Below are positions 1 to 64,000 of a stretch of DNA of 64,000 bases, piece by piece (within the stretch, counting starts at the first letter, position 1; each line of letters opens with the position of its first letter). The notes under the pieces were generated by a model that did no database searches, was not told the origin of the DNA, and saw nothing but the letters and a program-made list of their open reading frames with translations. Made by a program: the position numbers and the translations under genes. Source of the DNA: an uncultured Micavibrio sp. (lineage in GTDB: Bacteria > Pseudomonadota > Alphaproteobacteria > Micavibrionales > UBA1664); contig CAZHEE010000006.1 of the NCBI GenBank assembly GCA_964531715.1, positions 9,306-73,305 on the forward strand, given 5' to 3'.

Positions 1-475
1 TGTCCCAGCGCACTTCGTTATAGCCGGTGAGCGGAAAATCTTTGCGGAGCGGATGCCCTTCAAACCCATAATCGGTCAGAATGCGGCGAAGGTCAGGATT
101 GCCTTCAAACAAAACACCGTAAAGGTCAAAAACTTCACGCTCGGCCCAACCAGCGGCATCAAACAGCTCAACAATGCTTTGCACCGGGGTCGCCTCATCC
201 GTCATTGTTTTCAAGCGAACACGTATATTATGTTTCATGGACAACATGTGATACACAACGTCAAAACGGTCGGGCATACGCGCAGGCCAATCAATAGCGG
301 TGATGTCAATCAATTGTTTAAACAAGCATTCAGGATCATCGCGCAAGATATGAACAGCATGATAAATATCCGCGCGTTTGACGGTCAAAACACATTCGCC
401 TTTGACGACTTCGCAAGATAAAACCGACTTTCCAAGTTGTTTTTGGATGTGTGTGGTGAGTTCATTTAGTGTCAT
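1..475 (-). CDS. nuoC: NADH-quinone oxidoreductase subunit C (3' end runs off the window)
   Basis: Not in the ORF track. Manual minus-strand translation from ATG at 475 gives MTLNELTTHIQ...WAEREVFDLYGVLFEGNPDLRRILTDYGFEGHPLRKDFPLTGYNEVRWD, the NuoC signature. Lies downstream of nuoA-nuoB. Confidence 0.95.
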   Translation of the reverse strand, partial: MTLNELTTHIQKQLGKSVLSCEVVKGECVLTVKRADIYHAVHILRDDPECLFKQLIDITAIDWPARMPDRFDVVYHMLSMKHNIRVRLKTMTDEATPVQSIVELFDAAGWAEREVFDLYGVLFEGNPDLRRILTDYGFEGHPLRKDFPLTGYNEVRWD

Positions 476-502
476 ATCTTTACCTTCAAATTTCTTTCAA
501 TA

Positions 503-604
503 CCCTCTCCCTGGGAGAGGGTTAGGGTGAGGGGATAATAAACCAACAATAAACCCCTCATCCGGCTTCTCTTCGCTCAGCCACCTTCTCCCAAGGGAGA
601 AGGG
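503..604. repeat. Bipartite palindromic intergenic repeat (CCCTCTCCC..GGGAGAGGGTTAGGGTGAGGGG / CCCCTCATCCGG..CCACCTTCTCCC..GGGAGAAGGG)
   Basis: Two hairpin units facing each other. The reverse complement closely matches the copy at 58067-58164. Confidence 0.85.
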
Positions 605-610
605 CTTATT

Positions 611-1189
611 TCACCGCATCATCCTCGTATCTTCACGGGCGATTTTCTTTTGAAGCTGGAGGATACCGTAAACAAGAGCCTCGGCCGTTGGCGGACAGCC
701 CGGCACATAAATATCAACAGGCACAATACGGTCACACCCACGCACAACAGAATATGAGTAATGATAATACCCTCCCCCATTTGCGCATGAGCCCATGGAT
801 ATCACCCAACGTGGTTCGGGCATTTGATCATACACACGGCGCAATGCAGGCGCCATTTTATTGGTCAATGTTCCCGCCACGATCATCACATCGGATTGCC
901 TTGGGCTTGGCCGCGGAATGACGCCGAAACGGTCAAGGTCATAGCGTGGCATATAGGCATGGATCATCTCAACCGCACAACAAGCCAAGCCAAATGTCAT
1001 CGGCCACATTGAGCCACCCCGCGCCCAGTCAAATAATTTATCGGCAGAGGTCAGGACATAGCCCTTGTCCTTCACCGTTTGTGCAACGTTATAAGCGGAT
1101 AAATCCATTGATTCAGAAGTCTGAATTTTAACATCAGAATTCTGAAGTGGAACCGCTGGTGCCTTTATGGTGATGCGTTCATGGGTCAT
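611..1189 (-). CDS. nuoB: NADH-quinone oxidoreductase subunit B
   Basis: Motifs [29 protein letters not shown] and [11 protein letters not shown]. Confidence 0.97.
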
Positions 1190-1197
1190 TGCAAAAT

Positions 1198-1262
1198 CCT
1201 GAACTCAGAAGCCTGAAGCCTGAATATATTCTGATTTCCGATTTCTGACTTTCTGATTTCCG
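1198..1262. repeat. Degenerate ~7-nt tandem repeats (GCCTGAA-like, then TTCTGAT/TTCCGAT-like) between nuoA and nuoB
   Basis: Sequence cctgaactcagaagcctgaagcctgaa-tata-ttctgatttccgatttctgactttctgatttccg. Confidence 0.55.
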
Positions 1263-1634
1263 TCATTCCCAATCCAAAGCCCCTTTTTTCCATTCATAGA
1301 TAAATCCGATTGTCAGGATACCGAGAAAAACCATCATTGACCAGAACCCGAATAAACCGATTTCACCAAGCGATATCGCCCATGGAAACAGGAATGCTAT
1401 CTCAAGGTCGAAAATGATAAAAAGAATAGCGACAAGATAAAACCGAACATCAAATTTATGCCGCGCATCCGTGAAGGCATCGAAACCACATTCATACGGG
1501 GTTAACTTTTCCCGATCAGGCCTTCTTATGCCTGACAACCACGCCCCGCCGATCATCGCGACAGAGATAAAAGCCGCAATCGCGATAAAAATCAGTATCG
1601 GAAAATAATCCTGCAAGAATTCGGTTGATTCCAT
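1263..1634 (-). CDS. nuoA: NADH-quinone oxidoreductase subunit A
   Basis: Motifs [24 protein letters not shown] and [11 protein letters not shown]. Confidence 0.97.
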
Positions 1635-1715
1635 TATGCCAGTTTAAGCCGATTTCAAAATGATGGGAAGAAAAAATATCTGGACTATATTTAAATATTA
1701 TGTTAATTATAGCTT

Positions 1716-2387
1716 ATGGATATTGATGAGCTAGAAACTCTAGCACTTCGAGGGGATAAGGAAGCAATTCGCAAGCTCGCAGAATTGGCACGCCTAGCTG
1801 AACGCCACCCTGTTACAGGGCTATATAGCAAACATAAATTCAATAGTGAAAATGATTTAGAAGAAAAACGCCTGCAAAGAGACAAAACGCGTGGCGGCGT
1901 TATCATGAAAATTGATCTTGCCGGTTTCAAACGGATCAATGATACATATGGTTATGAAGAAGGCGGCAATCATGCACTTAAGGAATTTGCCAAACATCTT
2001 AAAGAATTTCCCTTTAGGGACACTGATATGTTCTTTCATACTGGCGGTGATGAATTTTACGTCATATTGCCTGATGCGACTTTAAAAGCTGAAGATGCGG
2101 GCATGAAGGACGCGTTTGGCAATGCGTCCGACCCAAAGGGCGCATGGAAACGCGTTGAAGATTTCATTCGCTCAAGCCGTGCTATTCTGATTGAAGGTGT
2201 TGATATGCACGGCAAATCATACAGTGACCATATCCATGCCCGTATCGCGGTGAGTGATTACGGTATAAGCAGCCCTAAAGGGCGTTCACTTGATAAAGCA
2301 CTCAATCATATTGCAAGACAGGAATCTGCACTTCAACAACTAACAAATCTCTATGTTCCTTCAGGGCGTCAATCCTTCACCGCCTAA
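1716..2387 (+). CDS. Stand-alone GGDEF-domain protein (diguanylate cyclase-like)
   Basis: Motifs HPVTGLY, IDLAGFKRINDTYG and RDTD-x5-GGDEF. No sensor domain. Confidence 0.85.
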   Translation: MDIDELETLALRGDKEAIRKLAELARLAERHPVTGLYSKHKFNSENDLEEKRLQRDKTRGGVIMKIDLAGFKRINDTYGYEEGGNHALKEFAKHLKEFPFRDTDMFFHTGGDEFYVILPDATLKAEDAGMKDAFGNASDPKGAWKRVEDFIRSSRAILIEGVDMHGKSYSDHIHARIAVSDYGISSPKGRSLDKALNHIARQESALQQLTNLYVPSGRQSFTA

Positions 2388-2423
2388 GAAAATCTTAAGA
2401 CTTTTTATGCTACAGTCATATTT

Positions 2424-3014
2424 ATGGATGAGCGTAGAAGAAAAAATAAGAAAAAGGCCAATCCGGTTATAGCGGTTCATAAAGACAGAGCCGACTTGAT
2501 ACAAGAGCTTGCCAAAACGCGGCGAGAGCTGAGGCGCATGACGTTATTGGCTCAACATGATCAGCTGACTGGCGTTTTTAACCGTGCCGGTCTTGATGAA
2601 GCCTTTCACAAAACAATCGACCTTAACCGCGGCCTTGTTCTTTTGTTCGACCTGAATGAATTTAAAGCCATCAACGATACACATGGGCATGCGGCGGGGG
2701 ATGCCGCGCTTAAGCTCGTTGCCAAGACCTTACTGGATAATTTTCGTGATGATACGGATATCGTTGCGCGACACGGAGGCGATGAGTTCCTTGTGGTTCT
2801 ACCGGGTGCGAAAAGAGATGAAATGAGCGATCGATTAAATAAAATCGAAGATATCTTAAGCACGCTCACACTTTTATATAATGATAGTGATATTAAGGTG
2901 AAATCATCAATCGGTATTAGCTTCTATGAAAACAGCGAGGTTGAAGACCTCCATAAAGCCATCGAACGTGCAGATAAAGACATGTATAAAAATAAACAAA
3001 AAACAAAAAAATAA
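2424..3014 (+). CDS. GGDEF diguanylate cyclase with short N-terminal coiled coil
   Basis: Motifs HDQLTGVFNR, DLNEFKAINDTHGHAAGD, ARHGGDEF, SIG and ADKDMY. Confidence 0.92.
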   Translation: MDERRRKNKKKANPVIAVHKDRADLIQELAKTRRELRRMTLLAQHDQLTGVFNRAGLDEAFHKTIDLNRGLVLLFDLNEFKAINDTHGHAAGDAALKLVAKTLLDNFRDDTDIVARHGGDEFLVVLPGAKRDEMSDRLNKIEDILSTLTLLYNDSDIKVKSSIGISFYENSEVEDLHKAIERADKDMYKNKQKTKK

Positions 3015-3100
3015 TTGATATCTACAGCACAATAAATTCGGTTCTTAAACCGATATGCCTCTAGCAAAATACTAGTGAAGACATAAACAAAGATTAATAT

Positions 3101-4758
3101 TTACCCCAAATAGCGGCGTTTGATATGTTTCACAAGCGCGTGGTGAGACAGCTCATCGCCCGTTACTTCACTAATCAATTCATTGACGGGAAGCAACCGC
3201 CCCTTTCGATAGATTTTATGGTTGAGCCAGATATGAATATCCCCAAATTTCCCTGGCTGATCATCGAAGGCAGCGAAGGCATATCACGCAGCATTGTTTC
3301 ATAAAGCTGTGCCGCCAGCATATGCCCAAGGGCATAGGATGGGAAATAGCCGAACTTCCCGACAAACCAATGCACATCCTGCAAACAGCCCTCGGCATTA
3401 TTTTTCGGCTTCATCCCGAATAAGTCTTTGGAATATTGCGCCCATGCATCAGGTAAATCAGAGACTTTAAGGTCGCCGCTAATCAGTTTTCTCTCCAGCT
3501 GAGTTCGCATATAAATATGGAGAAAATACGTGACCTCGTCCGCCGATTTACGATCAATCGTTTTCCCCACGCTTGTTTTGAGGGCATGTAAATTTCCGCT
3601 CTCTAGGGCTTTATCGCCAAAGCGTTGAAACACACCTTCAACACGCGGTGCAAGATAATCAAAAAATTCGGCCTTACGCCCGATAATCATTTCAATTAGG
3701 AGCGCTTGGCTCTCATGAATAACCGCGCCCAAATCCTGTCCCACAGGTTGATAGCGCCATTCTTGACGGGGCAATCCCTGAATATACAGCCCGTGCCCAC
3801 CTTCATGCAATGCGGACTTCATAGAATCCAAAAATGTTCCGATTTTTGCGGTTTTAATGACAAGCCTTGTGTCATCCGGTGTGCCGCCTTCGACCGGATT
3901 ATGCCCTGTTTCATACAGACCGCCACGCTCAAAATCAAAGCCAATCATCTTTAACAAGGCACGATTAAGCCAGTTTTGAGATTTTCCGCTGAAAATCCCT
4001 GTCATTTCTATTGGCTCGGGGCGATTATTTTGCGCGGCCACGATTTGAGGGTAAAGCCGGTCAATATCATGTTTGTAATCGGTGAAAAGTCTGTCTATCT
4101 GAGCCAAATCCGTGCCAGGCATATAATCCTGCATCAAGGCGACGTAGCGTTTCTCAGGCAAGTCAGGCATGTGGTCAGCGCGATAATCAGCAATCTTCTG
4201 ATGAAGCTCGACCATGCCTTCCAAAAAAGTTTGCGCCTGTGTCCAGTCATTATTCTTTAGCACATCACGATGGACATGCCGTCCTTCATAGGCCAACCGT
4301 GCTTTCTTCTCAATTAAGTCAGAGGGAATGCCTGCATGATGGCGGATGGAAGATTCAATTTCCCTCAAATTCGCCATGTTCCAGTTATCCCAGTCATCAG
4401 GGTTGCCCTTGGCATGCGCATATGATTTTTCCAGCAAACCAATCAGTCGTTCATGCGATAAATCCTCATGCATACGGCGATAAAGAAATGCAATTTGCCC
4501 TAAGCGCGAAACATACGCCCCTTCCGGCATGGCGGTCAGGAAATCTCGCCCCATTGTTTCAATCACCGCGCCAAAGCGCCCGATATCACGAAAAGCGAGC
4601 TTCAGCGCATTATAATCTGCGGAGGCATGCTGTTCATATTGTTTAGCCCTTATTTCAGCCTGTGACTTTACAGGTTTTGGCAAGTTGAGGGCTTTCTCAA
4701 TCTTGTCCTGAGGCGTTTTGAGCCAGCCGCTGGTTAATGATTTTAAATTTTCAAACAT
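3101..4758 (-). CDS. Carboxypeptidase M32 (Taq-like) with a -1 frameshift near the 3' end
   Basis: Motifs HEGGH, HESQ, ADEVTY and QDVHW..GYFPSYALG. The ORF-track frame ends at 3175, but the family-like C-terminus (IWLNHKIYRKGRLL..ELISEVTGDELS..YLG*) continues in the -1 frame to a stop at 3101-3103. Confidence 0.88.
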
Positions 4759-4928
4759 ATATTTTTTATCTTACATGATTTGATGCTGATAGCTATGAGA
4801 CTTATTTGAGTAGCTTTATTATTTGTTACACAAATGAAACAAAGTTTTTCAAGATTGAAACGATACTGACCGATTATTGTTACAGATATTAATTATCTTC
4901 ATATTTACAACATAAGTTAATTATAGGA

Positions 4929-5150
4929 ATGAAAACCATGAAAAATCACATTGATGAAACAAACCCATTTATCCCATGTATCAACAATATCACATTGAAA
5001 AAATGGAGCCGTAGCAAAAGCCTTGTTATTGATTTGGACAGCGATAACGAAATCACTTTTGAGGAATTATGCCTCGGTCTGGGTGATGTGAAGGATGATA
5101 TTTCACAAAGGCTCGGCGATTTTGAAAATGTGGATGTTCGCCTCCACTAA
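4929..5150 (+). CDS. Small hypothetical protein with one EF-hand-like Ca2+-binding loop
   Basis: DLDSDNEITFEEL (residues 35-47) fits the EF-hand loop pattern. AGGA lies upstream of the in-frame ATGs. Confidence 0.6.
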   Translation: MKTMKNHIDETNPFIPCINNITLKKWSRSKSLVIDLDSDNEITFEELCLGLGDVKDDISQRLGDFENVDVRLH

Positions 5151-5192
5151 ATTGATTTGCCAAATGCCATGCGACTGATTTAATATCTCTTT

Positions 5193-5930
5193 ATGGTTAA
5201 AAATTCAGGGGCATCTTTGGCGAAAGCATCCGATTCAACGGATGAATATTCGGCGCATAATAACTCGCTTGGCGCTGGCGGTGTTAAGGAAAAGGGCATT
5301 GCCGATACGCAAGATATGCTCAATAAAAAGGGCGAGAGCGAGATTATCAGCCCGCCTGAAAGCGGCTTTAAAAATTTTCACATCGGCCTAAGTTGGAATA
5401 ATATTATTTTGGAAAAAGCTGGCGGCCTATCAGGTCTTCTTAAGAAAGCAACTAAACAAGGGGTTGACCTCGATTTAGGATGCTTTTTCGAATTGAAAGA
5501 CGGCACGCGTGGGATTTTACAACCTTTCGGGAAATTGCACGGCAATTTAAATCGTGTGCCCTATATCGAATTATCCGAGGATGAACGGACAGGCGACAAA
5601 TCAGGCGATGATGAATATCTCAAAATTAATGGCTATAAATGGCCTCAAATCGAAAAAATACTTATCTATACATATATTTATCAGGGCGGCACGGATTGGT
5701 CCCAAATCAAACCTGAACTCACAATCAATCTTAATATGGATGAAATGGAGCCAATAAAAATTGCGCCTGCCCTTAAAACCAAAAAGATGGTCGTGTGCGC
5801 GCTTGCGACATTAACAAATGTGAAAGATGGCGTGCGAGTTACAACCCATGGTGAGTATTTTACGTCACAAGCCTCCATGGATCGCGCATTCGGGCTAGGG
5901 CTTAAATGGGAAGATGGCGCAAAGGATTAA
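5193..5930 (+). CDS. TerD-fold stress protein (TerA C-terminal-like)
   Basis: Motifs IGLSWN, GVDLDLGCFFELKDG, EDERTGDKSGDDE, IYTYIYQG and MDRAFGLGLKW..GAK. Confidence 0.8.
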   Translation: MVKNSGASLAKASDSTDEYSAHNNSLGAGGVKEKGIADTQDMLNKKGESEIISPPESGFKNFHIGLSWNNIILEKAGGLSGLLKKATKQGVDLDLGCFFELKDGTRGILQPFGKLHGNLNRVPYIELSEDERTGDKSGDDEYLKINGYKWPQIEKILIYTYIYQGGTDWSQIKPELTINLNMDEMEPIKIAPALKTKKMVVCALATLTNVKDGVRVTTHGEYFTSQASMDRAFGLGLKWEDGAKD

Positions 5931-5976
5931 AGAACGAGGCTTGTAGTCTCCGACCATCATCTCTATATAAGATAGC

Positions 5977-6987
5977 ATGGATTTTCTTTCACAAACTGAT
6001 GTTATTATTCTTGCGCTTGGAACACTTATCCTAGGCATGGCAATCCTTGTTAAAGGGGGGGATTTAACCGTTGATGGCGCGGTGCAGGTTGCACGGCATT
6101 ATGGCATGCCGCCTTTATTGGTCGGTTTTACAATTGTCGCCTTCGGAACATCTTTGCCTGAACTCATCGCCTCAATCAATGCGAATTTGAAGGGTGCAGC
6201 CGCGATTTCTGTCGGCGGTATGGTTGGCTCAAACATCTCTAATATTCTCTTTGTTGGGGGCGTTTGTGCGGCGATTTATCCGTTGAGGGCTAAACTGTCG
6301 GATCTTCGAAACGATTTCATTATGTTACTGATTGTGACTGTTGCATGGGCATACATGCTTTCAACCATGCAAATTACAGCAATTATTGGTTATGTATCAA
6401 TTTTCTTGCTTATCGCTTATGTCGCTGTTCAATATAAGCTTGCCGATAAAGGCATTCAAAATGCCGAGGCAATCACCAAGGTTGAACAAGATTTAGAAAA
6501 TAATGTCAAAAATATTAAACAAGCTTTCCTGTTTATTTTCCTAGGGCTTATCGGTTTGGCAATAGGGGCAGAGCTTCTTATCCGTGGGGCGGTTACCACT
6601 GCGCGAATTGTCGGTATTCAGGAAAGTGTGATTGGCTTGACTTTGGTCGCGCTTGGAACCTCTCTCCCTGAACTGACGACTTGCGCTATTGCTGCCATGA
6701 AAAAACAAGGCGAGATGATAATCGGAAATATTATCGGCTCAAATATCTTTAATCTTATGATGGTTTTGGGGGGTATCAGCCTTATCGGTAATTATTCGAT
6801 ATATCAAACTGAACCTGGTTTAATCAGCCAGGATATCCCCATCATGATTGGTGTCACGCTTGCTTTTATTATTGTCCTTGTTGCCTTTAAGTCCATTCCG
6901 CGGTGGGCAGGGGTTATTTTCACGCTTGGATATGTCGGATATATGTTACTCTTGATTCAGCAATCAATGGCAATTGCAGGAGTGTAA
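5977..6987 (+). CDS. Ca2+/Na+ antiporter (CaCA family, YrbG-like)
   Basis: Two alpha repeats, GTSLPE...GSNISN and GTSLPE...GSNIFN, with about 10 hydrophobic segments. Confidence 0.93.
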   Translation: MDFLSQTDVIILALGTLILGMAILVKGGDLTVDGAVQVARHYGMPPLLVGFTIVAFGTSLPELIASINANLKGAAAISVGGMVGSNISNILFVGGVCAAIYPLRAKLSDLRNDFIMLLIVTVAWAYMLSTMQITAIIGYVSIFLLIAYVAVQYKLADKGIQNAEAITKVEQDLENNVKNIKQAFLFIFLGLIGLAIGAELLIRGAVTTARIVGIQESVIGLTLVALGTSLPELTTCAIAAMKKQGEMIIGNIIGSNIFNLMMVLGGISLIGNYSIYQTEPGLISQDIPIMIGVTLAFIIVLVAFKSIPRWAGVIFTLGYVGYMLLLIQQSMAIAGV

Positions 6988-6990
6988 ACC

Positions 6991-7572
6991 ATGAGTGACG
7001 AGGCTCTCGACTACATCAATCTTAGCGAAAAAGACAGAACGGTTAAGGTCTTGCGCGTGGCCGCAGGATGGGATTTGAAAGAATTTGACGGTGAGAATAT
7101 CGATGTTGATCTCAGCTGTTTCCTGCTGGACAGCAAGGGTCAAACAAAAGCGGACAGCGATTTTGTGTTTTACAATAATTTAAAATCTGCCGATCTTGCC
7201 GTACGCCATTTGGGGGATAATCGTGATGGCTTTGGCGAGAAAGATGATGAGGCGATTATCGTTGATATTTCCGCCCTCTCATTTGAGGTTTATAAAATTG
7301 TCTTTGTCGCCTCAATTTATCTGGCGGATGAGCGGGAGCAGGATTTCACGCATGTTGATAATGCCTTTGTCCGTGTTGTGAATGACGCAACGGAAGAAGA
7401 GCTGGCGCGTGATGATATGGAAGATAAGTTCGAGGATACGACAGCCGTCAAATTTTGTGAGCTGGAACGTGTTGGTTCCGAATGGCATTTCCGACAAATT
7501 CATGAGCCGCTGCAGAAAGGTTTGAAACAGGCCGCCGAATTTTACGGCTGTATTATTTCAAGCATTGGATAG
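6991..7572 (+). CDS. TerD family protein
   Basis: Motifs GWD, DVDLSCFLL, DFVFYNN, HLGDNRDGFGEKDDE, IVFVASIY, NAFVRVVN and ELER..SEWHF. Confidence 0.92.
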   Translation: MSDEALDYINLSEKDRTVKVLRVAAGWDLKEFDGENIDVDLSCFLLDSKGQTKADSDFVFYNNLKSADLAVRHLGDNRDGFGEKDDEAIIVDISALSFEVYKIVFVASIYLADEREQDFTHVDNAFVRVVNDATEEELARDDMEDKFEDTTAVKFCELERVGSEWHFRQIHEPLQKGLKQAAEFYGCIISSIG

Positions 7573-7613
7573 TTTTCATATAGTTTGTTGACTCATATTC
7601 AGTTACCCACTAT

Positions 7614-7683
7614 CGTCACCCTGAACTTGTTTCAGGGTCTAGCCCTGATATTTGAATAGATCCTGCGATAAATTCAGGATGAT
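7614..7683. repeat. GTCA-tagged REP-like hairpin dimer
   Basis: cGTCACCCTGAA..TTCAGGGTCT-spacer-AGATCCTG..CAGGATGAT; same family as the GIY-YIG-flanking repeats. Confidence 0.75.
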
Positions 7684-7700
7684 AATAGAAAGCTTTAAAT

Positions 7701-8819
7701 ATGAAAAAAGTTATATTTGATACGGATGGCGGCGGCGACGATTTGTGGGCGATTGCCGTTCTGGCAGGTATGCTGAAACAAGGTGAGATTGACTTGAAAG
7801 CCATCACAACTTGTTTCGGTAATACAAATGCCGCGCAGGCCACACGCAATGTTTGCGATATGCTTGGTGTTCTCAATTTACCCGATATTCTGGTCTATCA
7901 AGGTTCAAACAGACCGTTAAGCGGCTTGCCGCCATTGCTGGATGGGGCTTATGGTTCAAATGGCTTAAGCAATGCGAGCCTGCCTCGCGCGGATATTGAG
8001 CCTCAAAATGAGGATGCGGTTACGGCGCTGACAAAGATTTTAAGTGATAATGAAGGGCAAATAACGATTCTCTGTACCGGTCCACTCACCAATATCGGGC
8101 AGGTGTTTCGCGATAATCCCGAATTTGACCGTGATACTGTTGAGATTGTCTGGCTCGGCGGTGCGCTTCACCCTTGTGGTGGCAACCATTTGCCTGCAAA
8201 AATGGAAAATGGCGAGCCACGCCAAGGCAACATCACGCAATATGCGGAATTTAACGCGATAAATGACCCTATTGCGGCGCAAATCATCGCCGACCTTAAG
8301 CATTCCAGCGTCACCATCATGCCGCTCGACGCAACACATCATATGGTTGTAGGTGTGACACAAGTGACAGAATTCTTACGTATGATGAAAGCAATCGGTC
8401 AATCAGAAATAGCAGTTGAAATAGCATCTATGCTGGATAATGCTGCGCAGCTTGATCAGGATAAATTTGATGCGCTTGGCGCGTTCATTCATGACCCGCA
8501 AACCGCACTTTATCTAACGCGGCCTGAGCTGTTTTTACCTGCGCGGTCACTGACAAATGTGACTTTCACAAACAACCACGAGGCGGCGCAGGCTTTTGAT
8601 GCAGTCGCTTGCGATTTTGACTTTTCAAGACTTGAAAGACATGGGCAAATGACTATGGCGGCTTACGGTGATGGAAATATTTGTTTAATCCCTGGCTTAA
8701 CAAGCTTTAGAAAGCCAGATGAAGTCAGGGCGGATGCTATCGCCGGCATGCAATGCATGGCCGAGGATAGGTTACAGGCAATTTATCAATACATTCTTAA
8801 CGCATTCGAGGTTGAATAG
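7701..8819 (+). CDS. Nucleoside hydrolase (IUNH family)
   Basis: N-terminal DTDGGGDD (DxDxxxDD) motif, plus TGPLTN, AEFN, PLDAT and HDP. Confidence 0.9.
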   Translation: MKKVIFDTDGGGDDLWAIAVLAGMLKQGEIDLKAITTCFGNTNAAQATRNVCDMLGVLNLPDILVYQGSNRPLSGLPPLLDGAYGSNGLSNASLPRADIEPQNEDAVTALTKILSDNEGQITILCTGPLTNIGQVFRDNPEFDRDTVEIVWLGGALHPCGGNHLPAKMENGEPRQGNITQYAEFNAINDPIAAQIIADLKHSSVTIMPLDATHHMVVGVTQVTEFLRMMKAIGQSEIAVEIASMLDNAAQLDQDKFDALGAFIHDPQTALYLTRPELFLPARSLTNVTFTNNHEAAQAFDAVACDFDFSRLERHGQMTMAAYGDGNICLIPGLTSFRKPDEVRADAIAGMQCMAEDRLQAIYQYILNAFEVE

Positions 8820-9453
8820 CGTTCCCAAAATCTGGCAATTTTAAATCTAATCCACTCGCTCTATTATAACCAACAAACAGAACTTTTTTGCCGTCTTCCT
8901 CGACCCAGTCACATTCATCTTCGGAAAAAATACGGCCTGTAACTTGTTCGAAATTAGGTAGCCCGTGTCGCTTTGCTTGTTCGGCTAAATATTCTATGCC
9001 CATTTCAGTTGTGCAGTTCGATAAAACAATAACTTTCTCTGGACTTGCATCAGCTAAAGCAGAAAAATGCTTTACAACCGAACCTCCCGTTGCAATTACA
9101 CCATCAGTGATAAAAACGACTTGTGGCTGAATAAGTTTCAACAAATCACCTAAAATATGTTTCTGATTCTTTTCTGTTTTTATACGGCTCTCAACATAAA
9201 TCATATCGCCTGTCTCATGGTCGGCCAAAGCGCTAAAAGTAGCTTTCGCTGTAGGAATGCCACCTCTGGGAATTGCAATAACGCCTGCCAGTTTTTCTTT
9301 GTAATACCCATATTGAGTACTTAAATACTGGCGGGCTAATATTTCAGAATGTCTGTAAACTGCTTTAGCAAATTGTATACCCATAGGAGTTTTTCCATTC
9401 GTAAGCATTTCAAAAGATGGGTCTGTAATTAGTTTTGAAGAAGTCGCTGACAT
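8797..9453 (-). CDS. Type I phosphoribosyltransferase, divergent uracil-PRTase-like
   Basis: IAIPRGG, PRPP loop VFITDGVIATGGS, and C-terminal LPDFGNAI (compare UPRTase GLGDxGDR). Likely start is ATG 9453, preceded by AAGGA; the ORF track extends to 9513. Confidence 0.75.
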   Translation of the reverse strand: MSATSSKLITDPSFEMLTNGKTPMGIQFAKAVYRHSEILARQYLSTQYGYYKEKLAGVIAIPRGGIPTAKATFSALADHETGDMIYVESRIKTEKNQKHILGDLLKLIQPQVVFITDGVIATGGSVVKHFSALADASPEKVIVLSNCTTEMGIEYLAEQAKRHGLPNFEQVTGRIFSEDECDWVEEDGKKVLFVGYNRASGLDLKLPDFGNAIQPRMR

Positions 9454-9531
9454 TGTGAATTCCTTATTTAAGTTGACGTATTGGTAAATATTGTCATATA
9501 CATTGTCAAGCAAATTTATTAAGGATATACA

Positions 9532-10200
9532 ATGTTAGGTGAAATATACGATTTTGATAACGCTATTTACCCTGACCCAGAAATAAAAAACGAAGTATTT
9601 CTAAGAGCAGCTATAGAGGCCGCCATATTATTAAGGCCTAATTTATCAAAAGAAGTTATAGAAGAAAAAGCCAAAAACTCATACAAAAAATATGGAACAG
9701 ATTTTGGTGTGTTTGTGGAAGAATTTGATATTCCTATTTCTGAGATACATCCATTATACCATCGTTTAGCGATGGAAGAGATATTCGATGCTGTTAATAT
9801 TGACGAAGATGTTATTAAACATTTTGAAGGAAGGTTATTAGTTGGATTGCCTTTTTCAATAGTAACGCATGGGAGCTTGGAATGGTTATTACACGGACTA
9901 AAAAAATTAAAAATATCGAATTTATTTAGGCAAGATTTTTTATATGCTGTTGATATGCCAGAAATAAATTACCGGCATAAACATGAATCTAACGATGCAT
10001 TATGTATGGCTGCTCGTGCAATGGGTTTAAAAGACATAAGCCAGACAAGGTTTTTTGATGATTCAAGAAAAAACCTTAAAATGGCAAGAGAAGGTTGTGC
10101 CGAAACCGTTCTTGTGCATTGGGGGCATGATATACCTCAGCAAGATGATCAAAGTTATATTTCTAGAAAAGTAAACCATATATCTGACTATACACTTTAA
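9532..10200 (+). CDS. HAD-superfamily hydrolase, pyrimidine 5'-nucleotidase-like
   Basis: Motif I DFDNAIYP, cap YKKYGT, motif II VTHG, motif III K, motif [19 protein letters not shown]. Confidence 0.78.
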
Positions 10201-10223
10201 TTATTTTGATGCATAAAATAGCT

Positions 10224-11777
10224 ATGCATCATGATCATATATTAATTCTCGATTTTGGCTCTCAAGTGACACAGCTTATCGCGCGGCGGGTGCGGGAGCA
10301 TGGTGTTTACTGTGAAATTTGGCCGTTTAACGATGCCTCACTAGAGCGTATTAAAAAATTTCAGCCTAAGGCAATTATCCTCTCGGGCGGGCCTGCAAGC
10401 GTGACAGAGCCAGGCTCCCCCCGCGCTCCTGCCGAAATTTTTGAGATGGGCATTCCAATCCTCGGCATTTGTTATGGACAACAAACGCTTGTCGAACAAC
10501 TGGGCGGCACAGTCGAGGCAGGGCATCACCGCGAATTTGGCCGCGCCGAGATTGCGATTACCCAAAATTGCGCCCTTTTCGGCAGTACATGGACAGAAGG
10601 CTCCACCCCGACCGTCTGGATGAGCCATGGCGACCGCGTCACGAAAATCCCTGAAGGCTTTGAGATTGTCGCAACCTCAAAAGGCGCACCATGCGCGATT
10701 ATCGCGGATGAAAGCCGCCATTTTTACGGCATACAATTCCATCCCGAGGTCATGCACACCCAAAACGGGTCGGACATTATCCGCAATTTTGTGATTGAAA
10801 TTGCAGGCTGCTCAGGTGACTGGACCATGGCGTCCTACAAGGAAGAAGCAATTGCAAAAATCCGCGCGCAAGTCGGTCGTGAGAAAGTGATTTGCGGCCT
10901 GTCAGGAGGCGTGGACAGCTCGGTTGCCGCCGTTCTCATCCATGAAGCCATCGGCGATCAGCTCACCTGTATCTATGTCGATACGGGCATGATGCGCAAG
11001 GGTGAGAGCGACCAAGTCGTGAAGCTGTTCCGCGACCATTATAATATTCCGCTTATTCACGAGGATGCGAGCGACCTTTTCTTAAGCAAACTTGAGGGCT
11101 TGGATGACCCTGAAAAGAAACGCAAAATTATCGGTAATACATTTATTGATGTGTTTGATGCATGTGCCTCGCGCATTGGCGGCGCAGATTGGCTGGCGCA
11201 AGGCACGCTCTATCCCGATGTTATTGAAAGTGTGAGCTTTACTGGCGGGCCAAGTGTTACGATTAAATCGCATCATAATGTGGGTGGTTTGCCCGAAAAG
11301 ATGAATCTCAAAATCCTTGAGCCACTCCGCGAATTATTTAAAGATGAGGTGCGCGATTTGGGGCGGACATTGGGTTTGCATGATGATTTCGTATCGCGCC
11401 ATCCTTTTCCCGGGCCGGGCTTGGCGGTGCGTTGCCCGGGGGAGATTACGCGTGAGAAGCTGAATATTTTAAGGGAAGCCGATGCGGTTTACCTCGACGC
11501 TATTCGCGAAGAAGGCTTATATAATGAGATTTGGCAGGCCTTTGCCGTTCTCCTCCCTGTTCGGACTGTCGGTGTGATGGGTGACGGGCGGACATATGAT
11601 TATGCCTGCGCCTTGCGGGCGGTAACGTCTACGGACGGTATGACGGCGGATTTTTACCCGTTTGAAATGGATTTTTTGAGCCGTGTTGCAACGCGTATTA
11701 TTAATGAAGTGCGCGGCATTAATCGTGTCACATATGACATTACATCCAAACCCCCCGGCACGATTGAATGGGAATAA
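10224..11777 (+). CDS. guaA: GMP synthase (glutamine-hydrolysing)
   Basis: Motifs [34 protein letters not shown] and KPPGTIEWE. Start may be 10206, 10209 or 10224. Confidence 0.98.
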
Positions 11778-11948
11778 ACAAGCTTATAAATTGCCCATGC
11801 AGATGCATTTAATGACCAGGAGCATGCGCGTATTTTTATAGTATGCGTAAACTTTAGAGATTGGTTAAAAGGCGATGATTTCCTCTTTTCATTTTGGCTC
11901 ACTTGGCGTAATTGTTATTTTTAACACCATAATGCAGGATGAAACATA

Positions 11949-13259
11949 ATGACCGCGCTCGCCCAAACACTTGATAATGATTATAAAGTTGCCGATATGA
12001 CGCTCGCCGCATGGGGGCGAAAGGAAATTGACATTGCCGAAAGCGAGATGCCCGGCCTGATGGCCTTGCGTGAAGAATATGGTGAGGCGCAACCCTTAAA
12101 AGGGGCAAGGATTGTCGGCTGCCTCCACATGACAATCCAAACAGCCGTTTTGATTGAGACTTTGACAGCCCTTGGTGCAAGCGTGCGCTGGTCATCCTGT
12201 AATATCTATTCAACACAAGATCACGCGGCGGCGGCCATGGCGGCTTCCGGCATTCCTGTTTTTGCATGGAAAGGTGAAACCGAGGAGGAATACGACTGGT
12301 GCATTCACCAGACAATTAAAGGGCCTGATGGCTGGACACCGAATATGATCCTCGATGATGGCGGTGATTTGACCGTGATGATGCATGAGGATTATCCCGA
12401 CCTGATGGCCGATGTGAAAGGTATATCGGAGGAAACAACAACGGGTGTTCTTCGCCTTTACGAGATGGAGAAGGCAGGCACATTAAAATGCCCGGCGATT
12501 AACGTGAATGACTCGGTCACGAAATCGAAATTCGATAATAAATATGGTTGCCGTGAAAGCCTTGTTGACGGTATTCGCCGCGCAACCGATGTTATGTTGG
12601 CGGGAAAAGTCGCCGTAGTCGCGGGCTTTGGCGATGTCGGGAAAGGCTCTGCCGAATCCCTGCGCTCCCAAGGGTGTCGGGTGCTTGTGACCGAAATTGA
12701 CCCGATTTGCGCACTTCAGGCCGCGATGGAAGGTTTTGAGGTCGTGACAATGGACAAGGCCGCACCACGCGGTGATATCTTTGTCACCACGACAGGCAAT
12801 AAAGACATCATCACAATGGATCACATGCGTGACATGAAAGACCGCGCCATTGTCTGTAATATCGGGCATTTCGACAATGAAATTCAGGTCGAGCCATTGC
12901 GCAATTTAAAATGGACAAATATCAAACCTCAGGTTGACGAGATTGAATTTCCTGACGGAAAGCGGATGATTCTGTTGGCCGAAGGGCGATTGGTCAATCT
13001 CGGTTGTGCGACCGGGCATCCGTCATTTGTGATGAGCGCGTCTTTCACAAATCAGACTTTGGCGCAGATTGAGCTATGGAAAAACTTTGACAATTACGAT
13101 AATAAAGTTTATGTTTTACCTAAACATCTGGATGAAAAGGTTGCACGGCTTCATCTTGAGAAGCTCGGGGTTGAGTTGGAAGAATTAAGTAAAGAGCAAG
13201 CAGACTATATCGGGGTGGATGTTCAGGGACCGTTTAAGAAAGATGAATATCGTTATTAG
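11949..13259 (+). CDS. ahcY: Adenosylhomocysteinase
   Basis: Motifs [37 protein letters not shown] and GHPSFVMS. Confidence 0.98.
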
Positions 13260-13271
13260 GGAATAGGGATA

Positions 13272-13721
13272 ATGCAGGCAGAGAAAATAAAATTTAAACG
13301 CGGGCAGGTTGTCGGTAACAGTTTTGACGGTAATCTTGACCGCTTGGAAAGACAGCAAGCACCAACGCTTATATTACAAAACGGACAAGTTGTAACTTTG
13401 AATGAAAGCCATGTTCGATATGGCCCGGGCGGGCAGATTGTTGCCCTTACTACTCAAGGTGAAAAAGCACTTGAGCAGGCGCAAAAGCAGGCTCCAGCGA
13501 ATAAAGTCACCGCCCCAAATATGGATGATGTCGTGTTGTTTAAAAGGCAGGAAATTAAAGACCCTCTAATGTTAACGCCTAAAATGAAGCGTTTATTGGG
13601 TAAATACGGCGTGAAAATGGTGCGTTTGGCATCGCGGGAAGAAGAGTATGGCTTAAAAGCTGCAAATAGTCCGCATGCCCCACGATATAAAGCCGCCAAA
13701 TATTATTTTGACATATTTTAA
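13272..13721 (+). CDS. Hypothetical protein
   Basis: 149-aa ORF 12 nt after ahcY, with a GGGA-rich upstream region. No recognised domain. Confidence 0.65.
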   Translation: MQAEKIKFKRGQVVGNSFDGNLDRLERQQAPTLILQNGQVVTLNESHVRYGPGGQIVALTTQGEKALEQAQKQAPANKVTAPNMDDVVLFKRQEIKDPLMLTPKMKRLLGKYGVKMVRLASREEEYGLKAANSPHAPRYKAAKYYFDIF

Positions 13722-13761
13722 AATTTAGAGTATTATAGAAAGAAAATTACGGAGATTTAAA

Positions 13762-15444
13762 ATGCCAGATGGTAGTAATTTTTATGGTAACGCTTTTATA
13801 TTTGACCATAGTGATTTAACCTTCAGAATAAAATGGTTGACCACGCGTGCTCTTTTATCTTCTGATACTGCAGGAAACGTTAGTGATGATGTGTATAGTA
13901 AAGCTGCTTCTTTTGTAGGAAGATATCTTCCTGAATTAAAGGATCCTATCGCCGCCAGAGTAAAAGAATTACAAAATGCCAATGAATTAAATTCAGAAAA
14001 TATAAGTGACTTCGATAAACAAATTGCAAATATTGTATCTCAAGTAGAAGACTCTGATTTTGATGAAGCGGATAAATTAGGTTTCGCAGAGGCAATCAAA
14101 AAAGATTTAGCGTCACAACAATTAAATGTAGTAGGTGATTTTATTATAGATGGCAATGGAATGTCTGTGGGGACAACTTTATCTGAAGAAGACATGGCTA
14201 AACTTAATAAAAACATAAAACGCCTTTTAGATTATCAAATAGATTTAAATCAAGGTAATTCAAAAGCCGTTGAGGCTCTGCAAAAAATAAAATCTGATAG
14301 TTTATCTGGAATAGCCAAATATATATCTGAATACGCACCTGATGTTTCAGATAAAATTGTTAATTTTGATTTTGAAAACCAAGAAGCATCAGTTGGTTAT
14401 CTATCATTAATGATGCGCAATGTTGCTTCATTCTTATCAAAAGACCCTTCTGATGAATTAAAAGAAAAAAGAGCGAAAGCTTTTTCTGGTCAATTAGTTA
14501 GCATTCAAAAAATGCAAGATAAGGCGGACGCTCAACAAGCTTCTCAAGAAGAACAATCTTCCGCTGAATTAAAGGGAGAAAATATTAATACGGTTGATTT
14601 TGATAAATTAGTAAATCAATATAAAAGTTCACCGCCCGTCGGTTTTTGGACACGAAAAATGCTTGGCACAGGTAAGAAAGGTATGATCGGTGATAGCTCG
14701 AAAACGGCGCAAAATAATGGACGGCTTTTAAAGGATTATATTGGCGATGACCAGAAATTTTACGCTTATCAAGTAGCTTTAGGTAACATTAAAAAAGAAG
14801 ATGCACTAAAATTACTTGGCGCTACAGGTGAAACTCCAAAACCAGCTGAACCTGCTGCACAACAATCTCAGCCACCGATGAATTTAGCTATAAGTGAAGA
14901 ACCTGCGGATGCTGGCGAACAGAAACCTGCTCAAGCAAAAACGCCTGTACAGGCTGCAGAAGAAGCGAAAAAAGCACCTTTAGTATTAGAGGCTGCTCAC
15001 CGTGTGGATGAAAAGCGTGTTATGTTTCAATCTAAACGCGCCGCAAAAGCTAGAGAAAATTCTTTGCTTGGTGATGTTATTCCTGATGAGCCGTCCGAGG
15101 AAGAAATATTATCTCAAGGGTGGGTAAATCAAACTAAGACTGTAGAGGCGGTCATGACTAATCCATTCAAGGCTATTGAGACAAATGGTGGTGATAATCA
15201 ACCTCTGCAATCTCAAAAGCTATCGGGGGCGGATGAATGGGATGTTTATATAGCCAAGCAAAAACAAAAACGCAACTTTAATGATCCTTTACAGTCAAAA
15301 CCAGAAGAAGATACTGAACAAATCTCTTTTAAGAGAACTAAAAAAGGTGACCCTAGAATTGATAGAAAGAAAGCAGGTCGTTTACATACTGAAAATAAAA
15401 CGCGAGGGCGCAGAGGCCCTTTCAGAAGAATTGGTCCAGCTTAA
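13762..15444 (+). CDS. Hypothetical helical/low-complexity protein with basic C-terminus
   Basis: 560-aa ORF with GGAG RBS and AT-rich codons; contains a Pro/Ala/Glu/Gln linker and an Arg/Lys-rich tail. Confidence 0.75.
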   Translation: MPDGSNFYGNAFIFDHSDLTFRIKWLTTRALLSSDTAGNVSDDVYSKAASFVGRYLPELKDPIAARVKELQNANELNSENISDFDKQIANIVSQVEDSDFDEADKLGFAEAIKKDLASQQLNVVGDFIIDGNGMSVGTTLSEEDMAKLNKNIKRLLDYQIDLNQGNSKAVEALQKIKSDSLSGIAKYISEYAPDVSDKIVNFDFENQEASVGYLSLMMRNVASFLSKDPSDELKEKRAKAFSGQLVSIQKMQDKADAQQASQEEQSSAELKGENINTVDFDKLVNQYKSSPPVGFWTRKMLGTGKKGMIGDSSKTAQNNGRLLKDYIGDDQKFYAYQVALGNIKKEDALKLLGATGETPKPAEPAAQQSQPPMNLAISEEPADAGEQKPAQAKTPVQAAEEAKKAPLVLEAAHRVDEKRVMFQSKRAAKARENSLLGDVIPDEPSEEEILSQGWVNQTKTVEAVMTNPFKAIETNGGDNQPLQSQKLSGADEWDVYIAKQKQKRNFNDPLQSKPEEDTEQISFKRTKKGDPRIDRKKAGRLHTENKTRGRRGPFRRIGPA

Positions 15445-15501
15445 TCAAACATAAACAAACCGATATAGCCATCCTATAAAACCCGTGATATCTTATAAAT
15501 C

Positions 15502-17775
15502 ATGGGTTTTTTATCATTCGGGTTAAAGGAGAAGCAGGAAAAAAGGCGGCTTGAGGCCTTCCTCAATGCCCTTCCGCATGAATATTGTGGCTGGGGGCGC
15601 GACGGTACCGTCATCTGGTCAAAGAATTTCCCCCATCTGTTCGACCTTGCGACAATCCAGACCATACGCGACATTCAAAACGCGATTTTACCGTCCGATG
15701 CCGCCGCGTTGGAGGGTATGATCTACACGCTTAAAAATGACCGCGAGCCATTCTCGCTCAAGGTTCAAACGGTTGAGAGCATGAAAACCCTCATCATTCA
15801 CGGACAAGAGGGCAGCGACCTTGACGGGCTTGACAGTTATGATGTGCTTTGGGTTGAGGATGCGACACAGGACATGCACGCGCTCAACGCGCTTCGTGAT
15901 GATATTGATGGCTTAAATTCAGATATACAACTGTATCAAATAATTCTTGATGCGCTCCCGCAAGCAGTCTGGACAAGCGATGACCGCCAGAAAATCCGCT
16001 ATCACAATAAGCTTTATAAAGATATTCTTAAATCCGAAAGCGAGGCTGACCTCATCGGACATCAGGATAATTTTAACCCTGTTTTATCCGATGCACAGAA
16101 ATTATCAGTGTCCGAAATGGCAAAGCAGAGCCTGAATTCAGGCGAAGCTGACCATTCAAAGGGACGCATGATTATCAATGGTAAACGCCGTATGCTCGAT
16201 ATTCATGTCACGCCATCCCCTAAAGAAGAGTATACGATTTTATCCGCCTATGACATAACAGAGCAGGAAAATCTTAAGGTCGAACTAGACCGCTATGTTG
16301 CCGCGAATGCCAGTTTGCTTGAAAACCTCTCAACGGCGATTGCCATCTTTCGCGCTGACCACCATTTGGAGTTTTATAATCAAGGGTTCTCAACCCTTTG
16401 GGGGCTTGAAGACCAATGGCTCAACAGCAATCCAACGCTAGGTGATGTGTTAGAGAAATTGCGGGAAATGCGCCGCCTGCCCGAGCAAGCGAATTTCCGC
16501 GATTATAAAAAGGGCTGGCTTGACATGTTCACCGCCCTGATTGATCAAAAGCAGGAGATGCTCTATCTGCCTGATGGCTTGGCGGTGCGCGTGACAATTG
16601 TGGCTCACCCTATGGGTGGCCTGATGATGACATTTGAGGATGTGACAAGCCGGCTGGAGCTTGAATCCTCTTACAACACATTGATTGCGGTTCAAAAGGA
16701 AACGCTTGATAATCTGTCTGACGGCGTGGCGGTATTCGGCAGTGATGCGCGATTGCGCTTTTGTAATCCTGCTTACCTACGGCAATGGGCGTTAAACCCA
16801 GAGGATACCGAGACTCACCCGCATGTTAATGAATTGATAGAAAAGAAAAAACGGTTCTTTAAAGGTAAGAATGCAAATTGGGATGATATCAAACAACGTC
16901 TGACCCATTATGTGATATCCCGCAGCGATTTGAATGAAAATATCACCCGCACGGACGGGATTGTCCTTGAATGTAATGCAGTCTCGCTCCCTGATGGGGC
17001 TGTGATGGTGACTTATCGCAATGTCACGGATAGTGTTCGCGTTCGCCATGCGCTTGAGGAAAAGAACCAGGCATTGATGGATGCGGAGAAGTTAAAAACT
17101 GATTTCCTGGCTAATGTGTCTTATCAGCTCCGTACGCCGCTCAATGCCATTTCAGGCTTTGCCGAGATTTTGAACCATGAGTATTTCGGCGATATTAATG
17201 ATAAGCAACGCGAATATACGCAAGGCATCACAGACGCGGCGGAGCGGCTTGCCTCGCTGATTGATGATGTGCTTGACTTATCCTCGATTGAGGCGGGTTA
17301 TCTCCGCCTTGATAAGAATGAGACTGATATCACAATATTGATGGAGAGTGTCTATAACCTGACACGCGAATGGGCGGGGATGGAGACGCTCAGGATTATA
17401 TATACTGCCCCTAAGCATGCGATAGAGCCGCTCTATCTGGATGACCGCCGCATGAAACAGGCCATTGTCAATATTATTCGCAATGCGATCAGTTACACAC
17501 CTTCAGGGGGTATCATTACATTGAAGGTAAAAGATGAGGCAGAAAGAGTGCTAATCACTATAACAGATACAGGCATTGGCATCCCCGAGGATGAGAAAGA
17601 TAAAATCTTCGAGCCATTCAAACGAATAACCGCAGGTGAGGAAGGCGCGGCGCGGCCTCATACAGGGTTGGGTTTGTCCCTCGCCAAAAATATCATTGCC
17701 ATGCATGACGGTGATATTACTGTCGAGAGTGTCCTCGGCGAAGGCACAACGGTTATAATTGCCCTGCCGAAGTAG
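15502..17775 (+). CDS. divL: PAS-domain histidine-kinase-like protein DivL (Tyr in place of the phospho-His)
   Basis: H-box FLANVSYQLRTPL with Y, several PAS-like repeats and HATPase N/G boxes. Occupies the usual position between ahcY and tsaE. Confidence 0.85.
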   Translation: MGFLSFGLKEKQEKRRLEAFLNALPHEYCGWGRDGTVIWSKNFPHLFDLATIQTIRDIQNAILPSDAAALEGMIYTLKNDREPFSLKVQTVESMKTLIIHGQEGSDLDGLDSYDVLWVEDATQDMHALNALRDDIDGLNSDIQLYQIILDALPQAVWTSDDRQKIRYHNKLYKDILKSESEADLIGHQDNFNPVLSDAQKLSVSEMAKQSLNSGEADHSKGRMIINGKRRMLDIHVTPSPKEEYTILSAYDITEQENLKVELDRYVAANASLLENLSTAIAIFRADHHLEFYNQGFSTLWGLEDQWLNSNPTLGDVLEKLREMRRLPEQANFRDYKKGWLDMFTALIDQKQEMLYLPDGLAVRVTIVAHPMGGLMMTFEDVTSRLELESSYNTLIAVQKETLDNLSDGVAVFGSDARLRFCNPAYLRQWALNPEDTETHPHVNELIEKKKRFFKGKNANWDDIKQRLTHYVISRSDLNENITRTDGIVLECNAVSLPDGAVMVTYRNVTDSVRVRHALEEKNQALMDAEKLKTDFLANVSYQLRTPLNAISGFAEILNHEYFGDINDKQREYTQGITDAAERLASLIDDVLDLSSIEAGYLRLDKNETDITILMESVYNLTREWAGMETLRIIYTAPKHAIEPLYLDDRRMKQAIVNIIRNAISYTPSGGIITLKVKDEAERVLITITDTGIGIPEDEKDKIFEPFKRITAGEEGAARPHTGLGLSLAKNIIAMHDGDITVESVLGEGTTVIIALPK

Positions 17776-17781
17776 GTTGAC

Positions 17782-18201
17782 TTGAAACAAGACTGGATTT
17801 GCAAAAATGAAGAAGAAACCGCGAGAGCGGCAGAGGAGCTTGCGGATAATCTCGTTTACCCTGCAATCATCTGCCTGCATGGCAATATGGGGGCGGGTAA
17901 GACAGCTTTCTCGCGCGCATTTATCCGTACCATACTTGATGAGCCTGAATTGGTTGTGCCTAGCCCGACTTTCACATTTCTACAGACTTATGATGATGAG
18001 GCGATTTGGCATTTCGATTTATATCGGTTGGAAGAAACAAATGACCTGTATGAGTTGGGATGGGAGGAAGCCTTGACCGCTAAACTATGTCTGATTGAGT
18101 GGCCTGAGCGTCTCGGCGCTCTTAAACCTGAGAGAGGGATTAATATCACGATTACGGTCTTGGAAAATGACGCGCGGCATATTATTGTCGATAGATGGTA
18201 A
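17782..18201 (+). CDS. tsaE: tRNA t6A biosynthesis ATPase TsaE
   Basis: Motifs GNMGAGKT, VPSPTF, HFDLYRL and LIEWPE. Confidence 0.95.
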   Translation: MKQDWICKNEEETARAAEELADNLVYPAIICLHGNMGAGKTAFSRAFIRTILDEPELVVPSPTFTFLQTYDDEAIWHFDLYRLEETNDLYELGWEEALTAKLCLIEWPERLGALKPERGINITITVLENDARHIIVDRW

Positions 18202-18926
18202 TCAAACAGGCACTTATTATGGCGGCGGGCGAGGCGAAACGCATGCGCCCCTTAACCGATAATCTGCCAAAGCCACTTATTGAAGTAAACAGCCAACCGC
18301 TTTTAACGCATAGTATTCGCCATTTATCTGATGCGGGTGTGACGCGTATTGTCATTAATGGCTATCACGCGATTGAAAAGCTTGAGGCTTATATTGCAAA
18401 AATTGCTGCAGATTACCCTGCAATAGAATTTATTTTGTCAAAAGAAATCGAGCTGCTAGAAACTGGTGGTGGCGCGGTTCAGGCCTTGCAATATTTGGAT
18501 ATTGATCAGCCATTTTATATGATTAACGGTGATGCATTCTGGCAAAATCCGAATAATAGTAACAGCTTAATAAAACTAAGCGATGCGTGGCATAAATTAG
18601 GTAATAAAGCGCGGTTATTGTTATTAGTACAACCCATTGAAACTTTGATGATAGGTTGTGCCGTAGGCGATTATAATTTAATAAACAGCTTGGCACAGCG
18701 CGCGAAAAATCGCGATGGGGCGGCGATGTTTACAGGTATTCGTGTTTGTCATCCCGCTATTTTACAAAAATATAAATCGACATGCTTTTCTTTCCTGAAA
18801 ATTATGGATGAAATGGAGGCGCAAGGTGCACTTCACGTACAAATCCATGAAGGTCAATGGTATCATTTAAGCACACCGCAAGATGTTGAGGCGGTCAACG
18901 CGCTTTTGATTGAGAAAGCCGCATGA
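18195..18926 (+). CDS. murU: Nucleotidyltransferase, MurU-like (MurNAc-1-P uridylyltransferase)
   Basis: Motifs IMAAGEAKRMRPLTDNLPKPL, LLETGGG and INGD. Syntenic position between tsaE and addB. Confidence 0.78.
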   Translation: MVIKQALIMAAGEAKRMRPLTDNLPKPLIEVNSQPLLTHSIRHLSDAGVTRIVINGYHAIEKLEAYIAKIAADYPAIEFILSKEIELLETGGGAVQALQYLDIDQPFYMINGDAFWQNPNNSNSLIKLSDAWHKLGNKARLLLLVQPIETLMIGCAVGDYNLINSLAQRAKNRDGAAMFTGIRVCHPAILQKYKSTCFSFLKIMDEMEAQGALHVQIHEGQWYHLSTPQDVEAVNALLIEKAA

Positions 18927-21883
18927 GCTTTTACACTATCCCTGCCACCCAACCTTTTGCAACAATTCTTGCACAATTTTGTGAAGATTTGGCGGTTGAG
19001 CAAGGCTGCGCTCTCTCATCAATTAAAGTTTTCTTGCCGACACGGCGTGCAATTCGCACGATACAGCAGGCCTTTTTAAATTTGTCAGAAGGCAAACCGC
19101 GCTTGCTCCCCTTATTGCAATCTATCGGTGATGCGGATTTAGAGGAAGCGGCCTTTACAAGCATGGTTGATGCGGATATTCCGCCTGCTATTGATCCGCT
19201 TCATCGGCAAATGGCTCTGGCTCGCTTGTTGGAAAAGGCTTGGCCCCATAATTATCAATTTGATCATGCCTTGATTGTTGCGCGGCAGCTAAGCCAATTA
19301 ATTGATCAAATTCATACGCAAAATCTTAACCCGTCCGACCTCGGAACTCTTGAAGGGCTAGGTGACTATGCCGAACATTGGCAAGTCACAAGCCAGTTCT
19401 TAAGCGTGGTTTTGACACAAATCTGGCCTGACTACTTAAAAGAAAAAGCGCTGATCGACCCTGGTGAAGACAGGCGCAGGCGTACAAATGCTTTAACAGA
19501 TTTCTATGCACAAAATGGCTGTCACTATCCCGTTATTGTTGCGGGTTCAACAGGCTCAATCCCTGCAACACGAAATTTTATCAAAGCAATTGCGGGTCTT
19601 GATAATGGCTATGTTATCCTCCCTGCGCTTGATAATCAGGCTAGTGAAAAATACTGGCATGAAGTCAATGTCGGTCATGCCCAATATTTACTGAAAAATC
19701 TTTTGGACGTATGCCGAATAAAGCCGAATAATGTTCAGCTATTGACTCATGACGAAAGGCAGGCACGTCATAAGCTTGCCTCTGAAATGATGCGGCCTGC
19801 CGTAATCAGTGACCAATGGCAAAATCTGTCTTTATCTTATGAGAAAGAGACGATCCTAAAAGGATTGGAAAATATAAAAATCTGTGAGGCGGATAATGAT
19901 CATCATGAAGCCTTGGCGATTGCATTATCTCTCTTAGAAATTGCTGCAGATAAAAATCAAACAAAGACCGCTACATTAATTACACCCGATCGTCACATTG
20001 CAATGCGTGTTCAAGCAATATTGCGACAGTTCGATATAGAAATTGATGATAGTGCCGGGGTTAATTTATCGCAAACCCCAATCGGTCAATTTGCGCTCGC
20101 ATCGCTAAAAGCAAAGATTGGCGATCAAATTCAACCCATCTCTTTCCTTGCGTTACTAAAAAATGCATTTATCGGGAATAAGGGTTTGAATAATATGCGA
20201 ACGCTTATTCGTAAAGTTGAGCACGATGTTTTTCGCGGTGTCAGACCGCATGGTGGCTTTCAGGAGCTGGCAGAAGATAATCCGCAATACTGGGATTTTT
20301 TCACGCTTATGCAATCTTATTTTGAGCCTCTTAATAAGCTTCAGACTAATAAGCATGCTTTAAAATCATATGTCATGGCGCATATTCTAACCCTTGAGAA
20401 CTTATCAGCAACGAACGATAAGTCAGGCTCAGAAAGGCTTTGGGTTAATGATGATGGTGAGGCACTGGCGTCGCTCCTCACGCAATTACAAATGCAAAAT
20501 GATATTGCGCCGCCAATGACATTTGAATCCTACGTCACCTTGTTCGAAACTTTATTAAATGGAGAGGCAGTCACAGCACGTTATGGCAAGCATCCGCGCC
20601 TTTCTATCCTTGGGCAAATTGAGGCACGAATGGTACAGGCAGATCGCGTCATTTTGGCAGGGTTAAATGAAGGAATTTGGCCCCCTGAGGCAGGGTTTGA
20701 TGTTTGGATGTCACGCAAAATGCGAAGCGATTTTGGCTTACCTTCGGTTGAGCAGAAAACAACATTGGCAGCGCATGATTTTTTTGCGGCCTTTTGTGCC
20801 CATGATGTAGTGATTACACGTTCAAAAAAGTCAGACGGGCAACCGACTTTGCCTTCACGTTGGCTTAATCGCCTGAATACAGTGATGCAAGCGGCGGGTT
20901 TAGAGGATAAGGACAAGCCGCAGACTAAAGGTCAAGTCTTACTCAATTACGCGCATGAATTTATGAAAGTTGAGGATGTGCAATCCATCACGCGCCCACA
21001 ACCGATGCCAGCTTTGGAGCGGAGACCATTAAGTTTTTCCGTGACTGAAGTTGAAAAATGGATGCGCGACCCTTATTGGATTTATGCGAAGAAAATCCTA
21101 AATTTGCAAAAGCTTGACCCTGTTGATATGGAAGTCGGCGCGGCAGATCGCGGTACGCTCATTCATGAAACAATAGAAAAATTTGTGAAATCCTATGCAA
21201 ATAATTTACCAGATAACGCTTATCACAAGTTGATAGAAACAGGGCGCAGCATATTTGATAAACAGGCACAAAATACAGAGATTCACGGGCTATGGTGGCC
21301 GCGATTTACCAAGGCCGCGCAATGGTTTATTGCGCATGAAACAGGCTGGCGTAAAGAAACGAAAAATATTTATAGCGAAATGAAAGGTAAAATATCTTTG
21401 CCTATCAAGGGGTCAAAATATTTGCTTAAAGCAAAGGCAGACAGGATAGAGTCGCGTGGCAATGATTCTATTGCAATCATAGATTATAAAACCGGTTCCA
21501 TTCCAAGCGTGGGCGATGTTGCGCTTGGGCTTTCATCACAACTCCCTATTGAAGCTTTTATGGTGCAAGAGGGTGCGTTTGAAGGAATTAAAGTTAATGC
21601 AACCGATGAAATAAAAATTCTTTATTGGTCAATCAGCGGAACAGGGGAAGGCGGGCTATGTCGCGCGGCAGAAGGCAGCAAAAAAAATGCCGATGCTGCG
21701 CCCTTGATCAAACAGGCAGGCGAAGGCGTTCAGGCCTTGTTCACCGCTTTTCACAATGGCTCAACCGCCTATATTGCACAACCCGACCCGAAAAAGGCCT
21801 TGAGCTATAACGATTATGCGCATCTTGAACGCATTACGGAATGGTCGGTCAATGAGGGCGACGATGATGGGAGTTTCGAATAA
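18923..21883 (+). CDS. addB: Double-strand break repair protein AddB
   Basis: Motifs LPTRRA, VAGSTGSIP, LAGLNEG.WP, SRWL.RL, RDPY..YA and nuclease KADRIE..IIDYKTG. Confidence 0.95.
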   Translation: MSFYTIPATQPFATILAQFCEDLAVEQGCALSSIKVFLPTRRAIRTIQQAFLNLSEGKPRLLPLLQSIGDADLEEAAFTSMVDADIPPAIDPLHRQMALARLLEKAWPHNYQFDHALIVARQLSQLIDQIHTQNLNPSDLGTLEGLGDYAEHWQVTSQFLSVVLTQIWPDYLKEKALIDPGEDRRRRTNALTDFYAQNGCHYPVIVAGSTGSIPATRNFIKAIAGLDNGYVILPALDNQASEKYWHEVNVGHAQYLLKNLLDVCRIKPNNVQLLTHDERQARHKLASEMMRPAVISDQWQNLSLSYEKETILKGLENIKICEADNDHHEALAIALSLLEIAADKNQTKTATLITPDRHIAMRVQAILRQFDIEIDDSAGVNLSQTPIGQFALASLKAKIGDQIQPISFLALLKNAFIGNKGLNNMRTLIRKVEHDVFRGVRPHGGFQELAEDNPQYWDFFTLMQSYFEPLNKLQTNKHALKSYVMAHILTLENLSATNDKSGSERLWVNDDGEALASLLTQLQMQNDIAPPMTFESYVTLFETLLNGEAVTARYGKHPRLSILGQIEARMVQADRVILAGLNEGIWPPEAGFDVWMSRKMRSDFGLPSVEQKTTLAAHDFFAAFCAHDVVITRSKKSDGQPTLPSRWLNRLNTVMQAAGLEDKDKPQTKGQVLLNYAHEFMKVEDVQSITRPQPMPALERRPLSFSVTEVEKWMRDPYWIYAKKILNLQKLDPVDMEVGAADRGTLIHETIEKFVKSYANNLPDNAYHKLIETGRSIFDKQAQNTEIHGLWWPRFTKAAQWFIAHETGWRKETKNIYSEMKGKISLPIKGSKYLLKAKADRIESRGNDSIAIIDYKTGSIPSVGDVALGLSSQLPIEAFMVQEGAFEGIKVNATDEIKILYWSISGTGEGGLCRAAEGSKKNADAAPLIKQAGEGVQALFTAFHNGSTAYIAQPDPKKALSYNDYAHLERITEWSVNEGDDDGSFE

Positions 21884-24800
21884 TGAATGATATCATTGTC
21901 AATGCGACACTCATGCAGATGCAGGCATCAAACCCCCAGAAAAATGTTTGGGTTAATGCCTCGGCAGGAACGGGAAAAACCAAGGTTTTAACCGAGCGCG
22001 TGTTACGCCTTCTCCTTTCAATTGACGGCGTGAATGATGGTGTTGCGCCGGATAATATCCTCTGTGTGACCTTCACTAAGGCCGGTGCTAATGAGATGAT
22101 TACGCGCCTGATGCGTATCCTTTCAAACTGGGCTGTGTGTAGTGAAAAAGATTTAATTAAAGAACTTAACAAGCTTCTTTGTAAAGAAACATCACGTAAG
22201 CAAAAAGATAAGGCACGGCAACTTTATGCCGAGATTGTTGATTTGCCGAACGGGTTAAATATTACAACCATTCATGCGCTGTGCCAGTCTATCCTCGGGC
22301 GATTTACGCTGGAGGCCGGGTTGCCGCCTGATTTTAGCTTGGCAGAAGAAGCCGAAGCATCCCTTATGGTCAAACAGGCGCGAAATAACCTGATAAGTGA
22401 TATTCTTAATAACGACAATCATAATTTGCGTGAAAGCTTTACGCGCCTAGCCATTTTAAAAAACAGCGAGCAGCTGAACAAACTCCTGACAACCATTATG
22501 GCGGACAGGAAGCCACTTTCGGAATTTTTTGCGACATATCCTGATTATCCTGCAGCAATACGCTATGCGTTTGAATTGCAGAACAGTGTGACGCGGGAGA
22601 CCATTCTCAACCAAGGACTCTATGATGATTTACCTGAAGAAACTATTCACCGCCTTGCGGATGCTCTTGATAGAGGCACAAAAACAGAGGTTCAAAATGC
22701 AGTAATCCTTCGTGATTTTTTGAAAAGTGACAGGGTCGAAAATTACAATTCTTATCAATCAATCTTTTTGGACAAAAAAGGAAAAACTAAAAAAGGATTG
22801 AATAAAGATGCTCTCGCATACGCCCCTGAGGCTCAAGATATTTTTATGCAAGAGGCCGAACGGATACAAACTATTGCCGATAAATTGCTGCGCCTGAATT
22901 CCTATCGTGCAACCTGTGACTTACTGGCAATCGGGCAAGCGATAATCGACCGTTATCAGGCCATGAAAACCGCCGCGCGGAAGGTTGATTATGATGACCT
23001 CATTCATCGTACGCTTACCTTGCTCAATGGCCCGATGCGGCAATGGGTTTTGTTCAAATTGGATTACACTATTGAGCATATTTTGGTTGATGAAGCTCAA
23101 GACACAAGTCCCGACCAATGGAATATTATCAAGGCCTTATGCGATGATTTTTATGATGGAGAATCGGTGCGTGACGAGAGCGGTTTAAATCGCTCGCTTT
23201 TTGTTGTCGGGGATAATAAACAATCGATTTTCAGCTTCCAAGGTGCGAATTTGGAAAATTTTAACGATGTTCATAATGGGTTGAAAAACAAAGTGACGGC
23301 GGCGAATTATGATTGGCAGGATGTGCCGATGAACACCTCGTTTCGTTCCTCGAAAGCCATCCTCGATTTTGTCGATACCATTTTCATGCCCAATTATGAT
23401 TTGCGTTGTGCCCTCACTCAAAACCCCGATGCCTATCAAAACCATATTGCAAAGAAGACCTTGGATGCAGGGCGAGTCGAAATCTGGCCCCCTTATAAAG
23501 CCCCTAAAAATGTTGAGCTGCCTGTTCCGTGGACATTACCGCTAAATGTCGTGGAAGGCCATAATGCCATGCAGGCCTTGGCAAACCGTATCGCCTCCTA
23601 TATTGCGGACTGGATCAAGAATGGTGAAGTTCTTAAAGCCAAAGGGCGGACGATTGAAGCAGGCGATATTATGATACTGGTACGGCGAAGAAATGCTTTG
23701 GTTGAGCATCTTATTCGCGCATTAAAAACCCATAATATTCCTGTTTCAGGGGCAGACAGGCTTGTTATTGTTGACCATATCGCGGTTCAGGATATTCTTT
23801 CCGCACTTCAATTTGCATTGTTGCCGGAAGATGATTTGAATCTGGCTTGTTTGTTAAAGTCACCATTCATCGGTATGGATGATGCGGAAATCGAAGATAT
23901 CGCATATGCGCGCGAAGGAAGCCTGTGGCAAGCGGTTAAAGATAAGGCCGCGCTTGAAATTATATCTTGGTTAAACAATTTGATAGTAAGATTAAACGCG
24001 CAAAATACCTTTGGCGCAGTGAGTGATTTGCTGCACCTTAAGGCGGCTGATAAGAAAAAAACAGGTTGGCAGGCATTAATCAGCCGTTTGGGTGAGGATT
24101 CTATTGACCCGTTACAGGAATTACTGGCATTGGCGCAGAATTATGACCTGAATAATGCTGCAGATTCAGTTCAAGGTTTTGTGCATAGTATGCTGGACAG
24201 CAAAATCGATATCAAACGTGAATTGGATGGCGGTGGGGGTAAGGTACGCATTATGACGGTTCATGCCTCAAAGGGTTTGGAGGCGCCGATTGTTATCCTG
24301 CCCGATACCGCTGCCGTTATCAGTAAGGGAAAACATGATGGGCTATTATGGACGGATAATAATATACCGCTTTGGTCGGTGAAGTCAGATGATGACCCCC
24401 AAATAATTAAACAGATGAAGACCGAAAAATATGAGGCAGAAATGGCGGAGTATCATCGCCTGCTTTACGTTGCGGCAACCCGTGCCGAAGATCGCCTCGT
24501 TATTTGCGGTGCGTTGAATGGCACACAATCTAAACCGAAGGAAGCCTCATGGTATGATTCATGTTTGCGGGCTTTCACGCGAGATAATGATGATTTCAGT
24601 GTAAAAACAGAGGCTTGGAAACATGATGAGGCATATATGCTCCCCGAAACCGAGCCTTTAATCTATATTCATGAGACAGAGCAGGAGCACGAAGTAAATA
24701 TTAAAAATGCTGCACAACTAACAAAACAAAAATTTAAACTTCCCGAATGGGTGACATCGCCATTACCAAAAGAGAGGACACCGCCGCGTGTCTTGAAACC

Positions 24801-25347
24801 GTCACAGGATAATGAGGCAGTGCCTGTCCGCTCACCTTTGGATGCGCATGATGAGAGCTATCGTTATAAACGCGGATTATTGACCCATAGTTTATTACAA
24901 TATCTTCCTGATATTGCGCCTGAAAACCGTGAACAGGCCGCGCATAACTTTATGACACTCAAAGCAACGGATATAGCCGAAAATATTCGGCAGAGTATCA
25001 TCACTGAAACGCTTGCAATTTTGAACAATGAAAATTTCAAACCGTTTTTTGGTCAAGGATCACTTGCCGAGGTACCGGTGACCGGAACAGTCACGCATGC
25101 TGATGGTAAAATTGATATTATCAGTGGGCAAATTGACCGTATGCTGATAACCGACAGTCATATCTGGATTATCGATTTTAAATCAAACCGTCCGCCGCCA
25201 CGCGAGCCTCATGATATTCCAAATCAATATCGCAAACAGTTAAAAGCTTATAAGGCTTTAATCAGTCAGCTTTACCCTGTGCATATAATTAAATGCGCAC
25301 TTCTTTGGACAGATGGCCCGTTTATGATGGAACTGAACAACATATAA
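21883..25347 (+). CDS. addA: Double-strand break repair helicase/nuclease AddA
   Basis: Motifs ASAGTGKT, VDEAQD, VGDNKQSIFSFQG, TVHASKGLE, YVAATRA and GQIDR..IDFKS. Translationally coupled to addB. Confidence 0.96.
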   Translation: MNDIIVNATLMQMQASNPQKNVWVNASAGTGKTKVLTERVLRLLLSIDGVNDGVAPDNILCVTFTKAGANEMITRLMRILSNWAVCSEKDLIKELNKLLCKETSRKQKDKARQLYAEIVDLPNGLNITTIHALCQSILGRFTLEAGLPPDFSLAEEAEASLMVKQARNNLISDILNNDNHNLRESFTRLAILKNSEQLNKLLTTIMADRKPLSEFFATYPDYPAAIRYAFELQNSVTRETILNQGLYDDLPEETIHRLADALDRGTKTEVQNAVILRDFLKSDRVENYNSYQSIFLDKKGKTKKGLNKDALAYAPEAQDIFMQEAERIQTIADKLLRLNSYRATCDLLAIGQAIIDRYQAMKTAARKVDYDDLIHRTLTLLNGPMRQWVLFKLDYTIEHILVDEAQDTSPDQWNIIKALCDDFYDGESVRDESGLNRSLFVVGDNKQSIFSFQGANLENFNDVHNGLKNKVTAANYDWQDVPMNTSFRSSKAILDFVDTIFMPNYDLRCALTQNPDAYQNHIAKKTLDAGRVEIWPPYKAPKNVELPVPWTLPLNVVEGHNAMQALANRIASYIADWIKNGEVLKAKGRTIEAGDIMILVRRRNALVEHLIRALKTHNIPVSGADRLVIVDHIAVQDILSALQFALLPEDDLNLACLLKSPFIGMDDAEIEDIAYAREGSLWQAVKDKAALEIISWLNNLIVRLNAQNTFGAVSDLLHLKAADKKKTGWQALISRLGEDSIDPLQELLALAQNYDLNNAADSVQGFVHSMLDSKIDIKRELDGGGGKVRIMTVHASKGLEAPIVILPDTAAVISKGKHDGLLWTDNNIPLWSVKSDDDPQIIKQMKTEKYEAEMAEYHRLLYVAATRAEDRLVICGALNGTQSKPKEASWYDSCLRAFTRDNDDFSVKTEAWKHDEAYMLPETEPLIYIHETEQEHEVNIKNAAQLTKQKFKLPEWVTSPLPKERTPPRVLKPSQDNEAVPVRSPLDAHDESYRYKRGLLTHSLLQYLPDIAPENREQAAHNFMTLKATDIAENIRQSIITETLAILNNENFKPFFGQGSLAEVPVTGTVTHADGKIDIISGQIDRMLITDSHIWIIDFKSNRPPPREPHDIPNQYRKQLKAYKALISQLYPVHIIKCALLWTDGPFMMELNNI

Positions 25348-25375
25348 AAAAGCCCTCAAATCATGAGGGCTTTTT
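25347..25375. terminator. Bidirectional intrinsic terminator between addA and rplT
   Basis: AAAAAGCCCTCA-aatca-TGAGGGCTTTTT hairpin with A and T tails. Confidence 0.8.
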
Positions 25376-25396
25376 AAAATACTGATAGAGTTACAA

Positions 25397-25765
25397 CTAG
25401 GCCGCTTTTTTATCGAGAGCCTTTTGAGCTGTCTCACAAATTGTCTTAAAACCTGCCTCATCATGAACGGCGATGTCTGACAAAACCTTACGGTCAAGGT
25501 CGAGACCTGACAATTTTAAACCATTCATAAATTGTGAGTAGGTTAAACCGTGAAGGCGAACCGCGGCATTAATACGCTGTATCCAAAGCGCGCGGAAATT
25601 CCGCTTTTTATTGCGGCGGTCACGATAAGCGTACTGACCCGCCTTCTCAACCGCTTGCACGGCTGTCCTGAAACAATTTTTACGGCGACCGTAATAGCCC
25701 TTGGCTTTTGAGATGACCTTGCGGTGCCTTGCGTGGGCGCGAGCCCCTCCTTTAACGCGTGCCAT
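25397..25765 (-). CDS. rplT: 50S ribosomal protein L20
   Basis: [36 protein letters not shown]. Confidence 0.98.
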
Positions 25766-26019
25766 TATGCCTGCCCTCCTGTATTTGAATTGTCATTAGA
25801 CGAAGTTTTCTTATTTTTGCGATTATACGGCATGAAAGAGCGCAGAATAATACGCGCATCCGCCTTGCACAGAACTGTCGTTCCGCGTGCCTGGCGTTTT
25901 CTTTTTGTCGGTTTATTCATCAGCATGTGGCGGGCATTGGCCTGTTTCGCCTTTACTTTGCCTGACTTCGTGACTCTGAAGCGCTTCTTGGCGCTTGATT
26001 TCGTTTTCATTTTCGGCAT
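25765..26019 (-). CDS. rpmI: 50S ribosomal protein L35 with C-terminal extension
   Basis: [23 protein letters not shown]; true start is ATG 26019. Stop overlaps the rplT start (TAATG). Confidence 0.95.
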
Positions 26020-26194
26020 TTCATATATCCTTTTAAATTGAAGGGTTATCATTCATAAAAATACCAGGCATGCCATTCGCCCGTATTTTCGTTTAAGTCC
26101 TCATTCTATAAAGGAAAGCCTGTATCAAATGCAAGTGAAAATTAAAAAGGCATAGGATAAGCATGAGAGGAACTTATCCCGGCAATATCAAAAT

Positions 26195-26242
26195 ATACTA
26201 TATATTGTGTTTTTCATGCTTGACCGCCACAGTATATTGAGA
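26195..26242. promoter_or_regulatory. Tandem NrdR boxes
   Basis: ataCtAtATaTtGtgt (26195-26210) and ccaCagtATaTtGaga (26227-26242) match the consensus acaCwAtATaTwGtgt, offset by 32 bp. Box 2 fills the spacer after TTGACC (26220). Confidence 0.7.
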
Positions 26243-26254
26243 CACACTTAAATT

Positions 26255-26273
26255 ATTGAGAATCACTCTCAAT
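26255..26273. promoter_or_regulatory. Fur-box-like 9-1-9 palindrome
   Basis: ATTGAGAAT-C-ACTCTCAAT, one mismatch from perfect symmetry. Confidence 0.5.
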
Positions 26274-26311
26274 CAAAACTGCTTAATATTTATCATTACG
26301 GAGAGATACAG

Positions 26312-26557
26312 ATGAACACGCTTTTGCATGATTTGCTTGAACTTGAAACCTTTGCAAGCGGCGCGGAAGCCTGTATTTATGAGGCGGATTTATGGGCGCG
26401 TTACGGTAAATCGGAAACGATCACAGCGATTGAGACAGGTTTAATTGAACACCGCCGTATTAAATTCCGTGATGGTCACGGGCGTTGTGTTTGTTGGCTT
26501 TCTGATAAAGGGAAAACCGTTGCAAAAACCGAACAAGAGGCATCATCCGTTTTATAA
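26312..26557 (+). CDS. Small hypothetical protein, possible winged helix
   Basis: GGAGA RBS. The segment GLIEHRR...CWLSDKGK resembles a wHTH wing. Confidence 0.65.
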   Translation: MNTLLHDLLELETFASGAEACIYEADLWARYGKSETITAIETGLIEHRRIKFRDGHGRCVCWLSDKGKTVAKTEQEASSVL

Positions 26558-26641
26558 AATTTAGGAATGTTCATCATTCTTGCAAGCTGATATAATTCTG
26601 TTCATATAAAAAAATAAAATGACTTTACAGGAGTTATCAGT

Positions 26642-27229
26642 ATGAAATTCGGATATCCGATTATAGCGGTATTTTTCAGCCTATTTACAATAAGCGGGTG
26701 CGCGACATATTCCCAAGGCGACATGATTGCCGACAGAACTTATGAAGCGACAGATTCGCTCGTTCGATCCTCAGGTCTTACCAATGATGATAAAAACAAA
26801 CCGCTGATTGTTACAACGATTTCTGATATCAACTTGCCCGAGACAAGCAATGCTTTCGGACGTTTGGTTAGTGAGCAAATTGCTGGGCGTTTGGCACAAC
26901 GAGGTTTTCACGTGACCGAGCTTAAAATGCGGGAAAGTCTTAATATCAAACGCGGTTTGTTAAACCCGTCTGAGGCAGGTGAGTTCCTGATTTCCCGTGA
27001 CGTTCAGGCATTGCCGGGTGAGCAAACGGCAATGGCCGCGATTGTCGGCAGCTATGCCCTATCAGGCAGCGATGTCATTGTTCATTTAAAGATGCTTAAT
27101 ACAGTGAACGGGCAAATCCTCGGTTCAACCGATTATAGCCTTCCGTTGGATCGTGATATCAAAAATCTTTTAAGAGCATATAGTACGGTCGATAATGATT
27201 TTTTCGGCACATCTATGGTTTATAATTAG
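26642..27229 (+). CDS. FlgO-family outer-membrane lipoprotein
   Basis: Lipobox ISGC; motifs FGRLVSEQIAGRLAQRGF.V.ELK and GEFLISRD. AGGAG RBS. Confidence 0.75.
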   Translation: MKFGYPIIAVFFSLFTISGCATYSQGDMIADRTYEATDSLVRSSGLTNDDKNKPLIVTTISDINLPETSNAFGRLVSEQIAGRLAQRGFHVTELKMRESLNIKRGLLNPSEAGEFLISRDVQALPGEQTAMAAIVGSYALSGSDVIVHLKMLNTVNGQILGSTDYSLPLDRDIKNLLRAYSTVDNDFFGTSMVYN

Positions 27230-27256
27230 AAAAACGGATTTCCTGTCATGATAATC

Positions 27257-27601
27257 ATGCAAGATCATTTTCCGAGTGATGCGGATGACGGTGGCGATTC
27301 TAATAATCCGCTTCATGATGTCCTCCTCAAGCCTAAGCCAAAAACCAAAAAGCCCAGCATGTATAAGGTTATCTTGTTGAATGATGATTATACGCCGATG
27401 GATTTCGTCACCCATATCTTGCAAAAATTTTTCAGTAAAACCGGCGAGGAAGCCACCGAAATTATGCTCCACGTCCATCGCCGCGGGGTCGGTGTATGCG
27501 GTATTTTCACATATGAGGTTGCAGAGACAAAAGTTTCGCTTGTGATGGACTATGCACGCGCCCATGAACAACCGCTTCAATGTACAATGGAAAAAGAATA
27601 G
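27257..27601 (+). CDS. clpS: ATP-dependent Clp protease adaptor ClpS
   Basis: Motifs [36 protein letters not shown] and PLQCTME. Confidence 0.96.
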
Positions 27602-27656
27602 TTTTTCCCCTTACTTTATATTGAATATCAAAGGTCGGTCTGATAAAGATTGTGCC

Positions 27657-28352
27657 ATGCAAAATATTTCAAAATACGACCTGATAATTTTTGATTGTGA
27701 CGGCACACTTGTTGATAGCGAGATGGCGCATAACAAAGTTCTACTGGAACAACTCCATGCGCTAGGCCTTACCGAATACACTCCTGAAAAAACTATGGAA
27801 ACCTTCGCAGGTCGCGCCATTACGGACATTGTTGAAAGGGTTGAGAAAGAGCATAGCGTGCGCTTTCCCGACCATCATTGGGAAAAAAATCAAGCGCTAT
27901 ACAAGGAAATTTTACCCAATTACATGCGCCTTGACCCGACCTGCCGCCCGCTTTTAGAAAAATTAAAAGAAGTAGGGCAGAAAATGGCGGTCGGTTCTAA
28001 CGGTACACGCGATAATGTTTTGGGTACGATTCGCGCCGCTGGCTTTGATGAGTTTTTCCCTGATGAGTTTATCTTTACATTTGAAATGGTCAGAAACCCG
28101 AAGCCTGCACCCGACCTTTACCTCCATGTTTGTGAGGCAATGCATGCAACGCCGGATAAGGCGATTGTGATTGAGGATACAGTTCCGGGAGCCTTGGCAG
28201 GCTTGGCGGCGAACATCGATACGGTCGGCTATACGGGCTTATCCCATCGTGATGGGCAATTTGACCGCCTGAAAGCCATTGATTGCACGCATGTGATTAC
28301 CGCCATGGGTGACCTCGACGCAATTATTTATCCACATGCCAAAGTGGCGTAG
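27657..28352 (+). CDS. HAD-IA family phosphatase
   Basis: Motifs IFDCDGTLVDSE, GSN, KPAPDLY and VIEDTVPG. Confidence 0.9.
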   Translation: MQNISKYDLIIFDCDGTLVDSEMAHNKVLLEQLHALGLTEYTPEKTMETFAGRAITDIVERVEKEHSVRFPDHHWEKNQALYKEILPNYMRLDPTCRPLLEKLKEVGQKMAVGSNGTRDNVLGTIRAAGFDEFFPDEFIFTFEMVRNPKPAPDLYLHVCEAMHATPDKAIVIEDTVPGALAGLAANIDTVGYTGLSHRDGQFDRLKAIDCTHVITAMGDLDAIIYPHAKVA

Positions 28353-28466
28353 GATGCTTTGACTGGACAGGGGATGAAAAAGAGCTATTGTCAGGACATG
28401 AACACTCTGCTAAATAACGGCAGTCTTATAAAGAAAAAGATTAAACCACGTAAAGGAACATGATTT

Positions 28467-28706
28467 ATGAGTGATATTGCAGAACGCGTTAAGAAAATTG
28501 TTGTCGAACATTTAGGCGTTGAAGAAGATAAAGTTGTTGAAAGCGCAAGCTTTATTGACGATTTGGGTGCTGACTCCCTTGATACGGTTGAATTGGTAAT
28601 GGCCTTTGAAGAGGAATTTAATGTTGAAATTCCCGATGATGCAGCGGAGAAAATCCAGACTGTCGGCGATGCCGTGACCTTCATCAAGGAAAATTCAGGC
28701 GAGTAA
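28467..28706 (+). CDS. acpP: Acyl carrier protein
   Basis: [20 protein letters not shown]. Confidence 0.98.
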
Positions 28707-28729
28707 TCTACTATTGATTTCACTGATTT

Positions 28730-28766
28730 ATCCCCGTTTTATGGTGACATAAAGCGGGGATTTTCT
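28730..28766 (+). terminator. Intrinsic terminator after acpP
   Basis: ATCCCCGTTTTATG-gtga-CATAAAGCGGGGAT followed by TTT. Confidence 0.6.
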
Positions 28767-28846
28767 TATGGGATGTAAAAAGATGCTGGAACTTTAGGTT
28801 CGCTATGGTAAAAAGATTAAAAGTTTTTTGGTAGGAGTATATAATC

Positions 28847-30115
28847 ATGAAACGTGTTGTGATAACAGGAATGGGAATGGTGTCCCCCCTCGGTGTTGGT
28901 GTCGGGCATAACTGGGCGGAAATTACATCCGGAAAGTCGGGCATTCGCAAGGTTGAGAGCTTTGACGTGTCCGACATCCCTTCACGTATTGCAGGGACAA
29001 TCCTTCGCGCAGATGAACCGACAGATGACGGTAAATTCCATGCGGCCTCTTTCGTTGATACGAAAGAACAGAAAAAAATGGATGATTTCATCATCTTTGC
29101 CATGGCGGCGGCGCAGGAAGCAATTGCGGATTCTGGTTATGAGGCCGATACGGATGAGAAACAGTGGCGGACAGGTGTCTTGATTGGCTCGGGAATTGGT
29201 GGACTTGAAACCATTTACGATACATCGCTGCTTATGGAGGAAAAAGGCCCGCGGCGGATTTCACCTTTCTTTATTCCCTCAGCCTTAATTAATCTCGCAA
29301 GCGGTCATGTTTCAATCAAATACGGTTTTAAAGGTCCAAATCACTCGGTTGTCACGGCATGTGCCACGGGAACACATGCGATTGGCGATGCCGCACGCCT
29401 CATTATGTTCGGTGATGCCGATGTCATGATTGCAGGTGGTGCGGAAAGCTCGGTCAATAAGATTGGCATGGCAGGGTTCGCCGCCGCGCGCGCGCTCTCA
29501 ACCGGCTATAATGATAACCCTCAAGCAGCCTCCCGCCCGTTTGATGAAGGCCGCGACGGATTTATCATTGCCGAAGGGGCAGGTATCGTCGTCCTTGAAG
29601 ATTACGAGCATGCCAAGGCACGTGGTGCAAAAATTTATGCCGAGGTTAAAGGCTATGGCTTATCAGGCGATGCAAATCACATTACCGCCCCTGCCGCAGA
29701 TGGGAATGGCGGATATCGCGCAATGGAGGCCGCTATGCGCAATGCAGGCGTGAATGCAGATGAAATCGGCTATGTCAATGCACATGGAACCTCAACCCCT
29801 GTCGGTGACGGGATTGAGGCCGCCGCAGTCAAGCGCATGTTTAAAAATTCATTGGATCATGTTTCCATGTCTTCAACAAAGTCGGCCATCGGGCATTTAC
29901 TCGGCGCTGCCGGTGCTGTTGAAGCCATCTATACCGCGAAAGCTTTAGAGACGGGAATCCTGCCACCAACACTTAATCTTGATAATCCTTCTGAGATATG
30001 TGAGGGGATGGATCTTGTCCCCCATAAAGCGAGAGAGAAAAATGTGACTGCCGCACTGTCCAACAGCTTTGGTTTCGGCGGGACGAATGCTTCGATTATT
30101 TTGACAAAGGTTTAA
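28847..30115 (+). CDS. fabF: 3-oxoacyl-ACP synthase II
   Basis: Motifs RVVITGMG, TACATG, NAHGTST, KSAIGHLLGAAG and SNSFGFGGTN. Confidence 0.97.
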   Translation: MKRVVITGMGMVSPLGVGVGHNWAEITSGKSGIRKVESFDVSDIPSRIAGTILRADEPTDDGKFHAASFVDTKEQKKMDDFIIFAMAAAQEAIADSGYEADTDEKQWRTGVLIGSGIGGLETIYDTSLLMEEKGPRRISPFFIPSALINLASGHVSIKYGFKGPNHSVVTACATGTHAIGDAARLIMFGDADVMIAGGAESSVNKIGMAGFAAARALSTGYNDNPQAASRPFDEGRDGFIIAEGAGIVVLEDYEHAKARGAKIYAEVKGYGLSGDANHITAPAADGNGGYRAMEAAMRNAGVNADEIGYVNAHGTSTPVGDGIEAAAVKRMFKNSLDHVSMSSTKSAIGHLLGAAGAVEAIYTAKALETGILPPTLNLDNPSEICEGMDLVPHKAREKNVTAALSNSFGFGGTNASIILTKV

Positions 30116-30537
30116 GCCGTGTCTTTTTTTTCAAGGAGTTTTTTATAAAACATCACAAGAATATCTGATTGTGGTTGTAGATTTTTTGAAAAACTGATGG
30201 AAAGGTCCTTCAATCTTTCCCGACTGAATTTTTGACCATTTGAAAAATTAAAATAATCCATTTTCCAGTCATAAAATCCCCGCTTTTCTGTCTTTGTATC
30301 AATCAGATATTCAAGATTTTGATGACGTGAGTCTTTTTCAATGTCCGCCATAATCGCGCGGACATTATTCTCCTCACCCTCAAGAATTTGAAGATATTTC
30401 CCCTCCATATAAAACAAAACGCCCGTAATACCTAATACCATGTTTTTAGGCTTGGATACGGCCATGATATCGGCCAGATTTTGTTTTGCTTCCATGTCGG
30501 TTCCGACATGGTCACTAATATATACAATAAGATGCAT
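30112..30537 (-). CDS. Short BLUF-domain (blue-light flavin sensor) protein
   Basis: Motifs IVYIS (Tyr), N..LGITGVL, YLQILEG (Gln), I.KDSRH and RGFYDWKM. Confidence 0.9.
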   Translation of the reverse strand: MHLIVYISDHVGTDMEAKQNLADIMAVSKPKNMVLGITGVLFYMEGKYLQILEGEENNVRAIMADIEKDSRHQNLEYLIDTKTEKRGFYDWKMDYFNFSNGQKFSRERLKDLSISFSKNLQPQSDILVMFYKKLLEKKDTA

Positions 30538-30616
30538 TTTATTCCTTTTTTACGAAAATCAATTTATTTTGGGAACAAAGCAAAGAAAAAAGCGTAATTT
30601 TAATGTAAGTTAATTA

Positions 30617-31390
30617 ATGGAGAGTTTAATGGGTTCCTGTATCATCGAGAAATTCAGTTATTACGGCGATTTGACCGATGATGAAAAAGCAATTCTTGAT
30701 AAGTTCGAAGATAGCAAAGAGCATTACAAGGCGGGTGAAACGGTCTTTACCAAAGGCGAAAAAATAGAAAACCTCTATATCGTTTTTGATGGATGGGGCT
30801 ATATCTCTGCCAACTTGGATACAAGTTTACGGAGTATTTTTGATGTCCGCCTCGATGCCGATTTTATCGGTATTCCTGAGATTTCATTTCAAAATCATCT
30901 CTATGATTTGCATGCTTTGACTGATTTGACTTTATGCCCGTTCCCGCGCAAACACTTAGATGACATATTTTCAAAATCAACACGATTGAGGGATATATTC
31001 TTCTTAATTATATCACGTGAAAAAGCGATTGCGAATGAACGGATTATTTCAATCGGGCGCAGGACTGCTTTTGAAAAAGTGGCACATTTTATTGTCGAAA
31101 TTTCCCTACGCTATGGCATGCTAGGAATGGAAGGACATAATAGCTTTAACTTCCCGTTGAAACAGGAACACATCGCGGATTTACTGGGTTTAAGTCCGGT
31201 TCATGTGAGCCGTGCAATGACAAATTTGAAGAATAACGGCTATATTCAATATAATCGCTCGACCATGCATATTGTGGATCAGGATAAACTTCGTAATCTT
31301 GCCGCTTTCGACCCTTCCTTTGTTTTGAAACCTGACATAAGTTTTGATTATAGCAATGATAATGTTGATAAAAATCAACAGCATGCATAA
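30617..31390 (+). CDS. Crp/Fnr-family transcriptional regulator
   Basis: cNMP-binding-like N-terminal domain, GRRTAFEKVAHF, and HTH LKQEHIADLLGLSPVHVSRAM. Confidence 0.9.
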   Translation: MESLMGSCIIEKFSYYGDLTDDEKAILDKFEDSKEHYKAGETVFTKGEKIENLYIVFDGWGYISANLDTSLRSIFDVRLDADFIGIPEISFQNHLYDLHALTDLTLCPFPRKHLDDIFSKSTRLRDIFFLIISREKAIANERIISIGRRTAFEKVAHFIVEISLRYGMLGMEGHNSFNFPLKQEHIADLLGLSPVHVSRAMTNLKNNGYIQYNRSTMHIVDQDKLRNLAAFDPSFVLKPDISFDYSNDNVDKNQQHA

Positions 31391-31449
31391 TATTTAATAA
31401 TCCAAATGGCCACCTTGCTTTCGCCATAATTTGCCATGATACTGTTTTC

Positions 31450-33483
31450 ATGAGATTTTTCGCTCTTGCACTTTTCCTGCTGTTCTTGCCATTTCAGCTT
31501 TATGCGCAGGAGAGTGAGCAAAATGCGCGGCTTGATATTTATCCATCCCATAATGCAATTATGACGGGTGAGCCGTTTGAGATTGCGATACAACAAACCA
31601 TCCGCAACGGGTGGCACACTTATTGGTATAATGCAGGCGATTCAGGTGAGCCGCTTTCGATAGAATGGGATCCGCCCAAGGACGTTATGGTCAGTGACCT
31701 GAAATTCCCGACGCCAAAGAAAATCTATTACGATCCGCTGGTTAATTATGGCTATGAAGGCGCACCGATTTATCTGCAAAACATTACGCTTTCGGATAAT
31801 TATAAAGGGGATACTCTTACGCTCAATGGGGAGGCTTTTTGGCTCGTTTGTGAGGAAATTTGTATCCCTGAATCGCAAGATATTGCGATTGAAATTCCTG
31901 TGGCGGAAAACCAAAGTGAGATTAATAAAAATATCTTTAAATCAGCCCGCGCCGCAATGCCGCAACAGGTCGACTGGCCTGCTCAACTTTCCCAATATGA
32001 AGGACAGGCAGTTTTAACGCTTAATGTTCCTAAAACATTGTTTAATCAATTCACGGATGTTGAGATTTTCCCTTATGATTGGGGCGTGATGGCAACGACT
32101 GCCACAGCCATTTCCGATATTAATGAAGATGAAGGTACAGTCACTCTTTCCCAAACGTATGGTGACAGAGATATTGCCGAGCTAATCAATCCGCGTTTTG
32201 TTTTGAAAACTGGTAACGCATCTTATGAGGTGGCGGCAGAGACCGATACAATCATGAGTATAGTTCCCGAGGGTGCACCATCACTCATCCTTGTTTTATT
32301 TTTTGCATTTGTGGGCGGCATTATTCTCAACCTCATGCCTTGCGTATTTCCTGTGCTTTCAATGAAAGCGTTAAGTCTTGTCAAGCTTTCAGGGCAAGAG
32401 CGCAAGCATGCAAAGGCAAGCGGACTTGCTTATACGGCAGGGGTGGTTGTATCCTTTCTTGCCATTGCCGCAACTTTGCTTATCCTGCGTGAAGGTGGTG
32501 AAGCCATCGGCTGGGGATTTCAACTCCAGAACTCTTATGTGATTACGGCTTTGGCGGCTTTACTTTTTCTCGTGTCACTTAATCTGTTCGGATTTTTCGA
32601 ATTCGGTAATAAATTAAGCGGCGTGGGTTCAAGCTTTGCAAGTGGCTCAAGCATACGCGCATCTTTTTTCACGGGCGTGCTTGCCTGTCTGGTCGCAACA
32701 CCCTGTACCGCACCTTTTATGGCAACCGCGCTTGGCTATGCAATTATTCAACCCAGCATCATTGCTCTCACAATTTTTGCCATGCTTGGTTTTGGGCTTG
32801 CATTTCCTTACTTGATATTATGCTTCCTGCCGCAGACGCAACGCTTCTTGCCAAAGCCGGGCGCATGGATGGAGCGTTTCAGGCAGTTCCTCGCCTTCCC
32901 GATGCTCGCCAGTGTCATCTGGCTCATCTGGGTGCTTGCAAAACAATCGGGTGATATGGCGTTACTTTATATTCTCAGCCTGTTGCTTTCGCTGGCCTTT
33001 GTTATTTGGCTGTTCAAAACGCATGCTGGCAAGTGGTTAAAAATAGGATTAACCGCCCTTATCGCGCTTCTTTTAATCATTTATTCTGCACATTTATCAA
33101 AGCCTGAAACAGCTGCCTATGAAGATTTTACACGCGCGAAACTTGAACAAACTCTCACCGATAATCCTGGTCAGCCAATCTTTGTCAATATGACTGCGGC
33201 ATGGTGTATTACGTGCCTTGTGAATGAACGGACATCGCTCAATACGGATCAAGTTAAGCAAGCTTTTATCGATAATAATGTCATTTATATGAAAGGTGAC
33301 TGGACCAATCGGAACGAGGATATCAGCCTTTATCTCGAATCCTATGGTCGAAACGGTGTTCCGCTCTATGTTTATTACGGACGGGCAAATGAAGATGGGG
33401 TAAGGCCGCAAGGTCAAATCCTGCCTCAAATATTAACCCCAAACATACTTTTAAACACTCTTGAAGGAGATATAATAAAATGA
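31450..33483 (+). CDS. DsbD/ScsB-like protein-disulfide reductase
   Basis: Signal peptide; N-domain GWHTYW.N.GDSG and CEEIC; membrane NLMPCVFPV and TPCTAPF; thioredoxin WCITC. Confidence 0.9.
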   Translation: MRFFALALFLLFLPFQLYAQESEQNARLDIYPSHNAIMTGEPFEIAIQQTIRNGWHTYWYNAGDSGEPLSIEWDPPKDVMVSDLKFPTPKKIYYDPLVNYGYEGAPIYLQNITLSDNYKGDTLTLNGEAFWLVCEEICIPESQDIAIEIPVAENQSEINKNIFKSARAAMPQQVDWPAQLSQYEGQAVLTLNVPKTLFNQFTDVEIFPYDWGVMATTATAISDINEDEGTVTLSQTYGDRDIAELINPRFVLKTGNASYEVAAETDTIMSIVPEGAPSLILVLFFAFVGGIILNLMPCVFPVLSMKALSLVKLSGQERKHAKASGLAYTAGVVVSFLAIAATLLILREGGEAIGWGFQLQNSYVITALAALLFLVSLNLFGFFEFGNKLSGVGSSFASGSSIRASFFTGVLACLVATPCTAPFMATALGYAIIQPSIIALTIFAMLGFGLAFPYLILCFLPQTQRFLPKPGAWMERFRQFLAFPMLASVIWLIWVLAKQSGDMALLYILSLLLSLAFVIWLFKTHAGKWLKIGLTALIALLLIIYSAHLSKPETAAYEDFTRAKLEQTLTDNPGQPIFVNMTAAWCITCLVNERTSLNTDQVKQAFIDNNVIYMKGDWTNRNEDISLYLESYGRNGVPLYVYYGRANEDGVRPQGQILPQILTPNILLNTLEGDIIK

Positions 33484-34079
33484 GAAAATTACTTTTAACA
33501 ACAGCCCTCTTAATGACAACAAGTGTCGCAGCGATAGCAGCGCCTGTCACGGGTGAGCCCGCACCAGTCTTTACAGCGAACGATACAAAGGGTGTTGAGC
33601 ATACTTTAACAGATTTTACGGGTAAGACAGTTGTCCTTGAATGGAATAACCCTGAATGCCCGTATGTCGTGAAGCATTATGACAGCGGCAATATGCAGGC
33701 CTTGCAGGCGGATGCGACCGCGAATGATGTTGTCTGGCTAACAATTAATTCAGGCGCGGAAGGCAAACAGGGTTTCATGACCGCGGATGAGGCTTACACA
33801 ATGATGACAGAGGTCGGCTCAAACGCAACGGCTTATATCATTGATGATGAGGGTGAAATCGGTTCACTTTATGCCGCCAAAACAACACCGCATATGTATG
33901 TCATTGATGGTGATGGGACGCTTGTGTACCAAGGTGCGATTGATTCCGATCCAAGCTTTAAGCAAGAGGGCATTGAAACCGCAACAAATTATGTCTCTGC
34001 CGCTTGGAAGGCCGTTGCCGCAGGTGAGGAAATCGAAAACGGTACAACTCAACCGTATGGGTGTTCGGTCAAGTATTAA
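33480..34079 (+). CDS. Exported thioredoxin/AhpC-TSA family redoxin
   Basis: Signal peptide, EWNNPECPYV, TTPHMYV, Y.GAID and PYGCSVKY. Coupled to the dsbD-like gene. Confidence 0.85.
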   Translation: MRKLLLTTALLMTTSVAAIAAPVTGEPAPVFTANDTKGVEHTLTDFTGKTVVLEWNNPECPYVVKHYDSGNMQALQADATANDVVWLTINSGAEGKQGFMTADEAYTMMTEVGSNATAYIIDDEGEIGSLYAAKTTPHMYVIDGDGTLVYQGAIDSDPSFKQEGIETATNYVSAAWKAVAAGEEIENGTTQPYGCSVKY

Positions 34080-34282
34080 AAAAGGGTTAAAGTTAGCATA
34101 ATTATACCCATATCTAAGCTGTTTTTAAAAGGATGATGGTTGCCTCCATTGACGCGCCATAAAATACAACAGGAAGGCACATGCCTTCCTCTCAGCTATG
34201 AAAAATTGTTGCAACCTTCATCTTCTATTTATCAGTCCTGAACATAGGCTCTGTTAAGTTTTCTTTTTTACAGAACAATTTA

Positions 34283-35365
34283 TTAACTGTTTAATGACAA
34301 TGAGGCAGGTCGTTTTGGTTTCGGTTCTATCACCGGCTCTTCATAAAGGATGACCTCGGCTTCCTCTTCGGGTAGAGGGTCAGCATCACTGCTCAATATC
34401 GCAACAGGCATGCCATTTCGCGTTTTGACGGCTGTACGAATGACCTGCCAATCCAGTCTGTCTTTGGCATCCCCTGCGACACGATTTAATTCTGCAAATA
34501 AAGTTTCAGGCACGCGATATTCTTTCAATCGCCCGACATCCTCAATTTTATCGGCCAGCTCATCTTCCGCATGGGCTTCCATGTAGAGCATGTCATCAAT
34601 CCAGCCGAATTTTATAGGCTGGCTAATCACTGTGACTTTTGTACCGACAGGGATTTCCTCAAAAACCTTGATAATATCCTCGGGATACATACGAATACAG
34701 CCCGATGAGACGCGCCGCCCTACGCCTAGGGGCTTATGCGTACCGTGAATCAGATATTGCGGCCAGCCCAGATAAAGCGCATGCGTACCGAGTGGATTAT
34801 CATCCCCCGGCGGGACAACTTCGGGTAGGTCTGGATCTTCTTTACGCATTCGGGGTGTTGGTCGCCATGAAGGGCCGTCCTTTTTCCGTGTAATAGTTGT
34901 TTGACCGAGCGGTGTATTCAGCCCCTCGCGCCCGATACCGAGCGGATAGGTTTTCGGCTGCCCATCCTCAGGTGTAAAATCATACATCCGCATTTCGGCA
35001 AGATTAATCACCAGACCTTCACGTGTCACCTCCGGCAAAAGATGCATTTTCGGTAAAGTTATTTTTGTGCCCTCACCCGGAAGCCACGGGTCAACACCGG
35101 GATTGGCGGAGACAATTTCAACATAGCCAAGATTATGCGCCCGCCCAAGTTCTAATAAAGTGTCCTCAAATTTTGCCTTAATAATCTCGGTTTGACCAAT
35201 AGCGTTTAGGACTTTGGCAGGAGCCTGGGCTTCAGTCTCATCTTCAACGACCTGTTCAATCTCGCTCATTTCATCAACCTCTTCTTGCGCGAAAATTGCA
35301 CCGGAAAAGCTCATTACAAATAGAAAGCTAAAAACACTAAAAATACGGTAGATCATGATTATCAT
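34283..35365 (-). CDS. L,D-transpeptidase (ErfK/YbiS/YcfS family)
   Basis: Motifs ANPGVDPWLP, INLAEMR, NPLG and YLIHGT..SSGCIRM. Confidence 0.93.
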   Translation of the reverse strand: MIIMIYRIFSVFSFLFVMSFSGAIFAQEEVDEMSEIEQVVEDETEAQAPAKVLNAIGQTEIIKAKFEDTLLELGRAHNLGYVEIVSANPGVDPWLPGEGTKITLPKMHLLPEVTREGLVINLAEMRMYDFTPEDGQPKTYPLGIGREGLNTPLGQTTITRKKDGPSWRPTPRMRKEDPDLPEVVPPGDDNPLGTHALYLGWPQYLIHGTHKPLGVGRRVSSGCIRMYPEDIIKVFEEIPVGTKVTVISQPIKFGWIDDMLYMEAHAEDELADKIEDVGRLKEYRVPETLFAELNRVAGDAKDRLDWQVIRTAVKTRNGMPVAILSSDADPLPEEEAEVILYEEPVIEPKPKRPASLSLNS

Positions 35366-35412
35366 ATACTATCACCTTTATGGCAAGGCAAAGGCAAATA
35401 TAGAATATCTCT

Positions 35413-38400
35413 CTATAGCCGTGTTAATATATTAGGAAATTTAAGCAAAAGATCATCGTCTATCAATAAACCTAGATTACTGAAAAAAGTGAAATCTTGG
35501 TTATTATCAGATGTTTCGTTTATAAGAGCTGAAGATGTTTGAAAAGAGAAAGACCTTGGAAAATCATTATAAGTATTATAGGCAGCATTTTCCCATGATG
35601 TCGGTATCAAAATCTGAGGGTTCGTAACATCTGCAATAACCGAGGGCGGTTGTAAGCTGCTATAGATGAAACCATCGCCGCTTTCAGTTATCGAAGCCGG
35701 GGGATGACTTAAAAATGTGCGGTTAAAAAGTTCAAAATCACTGTTTAAACCACTAAGAGTATTTGCGGCAGGGTTGGCGGAGTAGACAAGCCACCTACCG
35801 CTTGCGTTTGATACATTCAAGGCAGTCACACCCGCATTATTGATAAAATTCCGCCCTGTATTCAGGGTCATTGCATTGCCTGTACCAGTCGCTTCAATCA
35901 AGCCATTTAAAGTTATATCGGATGTTGCATTCCTTGTTTCCAAATAAACTCTATTGCCCTGAATATTGCCTAGATTCAGTCTATTGGCCTGAACCAAATT
36001 GACCTCGCCACTCGCATTGAGTAAGAGACGACCGCCATTAAGAGCATTCATTTCCGTTTCATCAATTATAACATCACCCCCTATTGCATTAAGGGTTATA
36101 TTGCCGTTATCGGTTTGGATAATACCTGTAGATATATCTGTAATATCTCCGTTTTCTGATATCAGACTGATTGATCGCCCTGTATCAAGAGCGAGCGTAT
36201 CACCCTGTAAATCCAGCGTCACATCATTGGTTGCACGGAGCATAATATCCGCACTGCCTGATAAATATTCAAGATAGTCGGTTGTAAATACGCCATAGCC
36301 ATCGGCGGCAGTGGCACGCTCAATTTCGCTTGATCCAGTTCCTATCCCTTGCAACGCAAAATCGTATTTTGTTGCCTGATATTGTTCCATCACTGCGCGT
36401 TCATTCTCACTTAAATTTCTGTCATAAATTAAGAACTGACCGTGTTTTGAAACTGTATTTGTTTGATTAATAGTATTGCCGTTTTCGTCTCTATAATTTG
36501 ATATATTTGCACCCAGTACAGCCTGATCGTGATCTTTTAAATTTGTCCCTATTCCTAATGCATTGCCGGTTTTCACTTCACCGTTTAATGTCGCTGTAAA
36601 ATTATTCGTTGCGGCATCAAAACCGGCAGAGAGGTGATAAACCTCGTCACCGACAACATTAAATTCCTGAAAGGCTCTTGGGCTACCATCATCGTTATAA
36701 ATCCCGACATGAAGTTTGCTGTTCTCGATATAGGCAATCATTCCATTCGCATCATCGCCCTCAGCATACAAAATTTGTTCTGCTGTCACATCGCTATCCG
36801 TTTCGAAAGTAAAAAGACGGGATGCGCTACCCCTATTTCCTGTATTTATTTGAGCAGAATCATCTATTATAAGACTTATGTTATCATTGATAATAACTCC
36901 CCCATTTCCATTAAGAATTGATGGATTATATGATGCGGAACCTCCAGAAAAATCTGATAAAATACCAGTATTAGCTGTATTATTATTAAACGGAATTGTT
37001 ATTGTTTGTGACGTTATTGCGATAGTTTGATCGTCATAATATTTTAAGTCACTTAAAATTTGCCCTGTAAATATACCCCTATCAACATCTCGCACAGTAT
37101 GTCCATTAAAATCACCGAGAGCGCCTGAGTTGTTACCTGTCCAGCTGTCAAAGTCAGAGGCAGCTGTATCTTGTCCGATTTGATTAGAATTCCAATAAGC
37201 CGTTAAGGTATCAGTAACAGGATTTATATCCCAAGAAAGAACACCAATACCCCTTGGCATGTTCGGATCAGTTGGGGCAATTTGAATATTTGATGCATTG
37301 CCTGCACTAAAACCACCACCCGAACCTGCATGGAAAACAAGGGTACCATCATTTTGAAAACCTACATAGCTCCCTCGGTTAGATCCGCCAGCTTCAAATA
37401 TAGTTCCCCGCGAATTGTCATCAATTGCTAATGCAACCGAAAAAATCGCGCGGCGTGTTCTTTGATCGCTTGCAAAATCTATAATGCTATCAGTCTGAAA
37501 TATTGAGGATGCCCCGCCTATACCTTCTATCGTATTCACTATTACAGGCGCTGCCGCACCATTTTCAGTAAAATCAATATTGACGACTTGCTCATCCGGC
37601 AGATCAATGCTTCCGTCCGTTGACTGAAATTCATCATCGACATTACCGACGATCTTTATCGTATTCGGATCGAGGAGATAGAGCCCTTTATCAAAATCTT
37701 CATGTTGAGTATCAAGAAAGGCAAACCCATCCGCCCTTAAATTTTCTTTCCCCGAGGTTTCTAAAAAACCACCATGACCGCCTGCCGCGCCCCCTTGCGC
37801 AATGACAAGCCCATTAAAATCTGTTGTCATATCCGACCAGAATATGGTACGCCCGCCATCGCCCTCTTGCAATGCGCTGTTGAGAACCAGCGTATTTTCC
37901 TCAACCGTCAATGTTTTTGCGGTTTGCGTATCCCCTGATCCCAGATAATCACCCCCGATTTTAATTGAACCGCCGGCACGATTACCATGCGCCATAAATG
38001 CATCTTCGGTGCGAATTTGATTATCATCTGTCAGATTGGCGTTGCTGTCTTTTGTTATCGCATCTTGCGCGCTGTGACCGCTTGCATCGATAATTGTAGT
38101 CTCCGCAAGTGTGATACGGTCGCCAAGTATTTCGATTTCCCCCCCCTGTTGCCCTGTATTGCGACCCGACACATCAAGATCCGCCTGAACGCTCACGCGG
38201 CTGTCGCCTGTTAAACTTGTATGATTACTGCCTGCCGCGGCGATGATAATTTTACCCCCTTGTTGTGTCACGGCAGGGGCTTTCAGTTCACCTTCTACCG
38301 TAATCAGGCTATTTATACTTTGTCTGGCAGCGGCGGCAGTCATGGCAATTTGACCGCCTTCTGCACTTATTTTCCCTGTGTTTTTAACAATCTGCTCAGC

Positions 38401-39065
38401 GGTTGTGTCATCTTCAATCGCAATGTTCAATAAACCATCACCGTAAAAATCGGCAACGACCGTATCACCCGAGGCAAGTTGAACCCGACCAAGCCTTGCT
38501 GTAATGACCCCGCTATTTTCGACATTCGGGGCAACAAGACCGATAAGGCCGCTGTCTTTTGCAGTGATATGACCTTGATTTATAATTGCGGCTTCAGGAT
38601 TACCAGTAATATCTAAATGATTGTCACCATTCATGAAATCTTCAGTATTAATATTGGCCGTTGTTGCGATGAGTCCATTCACATCAATAACAGATGTTTT
38701 ATCAAAAAAAACGCCATTCGGATTGATAAGAATGATATTGCCATTTGCTGTTAATTGCCCTGCGATACGCGATGGGTCAGAGCTATTTACACGATTCAAG
38801 GCGACCGCCTCATGGCTAGGCTGGTGGAACTCTGTATGCTCATTTACATCTATATCAAACGATTGCCAGTCAATAACTGTACGGTGAGATTGTTGATAAA
38901 TATCTGTTTTTGTCTCATTTTCTATGATCGTTGCTTGCCCGCCTGATACAACACCGTTTTCAGGGTTTGCAAAAGAACTATGACTTACGGAAAACCCTAC
39001 AAGGGAAGAAAGTAAACATAATCCTAAATGATATTGAGATAATTTTAAAATACTCGGCCCCGCAT
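35413..39065 (-). CDS. Filamentous-haemagglutinin-like TpsA exoprotein; 5' start disrupted or non-canonical
   Basis: The frame stays open upstream of the ORF-track start (38799) to 39072 and encodes a signal peptide and TPS domain (SFA-NPENGVVSGG..IDWQSFDI..LNRV..NPNG). It has beta-helix repeats and LamG-like segments. No in-frame ATG/GTG/TTG lies between 38800 and 39072. Confidence 0.82.
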
Positions 39066-39171
39066 GTATAGTTTACAACTTCACCATATTCGTTATGTTT
39101 GTCTGTCAGGGTACAAGACAAAGATTAAGAATATGATAAAGTGTGATTAAACAAATACAAAGGTATGTGAT

Positions 39172-40872
39172 TTGCAGGGCTTAAAGCCAGTTAAAATATT
39201 ATTTTTATGCCTTATCATGATGGTGGTTTGGGTCAGTGCGTATGCGCAAACTTTACCGAACACGGTTAATATTACACGCAATCAGGTTTTCCCCTCCGAT
39301 ATCTTACCACAGGACGAGAGTCCTCTTACCGCGCAACGGCAGCGGCAAATTGAGCTTCTGCAGGTTCCTGAAGGGTTTGATGATATTACATTCTTGCTTC
39401 AGGCTGTTGTGATTGAAGGCAATATTACCGCTTACTCTATTGAAGAGTTAAATGCAATTTACTTTCCTTATATCGGTGGAGAGCGTGTGCCGGTATCCAT
39501 ATTATGGGAGATTGCGAATAAAATTACGGAAAAATATCAACAAGATGGCTATTTCCTCTCACGCGCCTTTGTCCCTGAGCAGGTCATCGGAGAGGGGCTC
39601 GCCCGTATCAGGGTAGTAGAGGGTTTTATCGGTGAAATTTCAATCGATAGTGACGTCGGTTCGCCTGATAATCCTGTCATTGAACAACTGAAACAAAGGC
39701 TAACAGACCAAAAACCGATTCAGTTTAAGACGTTGGAATCTGTCTTGCTCAGGCTCAATGATTTGCCCGGTTATGATTTTCAGTCTACGCTCAAATCACT
39801 TGATAATGCGCAACCAGGCGCGGTTGCGCTGGCCTTACAAGCGACAAAAGAACCTTCAGCAACCAGAATATTTGTAAATAATCATGCATCCAGATTTACG
39901 GGGCCACATCGTACAGGCTTTGCCACATCATTTAATCTGCGCCCGTTGCATCAATCATACCTTTCTGTAACGTCCAGTCTGCCGAAAGGGGAGGAAGTCC
40001 ACTCCCTCGCATATACCCACGATTATCAATTTCATCCCGATTTCGGATTAAGCCTCTCAACAGCTTACACAGGTTCCGAACCGGGTTATACGCTTGCGCC
40101 GAATGAGCTTGAAAGCCGTTCTCTGTCCCTTGATTTCGGTTTAAATTGGTATGCGGTCAAGCAACGTAATAAGGAATTAACGGCAGGCATAGAATTCAGC
40201 GCGCAAGATATTAAGACCGATATTTTAGGAACAACCTTTGTACGCGATAATATTCGGACATTAGCCTTAAAATTAGATTATAGAGGGTTCGATTTTCTCA
40301 AAGGCTATAACATTGCGAATGCTAAAATTACAAGAGGTGTCAAATTTTTAGGAAGCAGTGAGCAAGGCGATCCGAACCTGTCCCGTAATAATGCAAAACC
40401 CGATTTCACAAAATTGAACTTAAGCTGGTTTCGGCAAATGCCAGTTTATAAAGGATTTGTTTTATCCACATCCTTTGCGGCACAAAAAGCCTCCGGTCCG
40501 CTCTATTCATCCGAGGAATTTGGCTTTGGCGGCCCGAATAAAGGCCGCGCCTATGACCCGTCCGAGCTTCTGGGGGATGAGGGTGTGACCGCCAGTATCG
40601 AGGCCATATATACAGGATTAAAAAAATTCAAAAATTTTAAATTTAATCCTTATTTTTTCTATGATATCGGGAAAATCTGGAATAAGGATACTGGGCAGGA
40701 AAACCATGCCTCCGCTGCAACAACAGGGTTTGGCTTACGGTTATTTCATGATTCAGGCTTTAAGGCGGATTTGAGCATTGCTCAACCTCTGACAAGATCA
40801 ATCTCCAACCCGATTTATGGTCAGGATGATGATTCTCCGCGTATTTACTTCCAGATTTCTTATGATTTTTGA
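39172..40872 (+). CDS. ShlB/FhaC/HecB family two-partner secretion transporter (TpsB)
   Basis: POTRA motif YQQDGYFLSRAFVPEQ..VVEG, GG..GRAY loop, FYDIG and C-terminal Phe. Confidence 0.92.
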   Translation: MQGLKPVKILFLCLIMMVVWVSAYAQTLPNTVNITRNQVFPSDILPQDESPLTAQRQRQIELLQVPEGFDDITFLLQAVVIEGNITAYSIEELNAIYFPYIGGERVPVSILWEIANKITEKYQQDGYFLSRAFVPEQVIGEGLARIRVVEGFIGEISIDSDVGSPDNPVIEQLKQRLTDQKPIQFKTLESVLLRLNDLPGYDFQSTLKSLDNAQPGAVALALQATKEPSATRIFVNNHASRFTGPHRTGFATSFNLRPLHQSYLSVTSSLPKGEEVHSLAYTHDYQFHPDFGLSLSTAYTGSEPGYTLAPNELESRSLSLDFGLNWYAVKQRNKELTAGIEFSAQDIKTDILGTTFVRDNIRTLALKLDYRGFDFLKGYNIANAKITRGVKFLGSSEQGDPNLSRNNAKPDFTKLNLSWFRQMPVYKGFVLSTSFAAQKASGPLYSSEEFGFGGPNKGRAYDPSELLGDEGVTASIEAIYTGLKKFKNFKFNPYFFYDIGKIWNKDTGQENHASAATTGFGLRLFHDSGFKADLSIAQPLTRSISNPIYGQDDDSPRIYFQISYDF

Positions 40873-40893
40873 TAAATTCACATTACCAAATTT

Positions 40894-41057
40894 CGTCATT
40901 GCACGTTTTAACTGAAAGAAAAATACGTGTAATCCAGTTTTATAATTTTACCGCAGATGAGCACAGATAAACGCAGATATAACCTCTGTGTTCTCTGTGT
41001 CCTCAGTGGAAAAAAAAGATAATCAGGTCTATCCAATCGCTTCGCTTAAGGGATGTC
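40894..41057. repeat. Composite repeat: GTCA-REP arms enclosing CAGAT/CTCTGTG short repeats
   Basis: cGTCATTGCACG..CGTGTAATCC, then CGCAGATGAGCACAGATAAACGCAGAT and CTCTGTGTTCTCTGTGTCCTCAGTGG, then a degenerate right arm ..GGGATGTC. Confidence 0.55.
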
Positions 41058-41095
41058 ACTCAATTCTTGATTCACTTCGCATTAAAAACTAAAGC

Positions 41096-41317
41096 CTACC
41101 GCTCCCCAATGAGAACCTCGCGTTTTCCGGTTGCGGATGCGGGGGAGACGACACCTTGTGCCTCCATTTCTTCCATGATACGTGCGGCGCGATTATAGCC
41201 GATTTGCAGGTGCCTTTGGATGAAACTGGTTGAGGCCTTGCCTTCGCGTGCGACCACCGCCACCGCCTGGTCATAGAGCTCATCCACTTTTTCACCATCA
41301 CTGTCACCGCCGAACAT
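41096..41317 (-). CDS. Stand-alone FtsK gamma (KOPS-binding winged-helix) domain, or ftsK 3' remnant
   Basis: DELYDQAVAVVAREGKASTSFIQRHLQIGYNRAARIMEEMEAQGVVS..GKREVL is the FtsK C-terminal gamma domain. An in-frame stop 10 codons upstream of the ATG excludes a motor domain. Confidence 0.8.
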   Translation of the reverse strand: MFGGDSDGEKVDELYDQAVAVVAREGKASTSFIQRHLQIGYNRAARIMEEMEAQGVVSPASATGKREVLIGER

Positions 41318-41359
41318 ATCAAAAATTCCGTTGGCGACTCTATCTCAGAAAATAAGGAA

Positions 41360-41435
41360 TGGTGGACTCGATCGGTCTCGAACCGACGACCTCTACAATG
41401 CCATTGTAGCGCTCTACCAACTGAGCTACGAGCCC
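41360..41435 (-). tRNA. tRNA-Ala (GGC)
   Basis: GGGCTCGTAGCTCAGTTGGTAGAGCGCTACAATGGCATTGTAGAGGTCGTCGGTTCGAGACCGATCGAGTCCACCA: cloverleaf, G3:U70 pair, GGC anticodon and encoded CCA. Confidence 0.97.
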
Positions 41436-41495
41436 CTTTAATTTTAAAACTTTTTAAAGTGAATGCTTGTTAAAAGCAAGTGGAATTATTTACCT

Positions 41496-42110
41496 TCAAA
41501 ACAACGAATGACCGATAAGATCGCGATTTAAATTATCAATCTCTTCCCGCAACTCACCTAAAGAATAAAGGGCAGGCGGCATTTTTTTACCGGCAATGTA
41601 AAAAGTGGGCAGATTATGAATACCAAGTACCCTTGCATAATTATGATAGAGTTTTGCCTCATCCAACACAGATTGTGCCCTTGACCGCGTTATCAGGTCA
41701 CTATAATCGACCCCAAGCGCATTTATTCTGCTTTCAATAATATCCATATTTTTTTCATTGAGTGATAAGAGCAGATTATTGACTGTTAAAAATTGCCTTT
41801 GCTCTTTGGCAGCAATTGCCAGATTGACCAGTTCTTCATGTTGCCTCATTTTTTGTGTGACGGGTAATATATGAATCTTTATTTCTGAATCCGCGGCTGC
41901 AAGATTTGTCAGGACAGGGATTAAATGACGGGACTCAACAGTCTCATAATCAATAAAAGCCAGAATAGTCGTCTCGGCGTTTTGATTGCCGATAACCATG
42001 CGAGGGTCAGCGTTATCATTAATATAATGAATAACAAAGCGATAACCGACGAGGATATAAGCCAAATAGGCAAGCCCGATAAAAAAGAGAATGCCTATAA
42101 GCTTACTCAT
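41496..42110 (-). CDS. Membrane-anchored DsbA-like thioredoxin-fold protein lacking CxxC
   Basis: N-terminal TM segment. GNQNAETTILAFIDYETVES aligns with the neighbour's GNPDGDVTMVEFFDYNCGYC; the cis-Pro loop LPTFYI is retained. Confidence 0.7.
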   Translation of the reverse strand: MSKLIGILFFIGLAYLAYILVGYRFVIHYINDNADPRMVIGNQNAETTILAFIDYETVESRHLIPVLTNLAAADSEIKIHILPVTQKMRQHEELVNLAIAAKEQRQFLTVNNLLLSLNEKNMDIIESRINALGVDYSDLITRSRAQSVLDEAKLYHNYARVLGIHNLPTFYIAGKKMPPALYSLGELREEIDNLNRDLIGHSLF

Positions 42111-42116
42111 CTCAAA

Positions 42117-42845
42117 TCAGGCCTCTTCGCGTGCGGCGGAGACGGCCTGTCGCATTGTATCCAGCCCGATATAACCGCCATACAGCTCCCCATCAATAAT
42201 GAAGGCAGGTGTACCGTTAATGCCCATTTCTGCGCCCTTACTGGTTTTTTCATCCAGTTGGCTCATGACTTTATCGCCTTTTGCATCCTGTTTCATCTGC
42301 TCAACATCAAGCCCGATTTTCTCGGCCATGTCGCTTAGAACGCTTTCGTTGATCATGCCGCGATGTTCCATCAGCGCGATATGATATTCCAGATAGGCAT
42401 CTTGTTCCTTCGCGGCCATTGCCCAGCGCGCGGCAAGTTGTGAAGAGGGGCCCAAAATCGGCATTTCAACAAAAACGACTTTCAGGTTTTTATCCTCCTC
42501 AATCAATGTCATCACATCATCTAAAGCCTTCTTGCAATAGCCACAATTATAGTCAAAAAATTCAACCATTGTGACATCGCCATCGGGGTTTCCGGCAATG
42601 GGGAGCATATCGTTATTTTCAAGCCAACCAAGATGTTCCTTCACTGCCTCCTGCCTTGCGCGGATATCGGCGGCTTGCTGTTCTCGCCCATAAGATTCAA
42701 CCGCGTCCAATATCACTTCAGGGTTGTCTTTGATAAATTCCTTTATAATGCCCTGAACATCTTCCTTCGTCATATCCTGAGCAAACGCGCCATTGGGAAA
42801 CGATAATCCACCCAATAGTGCCAATGTTAAAACCGTTTTTTTCAT
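42117..42845 (-). CDS. DsbA-family (ScsC/Com1-like) oxidoreductase
   Basis: Signal peptide, IKEFIKDNPEVI, FFDYNCGYC and GINGTPAFII. Confidence 0.92.
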   Translation of the reverse strand: MKKTVLTLALLGGLSFPNGAFAQDMTKEDVQGIIKEFIKDNPEVILDAVESYGREQQAADIRARQEAVKEHLGWLENNDMLPIAGNPDGDVTMVEFFDYNCGYCKKALDDVMTLIEEDKNLKVVFVEMPILGPSSQLAARWAMAAKEQDAYLEYHIALMEHRGMINESVLSDMAEKIGLDVEQMKQDAKGDKVMSQLDEKTSKGAEMGINGTPAFIIDGELYGGYIGLDTMRQAVSAAREEA

Positions 42846-42886
42846 GTCTCTATAATCCTTTTTTCTTTCATGATTTTGACTGAATT

Positions 42887-44209
42887 TTATCCCTTCGGCA
42901 AGCTATCCAGATATTTTTGTAAATCTTGCGCCTTAACCGCCAGAGTATCATCAAGAGTATCATCCGCCAAAGCAAGTGAAAGCAAACGTTTCGCCTCTGC
43001 CCTATTACCAAGCATCGCGGCCTCCTCTGCCAGATAATAGCGCGCATCCGCTTCCCGGTCGTTGCGCCCCTTTACAGTTGCCAACAAGCGATAAATATAG
43101 GATTCATTTTTGTTATAGGCGAGGGCGGAAAGCAATAAATTCTCAACCTCCAGCCCATAATCACCAAGCCCTGTGAGCACTTGCGCGAGGTTTGCCTTCA
43201 CGAGTGGGGCAGGCGTATCATAAGCCGCCAACGATTCCTCATAGATTACCCGCGCCTTTTCAAGCTGACCTGAATCCCGATATGTCTGGGCTTTCATTTC
43301 CAAAATGGCGGGATTGTTCGGCTCTTTTACAAGGATTGCATTAAACAACTCAATCGCCTGATCATAATCTTTTTGCCTGTAATGCATGATGGCATGGGCA
43401 TAAAGGTCGGGGATGGTCTCACTGTTGCTATCATAATATCGTTGAACCATATGTGGTTCACGGAAAGCCCTCAATTTTGCTTTCACACGGTCAAAGGTAG
43501 CTTGTTTACCTGTTTCACCCAATTCAATTTCTACCTCGGCTTGAGAAGCGCCTTGTCGCATTGCCTCAATACGGTCACGGGTCAAAGGGTGCGTGCGCAT
43601 ATAGGCATTTTGACGTGCGGCAGGGAGCAGCTCATCCTTTTGAAGTTTTTCAAGAAATGTCACAAGCCCATTCGGATTAATATCGGCATCAATCAAATAG
43701 CGGAGCGCGGCCTGATCTGCCGCTGATTCTTGCGTGCGCGAGTGGCTTAAAAATCCGCCCGTTGCCGCGCCCGAACCGCCGAGGGTGACTGCCGTTGCGG
43801 CGCCGCCTTCACCGGTTGCAATCGCCGCACCAACCCCTGCCACCGCGGCGAAGATGGATTGATAGGTTGCACGATCTGCCGCGCGGCGTTTCTCAATCAA
43901 ATGCCCTGCCTGAATATGGCCAAGCTCATGCGCGATCACGCCGATAATCTCTTCCGGATAATCCGCGGCCTGTATCAACCCTGCAAAAATAAAGATATTG
44001 GCGCCGCCTGCAACAAAGGCATTTACTTCACTGCTGTCAACCAGAATAATATCGACCTGATCCGCGTTCATCCCCGCCGCCTGATAGATGGGCTCGGCCC
44101 ATGTCTCAAGCACGGCCTCAATTTCAGTGTCGCGAATGACAGCCATAGCACGCGCTTGGAGGCTTATACTCATTAAAAGCATGATTGTGAAAAACAGCTT
44201 ATATTTCAT
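42887..44209 (-). CDS. M48 family metalloprotease with TPR repeats (BepA-like)
   Basis: Motifs IRDTEIE, VNAFV.GG, AHELGH, QESAAD and THP...R, with TPR-like C-terminus. Confidence 0.92.
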   Translation of the reverse strand: MKYKLFFTIMLLMSISLQARAMAVIRDTEIEAVLETWAEPIYQAAGMNADQVDIILVDSSEVNAFVAGGANIFIFAGLIQAADYPEEIIGVIAHELGHIQAGHLIEKRRAADRATYQSIFAAVAGVGAAIATGEGGAATAVTLGGSGAATGGFLSHSRTQESAADQAALRYLIDADINPNGLVTFLEKLQKDELLPAARQNAYMRTHPLTRDRIEAMRQGASQAEVEIELGETGKQATFDRVKAKLRAFREPHMVQRYYDSNSETIPDLYAHAIMHYRQKDYDQAIELFNAILVKEPNNPAILEMKAQTYRDSGQLEKARVIYEESLAAYDTPAPLVKANLAQVLTGLGDYGLEVENLLLSALAYNKNESYIYRLLATVKGRNDREADARYYLAEEAAMLGNRAEAKRLLSLALADDTLDDTLAVKAQDLQKYLDSLPKG

Positions 44210-44272
44210 TGTAAACGACTATAGTCAAAAATTACGGTGAAAGAAGGGCAAAACTGCTTTAAAGTACTTCTC

Positions 44273-44956
44273 ATGACAGATGATAAAAAAACCAGCGGGC
44301 GGAAAACCGTTCGGGACAAGGCGGTGCGTGTGAAAACCGCGCGTGGGCGGAAGAACAGCTCGACCCGCTGGCTTCAACGACAGCTTAATGATCCTTATGT
44401 GCGCGATGCTCAACGCTTGGGCTACAAATCCCGTGCAGCCTTTAAGCTGGCGGAGCTTGATGATCAGCTCAAGCTGATTAAACCCGGAACGGTTGCGGTC
44501 GATTTGGGCGCCGCGCCCGGCGGATGGTGTCAAATTCTCGCCGAGCGGAAGGCCTCTCATATTGTAGCCATTGACCTTATCGAAGTGACGGATATCCCTG
44601 ATATATCCTTTATCCAGATGGATTTCACCGATAATGATGCCCCTGATAAATTGATAGACATGTTGGACGGCAAACGCCCCAATCTTGTGCTATCCGACAT
44701 GGCGCCCAATACGGTTGGACATCCAAAGACGGATCATTTGCGGACAATGGCTTTGGTTGAATTGGCATGGGATTTCGCGCTCAATACGCTTGCAGAAGGC
44801 GGGCATTTTGTTGCCAAAGTCTTTCAGGGGGGAACGGGGAGCGAGCTGCTCAATCAAATAAAACATCATTTTGAAACGGTCAAACATGTCAAACCAAAGG
44901 CAAGCCGCAAAACCTCGCCCGAGACTTATCTTGTCGCCATGAATTTTAAAAGATGA
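44273..44956 (+). CDS. rlmE: 23S rRNA Um2552 methyltransferase
   Basis: Motifs WLQRQLNDPY, YKSRAAFKL, DLGAAPGGW, SDMAP and KPKASR..S.E.Y. Confidence 0.95.
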   Translation: MTDDKKTSGRKTVRDKAVRVKTARGRKNSSTRWLQRQLNDPYVRDAQRLGYKSRAAFKLAELDDQLKLIKPGTVAVDLGAAPGGWCQILAERKASHIVAIDLIEVTDIPDISFIQMDFTDNDAPDKLIDMLDGKRPNLVLSDMAPNTVGHPKTDHLRTMALVELAWDFALNTLAEGGHFVAKVFQGGTGSELLNQIKHHFETVKHVKPKASRKTSPETYLVAMNFKR

Positions 44957-45486
44957 GTATTCGCGCAATAACAGAAAATGATATTGAGCAAATTGCGGAG
45001 CTTCACCGCCTGTCACGCCGCGAATCGGAAAATGGCATTATCCGCGATAGCGACCTTGACCGCAAAAGTCATGCGGATTTTGTTCATAACTGGCAAGACT
45101 GGCTGTCCGATAATGAGATTTACAAAATTTGTTTTGAAGATAATGGGGTTCTTAAAGGCTTCTCGCTCTTTGGTCGTGTAAAAACACGCCCGGCCTTTGA
45201 CCGGGGTGTTGTGCCGAAATTCGGCGCAGAGATTTATGCGCTTTACGTCCATCCCGATTATTTCAGGCAAGGCGTCGGCAAAGCGTTATTCTCAGAGACT
45301 TGCAGGTTATTACAAGACCAAAAACATTATGGACTTATTTTATGGGCTTTAAAAAAGAACCAACCTGCGCAAGCTTTCTATACCTCATTGAATGGTGAGA
45401 AGGTCGGGAAACAGCGTGTTGATATCGGCGAATCAAGCTGGGCAGAAGAAAGTTGCTTTGCTTGGAAGGATATACGGCTCCTATAA
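44953..45486 (+). CDS. GNAT family N-acetyltransferase
   Basis: Motifs EIYALYVHPDYFRQGVGKALF and N..AQAFY. Confidence 0.9.
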   Translation: MSIRAITENDIEQIAELHRLSRRESENGIIRDSDLDRKSHADFVHNWQDWLSDNEIYKICFEDNGVLKGFSLFGRVKTRPAFDRGVVPKFGAEIYALYVHPDYFRQGVGKALFSETCRLLQDQKHYGLILWALKKNQPAQAFYTSLNGEKVGKQRVDIGESSWAEESCFAWKDIRLL

Positions 45487-45487
45487 A

Positions 45488-45655
45488 CGTCATTGCCTGA
45501 AATTCTATAGAGATCCTAAGGCAATCCCTTCACGATTTTTTTTAATTGCAGAGTTAGAGAGTAGAAGGAGTTTATTTGTATAAACTCTGTGATCTCTGTG
45601 GTGAAAACATAACTTTAAGATATTGTAGATTGCAGGAACAAATCCTGCAATGACG
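45488..45655. repeat. GTCA-REP inverted pair enclosing a CAGAG/CTCTGTG-type repeat
   Basis: Left arm cGTCATTGCC..GGCAATC, right arm GATTGCAGG..CCTGCAATGACg, inner CTCTGTGATCTCTGTGGTGAAA. Confidence 0.65.
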
Positions 45656-45769
45656 ATTAAATCTAAAGAATTGTTGCAAAAATGCAACATATTATGGGTG
45701 AATATGGCATTTTTTGGCTTTATGGGTTTGACCTCGCCATAAGAATGGCTAAATATTACCCCAATTCGT

Positions 45770-45785
45770 TTAACGAATATTTAAC
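45770..45785 (+). promoter_or_regulatory. CtrA-binding-site-like motif upstream of the porin
   Basis: TTAA-cgaatat-TTAAC, an exact TTAA-N7-TTAAC match. Confidence 0.45.
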
Positions 45786-45825
45786 AACCGATTTAATTTA
45801 AATCGTTTTTATAAAGGAAGATAAA

Positions 45826-46830
45826 ATGAAAAAACTACTTTTAACAGGTGCGGCTTTTGTTGCATTGGCGTCTTCGCCTGCAATGGCTGATGGCCTTGAC
45901 CTTGATGTTGCCGGTCACTATAAAGGTTACGGCGTATTTTTAGACACAGACGCGGATGATATTCGTGAAGTTAACTGGCGTCAGGAAACGGAAGTTCACT
46001 TCACAGGTGAAACAACATTGGATTCAGGTTTGACTGTTGGTGTTCACGTTGAAGCAGATGTCAATGACGGCGTTTCAACAGACGAAGTTTACGCTTATTT
46101 CTCAGGCGGCTGGGGTCGTCTGAATGCCGGTCGTGAAGACGGTGCCGCTTACTTGTTACAAGTTGCTGCCCCTTCTGCTGACTCTAATGTTGACGGTCTT
46201 CGTCAATACATTTCAACAGTTGGTGAGCTTGACTATGCTCAAGATATCGCTGAAGAAGCTAACAAAGCAACATATATGACACCTGTCTTTAACGGTTTCC
46301 AAGCCGGTGCTTCATATGTTTTTGCAGTTGACCCTACTTCTGAGTCATTCGGCACTACACCTGCATCAGTTGACAATGATACTGATGATGCACTTGATAA
46401 CGGTTATGAAGTAGCTGTTCGTTATGAAGGCGCCTTTGAAGGTGTTGGCCTTGCATTCGGTGCAGGTTGGGGTGACTACTCTGCTGAGACAGATGGCGAT
46501 GATGTCGAACAATGGAATGTTGGTTTAGACTTGGATTTCGCTGGTTTTGGTATCGGTGTTGCTTATTTGGAAACAGAAAGTGATGACGCTGATGTTGCAG
46601 TTGAAGAAGAGACACTTGTTGTCGGTGCTGACTACCAAATGGGTGCTTACAAGTTGGGCGCATCATGGTTGAATCAGGATGAAGCCGACCTTGACCGCTA
46701 CACAGTCGGTGCAGGTTACTCATACGGTCCGGGCATGTCTTTCCGCGGTTCAGTATCATACATTGATGGTGGTACAGGCGTACAGGAAGACTCAACACAA
46801 GTTCTTTTGGGTACACAAGTTAACTTCTAA
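45826..46830 (+). CDS. Outer-membrane porin (alphaproteobacterial general porin)
   Basis: Signal peptide, ETEVHFTGETTLDSGLTVG, YMTPVFNGFQAG.SY, C-terminal Phe and strongly biased codons. Confidence 0.9.
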   Translation: MKKLLLTGAAFVALASSPAMADGLDLDVAGHYKGYGVFLDTDADDIREVNWRQETEVHFTGETTLDSGLTVGVHVEADVNDGVSTDEVYAYFSGGWGRLNAGREDGAAYLLQVAAPSADSNVDGLRQYISTVGELDYAQDIAEEANKATYMTPVFNGFQAGASYVFAVDPTSESFGTTPASVDNDTDDALDNGYEVAVRYEGAFEGVGLAFGAGWGDYSAETDGDDVEQWNVGLDLDFAGFGIGVAYLETESDDADVAVEEETLVVGADYQMGAYKLGASWLNQDEADLDRYTVGAGYSYGPGMSFRGSVSYIDGGTGVQEDSTQVLLGTQVNF

Positions 46831-46860
46831 TCTTTTTAGAAGAAAACATATAACAGAAGA

Positions 46861-46887
46861 AGGGCAGGTTTTACCTGCCCTTTTTTT
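46861..46887 (+). terminator. Intrinsic terminator after the porin
   Basis: AGGGCAGGT-ttt-ACCTGCCCT followed by a T run. Confidence 0.85.
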
Positions 46888-46891
46888 ATTA

Positions 46892-46961
46892 TGTCATCCC
46901 GAGCGAAGTCGAGGGATCTTATATCAGATCTCTTCACTCCTTTCAGTCGGTCGAGATGACA
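46892..46961. repeat. GTCA-REP heterodimer (A+B)
   Basis: tGTCATCCCGAGCGAAGTCGAGGGATCT-tatatc-AGATCTCTTCACTCC..CGGTCGAGATGACa; inverted relative of 52221-52297. Confidence 0.8.
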
Positions 46962-47029
46962 ATTTTAAATTCAAACACAAAACCAAATAACTCTTTATTC
47001 TCGCAGGAAACATCTCTAAAATCGCATTC

Positions 47030-47647
47030 ATGACGATACATCTTTATAAGGGCGATTTGCCCGATACGCTTTCCCTCGGTCACGAAATTGCAATTGATAC
47101 GGAAACGCAAGGGCTTGACCCCCATCGTGACCGTTTATGCGTGGTTCAACTCTCGAACGGGGATGGTGATGCCCATTTGGTTCAGCTCTTTCGCGATGAT
47201 TATGCGGCCTGCCCGAATTTGAAGGCTTTGCTTACTGACCATAATATAATGAAAATTTTCCACTTTGCGCGGTTTGATGCGGCGATATTGGAAAAATATC
47301 TGGGTTGTGCGGTTAACAATATTTTCTGTACAAAAATTGCCTCAAAATTGGTGCGCACCTATACCGATCGTCACGGGCTTAAAGATTTGCTCCGCGAACT
47401 GAGCGGGGTTGAGCTGGATAAGAAACAGCAATCTTCCGACTGGGCCGCAGAAACCTTAAGCGAAGACCAAAAAATCTACGCCGCAAATGATGTTTATCAT
47501 TTGAACAAGGTGAAGGATAAACTGGTAGAGATGCTCAAACGCGAAGGGCGGCTTAAAATGGCGCAGGCTTGCTTTGATTTCCTTCCCATTCGCGCGAAAC
47601 TTGACTTGGAAGGCTGGCAAAATGTCGATATCTTCAGCCATAGCTAA
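47030..47647 (+). CDS. rnd: Ribonuclease D (short 3'-5' exonuclease)
   Basis: DEDDy motifs IDTET, KIFHFARFD, CTKIASK, QQSSDW and YAANDV. Confidence 0.88.
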   Translation: MTIHLYKGDLPDTLSLGHEIAIDTETQGLDPHRDRLCVVQLSNGDGDAHLVQLFRDDYAACPNLKALLTDHNIMKIFHFARFDAAILEKYLGCAVNNIFCTKIASKLVRTYTDRHGLKDLLRELSGVELDKKQQSSDWAAETLSEDQKIYAANDVYHLNKVKDKLVEMLKREGRLKMAQACFDFLPIRAKLDLEGWQNVDIFSHS

Positions 47648-47648
47648 C

Positions 47649-48632
47649 ATGCCACAATTATCCGATCAATCAGTTGCGCTTGATACAATCCAGACTGAGA
47701 TTGAGGGTCTATCCGCGCTTCAATCCATGATTGATGCGCAATTCGACAATGCCGTTCAAACCATTCAATCTATGAAAGATAAAGGCCGCGGGCGGCTGAT
47801 TATCACCGGCATGGGGAAGTCCGGGCATATCGGGCTTAAAATGGCGGCGAGCTTTGCCTCCACCGGAACGCCATCCTATTTCGTGCATCCGGGCGAGGCT
47901 AGCCATGGCGACCTTGGCATGATCACGCAGGATGATATTGTCATTGCCATATCCAATTCCGGCGGTGCGCCAGAACTCGGTGATATTATTACCTATTGCA
48001 AGCGTTTCGCCATTCCCTTGATTGCCATTACATCTAACGCCGAATCCAATCTCGGCAAGCATAGCGATATTTGCCTTCTCCTCCCTCAAGCTAAGGAAGC
48101 CTGCCCGAACGGGCTTGCCCCAACGACATCGACAACGATGACACTTGTAATGGGGGATTGTCTGGCAATGGCTCTGCTCAACCGACAAGGGTTAAGCAGT
48201 GATGATTTTAAAATCTGGCATCCGGGCGGGAAAATCGGGTCAAAATTAACGCCGGTTTCTGACTTGATGGATACGCTTCCCACGCTGCCTTTTGTACAAC
48301 CGACCGATACAATGGATCATGTGATTGTAGAGCTGGCCGAAAAAAATATGGGTTGTGTCATTGTGTCACCCGATAACAAACATGTTGCAGGGCTAATCAC
48401 GGATGGTGATTTGAAACGTCATATGGCGCAGGATTTCCTAACCAAAACCGCATCATCCATCATGACCGAGAACCCTAAAATGATTGCGCAGGATGTTCTG
48501 GCAGGGGAAGCCATCAAAATTATGCTGAACGGCAGTGGCTCTCCTATCACATCTTTGCTTGTCCATGATAAGGGGCAAAATCTTGTCGGTATGTTAAGGC
48601 TTCAGACTTTGCTTGCCGCAGGCGTTGCCTAG
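47649..48632 (+). CDS. kdsD: Arabinose-5-phosphate isomerase (KpsF/GutQ, SIS+CBS)
   Basis: Motifs GMGKSGHIG, ASTGTP, EASHGDLG, APTTST, HPGG and TDGDL.R. Likely start is ATG 47649. Confidence 0.93.
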   Translation: MPQLSDQSVALDTIQTEIEGLSALQSMIDAQFDNAVQTIQSMKDKGRGRLIITGMGKSGHIGLKMAASFASTGTPSYFVHPGEASHGDLGMITQDDIVIAISNSGGAPELGDIITYCKRFAIPLIAITSNAESNLGKHSDICLLLPQAKEACPNGLAPTTSTTMTLVMGDCLAMALLNRQGLSSDDFKIWHPGGKIGSKLTPVSDLMDTLPTLPFVQPTDTMDHVIVELAEKNMGCVIVSPDNKHVAGLITDGDLKRHMAQDFLTKTASSIMTENPKMIAQDVLAGEAIKIMLNGSGSPITSLLVHDKGQNLVGMLRLQTLLAAGVA

Positions 48633-48639
48633 TCTAAAA

Positions 48640-49299
48640 ATGGTTGAGGAAACAAAAACAAACGATAATCGCCTTTCCAGCCTGAAAGTGCGAAGCAATA
48701 AGGGCAATGTCCGCACCTATTCGCGTTTTATCAGGTCATTAAAAATCGCCTTTCCTTTGATAATTATTGCCCTTATCGGCTTGCTTATCATATGGCCGCA
48801 GCTTAGCAATATTGCCGAGGCGCCGCTGACGAAAGATGATTTGACAGCCCTGCAAGAGGCTGAGCGTGAAAATATTCTGCTCAATCCAGTTTTCAACACG
48901 CTTGATGCAAAGCAACGGCCTTTGTCAATTTCCGCCGCAGAGGCACGCCAAAATAGAGATGAACAAGATAAAATCTATATGGCGCAACCGCGCGCGGCCA
49001 TAATAGAGGATAACAGACACCTTAATTTATCATCCGGTCATGGCATTTATGATCAGGCGAATGAAACCTTGATTCTGATTGATGCGGTGAAAATGAAGGA
49101 TAATCAAGGTAATGTTCTTTCAACTGAAAAATTGACGACTGATATTACAAATTCTGTTACGCGCAGTGAAAGTGAGGCAGTTTTAACCACACCGCAAGGC
49201 ACAATTCACGGGCAATCAGTCATTCTCGACCACGCAAATGAAACAACCACTTTTCAAGGGCCAGCCAAAGCTGTTATATTTAACGAAAATAGACTTTAA
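48640..49299 (+). CDS. lptC: LPS export periplasmic protein LptC
   Basis: YSRFIRSLKIAFP plus a single TM segment and a beta-jellyroll-like region; lies between kdsD and lptA. Confidence 0.82.
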   Translation: MVEETKTNDNRLSSLKVRSNKGNVRTYSRFIRSLKIAFPLIIIALIGLLIIWPQLSNIAEAPLTKDDLTALQEAERENILLNPVFNTLDAKQRPLSISAAEARQNRDEQDKIYMAQPRAAIIEDNRHLNLSSGHGIYDQANETLILIDAVKMKDNQGNVLSTEKLTTDITNSVTRSESEAVLTTPQGTIHGQSVILDHANETTTFQGPAKAVIFNENRL

Positions 49300-49303
49300 A
49301 TAC

Positions 49304-49882
49304 ATGCATTATTTTCTTATTCTCACTCTCATATGTTTTTTCAGCTTTCAAGCTTCTGCTCAAGAAAGCAATAATGCCGCGCCTATTGAGGTCACTGCGG
49401 ATAATGAACTGAAATGGAATCGTGCCGACCGCATTATCACTGCCGAAGGCAATGCGGTTGTCCGCCAAGGTGCGGATTCGATTGCTGCGCCGACCATCAC
49501 TGCGCTGTATAATGAAAATGACGCGATTGAGGTTTATCAGGTGACCGCTGCACCGAATGCTACCCTAATCCGTGAGAACCAAGAGCTGACCGCCTATGAG
49601 GTTGTTGCCGATTTTGACAATGGCGAATTATCGCAGGTTACTGCCAATGGCGATGTTATTCTCCAAAGCGAAGGCGAAACATTGTACGGCGACAAAGCAA
49701 TCTATGACACGATTGAGCAGACTGTTGTTATCACCGGCAATGTGCGTATTGAGCAAGGTCAGAATATTTTAGAGGGTAATCGTGCCGTGTTTGACCTCAC
49801 CACGAATATCAGCACAATGACAGGCGGGGCATCAGGCAATGATCGTGTGCGTGCCGTTTTCTATGGACGCTCAGCGGATTGA
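49304..49882 (+). CDS. lptA: LptA/OstA family protein
   Basis: Signal peptide, PIEVTAD, GNAVVRQG, ITGNVRIEQGQN.LEG and RVRAVF. Confidence 0.87.
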   Translation: MHYFLILTLICFFSFQASAQESNNAAPIEVTADNELKWNRADRIITAEGNAVVRQGADSIAAPTITALYNENDAIEVYQVTAAPNATLIRENQELTAYEVVADFDNGELSQVTANGDVILQSEGETLYGDKAIYDTIEQTVVITGNVRIEQGQNILEGNRAVFDLTTNISTMTGGASGNDRVRAVFYGRSAD

Positions 49883-50634
49883 TGAAAGACGCAACCGTTC
49901 AGAGTGCGAAGAAGGGTTTGCAGGCCGTTGCTATCGCAAAATCTTATAAAAAACGCCCTGTTTTAAGGGATGTGAGTATCTCTATAAAACAAGGCGAATC
50001 CGTCGCCCTGCTTGGTCCGAATGGGGCAGGAAAAACCAGCCTGTTTTATATTATTACAGGCCTTGTAAAGGCGAATAGCGGTACTATCAGCCTTGATGGT
50101 GAGGATATTACTAAACTGCCCATGTATCGGCGCGCGCGCCTCGGTGTCGGCTACCTACCTCAGGAAGCATCGATTTTCAGAGGGTTAAATGTTGAGGATA
50201 ATATCCGCGCCATTCTGCAAACCAATCAGGACATGAACAAGGATGAGCAGGAAGCATTACTTGATGAACTGCTTGCCGAATTTTCAATTTCTCATTTGCG
50301 TGTGACACCGTCTGTTGCATTGTCGGGGGGGGAGAGGCGCAGGCTTGAAATTGCTAGAGCCTTGGCCTCGCGCCCGAAATTTATTTTACTTGATGAACCG
50401 CTGGCAGGGATTGACCCGATAGCGGTGAATGATATTCGCGATTTGATTGCCCATCTTAAAAATCGCGGTATCGGGGTGCTTATTACCGATCATAATGTGC
50501 GTGATACGCTTGAAATTGTTGACCGCGCCTATATCCTTCATGACGGATATATCCTGACTGAGGGTACACCTGACACAATTGTCCAAAATGATGATGTCCG
50601 GCGTGTCTATCTCGGTAAAAACTTTAAGGTTTAA
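49879..50634 (+). CDS. lptB: LPS export ABC transporter ATPase
   Basis: Motifs GPNGAGKT, YLPQEASIFR, LSGGERRR, LLDEP.AG.DP and ITDHNVR. Confidence 0.96.
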   Translation: MMKDATVQSAKKGLQAVAIAKSYKKRPVLRDVSISIKQGESVALLGPNGAGKTSLFYIITGLVKANSGTISLDGEDITKLPMYRRARLGVGYLPQEASIFRGLNVEDNIRAILQTNQDMNKDEQEALLDELLAEFSISHLRVTPSVALSGGERRRLEIARALASRPKFILLDEPLAGIDPIAVNDIRDLIAHLKNRGIGVLITDHNVRDTLEIVDRAYILHDGYILTEGTPDTIVQNDDVRRVYLGKNFKV

Positions 50635-50690
50635 GACAAGCTTACTAAAATTGAGTCGCTTTTTTTATGGTAGTTTTGTAATGTCTGATA

Positions 50691-52175
50691 ATGGTTGAGG
50701 CGGCACAAATAATGGACAATGAAAATAACGGCGGTACGGATGATGTCACCGCCATTCGGACGCTTCCGCATAATTTAGAGGCTGAACAGGCTTTGCTCGG
50801 CGCGATGTTGGAAGATAACCGCATCATTGACAATTTCTCCGATTTCCTGCGCCCGATGCATTTTTTTATGCCTGTGCATCAGCGGATTTATGACGCCATC
50901 CTGAAACTGACCGAGCGTGGGCAAAATGCAGACGCGGTTACGGTCAAAGCTTATTTTGAAAGCGATAATGATTTAAAAGATGTCGGTGGTGCGGCTTATA
51001 TCAGCGACCTAGCCTCATCCGTTATCTCTGTTTTAAACGCCAAGCATTATGCACAAGTGCTCTATGACCTCCATATTCGCCGTGAACTCATCGCCATCGG
51101 GCGCGATGTTGTGAATGAAGCCTTTGAACAGGATATTGACAGCAGCCCTGATGACTGTCTTCAGCATGCCGAAAAACGCCTTTATGATTTGGCGGAAACG
51201 GGCGAAGGGCAAAGCGGTTTTATCACGATGAAAGACGCGGTCGGTGTCGCCATTCAAAATGCCGAAAAAGCCTTCAAAACCGAGGGGCATGTGACAGGGG
51301 TGACAACAGGCTTGCGCGATTTGGATAAGCGTTTAGGCGGGCTTCAGCCCTCTGATTTGCTCATCCTTGCCGCGCGACCTGCCATGGGGAAAACCTCGCT
51401 CGCGGTCAATATTGCTTATAATGCCGCCTATGCGCATCATCGTTCAGGCGGGCAGGAAGGCGGGCGCGTTGGTGTTCTGTCCCTTGAAATGTCGTCAGAC
51501 CAGCTCGCCTCTCGATTGCTTTGTGACTTGGCCGAGATGCCGGGCGATAAAATCAGGCGGGGTGATTTTGGCGCAGAGGAATTTCGGAGGTTATCGGAGG
51601 CCGCAAACAGCCTCTCACTTATCCCGCTATATATCGATGACACGCCTGCCCAGACAATTACCGCCATTCGGACACGCGCCCGGCGGATGAAGCGGAAGCA
51701 TGGGCTGGAACTGCTTATTGTCGACTATCTTCAACTTTTGCGCGGAACGGGATCAAAACAGGGGAATGAAAACCGCGTGCTCGAAGTCTCAGAGATTACG
51801 CGTGGCTTAAAAGCGATTGCGAAGGACTTGCATATTCCGGTGATTGCCTTATCGCAGCTCTCGCGCGGGGTTGAAAGCCGTGAAGATAAGCGACCCCAGC
51901 TTGCGGATTTGCGGGAATCAGGTTCGATTGAACAGGATGCGGATGTGGTGATGTTTATCTATCGTGATGAATATTATTTACAAAACGCACAGCCATCGGA
52001 AGATGATGCCGAGAAAATGGCGGCTTGGCAGGAGAAGATGGACAAGGCCTATAACAAGGCAGATATTATCATTGCCAAACAACGACACGGTCCGACAGGG
52101 ACGGAAACATTATTTTTCGACGGGCGATACACCCGCTTCCGCGACCTTGATAAGCATCATAGTGACCGTTTTTAA
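50691..52175 (+). CDS. dnaB: Replicative DNA helicase
   Basis: Motifs PHNLEAEQALLG, ARPAMGKT, VDYLQL, LSQLSR, DLRESGSIEQDAD and KQRHGP. Confidence 0.97.
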   Translation: MVEAAQIMDNENNGGTDDVTAIRTLPHNLEAEQALLGAMLEDNRIIDNFSDFLRPMHFFMPVHQRIYDAILKLTERGQNADAVTVKAYFESDNDLKDVGGAAYISDLASSVISVLNAKHYAQVLYDLHIRRELIAIGRDVVNEAFEQDIDSSPDDCLQHAEKRLYDLAETGEGQSGFITMKDAVGVAIQNAEKAFKTEGHVTGVTTGLRDLDKRLGGLQPSDLLILAARPAMGKTSLAVNIAYNAAYAHHRSGGQEGGRVGVLSLEMSSDQLASRLLCDLAEMPGDKIRRGDFGAEEFRRLSEAANSLSLIPLYIDDTPAQTITAIRTRARRMKRKHGLELLIVDYLQLLRGTGSKQGNENRVLEVSEITRGLKAIAKDLHIPVIALSQLSRGVESREDKRPQLADLRESGSIEQDADVVMFIYRDEYYLQNAQPSEDDAEKMAAWQEKMDKAYNKADIIIAKQRHGPTGTETLFFDGRYTRFRDLDKHHSDRF

Positions 52176-52220
52176 AAAGAAATAAATGGCAAGATATATT
52201 CCTTACAGCTTGTAAAAAAC

Positions 52221-52297
52221 TTGTCATCTCGACCGAGTGTAATGAGTGGAGAGATCTGCGCGGTAATCAGATCACTCGGCTAAGCTCGGGATGACAA
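52221..52297. repeat. GTCA-REP heterodimer (B+A)
   Basis: ttGTCATCTCGACCGAG..GAGAGATCT-spacer-AGATCACTCGG..CTCGGGATGACaa, located between the convergent dnaB and GDH genes. Confidence 0.8.
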
Positions 52298-52353
52298 GAT
52301 TATCACGTAAGTTTTGTGAAACTCTGTAAAATGGTTATTTTAAAACCTTATAC

Positions 52354-55300
52354 TTAAATCAACTGACTTAAGCGCAATTCTGTCGCGGTGAGCATCGCAA
52401 AATCGGGTGCATCATGCTCTCTTAAATGACCGAGCATGTCAATAATCGGCTGAGTCGCATTCTCATGCGCTTTCAACCATGTTTGAACAGGATTTTTATC
52501 GCAGGTTTTTTTATAGGTATCACAGTAATTCGAGACAATATAACGCGTCAGCGTGGCCTGCGTTTTATAAAGCCTATCTGTCAAATTTTTGAGCGTTTCC
52601 GCCTCCCATTGTGACTCAGCTTGCCTTTCGCGGGCTTGATCGCGCAACCAAACGAATGAGAAAATCTCATTTAAATTGAAATAAACTTTCGCAACCGTAT
52701 CGATATTTTTACCTTCATTATCCGCAATATGCGCAACATCAAAAGCCGTATTGAGAATTGGAAGCATAGCCACACGGCGAGCGATATCCATTGGAAAGCC
52801 AGCCTCTTTCAATCTGTTTTGTCGCTCTGCAATAAATAGTAAACCTGAGTTAGGGAGGAGATTGTCAATATTTTTCACTAAATGCTGCACTGATTTTTGA
52901 AAATTTTTGCCAAGCGCTACAAGGTTTTCATCTTTTAAACTTTCAACATCGAAATTTTTCAAAAACCATGTTGTGCCATAATTCACAAATGTCGCAATTT
53001 TTGATAAAGCCTCAATCTGTGATAATGCGGAAGCCTTGTTATCAAGGGCCTCAATATCGGCATAGAGATTACTTAGGCTGAAAATTTCGCGGATAATAAT
53101 ATAGGCACGCGCCACCGTGCAGGCGGCAACACCCGTCTTTATGGTTTGATCCATGATATAGGCAGGCCCCATACGATTGATAATTGTATTTGAAAGTTGA
53201 GTCGCGATAATTTCACGTTTCAAACGGTGGCTGTCCATTTGATCACGGTATTTCTTTTGCAATTTTGCAGGAAAATAATTGATAAGCCAGCTTTGAAAGG
53301 CAGGGTCATCGGGAATATGACTGTCCAGCAAATCCTGAAATAATTTAATTTTCGTATAGGATACTAGCGTCGCAATTTCTGGCGCGGTCAACCCTTGATT
53401 ATTGCGCGCGCGTTCTTCAATCGCCGCCGCATTGGGCAAATATTCAATCTCACGATTAAGGTTTACCGCTTTTTCCAGATGCGTGATAAGGTCAGCGTGC
53501 AATTGAAGCGTTTCCGAAGCCTCATGCGCCACAACCGAGATGGCTTGCGCTTGTTGATCATTATTTCTTAAAACAAGCGCGGCAATATCATCCGTCATAC
53601 TTTTCAAGAGTTTGTTCCGCGTTTTCACATCCATCTCATTTTGCTGCATTAATTGTTGCAGCAGAATTTTGATATTGACTTCGAGGTCGGAGGAGTTGAC
53701 GCCGCCTGAATTATCAACAAAATCGGCGTATAATTTAACACCAAGGAGAGCCATGCAGATACGCCCTGCATGGGTTACACCCAAATTCGCACCCTCGCCA
53801 ATGACACGCGCGCGAACCTCATGTGCATCAACGCGGATGGTATCATTCGCCTTATCCCCCACATCGGCATGAGACTCATTAGGCGCCTTGATATAAGTAC
53901 CGATACCGCCAAACCAGAGAAGGTCAGTTTGAGCCTTTAACATGGCGTTCATAAGCTTTTGCGGTGAGACTTTTTTATCGCTTAAGTCAAAACGCTTCAT
54001 GATCTCAGGGGTGAGGCTCAACTCTTTATCATGTCGCGAGAATATTCTTCCGCCTTTGGACAGGATTTTTTCGTTGTAATGATCCCACCCCTTAATCTCG
54101 TTGAATAATCTTTCCCGTTCCTTAAAAGATTTTTTAATATCAGGGTCAGGGTCGCAGAAGATATGCAGATGGTTAAACGCCCCTATTAGGCGGATATAAG
54201 GGGAAAGCAACATACCGTTCCCGAATACATCACCACCCATATCGCCGATACCGATAACATCAAATTCTTGGCGCTGGATATCGAGTCCAAGCTCTCTGAA
54301 ATGGCGTTTGACCGATTCCCACGCGCCTTTGGCCGTTATGCCCATGTCCTTATGGTCGTACCCGGCCGACCCGCCAGAGGCAAATGCATCGCCAAGCCAG
54401 AAGTTATAATCCTCTGCAATACCATTCGCAATATCGGAAAAAGTTGCGGTTCCCTTATCGGCGGCAACGACCAGATAGGGATCATCGCAATCATGGCGAA
54501 CGCAATCTTTTGGCGGCTTCACCTTTTTATTCACGATATTATCAGTGATATCAAGCAAGCCTGAAATGAAAATTTTATAGCATGTAATCGCCTCATCTTG
54601 CATGGCCTTTCTATCGGGATTTTGAGGCGGGCGTTTGACAACAAAGCCACCCTTGGAACCGACAGGAATAATTACCGCATTTTTTACATTTTGAGCCTTC
54701 ATCAACCCAAGCACTTCTGTTCTGAAATCCTCATGACGGTCTGACCAGCGAAGCCCGCCACGCGCAACCTTACCGCCGCGTAAATGAACCCCTTCAACGC
54801 GGGGAGAATAAACAAATATTTCAACATAGGGTTTCGGAAGGGGGAGAATATCTATACGGGAACTATCGAGTTTTACCGAAACATAATCTTTATTCTGAAA
54901 GAAATTTGTGCGAAGCGATGCACCAATCAGCTGCAGCAAAGAGTGCAAAATTTTATCCTGATCAAAAGACGGCACATCCTGCAACAATTTCTCAATTTTC
55001 TTTATATGTTTGTTTTGTGCATTCTCCCTTTCTTTCTGAGGGCGTGATGGGTCGTGACGGTCATAGAAATAATCAACACATGAAGCTGCAATTTTTGGAT
55101 ATTCAGTCAGAGCCTGCATCATATAACCGGGGGAAAATTGTATACCTGTCTGGCGCATATAGCGGATAAAGGTTCGTAGAATCAATACATCGCGCCATGG
55201 CATTTGAGCCTTGGCCGTAAGGGCATTAAGTGCATCATTTTCAGAAGTTTGATTCCAAATGGCGCGTAGACTTTCCTCAAAAACACCCTTAATGTCTTTA

Positions 55301-57117
55301 ACGGAACGGGCATGGTCCGGATTACGAAACGCAATTTCAAAATCATGAAGCCATACAGCTTTATCGCCTTTAATTTTTAACTTAAAGGGTTTTTCGGCAA
55401 TCACACGAAAACCGTAATTTTCTAAAATCGGCAAAATATCTGATAGTGTTACAGGGTCATCCGGATGATAAATTTTTAAATTGAGTGTTGCTTTATCGTC
55501 AGTAACATCCTGATACAAGTTAAGCGCAAAAGATGCTGTCTCTGCCATTTCTTCCAGCTTAAGAATATCATCGTGAACTTCATCACCCACGGCTTGCTCA
55601 CAATAGCTTAACGGAAATGCGGAAGCATACTTCTCTGCAAGGTCGAGCGCGGCTTTTTCCTCCTCGCAAGCATTCAGCAAGATAGCCCTTAGTTTTTCAG
55701 GCCATGACCGCGCGGCCTTTACAAGCTTATCTTCAATGGCATCAAAATCATGCTTTTTTGCATCATTATCATCATCCGAAAGCGTGATGCGATAAATCAC
55801 ACGCGCCAAAGGTGAGTCATCCAAAACCGTGTAAAAAGCCTCACATGTACCATGAAAGGATTCTTCCAATATATTTTGCATTTTCATGCGTAAATCGGTT
55901 TCGTATTTCTCACGCGGCGTATAAACAAGGCAGGATACGTAGCGTTTGAAGGGGTCTTCGCGAACATATAGCGCAACTTTCGGCTGTTCTTGCAACGCCA
56001 TGATGGAGACCACATATTGCTGCAGCAAATCTGTATCAATCTGGAACAGCTCATCACGCGGATACTTTTCCAAAATATGCATAAGGGCGCGGTGATTGTG
56101 GCTGTTCGGGCGATAACCGGATTGCTCTAATACTTGATTAACCTTGTGACGCAAATAAGGAATATCCTGAATTGAACGGGAGTAAGTGACAGAGGTAAAT
56201 AGCCCGATAAACAGCCGCTCACCATTGACATTGCCATTTTTATCATATGTTTTAATTGCTATCGCATCCATCGGCACACGGCGGTGAACAGTTGCGCGTT
56301 TATTGACTTTTGCGATAGTGAGGGTGGGTTGTTCCAGCCGGATTTGCTGCAACGCTTCGGGTAATTGTTGCCGTGCCTGATTAATATAAACAGGGCGTTT
56401 TTCATCGCTTAAGAGGCCAAGACCGGACCCTTTGACTATTTTTGATGTTGTTGTTTTTTGAGATGAAGACAGGCTGTATTCGCGATAGCCAAGAAGCGTA
56501 AAATTATCATCATGAATATAATTAAGAAATGCCTGATACTCTTCAAATAAAGTTTTATCAGGTGCAGCATTTTGTATGTCGAGTGCCTGAATAGTTTGTT
56601 TCAAGGCCTCCTTCATTTTCTGCCAATCGCGCGTGGCGAAGCTGACATCCTCAGTGACAGAGCGCAGCGATTCTTTAAGCTTATTTTTATCTTCTACGCT
56701 TAAAATTCCTTGTAGGGCTATAATTAAAAGGGACAGGACATCATCCTCACCTTTATAAGGCTGGGTCAGGACATCGACTTTTTCAAGCTCCCCGTTTTTG
56801 TTGTGTTCAATTTTCACACTGTGATGAAGGACGCCTTCAATCGTAAAACCATGCGCCGTACAATCCGCTGTGATGGAATCAATCAAGAATGGTTTATCAT
56901 CCGTTATCAGAACAAGCACGGTTTGGTCATGTTTATCCTGCTTACCTTGTTTCTCAACCGCATCGATATGGATACATGTTGCGCCGTTATCTTTATTTCT
57001 TAGTAATGCCTCCGCCGTCTCAACCGCTTGAGATAAAGCATGGGCAGGAATATGTGTATGTTGCTTTTTTGCAGCGGATTTTTTGAGTGTTTCTTGAAAA
57101 TTTTTAAAGGCAGGCAT
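52354..57117 (-). CDS. Large NAD-specific glutamate dehydrogenase
   Basis: 1587 aa; motifs ARGGLRWSDR.EDFRTE, AADKGTATFSD, ASGGSAGYDHK, GDMGGDVFGNG, GEGANLG and DNSGGV. Confidence 0.96.
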   Translation of the reverse strand: MPAFKNFQETLKKSAAKKQHTHIPAHALSQAVETAEALLRNKDNGATCIHIDAVEKQGKQDKHDQTVLVLITDDKPFLIDSITADCTAHGFTIEGVLHHSVKIEHNKNGELEKVDVLTQPYKGEDDVLSLLIIALQGILSVEDKNKLKESLRSVTEDVSFATRDWQKMKEALKQTIQALDIQNAAPDKTLFEEYQAFLNYIHDDNFTLLGYREYSLSSSQKTTTSKIVKGSGLGLLSDEKRPVYINQARQQLPEALQQIRLEQPTLTIAKVNKRATVHRRVPMDAIAIKTYDKNGNVNGERLFIGLFTSVTYSRSIQDIPYLRHKVNQVLEQSGYRPNSHNHRALMHILEKYPRDELFQIDTDLLQQYVVSIMALQEQPKVALYVREDPFKRYVSCLVYTPREKYETDLRMKMQNILEESFHGTCEAFYTVLDDSPLARVIYRITLSDDDNDAKKHDFDAIEDKLVKAARSWPEKLRAILLNACEEEKAALDLAEKYASAFPLSYCEQAVGDEVHDDILKLEEMAETASFALNLYQDVTDDKATLNLKIYHPDDPVTLSDILPILENYGFRVIAEKPFKLKIKGDKAVWLHDFEIAFRNPDHARSVKDIKGVFEESLRAIWNQTSENDALNALTAKAQMPWRDVLILRTFIRYMRQTGIQFSPGYMMQALTEYPKIAASCVDYFYDRHDPSRPQKERENAQNKHIKKIEKLLQDVPSFDQDKILHSLLQLIGASLRTNFFQNKDYVSVKLDSSRIDILPLPKPYVEIFVYSPRVEGVHLRGGKVARGGLRWSDRHEDFRTEVLGLMKAQNVKNAVIIPVGSKGGFVVKRPPQNPDRKAMQDEAITCYKIFISGLLDITDNIVNKKVKPPKDCVRHDCDDPYLVVAADKGTATFSDIANGIAEDYNFWLGDAFASGGSAGYDHKDMGITAKGAWESVKRHFRELGLDIQRQEFDVIGIGDMGGDVFGNGMLLSPYIRLIGAFNHLHIFCDPDPDIKKSFKERERLFNEIKGWDHYNEKILSKGGRIFSRHDKELSLTPEIMKRFDLSDKKVSPQKLMNAMLKAQTDLLWFGGIGTYIKAPNESHADVGDKANDTIRVDAHEVRARVIGEGANLGVTHAGRICMALLGVKLYADFVDNSGGVNSSDLEVNIKILLQQLMQQNEMDVKTRNKLLKSMTDDIAALVLRNNDQQAQAISVVAHEASETLQLHADLITHLEKAVNLNREIEYLPNAAAIEERARNNQGLTAPEIATLVSYTKIKLFQDLLDSHIPDDPAFQSWLINYFPAKLQKKYRDQMDSHRLKREIIATQLSNTIINRMGPAYIMDQTIKTGVAACTVARAYIIIREIFSLSNLYADIEALDNKASALSQIEALSKIATFVNYGTTWFLKNFDVESLKDENLVALGKNFQKSVQHLVKNIDNLLPNSGLLFIAERQNRLKEAGFPMDIARRVAMLPILNTAFDVAHIADNEGKNIDTVAKVYFNLNEIFSFVWLRDQARERQAESQWEAETLKNLTDRLYKTQATLTRYIVSNYCDTYKKTCDKNPVQTWLKAHENATQPIIDMLGHLREHDAPDFAMLTATELRLSQLI

Positions 57118-57237
57118 GCTATTATTACGCTCATAATCAAATTAAGTTTAAGAATAATACGCTATCATCATCATATCTTTAAGCAAAGACGGCAATCTTG
57201 ATTGATTATATCTGCCTATCTGTGACATACTGTTAAC

Positions 57238-57858
57238 ATGGAATTAGACTTATTAATCAATAAAACAGGCGAGTATGGCATTGTCACCACGCATCAATTC
57301 GAGGCAAAACCATCGGCCGCTTTCTTTGACCATGATACGCTCCGATTATCATTGGAATTTAGCGAAACGATGGATAGCGTGCCATTGAATGTTACCGTGG
57401 CACTCGACCATGCAGAGGCACTCATTTTAAGAAACCAGATTTATTTCGTGGTTTATGAGGGTGATTTCATCGTGATGGCAGAGACAATCCCATTAATTCA
57501 TACAGGGGCAACGGCAGGTTCATCAACAAGCGGGCAAGCCTACGGCACAATCAGTCAAGCGGAATACTGGCTTAAAACCGCGATTCAGGGGCAACCCATC
57601 CATCGCGATAATCTGGGGCATGAAAATGCCAGCGGCGGCGTCATGCGCGGTGTCTCCCCGAAAGTTCTCAGGCTCGCCCCTCAACTCCAACGCCAGTTGG
57701 CGCAAGAGCGGGCCAATGCGCCGAAACCGGCTCCGGCATTGACCGTTCCTACTATGGGAATGGGCGGCAATTCAGGCGGTGGCAGGTCAACTGGCGGCAT
57801 TCAAAACCCGAACCTAAATAACCGTCATCCCAAACCACCAACCGATATGGGTGAGTAA
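57238..57858 (+). CDS. Hypothetical protein
   Basis: 206-aa ORF with a promoter-like TTGATT..CATACT upstream and a Pro/Gly-rich C-terminus. Confidence 0.7.
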   Translation: MELDLLINKTGEYGIVTTHQFEAKPSAAFFDHDTLRLSLEFSETMDSVPLNVTVALDHAEALILRNQIYFVVYEGDFIVMAETIPLIHTGATAGSSTSGQAYGTISQAEYWLKTAIQGQPIHRDNLGHENASGGVMRGVSPKVLRLAPQLQRQLAQERANAPKPAPALTVPTMGMGGNSGGGRSTGGIQNPNLNNRHPKPPTDMGE

Positions 57859-57863
57859 ATTTC

Positions 57864-57892
57864 TAGATCCTGAAATAAATTCAGGATGACAA
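57864..57892. repeat. Single GTCA-REP hairpin (may double as terminator)
   Basis: AGATCCTGAAATAAATTCAGGATGACaa, nearly identical to the right arm at about 7658-7683. Confidence 0.7.
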
Positions 57893-57950
57893 TTATTCTT
57901 CTCAGAGTTTTAATTTGCTTTTTCGCTATTTATAATCTAAATACATCCTT

Positions 57951-58040
57951 GGAAGTCGGCGCGGGCGGGTCGCTCGCCAATCTGGTCAGGCCGGAGACGG
58001 AGCAGCCATAACGAATTCATCCGGGTCGTGTCCGACTTCT
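57951..58040 (+). ncRNA. ffs: Signal recognition particle 4.5S RNA
   Basis: Terminal stem GGAAGTCGG..CCGACTTCT, helix 8 GGTCAGGCCG-GAGA-CGGAGCAGCC, and a T-run. Lies upstream of dnaX, as is common. Confidence 0.92.
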
Positions 58041-58066
58041 TTTTTTTATTCGTCATTACAAGAAAA

Positions 58067-58164
58067 CCTTCTCCCTTGGGAGAAAGTGGCGAACACCCGT
58101 GAGCCGGATGAGGGGCTTTAAAACCATATTTCCCCTCACCCTAACCCTCTCCCAAGGGAGAGGG
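58067..58164. repeat. Second copy (inverted) of the CCCCTCACCCTAACCCTCTCCC-type bipartite repeat
   Basis: Reverse complement of 503-604 with a different spacer. Confidence 0.85.
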
Positions 58165-58280
58165 GACTTTGTTTATCTCTTCTTCGCATTAAAATAAATT
58201 CTTCATTTAAATGAGTTCACTACCTAAGAAAAATTGTCCATAGAAATCCCCTCTAAATCTTGCTATCACTTATACAAGAC

Positions 58281-59963
58281 ATGAGTGAGAGTGAAGCAAA
58301 TCAGGATTACCGCGTTTTAGCGCGCAAATACCGCCCTTCCAATTTTGAGGAGCTGATCGGGCAGGATGCGCTTGTCCGTACGCTTAAAAATGCGATTGAG
58401 GCCAACCGCGTGGCACATGCTTTTATCTTAACGGGTATTCGCGGAACGGGGAAAACGACAACCGCACGCATTATTGCAAAGGCCTTGAATTACACAGGCG
58501 CAGATGGGCAGAGCGGTCCGACAGGCGGCGACACGGCGGATTGCGAAGTTTGCCAAGCTATTGCTGAAGATCGCCATCCTGACGTGATGGAGATGGATGC
58601 GGCCTCACGCACGGGGATTGATGATATCCGCGAGATTTTGGATGGTGTCCGCTATGCCCCTATCTCCGCCCGCTATAAGATTTATATCATTGACGAGATT
58701 CATATGCTGTCAAAGCAGGCCTTTAACGCCTTGCTGAAAACCCTTGAGGAGCCGCCATCCCACGTAAAATTTATCTTCGCGACAACGGAAATCCGTAAGG
58801 TTCCGGTCACAATTTTATCACGGTGCCAGCGTTTTGACCTGAAACGGATTGAAACCGAAACCCTTAAGGCGCACTTTGCCACTATCTGCAAAAAAGAAAA
58901 TGTCGAGGCAGAAGATGAGGCCTTACAACTCATCGCAATGGCGGCGGATGGGTCGGTGCGTGACGGATTGTCCCTCCTTGACCAAGCAATGGCAATGGGG
59001 GAGGCAGGCAAGGTGACGGCGGAAGATACGGCAACGATGCTGGGTGCCAGTGACCGCCTGAAAATTCTTGATTTGGTTGAGGCGTCACTCGGCGGACAGG
59101 CTGCAAATGCGCTTGGCATTATGCGCGACCTGTATGCCATGGGTGCCGCGCCTGATACGGTTGTGCAGGATGTGATGGATATGGTTCATGGCTTAAGTGT
59201 CCTGACCGTTACGGATAATACAGGGTTGGATACGCTTCCCCATGCAGGTATGGATAAGGCGAAAGCCATGGCGGCAAAGCTCACAATGATGCAGCTTCAA
59301 CGCGCATGGCAAATTTTGATGAAAGGCATGGTTGAGCTTCATAATGCGCCGAATGCTCAAAAAACCGCCGAGATGATTATCTTAAGGTTGATTTTCGCCG
59401 CGGATATGCCCGACCCTGCGGACTTATTAAAGAAAATTAAGGCTGAAAAACAAACGCAAGCCATCGCGTCTGAACAAAATGCAAATGGGCATGACGGCGG
59501 CAATCAACCGCAATTAAGGGCGATTGCAGGCGGCGGGCAGGCCGTGATGCAAACCGCACCGCTTGAGAATCCCAAGCCGTATAATCAAGAAAGCCCTGAA
59601 ACTTTAGAAGCAATGATAGATTTGTTTGAGCGAAATCGTGAGATGATGCTGGCTGACCATCTCTATCGCAATATCGCGTGCATAACTCTAAAAAAAGGCG
59701 TGTTCGAATTTGTCCCTTACGAGGCTGCGCCGCCAGATTTTGCAGGGCGTGTGCGGTCTTGTTTGCAAGACTGGACAGGGGAACAGTGGATGGTGAGTGT
59801 AACACGGCGGCAGGATGGTGCCCTATCACTTGCCGAGAAAAAACATGCGGCGGAGCAGGAGCAATCAGAAGCCTTGCTGGAAAATTCGACAGTCAAATCG
59901 GTTTTGGATGTTTTTCCCGATGCCGAAATTGTGAAAATTTATAAGTTAAATAAAGAAACTTAA
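58281..59963 (+). CDS. dnaX: DNA polymerase III subunit gamma/tau
   Basis: Motifs LARKYRP, GIRGTGKTT, MDAAS, IIDEIHML, LLKTLEEPP, SRCQRF and GSVRD.LS.LDQ. Confidence 0.97.
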   Translation: MSESEANQDYRVLARKYRPSNFEELIGQDALVRTLKNAIEANRVAHAFILTGIRGTGKTTTARIIAKALNYTGADGQSGPTGGDTADCEVCQAIAEDRHPDVMEMDAASRTGIDDIREILDGVRYAPISARYKIYIIDEIHMLSKQAFNALLKTLEEPPSHVKFIFATTEIRKVPVTILSRCQRFDLKRIETETLKAHFATICKKENVEAEDEALQLIAMAADGSVRDGLSLLDQAMAMGEAGKVTAEDTATMLGASDRLKILDLVEASLGGQAANALGIMRDLYAMGAAPDTVVQDVMDMVHGLSVLTVTDNTGLDTLPHAGMDKAKAMAAKLTMMQLQRAWQILMKGMVELHNAPNAQKTAEMIILRLIFAADMPDPADLLKKIKAEKQTQAIASEQNANGHDGGNQPQLRAIAGGGQAVMQTAPLENPKPYNQESPETLEAMIDLFERNREMMLADHLYRNIACITLKKGVFEFVPYEAAPPDFAGRVRSCLQDWTGEQWMVSVTRRQDGALSLAEKKHAAEQEQSEALLENSTVKSVLDVFPDAEIVKIYKLNKET

Positions 59964-59964
59964 A

Positions 59965-60330
59965 TTGTCATTCTGAGCAAAGCGAAGAATCCCCAAAAAT
60001 GGTCAAAACACATAATTATTACGTTTACATTATGACGAACAAATCTCATTCTACTGTTTATACAGGTGTCACCAATAATTTAGTTCGCCGCGTGTGGGAA
60101 CATCAAAATAAAACAGCGGACGGATTTACAAAAAAATATAACTGCACAAAATTAGTTTTCTTTGAGCACGGAAACTGTATAGAAGGTGCCATAAAGCGTG
60201 AAAAGGAAATAAAAGGCTGGCTGAGAAAAAAGAAAAATAATCTTATCGAAATGAATAATCCTTTATGGGAAGATTTAGGATTAAAGTTAGATATTATAGA
60301 TTAGATTCTTCGCTTTGCTCAGAATGACAA
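59965..60330. mobile_element. Candidate GIY-YIG/REP cassette bounded by perfect 27-bp inverted repeats
   Basis: TTGTCATTCTGAGCAAAGCGAAGAATC (59965-59991) and its exact reverse complement (60304-60330) enclose only the GIY-YIG gene, inside dnaX-ybaB. Confidence 0.7.
59999..60304 (+). CDS. GIY-YIG nuclease family protein (small stand-alone)
   Basis: Motifs YYVYIMTN..VYTGVTNNLVRRVWEH, FTKKY, AIKREKEIKGW.RKKK..LIE..NP.WEDL. AT-richer than the flanking genes. Confidence 0.92.
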   Translation: MVKTHNYYVYIMTNKSHSTVYTGVTNNLVRRVWEHQNKTADGFTKKYNCTKLVFFEHGNCIEGAIKREKEIKGWLRKKKNNLIEMNNPLWEDLGLKLDIID

Positions 60331-60359
60331 AACTAATACATAAAAAGGAGTAAGTCTCA

Positions 60360-60680
60360 ATGGATATGATGAAAATGATGCAACAGGCCAAGCAAATGCA
60401 GGAAAAAATGCAAACAATGACGGCTGAGCTTGACAATGTTGAGGTAACAGGCAGTGCAGGCGGCGGCATGGTCAAGGCGACCATGACATGTAAAGGGCAT
60501 ATGCGCGGCCTTGAAATTGCCCCTGAAGTCATTGACCCTGCGGAGCCTGAAATCTTGCAAGACCTTATCATTGCCGCCGTGAATGACGCGCGGGCGAAAG
60601 GGGAGCAGACACTCGCCGACCGTACGAAAGACATGATGTCTTCGATGGGGCTCCCTGCGGATATTAAACTCCCGTTTTAA
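60360..60680 (+). CDS. ybaB: YbaB/EbfC nucleoid-associated protein
   Basis: Motifs MMQQAKQMQEKM, GSAGGGMV and LQDLIIAAVNDA. AAGGAG RBS. Confidence 0.95.
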   Translation: MDMMKMMQQAKQMQEKMQTMTAELDNVEVTGSAGGGMVKATMTCKGHMRGLEIAPEVIDPAEPEILQDLIIAAVNDARAKGEQTLADRTKDMMSSMGLPADIKLPF

Positions 60681-60691
60681 ATCTTATTATA

Positions 60692-61300
60692 ATGGATGAA
60701 ATAGACAAGATTTTTACATCGCAATGCGATTTTATAGCGGGCGTGGATACGCTCGACTGGTTACCGCCTGCGACTTTGCCAGAGGTTGCATTCGCCGGGC
60801 GGTCAAATGTCGGGAAATCAACATTGATAAATGCGCTTACCGCGCGAAAGAAACTGGCGCGGACATCCAACACACCCGGGCGAACGCAACAGCTCAATTT
60901 CTTTAATATCGGCGAAACATTCCATTTGGTCGATATGCCTGGTTATGGCTATGCAAAGGTTTCAAAATCGAAAATCAAGAATTGGACGAAGGTTTTAGAA
61001 AACTATCTGAAAGGGCGCGTGACCTTACGCCTCGCGCTTGTGCTTGTTGATTCCCGCCATGGGTTGAAAGACGGCGACCGCGAGATGATGGACTTACTCA
61101 ATAAGGCCGCGGTGCCTTACCGCGTGGTTTTGACTAAAACTGATAAAGCCAATCAGGCCGAGCTTACAAAAACACTGGAAACTGTTGCAAAAGAGCTTAA
61201 GAAAAACCCTGCCGCCCATCCCGAGCCTATATTGACCGCAGCAGAAAAAAAGCATGGTATTCAAGAATTAAGGCAAATTATCAGCCATTCCGTACTATAA
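60692..61300 (+). CDS. engB: Ribosome biogenesis GTPase EngB/YihA
   Basis: Motifs GRSNVGKS, SNTPGRTQ, DMPGYGYA, DSRHG and TKTDK. Confidence 0.95.
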   Translation: MDEIDKIFTSQCDFIAGVDTLDWLPPATLPEVAFAGRSNVGKSTLINALTARKKLARTSNTPGRTQQLNFFNIGETFHLVDMPGYGYAKVSKSKIKNWTKVLENYLKGRVTLRLALVLVDSRHGLKDGDREMMDLLNKAAVPYRVVLTKTDKANQAELTKTLETVAKELKKNPAAHPEPILTAAEKKHGIQELRQIISHSVL

Positions 61301-61337
61301 AATTGAAAAATTATAAAAATAACTTATCTAGAAATAT

Positions 61338-61547
61338 ATGGTTTATTTCATCATTGCATTTGGGCTAGCTGTTGCCATATTGGCAGCTATTTATAGTCTT
61401 GGAGGCGGGGCTACATATCTTGCAGGTTTTAATGCGTTTCTTGGCGCAAATGCCTTACTCTATGTTATTTTTGCCATTATTCTGATCATATTGATGACTG
61501 CCATTTGTGCGATGCTGATTATTCGACGCAGACACGCGCGGCGGTGA
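61338..61547 (+). CDS. Small two-TM membrane protein
   Basis: Two hydrophobic helices and a basic tail. Stop overlaps the next gene's GTG (GTGA). Confidence 0.6.
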   Translation: MVYFIIAFGLAVAILAAIYSLGGGATYLAGFNAFLGANALLYVIFAIILIILMTAICAMLIIRRRHARR

Positions 61548-62422
61548 GAAATTTTGACAGCTTTATCGGGATAGATTGGTCAGGTGCGAAAAGCCCAATC
61601 AAAAGCAAAGCAATTGCCGTTGCCACATGCTCTCATGGAAAAGAAGCCCCGACACTCATTAGCCAGAGATGGTCTCGTGAGGATGTCTCCGACTATATTC
61701 AATCACTTTTAGGGCAGGGCAAACGAACATTAATCGGGATAGATTGCAATTTTGGCTATGCCGCACAAACTATTGAAAAGCAATTCGGAAAAGATGCCAC
61801 AGCCGCAAACCTCTGGCAAAAAGTTGAAGAACTCAACACACATCATATGAATTTTTTCGCAGGTGATTTTTTTTCTCACCCTGACTACGCGCCTTATTTC
61901 TGGACAGAAGGCAAAATGCCCGAGAATTTTACTATGCCGCAACGCATGACCGAAACCCAATGTGCAAAAGATGGCTTGGGTCGCCCTGAAAGCCCTTTTA
62001 AACTTATCGGCGCAAAGCAAGTTGGAAAAGGCGGTTTGGCGGGCATGCGCCTTGCCCATTCTCTTAAGCAGAATCAAGGCGATAAAATCGCTATCTGGCC
62101 TTTTGATAGCATTGCACTATGCGACAAGGCAGAAATTATTATCACCGAAATCTACCCGCGGCAATTTATCAAACGGGCAGGCTTTGGTGATAAGAAAATT
62201 AGAGATTGCAATGGCGTGAATATTGCCCTTAAAAATTTAGATAGCTTAAGCATTAAAAACCGTGAAATTTCTGATCATCAAACGGATGCACTCATCTCCG
62301 CGGCGGGCTTAAGGCATTTATGCGGAAACGATGTAGCTATACCCGAAAGCCTAGCCACGCCACCTGCACCTCATCCCATTTTGCAAAAAGAAGGTTGGAT
62401 TTTCGGGGTTGGTCATTTATGA
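61544..62422 (+). CDS. DUF429-like putative RNase H-fold nuclease
   Basis: Acidic motifs FIGIDWSGA, LIGIDCNFG, EIYPR and DHQTDALISA. Confidence 0.6.
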   Translation: MRNFDSFIGIDWSGAKSPIKSKAIAVATCSHGKEAPTLISQRWSREDVSDYIQSLLGQGKRTLIGIDCNFGYAAQTIEKQFGKDATAANLWQKVEELNTHHMNFFAGDFFSHPDYAPYFWTEGKMPENFTMPQRMTETQCAKDGLGRPESPFKLIGAKQVGKGGLAGMRLAHSLKQNQGDKIAIWPFDSIALCDKAEIIITEIYPRQFIKRAGFGDKKIRDCNGVNIALKNLDSLSIKNREISDHQTDALISAAGLRHLCGNDVAIPESLATPPAPHPILQKEGWIFGVGHL

Positions 62423-62432
62423 ATTGAGAACA

Positions 62433-63368
62433 ATGAAAATAACCCATGACTTTGACGGACAGCGACTTGATCGTTTTTTAAAGGCTCAGTTTCCGTCTCT
62501 TGCTTTCGGGCAGTTACAAAAATTGATCCGCACAGGGCAAATCCGTATCAATGGTAAACGAGTGAAGGCGGACAGCCGCATTTCCGCAGATGATGAGCTA
62601 CGCTTACCCCCTCAAATTTTATCAGGTGATTTTGATAAAAAAGAGCTTACCACCTATTCTCAGACCGATCATGATTTTATAGCTTCGCTCATTCTATATG
62701 AGGATGATGACATTATCGCGCTTAATAAGCCGGCAGGGTTGGCCGTTCAAGGCGGAAGTAAAATCAAGAAACATATTGACGGTTTGCTTCAATCTTATCA
62801 GAAAAAGGGGGTTAAGCCTCGGCTCGTGCATCGGCTGGATAAGGAGACATCAGGCGTGCTTCTGCTTGCCAAGTCGGCAGAGGCCGCACGCAACCTTACA
62901 AAATCTTTCCAAACAAACAGGGTTAAAAAAACCTATCTTGCTGTCACTTGCCCTTCACCAGCACAGCCCAACGGAACTATTAATGCGCCGCTATCAAAGG
63001 CATCGGCGCGCCGTGACGGGGGTGACATGATGGTGCATGATGAAGCGGATGGGAAGCATGCGGTTACAAATTTTGAAGTTTTGGATCAGGCAGGTCATCA
63101 TGCCGCACTTGTCGCCTTTTATCCTGTCACAGGACGAACCCATCAAATACGGGTTCATGCCGCGATTATCGGTGCGCCGTTACTGGGGGATACGAAATAT
63201 AATGACAATCCTTACCCTGAAGAGCTGGGCGAGGCTTCAAAAACGCTTCACCTTCATGCGCGACATATCAGTTTTTCACACCCAATCACGTGGCAGGATA
63301 TGACCTTAACCGCGCCACTACCGTCTGCCTTTATGACCACGGTAAAGAGTTTAGGGTTTGCGTTTTAA
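62433..63368 (+). CDS. RluA-family pseudouridine synthase with S4 domain (RluC-like)
   Basis: S4 motif GQRLDRFL, plus NKPAGLAVQGG, VHRLDKETSG, TGRTHQIRVH and LHLHA. Confidence 0.93.
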   Translation: MKITHDFDGQRLDRFLKAQFPSLAFGQLQKLIRTGQIRINGKRVKADSRISADDELRLPPQILSGDFDKKELTTYSQTDHDFIASLILYEDDDIIALNKPAGLAVQGGSKIKKHIDGLLQSYQKKGVKPRLVHRLDKETSGVLLLAKSAEAARNLTKSFQTNRVKKTYLAVTCPSPAQPNGTINAPLSKASARRDGGDMMVHDEADGKHAVTNFEVLDQAGHHAALVAFYPVTGRTHQIRVHAAIIGAPLLGDTKYNDNPYPEELGEASKTLHLHARHISFSHPITWQDMTLTAPLPSAFMTTVKSLGFAF

Positions 63369-63391
63369 AGCAAATAAGCTAGCCTGTATCC

Positions 63392-64000
63392 ATGGAAAAT
63401 CTGTCTGTAAATGACCTTAAGAAATTTATAACGCCTGCTGTTTTAACAGGGCTCGCGGCTATAGTTATCGGTCTATTATTTTATTTTGCACAATGGCATT
63501 ATTCCGAAGATGGACATGAAACGCTTTTAGGGTTTTATATTGTTCTATGTATCTTTCTGGCACTCGCATTACAGTTCAGAAAAAAATCATTAGTCATTTT
63601 TATCGCGGTGTTAATAGTATTGAATTTTACTTACGCCTATTTAAAATTTGATTGGCGGAAAGATTATATTCAAAACGCGGAAAACGGTCAATTTCCTGCC
63701 ATTAATCAGTATATCGATGAATTCCCGTCTTTTGAAGAACACTATTTTGCAAGCCTATTTGACACGCCAAGATGGGCTGCCTTTTCCAAAGAATGTTTTG
63801 AGCCTGCGCTTGATAACATGCCGATGGCGCAGGAATGTATGTCGGCAAATTTGATTGCTGATAATTATGGAATTGATATTAGTTCTGTCATAGATAGTCA
63901 CTACGAAAAAATGAAACGCACCGCTCAAATGGTTCAAAGCGGCAGTATCGTTAATGCAAATTTCTATCGAAACTGTCTGAATAGCAGAAATTGCGCTTTT
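63392..64000 (+). CDS. Hypothetical membrane protein (3' end runs off the window)
   Basis: Not in the ORF track. The frame is open from ATG 63392 (MENLSVNDLKKFITPAVLTGLAAIVIGLLFYF...) to the window end, with three hydrophobic segments followed by a Cys-containing soluble part. Confidence 0.7.
   Translation, partial: MENLSVNDLKKFITPAVLTGLAAIVIGLLFYFAQWHYSEDGHETLLGFYIVLCIFLALALQFRKKSLVIFIAVLIVLNFTYAYLKFDWRKDYIQNAENGQFPAINQYIDEFPSFEEHYFASLFDTPRWAAFSKECFEPALDNMPMAQECMSANLIADNYGIDISSVIDSHYEKMKRTAQMVQSGSIVNANFYRNCLNSRNCAF

Follow-up and report, generated by a model that had tools for sequence, protein, structure and literature searches.

The window, the whole 64,000-nt stretch of DNA analysed here, carries a three-gene unit at positions 5193-7572 that we read as a reduced Ter-type Ca2+ module. 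A dedicated CaCA antiporter, which would displace TerC, is placed between a TerD-domain protein of the TerA C-terminal type and a canonical TerD. We give this reading a probability of about 0.6. The role in Ca2+ handling is proposed from the protein sequences, and co-transcription of the three genes is predicted. The unit is located in a run of five co-oriented ORFs with gaps of 42, 46, 3 and 128 nt; subtraction of the ORF coordinates confirms the run and the gaps given in the first-pass annotation, which had treated all five genes as one calcium-themed set. The unit itself comprises three genes, not five. The features are as follows.

4929-5150, + strand: 73-aa ORF, a fast-evolving orphan small protein; adjoins the module and is judged not to be part of it
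5157-5186, + strand: promoter-like site from a consensus scan, weak
5193-5930, + strand: TerD-domain protein of the TerA C-terminal type, 245 aa (the TerD-like protein), with TerA C-terminal homology and a predicted TerD fold
5977-6987, + strand: CaCA antiporter of the YrbG/NCX_Mj type, 336 aa (Na_Ca_ex, TIGR00367)
6991-7572, + strand: canonical TerD, 193 aa (TerD193; Pfam TerD)
7701-8819, + strand: IUNH nucleoside hydrolase, 372 aa (IU_nuc_hydro); adjoins the module and is judged not to be part of it

Two TerD-domain proteins flank the antiporter

TerD193 starts 3 nt past the stop codon of the antiporter gene and covers positions 11-186 of the 187 positions in the Pfam TerD profile (PF02342; 178.7 bits against a cut-off of 25.3). 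Five acidic residues (Asp38, Asp40, Asp76, Asp85 and Glu87), which we take to be the Ca ligands, are invariant in 75 sequences. Residues 9-187 align with K. pneumoniae TerD (E=1.4e-42; PDB 2KXT, an entry whose title names calcium binding). As in K. pneumoniae TerD (2KXT/2KXV) and Streptomyces TerD (3IBZ), the DxD and GDNR.G...DDE motifs are kept. In contrast, the central loop reads GDNRDGFGEKDDE in TerD193, where the aligned segment of K. pneumoniae TerD reads GDNRTGEGDGDDE, and Ca2+ binding by the window proteins is predicted. TerD is nearly universal and single-copy in this order of Micavibrio-like, predatory bacteria: 196 of its 201 genomes have a homologue, compared with 10 of the 299 other alphaproteobacterial genomes sampled.

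The 245-aa TerD-like protein reaches only 18.7 bits against the same profile, below the 25.3 cut-off, and matches profile positions 7-115 only. Despite this score, it is assigned to the TerD fold, as a protein of the TerA C-terminal domain type, because three lines of comparison agree. Its family profile matches PDB 3IBZ (E=6.3e-6). By BLAST, it shares 37% identity with a TerA-like protein of Alkanindiges, over the C-terminal half of the latter, and 33% with residues 205-397 of the TerA-like protein of locus L186. Its AlphaFold (AF2) model (pLDDT 76.8), in which the protein shares the fold of the K. pneumoniae and Streptomyces TerD proteins, retrieves 2KXT (E=6.7e-8), 3IBZ (2.2e-7), 2QZ7 (3.1e-7) and 2QNG with Foldseek, at E values of approximately 1e-7 to 1e-8. 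The acidic loop of this protein reads SEDERTGDKSGDDE. Asp92, Asp94, Gly134, Gly138 and Glu141 are invariant in 82 sequences, in which the DLDLG and GDERTG..GDDE motifs are conserved. The acidic loops that had been pointed out in both TerD proteins are accordingly present and conserved.

An N-terminal extension of approximately 45 residues in the TerD-like protein is conserved and probably disordered. Upstream of the gene, the promoter-like sequence TTGCCA-18-TAATAT, a weak hit with 9 of 12 consensus matches, ends 6 nt before the ATG. This site may be the module's own promoter and may yield a leaderless mRNA. An AAGGAG Shine-Dalgarno sequence is absent before the gene in the window and present in five same-genus relatives. 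Among relatives of the same genus, the TerD-like gene is sometimes found apart from the CaCA-TerD pair (L003 and L005, compared with L009).

The antiporter belongs to a Ter-linked CaCA group

The antiporter matches Na_Ca_ex (195.2 bits) in two stretches that correspond to two repeats, and it scores 228.1 bits against TIGR00367, above the cut-off of 179.65. Its score against the E. coli YrbG equivalog NF008005 (200.8) is below the cut-off of 432. It is homologous to NCX_Mj of Methanocaldococcus jannaschii (3V5U/5HWX; E=3e-37), and it shares with NCX_Mj and YrbG the two Na_Ca_ex repeats and the GTSLPE and G(N/G)xxGSNI.N motifs. Both repeats keep GTSLPE without exception in 49 sequences, and the gene is the sole Na_Ca_ex gene of the window genome (G000). 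We infer Ca2+ as the transported ion from the homology to NCX_Mj. For E. coli YrbG, we know of no demonstrated Ca2+ transport.

Unlike NCX_Mj and YrbG, the window antiporter, a predicted Ca2+ exchanger, falls in a separate group of CaCAs whose genes adjoin TerD genes. In a midpoint-rooted tree from a quick search, a single branch (SH-aLRT 100, length 0.92) splits all 52 Ter-linked CaCAs, the majority of them from one order, from 28 unlinked CaCAs. The Ter-linked group takes in four members from three other alphaproteobacterial families. Gln152, which we place at the start of the cytoplasmic loop and which is one of a few group-specific residues, occurs in 92% of the Ter-linked and 0% of the unlinked proteins.

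Conservation of the triad and the TerC slot

The first-pass annotation had proposed a TerD-CaCA-TerD variant of Ter that lacks TerB and TerC. Its gene order is conserved beyond this genome, contrary to the refuting outcome named in that annotation: the TerD-like protein, the CaCA and TerD follow one another in 43 of 80 related loci of Micavibrio-like genomes, at approximately 40-45% identity. The genome (G000) is 99.99% complete, and neither the TerB profile (PF05099) nor the TerC profile (PF03741) finds a match anywhere in it. In families f1, f5 and f6 of the order, CaCA adjoins TerD in 23 of 29 loci, and a genome of family f3 (G002) has the same three genes adjacent in a different order. Outside the order, CaCA is also paired with TerD in the genomes of four alphaproteobacteria. 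A HAD gene (PF12710) separates CaCA from TerD in family f152.

The same type of CaCA occupies the terC position, between terB and terD, in the fuller ter operons of two unrelated alphaproteobacteria. One of these loci (L186 in G642) comprises TerY, PP2C, kinase, TerD, TerA-like, TerB, Na_Ca_ex, TerD, TerD, PRTase_2 and StiP genes; the other (L187 in G359) comprises TerB, Na_Ca_ex, TerD and TerD. For comparison, the classic layout in L004 is TerA, TerD, DUF475/TerC and TerD. G642 and G359 each also have a TerC gene outside these loci, and displacement thus applies to the operon slot rather than to the genome.

The antiporter is not a constant member. A TerD-like gene followed by TerD, with no CaCA between them, is present in 26 of the 80 related loci. 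Na_Ca_ex genes are entirely absent from four of five genomes with such a pair, among them the complete genome of Micavibrio aeruginosavorus HCB189, and the TerD pair therefore works without the antiporter. On the TerD-like tree, CaCA has been repeatedly lost within the order, with at least five changes.

The module probably arose from a version of the ter operon whose slot for the membrane protein TerC had gone to a CaCA antiporter. Later, in the Micavibrio-like order, TerB would have been lost and only the C-terminal domain of TerA kept. In the most likely mode of action, both TerD-fold proteins, which are cytoplasmic, would bind Ca2+ at the conserved acidic sites and so sense or buffer Ca2+ in the cytosol, and the antiporter would extrude Ca2+ in exchange for Na+ or H+. 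The three proteins would jointly constitute the Ca2+ homeostasis and stress unit of the cell.

Comparison with the classic ter operon

Ter stress-response systems were reportedly analysed by Anantharaman, Iyer and Aravind in 2012. The classic ter operon (terZABCDEF) and the module share paralogous TerD-domain proteins with Ca2+-site motifs that flank a membrane transporter gene, with the TerA-type domain upstream and TerD downstream (L004, L186). In contrast to the classic operon, the window genome lacks TerB and TerC and has TerA reduced to the C-terminal domain; its membrane component is a CaCA antiporter unrelated to TerC; and the window has no PRTase_2, ATP-grasp, StiP, C-C lyase or TerY gene. 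The TerC superfamily, which includes E. coli Alx, resembles the CaCA in its slot between terB/terA and terD and in consisting of membrane divalent-cation transporters, but the two have no sequence relationship. The ions also differ: Alx is a Mn2+ exporter according to PMC10197570, whereas Ca2+ is the predicted ion of the CaCA.

Possible roles for the TerD proteins and the antiporter

CBD1 and CBD2 of the eukaryotic exchanger NCX1 are Ca2+-binding β-sandwich domains. By analogy, TerD may be another Ca2+-binding β-sandwich that is tied functionally to an NCX-type exchanger, and one or both TerD-fold proteins could serve as regulatory subunits that dock on the cytoplasmic side of the antiporter and gate it in trans by Ca2+ occupancy; gating of this kind was central to the proposal of the first-pass annotation. 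The likeness has limits: CBD1 and CBD2 are Calx-beta domains fused into the exchanger loop, whereas TerD belongs to another fold family and is encoded by a separate gene. The 3-nt spacing of CaCA and TerD in the window, the retention of their adjacency over deep divergence, the distinct Ter-linked group with residues such as Gln152, and the homology of TerD to the β-sandwich of 2KXT are consistent with gating. However, the gap between CaCA and TerD is approximately 100-600 nt in other loci, and the TerD pair persists in lineages without any CaCA gene, so that gating cannot be its only role. On balance, we regard gating as unlikely. The wider proposal, in which the Ter-linked CaCA is an exchanger with an in-trans TerD Ca2+ sensor and classic Ter is, by extension, a TerD-regulated divalent-cation exporter, is speculative to the same degree; if true, TerC and CaCA would be interchangeable transport modules of the Ter core.

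Classic ter operons confer resistance to phage, colicin and tellurite. A stress or anti-phage device of this kind, as opposed to a housekeeping unit for Ca2+ homeostasis, would have the antiporter and the TerD proteins make or read a Ca2+ signal on envelope damage or infection. It would agree with the fullest relative (L186), whose surrounding ter system is complete and includes TerY, PP2C, kinase and StiP genes, and with the repeated loss of CaCA, a pattern typical of accessory functions. Nevertheless, near-universal, single-copy TerD in the order, flanking genes that are housekeeping genes rather than a defence island, and the lack of a PADLOC match for any protein of the window run all speak against it, and we consider such a device quite improbable.

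The adjoining genes are not part of the module

The reduced Ter-type module is bordered upstream by the 73-aa ORF, which the first-pass annotation had taken for an EF-hand microprotein. Its segment DLDSDNEITFEEL does match PS00018, in the form that we assume for this pattern. Approximately 3.3 matches in this genome are expected from composition (761,004 aa in ORFs of at least 60 aa), and seven were observed. Four of the seven sit in two proteins with paired loops; the remaining three, single matches that include the 73-aa ORF, thus equal the chance expectation. The ORF has one candidate loop only and stays below the Pfam cut-offs for EF-hand_1 (15.7 against 25.4 bits) and EF-hand_5 (14.0 against 25.9 bits), with a match limited to the loop and the helix that leaves it. 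In a search of 5.8 billion proteins, it matched only itself. Its one homologue, in the sister genome G057 (E=1.3e-21, 47% identity), has no Pfam match and is encoded behind a T2SSE-family ATPase, at a different place from the Ter genes. The loop of this homologue reads DIKEKSAMTYEEL; Lys occupies ligand positions 3 and 5, and the Ca-ligand residues are lost. A low-confidence AF2 model of the 73-aa ORF (pLDDT 62.7, from a two-sequence alignment) places a strand (residues 31-36) before the loop, giving a strand-loop-helix shape without the preceding helix, and the best Foldseek match of this model has E=0.07, with no EF-hand protein among the best 50. An EF-hand was rejected on the basis of the ligands lost in the homologue, an outcome that the first-pass annotation itself had named as refuting, the chance-level pattern match and the Pfam scores below cut-off. 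We judge the ORF to be a real but unrelated, fast-evolving orphan small gene.

The downstream neighbour is a nucleoside hydrolase (IUNH, PF01156; IU_nuc_hydro 206.4 bits against a cut-off of 34.2) whose translation reads DTDGGGDD at residues 7-14, presumably the DxDxxxDD motif of IUNH N-termini. IUNH follows TerD only in the window and in the sister genome G039. Homologues of IUNH, PRT, HAD, GuaA and PNP are absent within 4 kb of all 80 related loci. The PRTase of the window matches UPRTase and Pribosyltran, not PRTase_2, and the HAD protein matches only TIGR01993, below the cut-off, and resembles pyrimidine 5'-nucleotidase. Neither has BLAST similarity at E<1 to the Ter-linked PRTase_2 and HAD proteins of L004, L186 and L188. 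The PRT gene is on the opposite strand, and the HAD gene is 5 nt upstream of guaA. PRTase_2+TRSP, Ter-type HAD, ATP-grasp_Ter, StiP and C-C lyase genes were not found beside the TerD genes of the window. The proposed link to nucleoside enzymes is thus not borne out, either in the related loci or in the enzyme families present.

A calcium operon of five genes would make the 73-aa protein, as an EF-hand microprotein, work jointly with both TerD proteins, the antiporter and a nucleoside hydrolase that depends on Ca2+, and would tie them to a nucleoside-like metabolite. This model can draw on the shared orientation and short gaps, the PS00018 match with its weak EF-hand_1 score, the IUNH gene after TerD in one sister genome, the PRTase_2, HAD and StiP genes of full ter systems and the HAD gene of family f152, but it is very improbable given the homologue, pattern statistics and model of the 73-aa ORF, the related loci without the nucleoside enzymes, and the dissimilarity and arrangement of the window PRTase and HAD genes. 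We judge IUNH, PRTase and HAD to occupy a variable, genus-specific purine/pyrimidine salvage slot between terD and guaA; in three other same-genus genomes, a PNP_UDP_1 phosphorylase is found in place of IUNH.

An antiporter between two TerD-fold proteins

The run consists of five ORFs on the + strand, separated by intergenic gaps of 42, 46, 3 and 128 nt, and these coordinates and gaps reproduce the first-pass annotation. Pfam and NCBIfam supply family names for four of the five.

Genes of the run (window coordinates, strand, assignment)
4929-5150, +, orf73, 73 aa
5193-5930, +, TerD-like protein, 245 aa; Pfam TerD 18.7 bits, under the 25.3 cut-off
5977-6987, +, CaCA (Ca2+/cation) antiporter, 336 aa; Na_Ca_ex 195.2 bits in two repeats; TIGR00367 228.1 bits, over its cut-off
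6991-7572, +, canonical TerD (TerD193), 193 aa; Pfam TerD 178.7 bits
7701-8819, +, IUNH nucleoside hydrolase; 206.4 bits

The TerD-like protein shares 37% identity with the C-terminal half of a TerA-like protein that has two domains and is encoded in the classic ter cluster of Alkanindiges, and 33% with residues 205-397 of a second TerA-like protein. A profile of its family matches PDB 3IBZ (E=6.3e-6), and its AlphaFold model, built on an 82-sequence alignment (pLDDT 76.8, pTM 0.77), matches the solved TerD structures 2KXT, 3IBZ, 2QZ7 and 2QNG with Foldseek E values of 1e-7 to 1e-8. It is thus a TerD-fold protein of the TerA C-terminal kind, despite its sub-cut-off Pfam score.

TerD193 aligns over residues 9-187 with Klebsiella pneumoniae TerD (2KXT/2KXV; E=1.4e-42), a PDB entry whose title names calcium-binding properties, and its motif GDNRDGFGEKDDE is the counterpart of GDNRTGEGDGDDE in that protein. 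Five acidic residues (D38, D40, D76, D85 and E87) are invariant in the TerD193 family (n=75). In the TerD-like family (n=82), D92, D94, G134, G138 and E141 are invariant, and D130 and D140 are kept in at least 90%. The antiporter matches NCX_Mj (E=3e-37), and GTSLPE is invariant in both of its repeats (n=49). Set against the residues that we take to be the metal ligands of 2KXT and NCX_Mj, these alignments indicate that the metal-site motifs of the module proteins are intact.

The first-pass annotation had noted that TerB and TerC were missing from the run; this is confirmed and extends to the whole genome (1.57 Mb, completeness 99.99%), in which no TerB or TerC gene was found and the antiporter of the module is the single Na_Ca_ex gene. 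PADLOC returned no match for any of seven window proteins. A search for sequencing runs gave four, all of DNA and from one microbial-mat study, and no RNA run. Elsewhere in the window, two GGDEF-domain genes stand in tandem (1716-2387 and 2424-3014); the first covers profile positions 5-96 of 161 only and is probably degenerate or truncated.

Three genes form the conserved unit

An alignment scan with the TerD-like family, taking one genome per species, yielded 515 relatives, and the best 80, all Micavibrio-like, were kept. The order TerD-like, CaCA, TerD on a single strand occurs at 43 of these 80 loci, with about 40-45% identity to the window proteins. TerD-like is followed by TerD with no gene between them at 26 loci and is alone within 4 kb at 10, at least one of which (L065) stops about 290 bp past the gene, so that its downstream content is beyond judging; one further locus breaks off inside CaCA. 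When the order of Micavibrio-like predatory bacteria was sampled evenly in a second survey, 196 of 201 genomes had a TerD homologue. Among its best 29 non-self loci, drawn from families f1, f5 and f6 and viewed 1.5 kb to either side, CaCA adjoins TerD in 23, TerD-like precedes TerD in 4 and TerD is alone in 2. One genome of family f3 (G002) has the same three genes adjoining in the order TerD, TerD-like, CaCA.

The flanks in 19 loci hold varied housekeeping genes, such as those for an ABC-F ATPase, methyladenine glycosylase, exonuclease VII and ParAB, and no TerB, TerC or nucleoside enzyme was found among them. The triad order recurs and the other neighbours are not kept, which limits the conserved unit to 5193-7572 with its three genes. 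The Ter variant proposed at first pass holds for this triad, whose order is seen in 43/80 of the best relatives, and not for the five-gene run, since orf73 and IUNH fall outside the unit.

In many loci, a conserved, convergent gene of 166-195 aa without a Pfam match lies directly downstream of TerD. In most of them (not L085) the next gene encodes about 360-440 aa, and in two loci it has a weak SNase match.

Convergent gene without a Pfam match (locus and coordinates, all on the minus strand)
L051:6471-7010
L053:6459-6974
L057:6421-6972
L060:6497-7078
L062:6458-7006
L081:6497-7084
L085:6501-7001
L093:6459-7043

In two loci, the frame holding TerD extends 115-180 residues further upstream (L048:6015-7136, 373 aa; L119:5724-6704, 326 aa), which reflects either an added N-terminal region or merely an upstream in-frame start codon.

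The antiporter occupies the TerC position

Outside the order, TerD is rare among Alphaproteobacteria. It was present in 12 of 301 sampled genomes, a count that takes in the unpublished genome G240, and in 10 of 299 after removal of the window genome and one genome of the same order. CaCA lies beside TerD in three of those ten (G359, G344 and G492). In a sample across the phylum Pseudomonadota, within which this adjacency was surveyed, the top-scoring CaCA outside the order belongs to genome G642 (45% identity). It is the one CaCA locus of 29 with TerD neighbours; conversely, G642 again accounts for the one CaCA found at 30 TerD loci, 51 of the 401 genomes being TerD-bearing.

The ter system of G642 is complete, and its genes run TerY (vWA), PP2C, protein kinase, TerD, TerA-like, TerB, Na_Ca_ex, TerD, TerD, PRTase_2/TRSP, an unnamed 244-aa gene and StiP/PELOTA. 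The order in G359 is TerB, Na_Ca_ex, TerD, TerD. The classic arrangement of Alkanindiges reads TerA, TerD, DUF475/TerC, TerD, and comparison of the first two orders with it therefore places the antiporter in the exact position of TerC. A TerC gene is also present elsewhere in both the G642 and G359 genomes, so it is in the operon slot, not in the genome as a whole, that TerC was replaced. The three-gene unit derives from ter operons with CaCA in the TerC slot: CaCA is there first within complete ter operons and then in the minimal triad, which is kept across the whole order of predatory bacteria.

The two remaining genomes, G344 and G492 (family f152), have the order TerD-like, Na_Ca_ex, HAD (PF12710), TerD, with the HAD gene at L188:6803-7390 and L189:7731-8321. 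This four-gene unit adjoins lipid A genes (LpxK, Kdo transferase and lipid A acyltransferase). The window (3175-4758) and the unrelated G642 (L186:20-922) each encode an M32 (Taq-type) carboxypeptidase close to the Ter/CaCA cluster, which may be coincidence.

Ter-linked antiporters form one group, probably lost repeatedly

A quick maximum-likelihood tree with a midpoint root compared 52 Ter-linked CaCAs, mostly of one order, with the best 28 unlinked CaCAs from the sampled phylum. A single branch (SH-aLRT 100, length 0.92) parts the linked from the unlinked sequences, and the four Ter-linked CaCAs from outside the order nest among the Micavibrio-like ones. The Ter-linked antiporters make up a CaCA group of their own, whose partners look obligate. 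In a FastTree built for TerD-like proteins, the well-supported branches alone require a minimum of five changes in CaCA presence. These changes, together with the single CaCA group, make repeated loss of CaCA the simplest reading of its distribution in the order. Of five genomes that have the two-gene form, four had no Na_Ca_ex gene anywhere, among them the complete genome of M. aeruginosavorus HCB189.

The residues specific to the Ter-linked group amount to four positions (F51, Q152, E199 and P215), too few to define a docking site.

A possible Ca2+ homeostasis unit

The Ter system is widespread. The parts of the module and the link between TerD and Ca2+ are already known. In the most likely reading, the two TerD-fold proteins would bind cytoplasmic Ca2+ as buffers or sensors, the antiporter would export Ca2+ in exchange for Na+ or H+, and the three together would serve as the Ca2+ homeostasis and stress unit of the cell. 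The stronger proposal of the first-pass annotation, that TerD directly gates the antiporter, is possible; because the TerD pair persists without the antiporter in many lineages, gating cannot be its sole role.

One study (PMC10197570) describes Alx, of the TerC superfamily, as a Mn2+ exporter, and both occupants of the slot, TerC and the predicted CaCA, would therefore be divalent-cation transporters. CaCA in the TerC slot provides independent comparative evidence tying the core role of TerD to the handling of divalent cations, here Ca2+, at the membrane. With two soluble proteins and one transporter, free of TerB, TerC and biosynthetic genes, the triad offers a very small and tractable system for TerD function. 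In a jumbo phage described in 2026 (PMC12880540), two terD genes flank a hypothetical gene and a Ca2+ P-type ATPase is encoded elsewhere, unlike the window triad.

In the literature searched, there was no joint mention of TerD with YrbG, or of TerD and TerB with a calcium exchanger, and a search on TerD, calcium and antiporter gave nothing relevant as judged by title. No account of TerC being exchanged for CaCA came up in the same literature, nor one of the minimal triad or of how close it is to fixation in a predatory order; priority is uncertain.

Nucleoside genes probably belong to the guaA side

What lies between terD and guaA differs within the genus: the window and G039 have IUNH there, and G057, G034 and G066 have a PNP_UDP_1 phosphorylase gene in the opposite orientation. 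These alternative nucleoside-cleaving enzymes look like a non-orthologous replacement.

Segments compared in the terD-guaA slot
window 7573-11777
L007:1240-2136
L010:8587-9474
L011:5394-6119

The window PRTase, a UPRTase/Pribosyltran-type enzyme, is encoded on the opposite strand; the HAD-like gene resembles pyrimidine 5'-nucleotidase and ends 5 nt upstream of guaA. IUNH, PRTase and HAD were rejected as the "nucleoside-like metabolite" enzymes of Ter systems. Homologues of these three, of GuaA or of a relative's PNP were found at 0 of 80 loci (best 80 of 515 relatives), and the PRTase and HAD, which are of other families, had no BLAST similarity (E<1) to the Ter-linked PRTase_2/HAD proteins of Alkanindiges (L004), G642 (L186) and family f152 (L188). 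The tie to nucleoside enzymes suggested at first pass is accordingly not retained, and the window genes are interpreted as a salvage slot that goes with guaA.

orf73 is a separate gene without a conserved EF-hand loop

orf73 (4929-5150) is a real gene outside the three-gene unit. Its one credible homologue among seven same-genus genomes is in G057 (E=1.3e-21, 47% identity, open 72-aa frame) and sits after a T2SSE-family ATPase gene, away from the Ter genes; the flanking Ter proteins are 74-81% identical between these genomes. A candidate in G034 was rejected (E=0.417, internal stop), and a search of 5.8 billion proteins returned the query itself only. The loop of the G057 homologue, DIKEKSAMTYEEL, has lysines at ligand positions 3 and 5, and this loss of loop ligands in the sole credible homologue speaks against the EF-hand microprotein of the first-pass annotation. 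Pfam EF-hand_1 scores 15.7 bits on orf73 against a cut-off of 25.4, covering the loop and exiting helix only, and no Pfam match was found on the G057 homologue. In a low-confidence model (pLDDT 62.7), a beta-strand and no helix precedes the loop, and no EF-hand protein was among the top 50 fold matches.

The conserved C-terminal half of the orf73 family reads EELC.G.GD.K.D....LG.FEN...R.H (window 4929-5150; L123:1495-1713). The low-confidence model, with a beta-beta-alpha-beta arrangement, bears a weak resemblance to the C-terminal, metal-binding domains of cation-diffusion-facilitator transporters, its best fold matches being those of MamB and MamM (E=0.07).

An AAGGAG Shine-Dalgarno sequence lies about 8 nt before the TerD-like start in five same-genus relatives (L001, L002, L003, L005 and L011) and is absent from the window (5113-5201 compared with these five). 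The window instead has a promoter-like site, TTGCCA-18-TAATAT, which ends 6 nt before the TerD-like ATG and may give a leaderless transcript. Together, the missing AAGGAG and the promoter-like site suggest that the region upstream of TerD-like was replaced when orf73 arrived.

Across the window genome, PS00018 matches ORFs of at least 60 aa seven times, with 3.3 predicted from composition. Four of the seven matches fall in two paired-loop ORFs with two matches each, of 193 aa (C1:255828-256409, minus strand) and 92 aa (C7:42196-42474, plus strand). Their loops are of the DxNxDG or DxDxDG type, and these two are likelier than orf73 to be true EF-hand proteins.

Follow-up and report, generated by a model that had tools for sequence, protein, structure and literature searches.

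The RAYT/TnpA-REP proteins, which go with the REP and BIME repeats, are HUH Y1 transposases related to those of IS200/IS605. Homing endonucleases of the GIY-YIG type are well known, and GIY-YIG enzymes hydrolyse their substrate without a covalent intermediate. The palindromic elements of Rickettsia are found in frame within protein-coding genes.

The described system closest to the locus studied here is Ssn, a group of single-domain GIY-YIG nucleases that cut ssDNA beside GTCAT-tagged hairpin repeats named NTS or SRM (Chenal et al. 2025, Nat Commun, PMC11893778). The Neisseria NTS is CGTCATTCCCGCGMAVGCGGGAATCYRG, and its looser relatives are called SRM. The gene ssnA codes for a single GIY-YIG domain of 94 aa (CDD cd10448) and is flanked by NTS. 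The homology criterion of that paper is an E-value to SsnA below 1e-10, and at least one SRM is reported near 71% of the Ssn homologs, with SRM on both sides in 42%. Four purified homologs cut ssDNA in vitro upstream of the hairpin and left dsDNA, RNA and the reverse strand uncut. According to the mutagenesis, cutting depends most on the three bases 5' of the palindrome and binding on the C that follows it, and in N. meningitidis an effect on transformation was found. The Discussion describes the NTS-ssnA-NTS layout as IS-like and compares it with RAYT/REP, and the passages considered here show no mobility (PMC11893778). Single-stranded DNA tools are also proposed there.

A cassette with this layout lies in a 64,000-nt stretch (the window; positions refer to the whole of it) of the genome under study, G000 (1.57 Mb, 26 contigs). 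The features around it are the following.

57949-58045, + strand: small bacterial SRP RNA gene, just 5' of dnaX (RF00169, 51.3 bits, E 2.8e-10)
58260-59963, + strand: dnaX, 567 aa, with clamp-loader domains including DUF3646; upstream neighbour of the cassette
59965-59991, + strand: left arm, a tagged hairpin reading TT-GTCAT-TCT-GA-GC-AAA-GC-GA-AGA-ATC on the top strand, with GTC 5' and C 3' of the palindrome
59999-60304, + strand: Ssn-like GIY-YIG nuclease gene, 101 aa, single-domain (PF01541, E 2.6e-15)
60304-60330, - strand: right arm, exact reverse complement of the left arm, with the tag outward and read on the bottom strand
60360-60680, + strand: ybaB, 106 aa, downstream neighbour of the cassette
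start at 60692: YihA/EngB-type GTPase gene, downstream of ybaB

Since the SRP RNA gene lies upstream of dnaX, the local order is ffs, dnaX, cassette, ybaB, engB. A single base (59964) separates the dnaX stop from the left arm; the right arm shares one base with the GIY-YIG gene, the last of its stop codon. The arms measure 27 nt each, are 100% complementary and enclose 312 nt. Allowing up to 3 mismatches, the 27-mer occurs in the window only as these two arms, with 0 copies expected (100 shuffles), and the 25-nt core of the arm is likewise confined to them in the whole 1.57 Mb. The initial annotation had described a 101-aa GIY-YIG gene as the sole cargo between exact 27-bp inverted repeats, starting 1 nt past the dnaX stop and parting dnaX from ybaB, without a transposase and without an obvious target duplication. 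All of this holds: the coordinates agree, the GIY-YIG gene is the only one that Pfam supports between the arms, and local alignment against shuffles gave no significant direct repeat flanking the cassette. A 12-15-nt direct repeat of the dnaX end, considered as a target duplication in G000 and in its congener G002, was rejected, as 1741/2000 and 161/2000 shuffles, respectively, scored as high. The Rfam search of positions 58000-62000 (E up to 1) gave no match on the arms and only a sub-threshold whalefall-1 match at 58132-58166 (19.5 bits, cut-off 37). The latter falls in a different repeat-like stretch between the SRP RNA gene and dnaX (58050-58170), which carries CTCCCTTGGGAGA-type palindromes.

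The likeness to Ssn extends to several levels. The window protein is a single-domain GIY-YIG protein of 101 aa (Ssn, about 94-100 aa), its gene is framed by inverted hairpins with GTCAT on the 5' side and ATC-Y on the 3' side, and, as for Ssn, hundreds of tagged hairpins are spread over a small genome (PMC11893778). The arms have the Ssn layout, that is, oriented hairpins on both sides, the three conserved upstream bases and the C after the palindrome. They differ from Ssn repeats by their short stem of 4+2 bp, interrupted by a tandem G-A mismatch, and 13 of the 28 positions of the NTS consensus disagree. Neither arm is matched by the published SRM search string, a search heuristic and not a definition. 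The string has 28 matches in the genome, compared with 2 after reversal of the genome and 6-12 in block shuffles; the 28-nt NTS consensus is found within 6 mismatches at 23 sites, and at none when the genome is reversed. Among the 15 small GIY-YIG genes present, three have exact matches to the string on both sides and one has a match on one side; the three resemble the window protein with E-values of 3.6e-27, 1.0e-24 and 6.2e-20. Judged by these indirect links, the window protein is a probable member of the Ssn family. A further difference is that G000 has 14 such paralogs with distinct cognate hairpins, a case absent from the passages of PMC11893778 considered here. Our literature search returned no other paper on this system, and the supplementary data of PMC11893778 may list multi-copy genomes. 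The earlier statement that the mobilising enzyme of this class of tagged palindromes is not well established is thus out of date, and the core of the initial reading, a partnership between enzyme and repeat, largely rediscovers the 2025 result. As the partnership is published, the cassette itself is no discovery.

Each arm had been regarded as a hairpin in its own right. By folding energy alone it is not: the window arm, which would form 4 bp, a tandem G-A/A-G mismatch, 2 bp and a 3-nt loop, reaches -1.9 kcal/mol (z -0.64), and 54 of 200 shuffles fold equally well. Since energy folding was no better than the shuffles, covariation was used instead, on 28 arms of 25 nt (27 distinct), namely those of the window, of the G002 ortholog and of homologs found in other phyla. 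In the 27 distinct arms, collected with a pattern that left the outer stem free and the inner stem partly fixed, all 162 of 162 cells were paired (100%), against 16-61% in controls with the structure slid along the arm. Four of the six pairs had compensatory changes, and double changes amounted to 26 cells, compared with 8.4 +/- 2.1 in shuffles (0/500 as high). Hence, as far as sequence comparison goes, the arms are hairpins. Read on its outward strand, each window arm consists of GTC, the palindrome ATTCT...AGAAT and C.

PF01541 spans residues 6-80 of the 101 aa of the window protein, and no second Pfam family scored above cut-off. With PF01541 as the only family, no covalent strand-transfer chemistry is expected for this protein. 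Residues Y10, Y21, G23, R31, H35 and E68 are all present; Y10, Y21, R31 and E68 do not vary in any of 92 aligned relatives and H35 is kept in 91 of them. No NCBIfam family matched the protein, and its sole sequence match in the PDB is a weak one, 1zg2 (BH0048; E 2.1e-5). The protein thus shares size and fold with the small GIY-YIG proteins of the UPF0213/YhbQ type, at weak similarity. Between the G000 and G002 orthologs pN is 0.16 and pS 0.82 (saturated), and their arms show 1-3 differences in the 25-nt core. The low pN relative to pS and the few differences between the arms point to constraint on both protein and arms.

Relatives of the window protein number at least 580 in contigs from one genome per species. 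The best 80 of these come from Firmicutes, Cloacimonadota, Verrucomicrobiota, Cyanobacteria, candidate phyla and others. Enrichment of inverted repeats around homologues, proposed at the outset as a check, was found: 36 of these best 80 loci carry a flanking inverted repeat scoring at least 14, against 3 of 147 displaced control windows, and 25 of the 36 have the tag at the outer end of the arm. Within the same 80, the top foreign homologs share 68%, 66% and 63% identity with the window protein, more than any paralog of its own genome (60% or less).

A search of G000 with the window protein gave 14 places, one of them with an internal TAA and one truncated. Thirteen of the 14 homologs have flanking inverted arms scoring at least 16, and 11 of these 13 carry GTCA at the outer end; the fourteenth has degenerate arms only. 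The format (tag, stem, loop, stem, ATC) is constant across copies, and it is the stems that vary. Across the genome PF01541 is found in 16 places, which besides the 14 are UvrC and a small GIY-YIG gene of another type. The cassettes occupy at least 12 unrelated intergenic sites between housekeeping genes, and 12 or 13 of the 14 point in the same direction as both neighbours. Sites include the following.

Translation/replication: nusA-infB, infB-rbfA and dnaX-ybaB
Metabolism: pdhA-pdhB and E2-lpdA
Around prfA: ispG-prfA and prfA-prmC
Others: between two Band-7 genes, murJ-trpS, and upstream of obg

Co-phylogeny of nuclease and repeat had also been proposed as a check. In a comparison of 13 elements, protein identity and arm similarity are correlated (Mantel r 0.42, reached in 7 of 5000 permutations), a result that is suggestive only, because related elements are not independent.

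As the SRM string missed the window arms and had few matches in the genome, a structure-based scan of our own was used (GTCA, stem, loop, stem, TC, with an exact stem). It gave 218 hairpins with a stem of at least 5, against 8 and 18 for scrambled-tag controls, and with one mismatch allowed 225 tagged hairpins have at least 6 pairs. In these 225, position -1 is C in 150 and T in 56; after the terminal TC, position +1 is C or T in 209 and +2 is A in 153. The C at -1 and the C/T and A after the terminal TC are shared with the Neisseria NTS consensus; farther upstream the sequence is A/T-rich and unconserved. Hairpins less than 60 nt apart form 52 convergent (+,-) pairs without a gene, against a single (-,+) pair. 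The spacers of 51 of the 52 measure 11-26 nt, and gene-less pairs at different loci have spacer sequence in common. Such pairs look like cassettes minus the gene. In the 66 convergent units of the genome a k-mer test gave no target duplication of 3 nt or more, and a 2-nt signal at one offset (16 vs 7.3) that is uncorrected for multiple tests.

The scan located these further tagged hairpins in the window.

7615-7639, + strand: solo GTCA-tagged hairpin of the CCCTGAA type
13022: GTCA-tagged hairpin
45489-45526 (+ strand) and 45628-45654 (- strand): two convergent GTCA-tagged hairpins of other stem families, 101 nt apart
57866-57890, - strand: solo GTCA-tagged hairpin of the TCCTGAA type, with an upstream ORF on one side and the SRP RNA gene on the other

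All of them belong to stem families other than that of the cassette, and several of these families are matched by cognate paralogs of their own at other places in the genome. The initial annotation had cast the GIY-YIG protein in the role that RAYT plays for REP, acting on the GTCA-tagged repeats of the window. What stands is that a small nuclease of this kind is the partner of GTCA-tagged hairpins; the window's other repeats have other stems and, the arm type of the cassette being absent elsewhere in the genome, the window copy is not their evident driver.

The two most abundant hairpin families of the genome, TTACACG (37 copies) and TTGCACG (35 copies), are both found at G000:C2:112514-114277. 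There prfA stands between two adjacent paralogs, 82% identical to each other, and each family flanks one of the two; the gene-less pairs of these families are mostly mixed, with one arm from each. The TCCTGAA (14 copies) and CCCTGAA (9 copies) hairpins of G000 occur mostly as gene-less pairs with no paralog between them. At locus L107, from an uncultured alphaproteobacterium, hairpins of both types flank a GIY-YIG homolog. Since they flank a homolog in L107 and none in G000, those of G000 may be orphans, derived from units whose enzyme gene exists only outside this genome.

The history of the cassette can be followed at dnaX-ybaB, the occupancy of which was scored in five of six congeners (G003 was left out). 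An empty site in relatives had been named as a first thing to look for, and it is present in four of them: in G001, G004, G005 and G006 the ybaB ATG follows 2-5 nt past the dnaX stop. G002 has an orthologous cassette at the same junction. The right flank in G000 retains GGAGTAAGTC, which in G004 spans the dnaX stop, so that the insertion appears to have occurred inside the last codons of the ancestral dnaX. G000 and G002 are not sisters. Over 837 columns of DnaX, YbaB and the C-terminal part of PrmC (outgroups with the PrmC part only), G002 is 74% identical to the empty G006 and 67% to the occupied G000, and the AU test rejects a G000+G002 clade (log-likelihood difference 30.6, p 0.0005) in a tree with most inner branches unresolved. 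One gain alone therefore cannot explain the pattern. The G000 and G002 cassettes are identical in 71 of 102 aligned columns, DnaX in 70%; being as diverged as its flanks, the cassette is old at dnaX-ybaB, and repeated loss after long vertical residence fits as well as repeated insertion.

Another paralog is present twice. Its two copies, each 379 nt long, running from TGTCAT to ATGAC and set in unrelated flanks, are 100% identical and are separated by 3.6 kb within the pyruvate dehydrogenase operon.

G000:C5:12174-12552 (locus L130, 575-953): first copy
G000:C5:15829-16207 (locus L130, 4230-4608): second copy

One separates pdhA from pdhB, the other separates the E2 gene from lpdA; the pdhA-pdhB junction of G006 is empty. 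At that site G001 and G002 each have a different unrelated small ORF of about 330-340 nt, which marks it as a recurrent insertion spot. The arm type of the window is present in 2 copies in G000, 13 in G002 and 4 in G034, and in none in G004 and G006, the genomes in which no homolog of the window protein was found either. Four public contigs holding the locus, all from one sample of one study, bridge both junctions and have no joint that skips the cassette; with a depth of 3-5 and contigs only, they are uninformative on excision. Among the public runs, no RNA data held the locus. Taken as patterns in the sequence, the empty sites, the identical copies, the gene-less pairs and the covariation of nuclease and arm support mobility, its mechanism being a separate matter.

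We consider it likely that the cassette is an Ssn unit of the NTS-ssn-NTS type, a selfish or semi-domesticated insertion in the last dnaX codons that was gained or lost more than once in the genus and is under purifying selection. By analogy with the four assayed homologs, the window protein would bind the hairpin of one strand per arm when the DNA is single-stranded, would read the bases that border the palindrome (GTC on its 5' side, C on its 3' side), and would place its cut a few nt 5' of the tag, sparing dsDNA, RNA and the opposite strand. Since the arms are inverted and carry their tags on the outside, two cuts would be expected just outside the cassette, one per strand, so as to bracket it. 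Because GIY-YIG hydrolysis involves no covalent intermediate, any copying would have to use host repair or recombination, probably at these single-strand breaks, and not the covalent strand transfer of HUH enzymes. The window arm type having no further copy in the genome, there is no sign of activity of this particular copy here.

The unit can be compared with known mobile systems. With RAYT/REP it shares a single gene flanked by inverted copies of a hairpin repeat spread over the genome, the recognition of single-strand hairpins (for the window protein by analogy), the lack of target duplication and the location of repeats between co-directional genes; it differs in that its enzyme is a hydrolytic GIY-YIG nuclease and not an HUH tyrosine transposase. 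Of the marks of a classical insertion sequence (terminal inverted repeats, target duplication, several identical copies), inverted repeats are present and no target duplication was found; the window element is single-copy, although a paralogous element has two identical copies. A broader reading, which we put forward tentatively and credit with somewhat less than an even chance, is that NTS-ssn-NTS units are autonomous transposable elements driven by a hydrolytic GIY-YIG ssDNA nuclease, with the gene-less pairs as non-autonomous derivatives. The genome would then offer at least ten nuclease/hairpin pairs orthogonal to one another; they would insert between housekeeping genes of like direction, and even in frame within a gene, and leave no target duplication. 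If true, this would be a chemistry not described for transposition in bacteria.

The purifying selection just mentioned could also be read as the mark of a fully domesticated, immobile pair with a host function at dnaX-ybaB, for example the restriction of incoming motif-bearing ssDNA as proposed for Neisseria (PMC11893778), in which the repeats would be regulatory or self-marking sites and not transposon ends. The G002 ortholog at the same site with its low pN relative to pS, a cassette divergence equal to that of the flanking genes, arms kept nearly unchanged over the same time span, an arm type without further copies in G000 and the transformation effect in N. meningitidis (PMC11893778) would all suit such a pair. 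We find it unlikely nonetheless, as occupancy is not monophyletic in the genus, four congeners are without the cassette and two of these (G004 and G006) without any homolog, another paralog exists in two identical copies with unrelated flanks, 52 pairs are gene-less, and homologs from other phyla (up to 68%) are closer to the window protein than the paralogs of its own genome (60% or less).

That the same site is filled in two non-sister genomes, with no target duplication, could bring to mind a classical free-standing GIY-YIG homing endonuclease, which would cut dsDNA at the empty dnaX-ybaB site and spread by double-strand-break repair, the inverted repeat being incidental. The catalytic fold and the selfish-gene behaviour are indeed those of I-TevI and Seg. 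Unlike them, the cassette codes for a bare 101-aa catalytic domain, with neither a DNA-binding domain nor an intron, its relatives sit at 12 or more unrelated intergenic sites, and its terminal repeats are structured, conserved, covarying and found also without the gene. The assayed relatives spare dsDNA (PMC11893778), and homing of this kind seems to us very improbable. A 27-bp stem around the ORF could form in a dnaX-ybaB transcript, so the inverted repeat might be a purely RNA-level feature, an mRNA stem or a terminator, or even a chance one, around an unrelated small gene. We give this practically no credence: 0 matches are expected by chance, the architecture recurs in 13 of 14 paralogs and in 36 of the best 80 of at least 580 distant loci, no Rfam family reached threshold on the arms, and the assayed relatives were inactive on RNA (PMC11893778).

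Whether such units are mobile and how their repeats multiply is the question left by PMC11893778 in the passages considered. G000 is unusually informative on the mobility of Ssn-type cassettes. It brings together 14 paralogs each with its own hairpin variant, identical copies with sharp TGTCAT...ATGAC ends, occupied and empty alleles within one genus, and 52 gene-less pairs, one of them in frame within prmC. It is also a natural panel of nucleases and hairpins for the study of specificity, relevant to the ssDNA tools proposed by Chenal et al. (PMC11893778).

The small GIY-YIG gene of another type, at G000:C15:18212-18424, was missed by the search with the window protein and is without GTCA arms. 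It is flanked by the direct repeat TCTCATCCCGACCA, close to a contig end and beside a tRNA-like sequence. From its sequence we take it to be of the UPF0213 type.

The convergent GTCA-hairpin pair within prmC lies at G000:C2:112064-112161 (about 1051-1148 of locus L015, in a minus-strand gene), where the frame stays open through it. The pair sits directly ahead of the SAM-binding motif of this release-factor methyltransferase, and in alignments with six of six congeners its stretch is skipped, about 33 query residues standing against 5-6 subject residues. The in-frame position and the unbroken frame recall the palindromic elements of Rickettsia; the sequence family is another one, and the tie of the prmC pair to the GIY-YIG nuclease is by co-occurrence only. 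At G000:C2:111557-112789 (541-1773 of locus L015, minus strand) the GIY-YIG gene between prfA and prmC continues through its right hairpin into prmC as one open frame of 410 aa, and G005 has a similar open frame of 403 aa at the same place.
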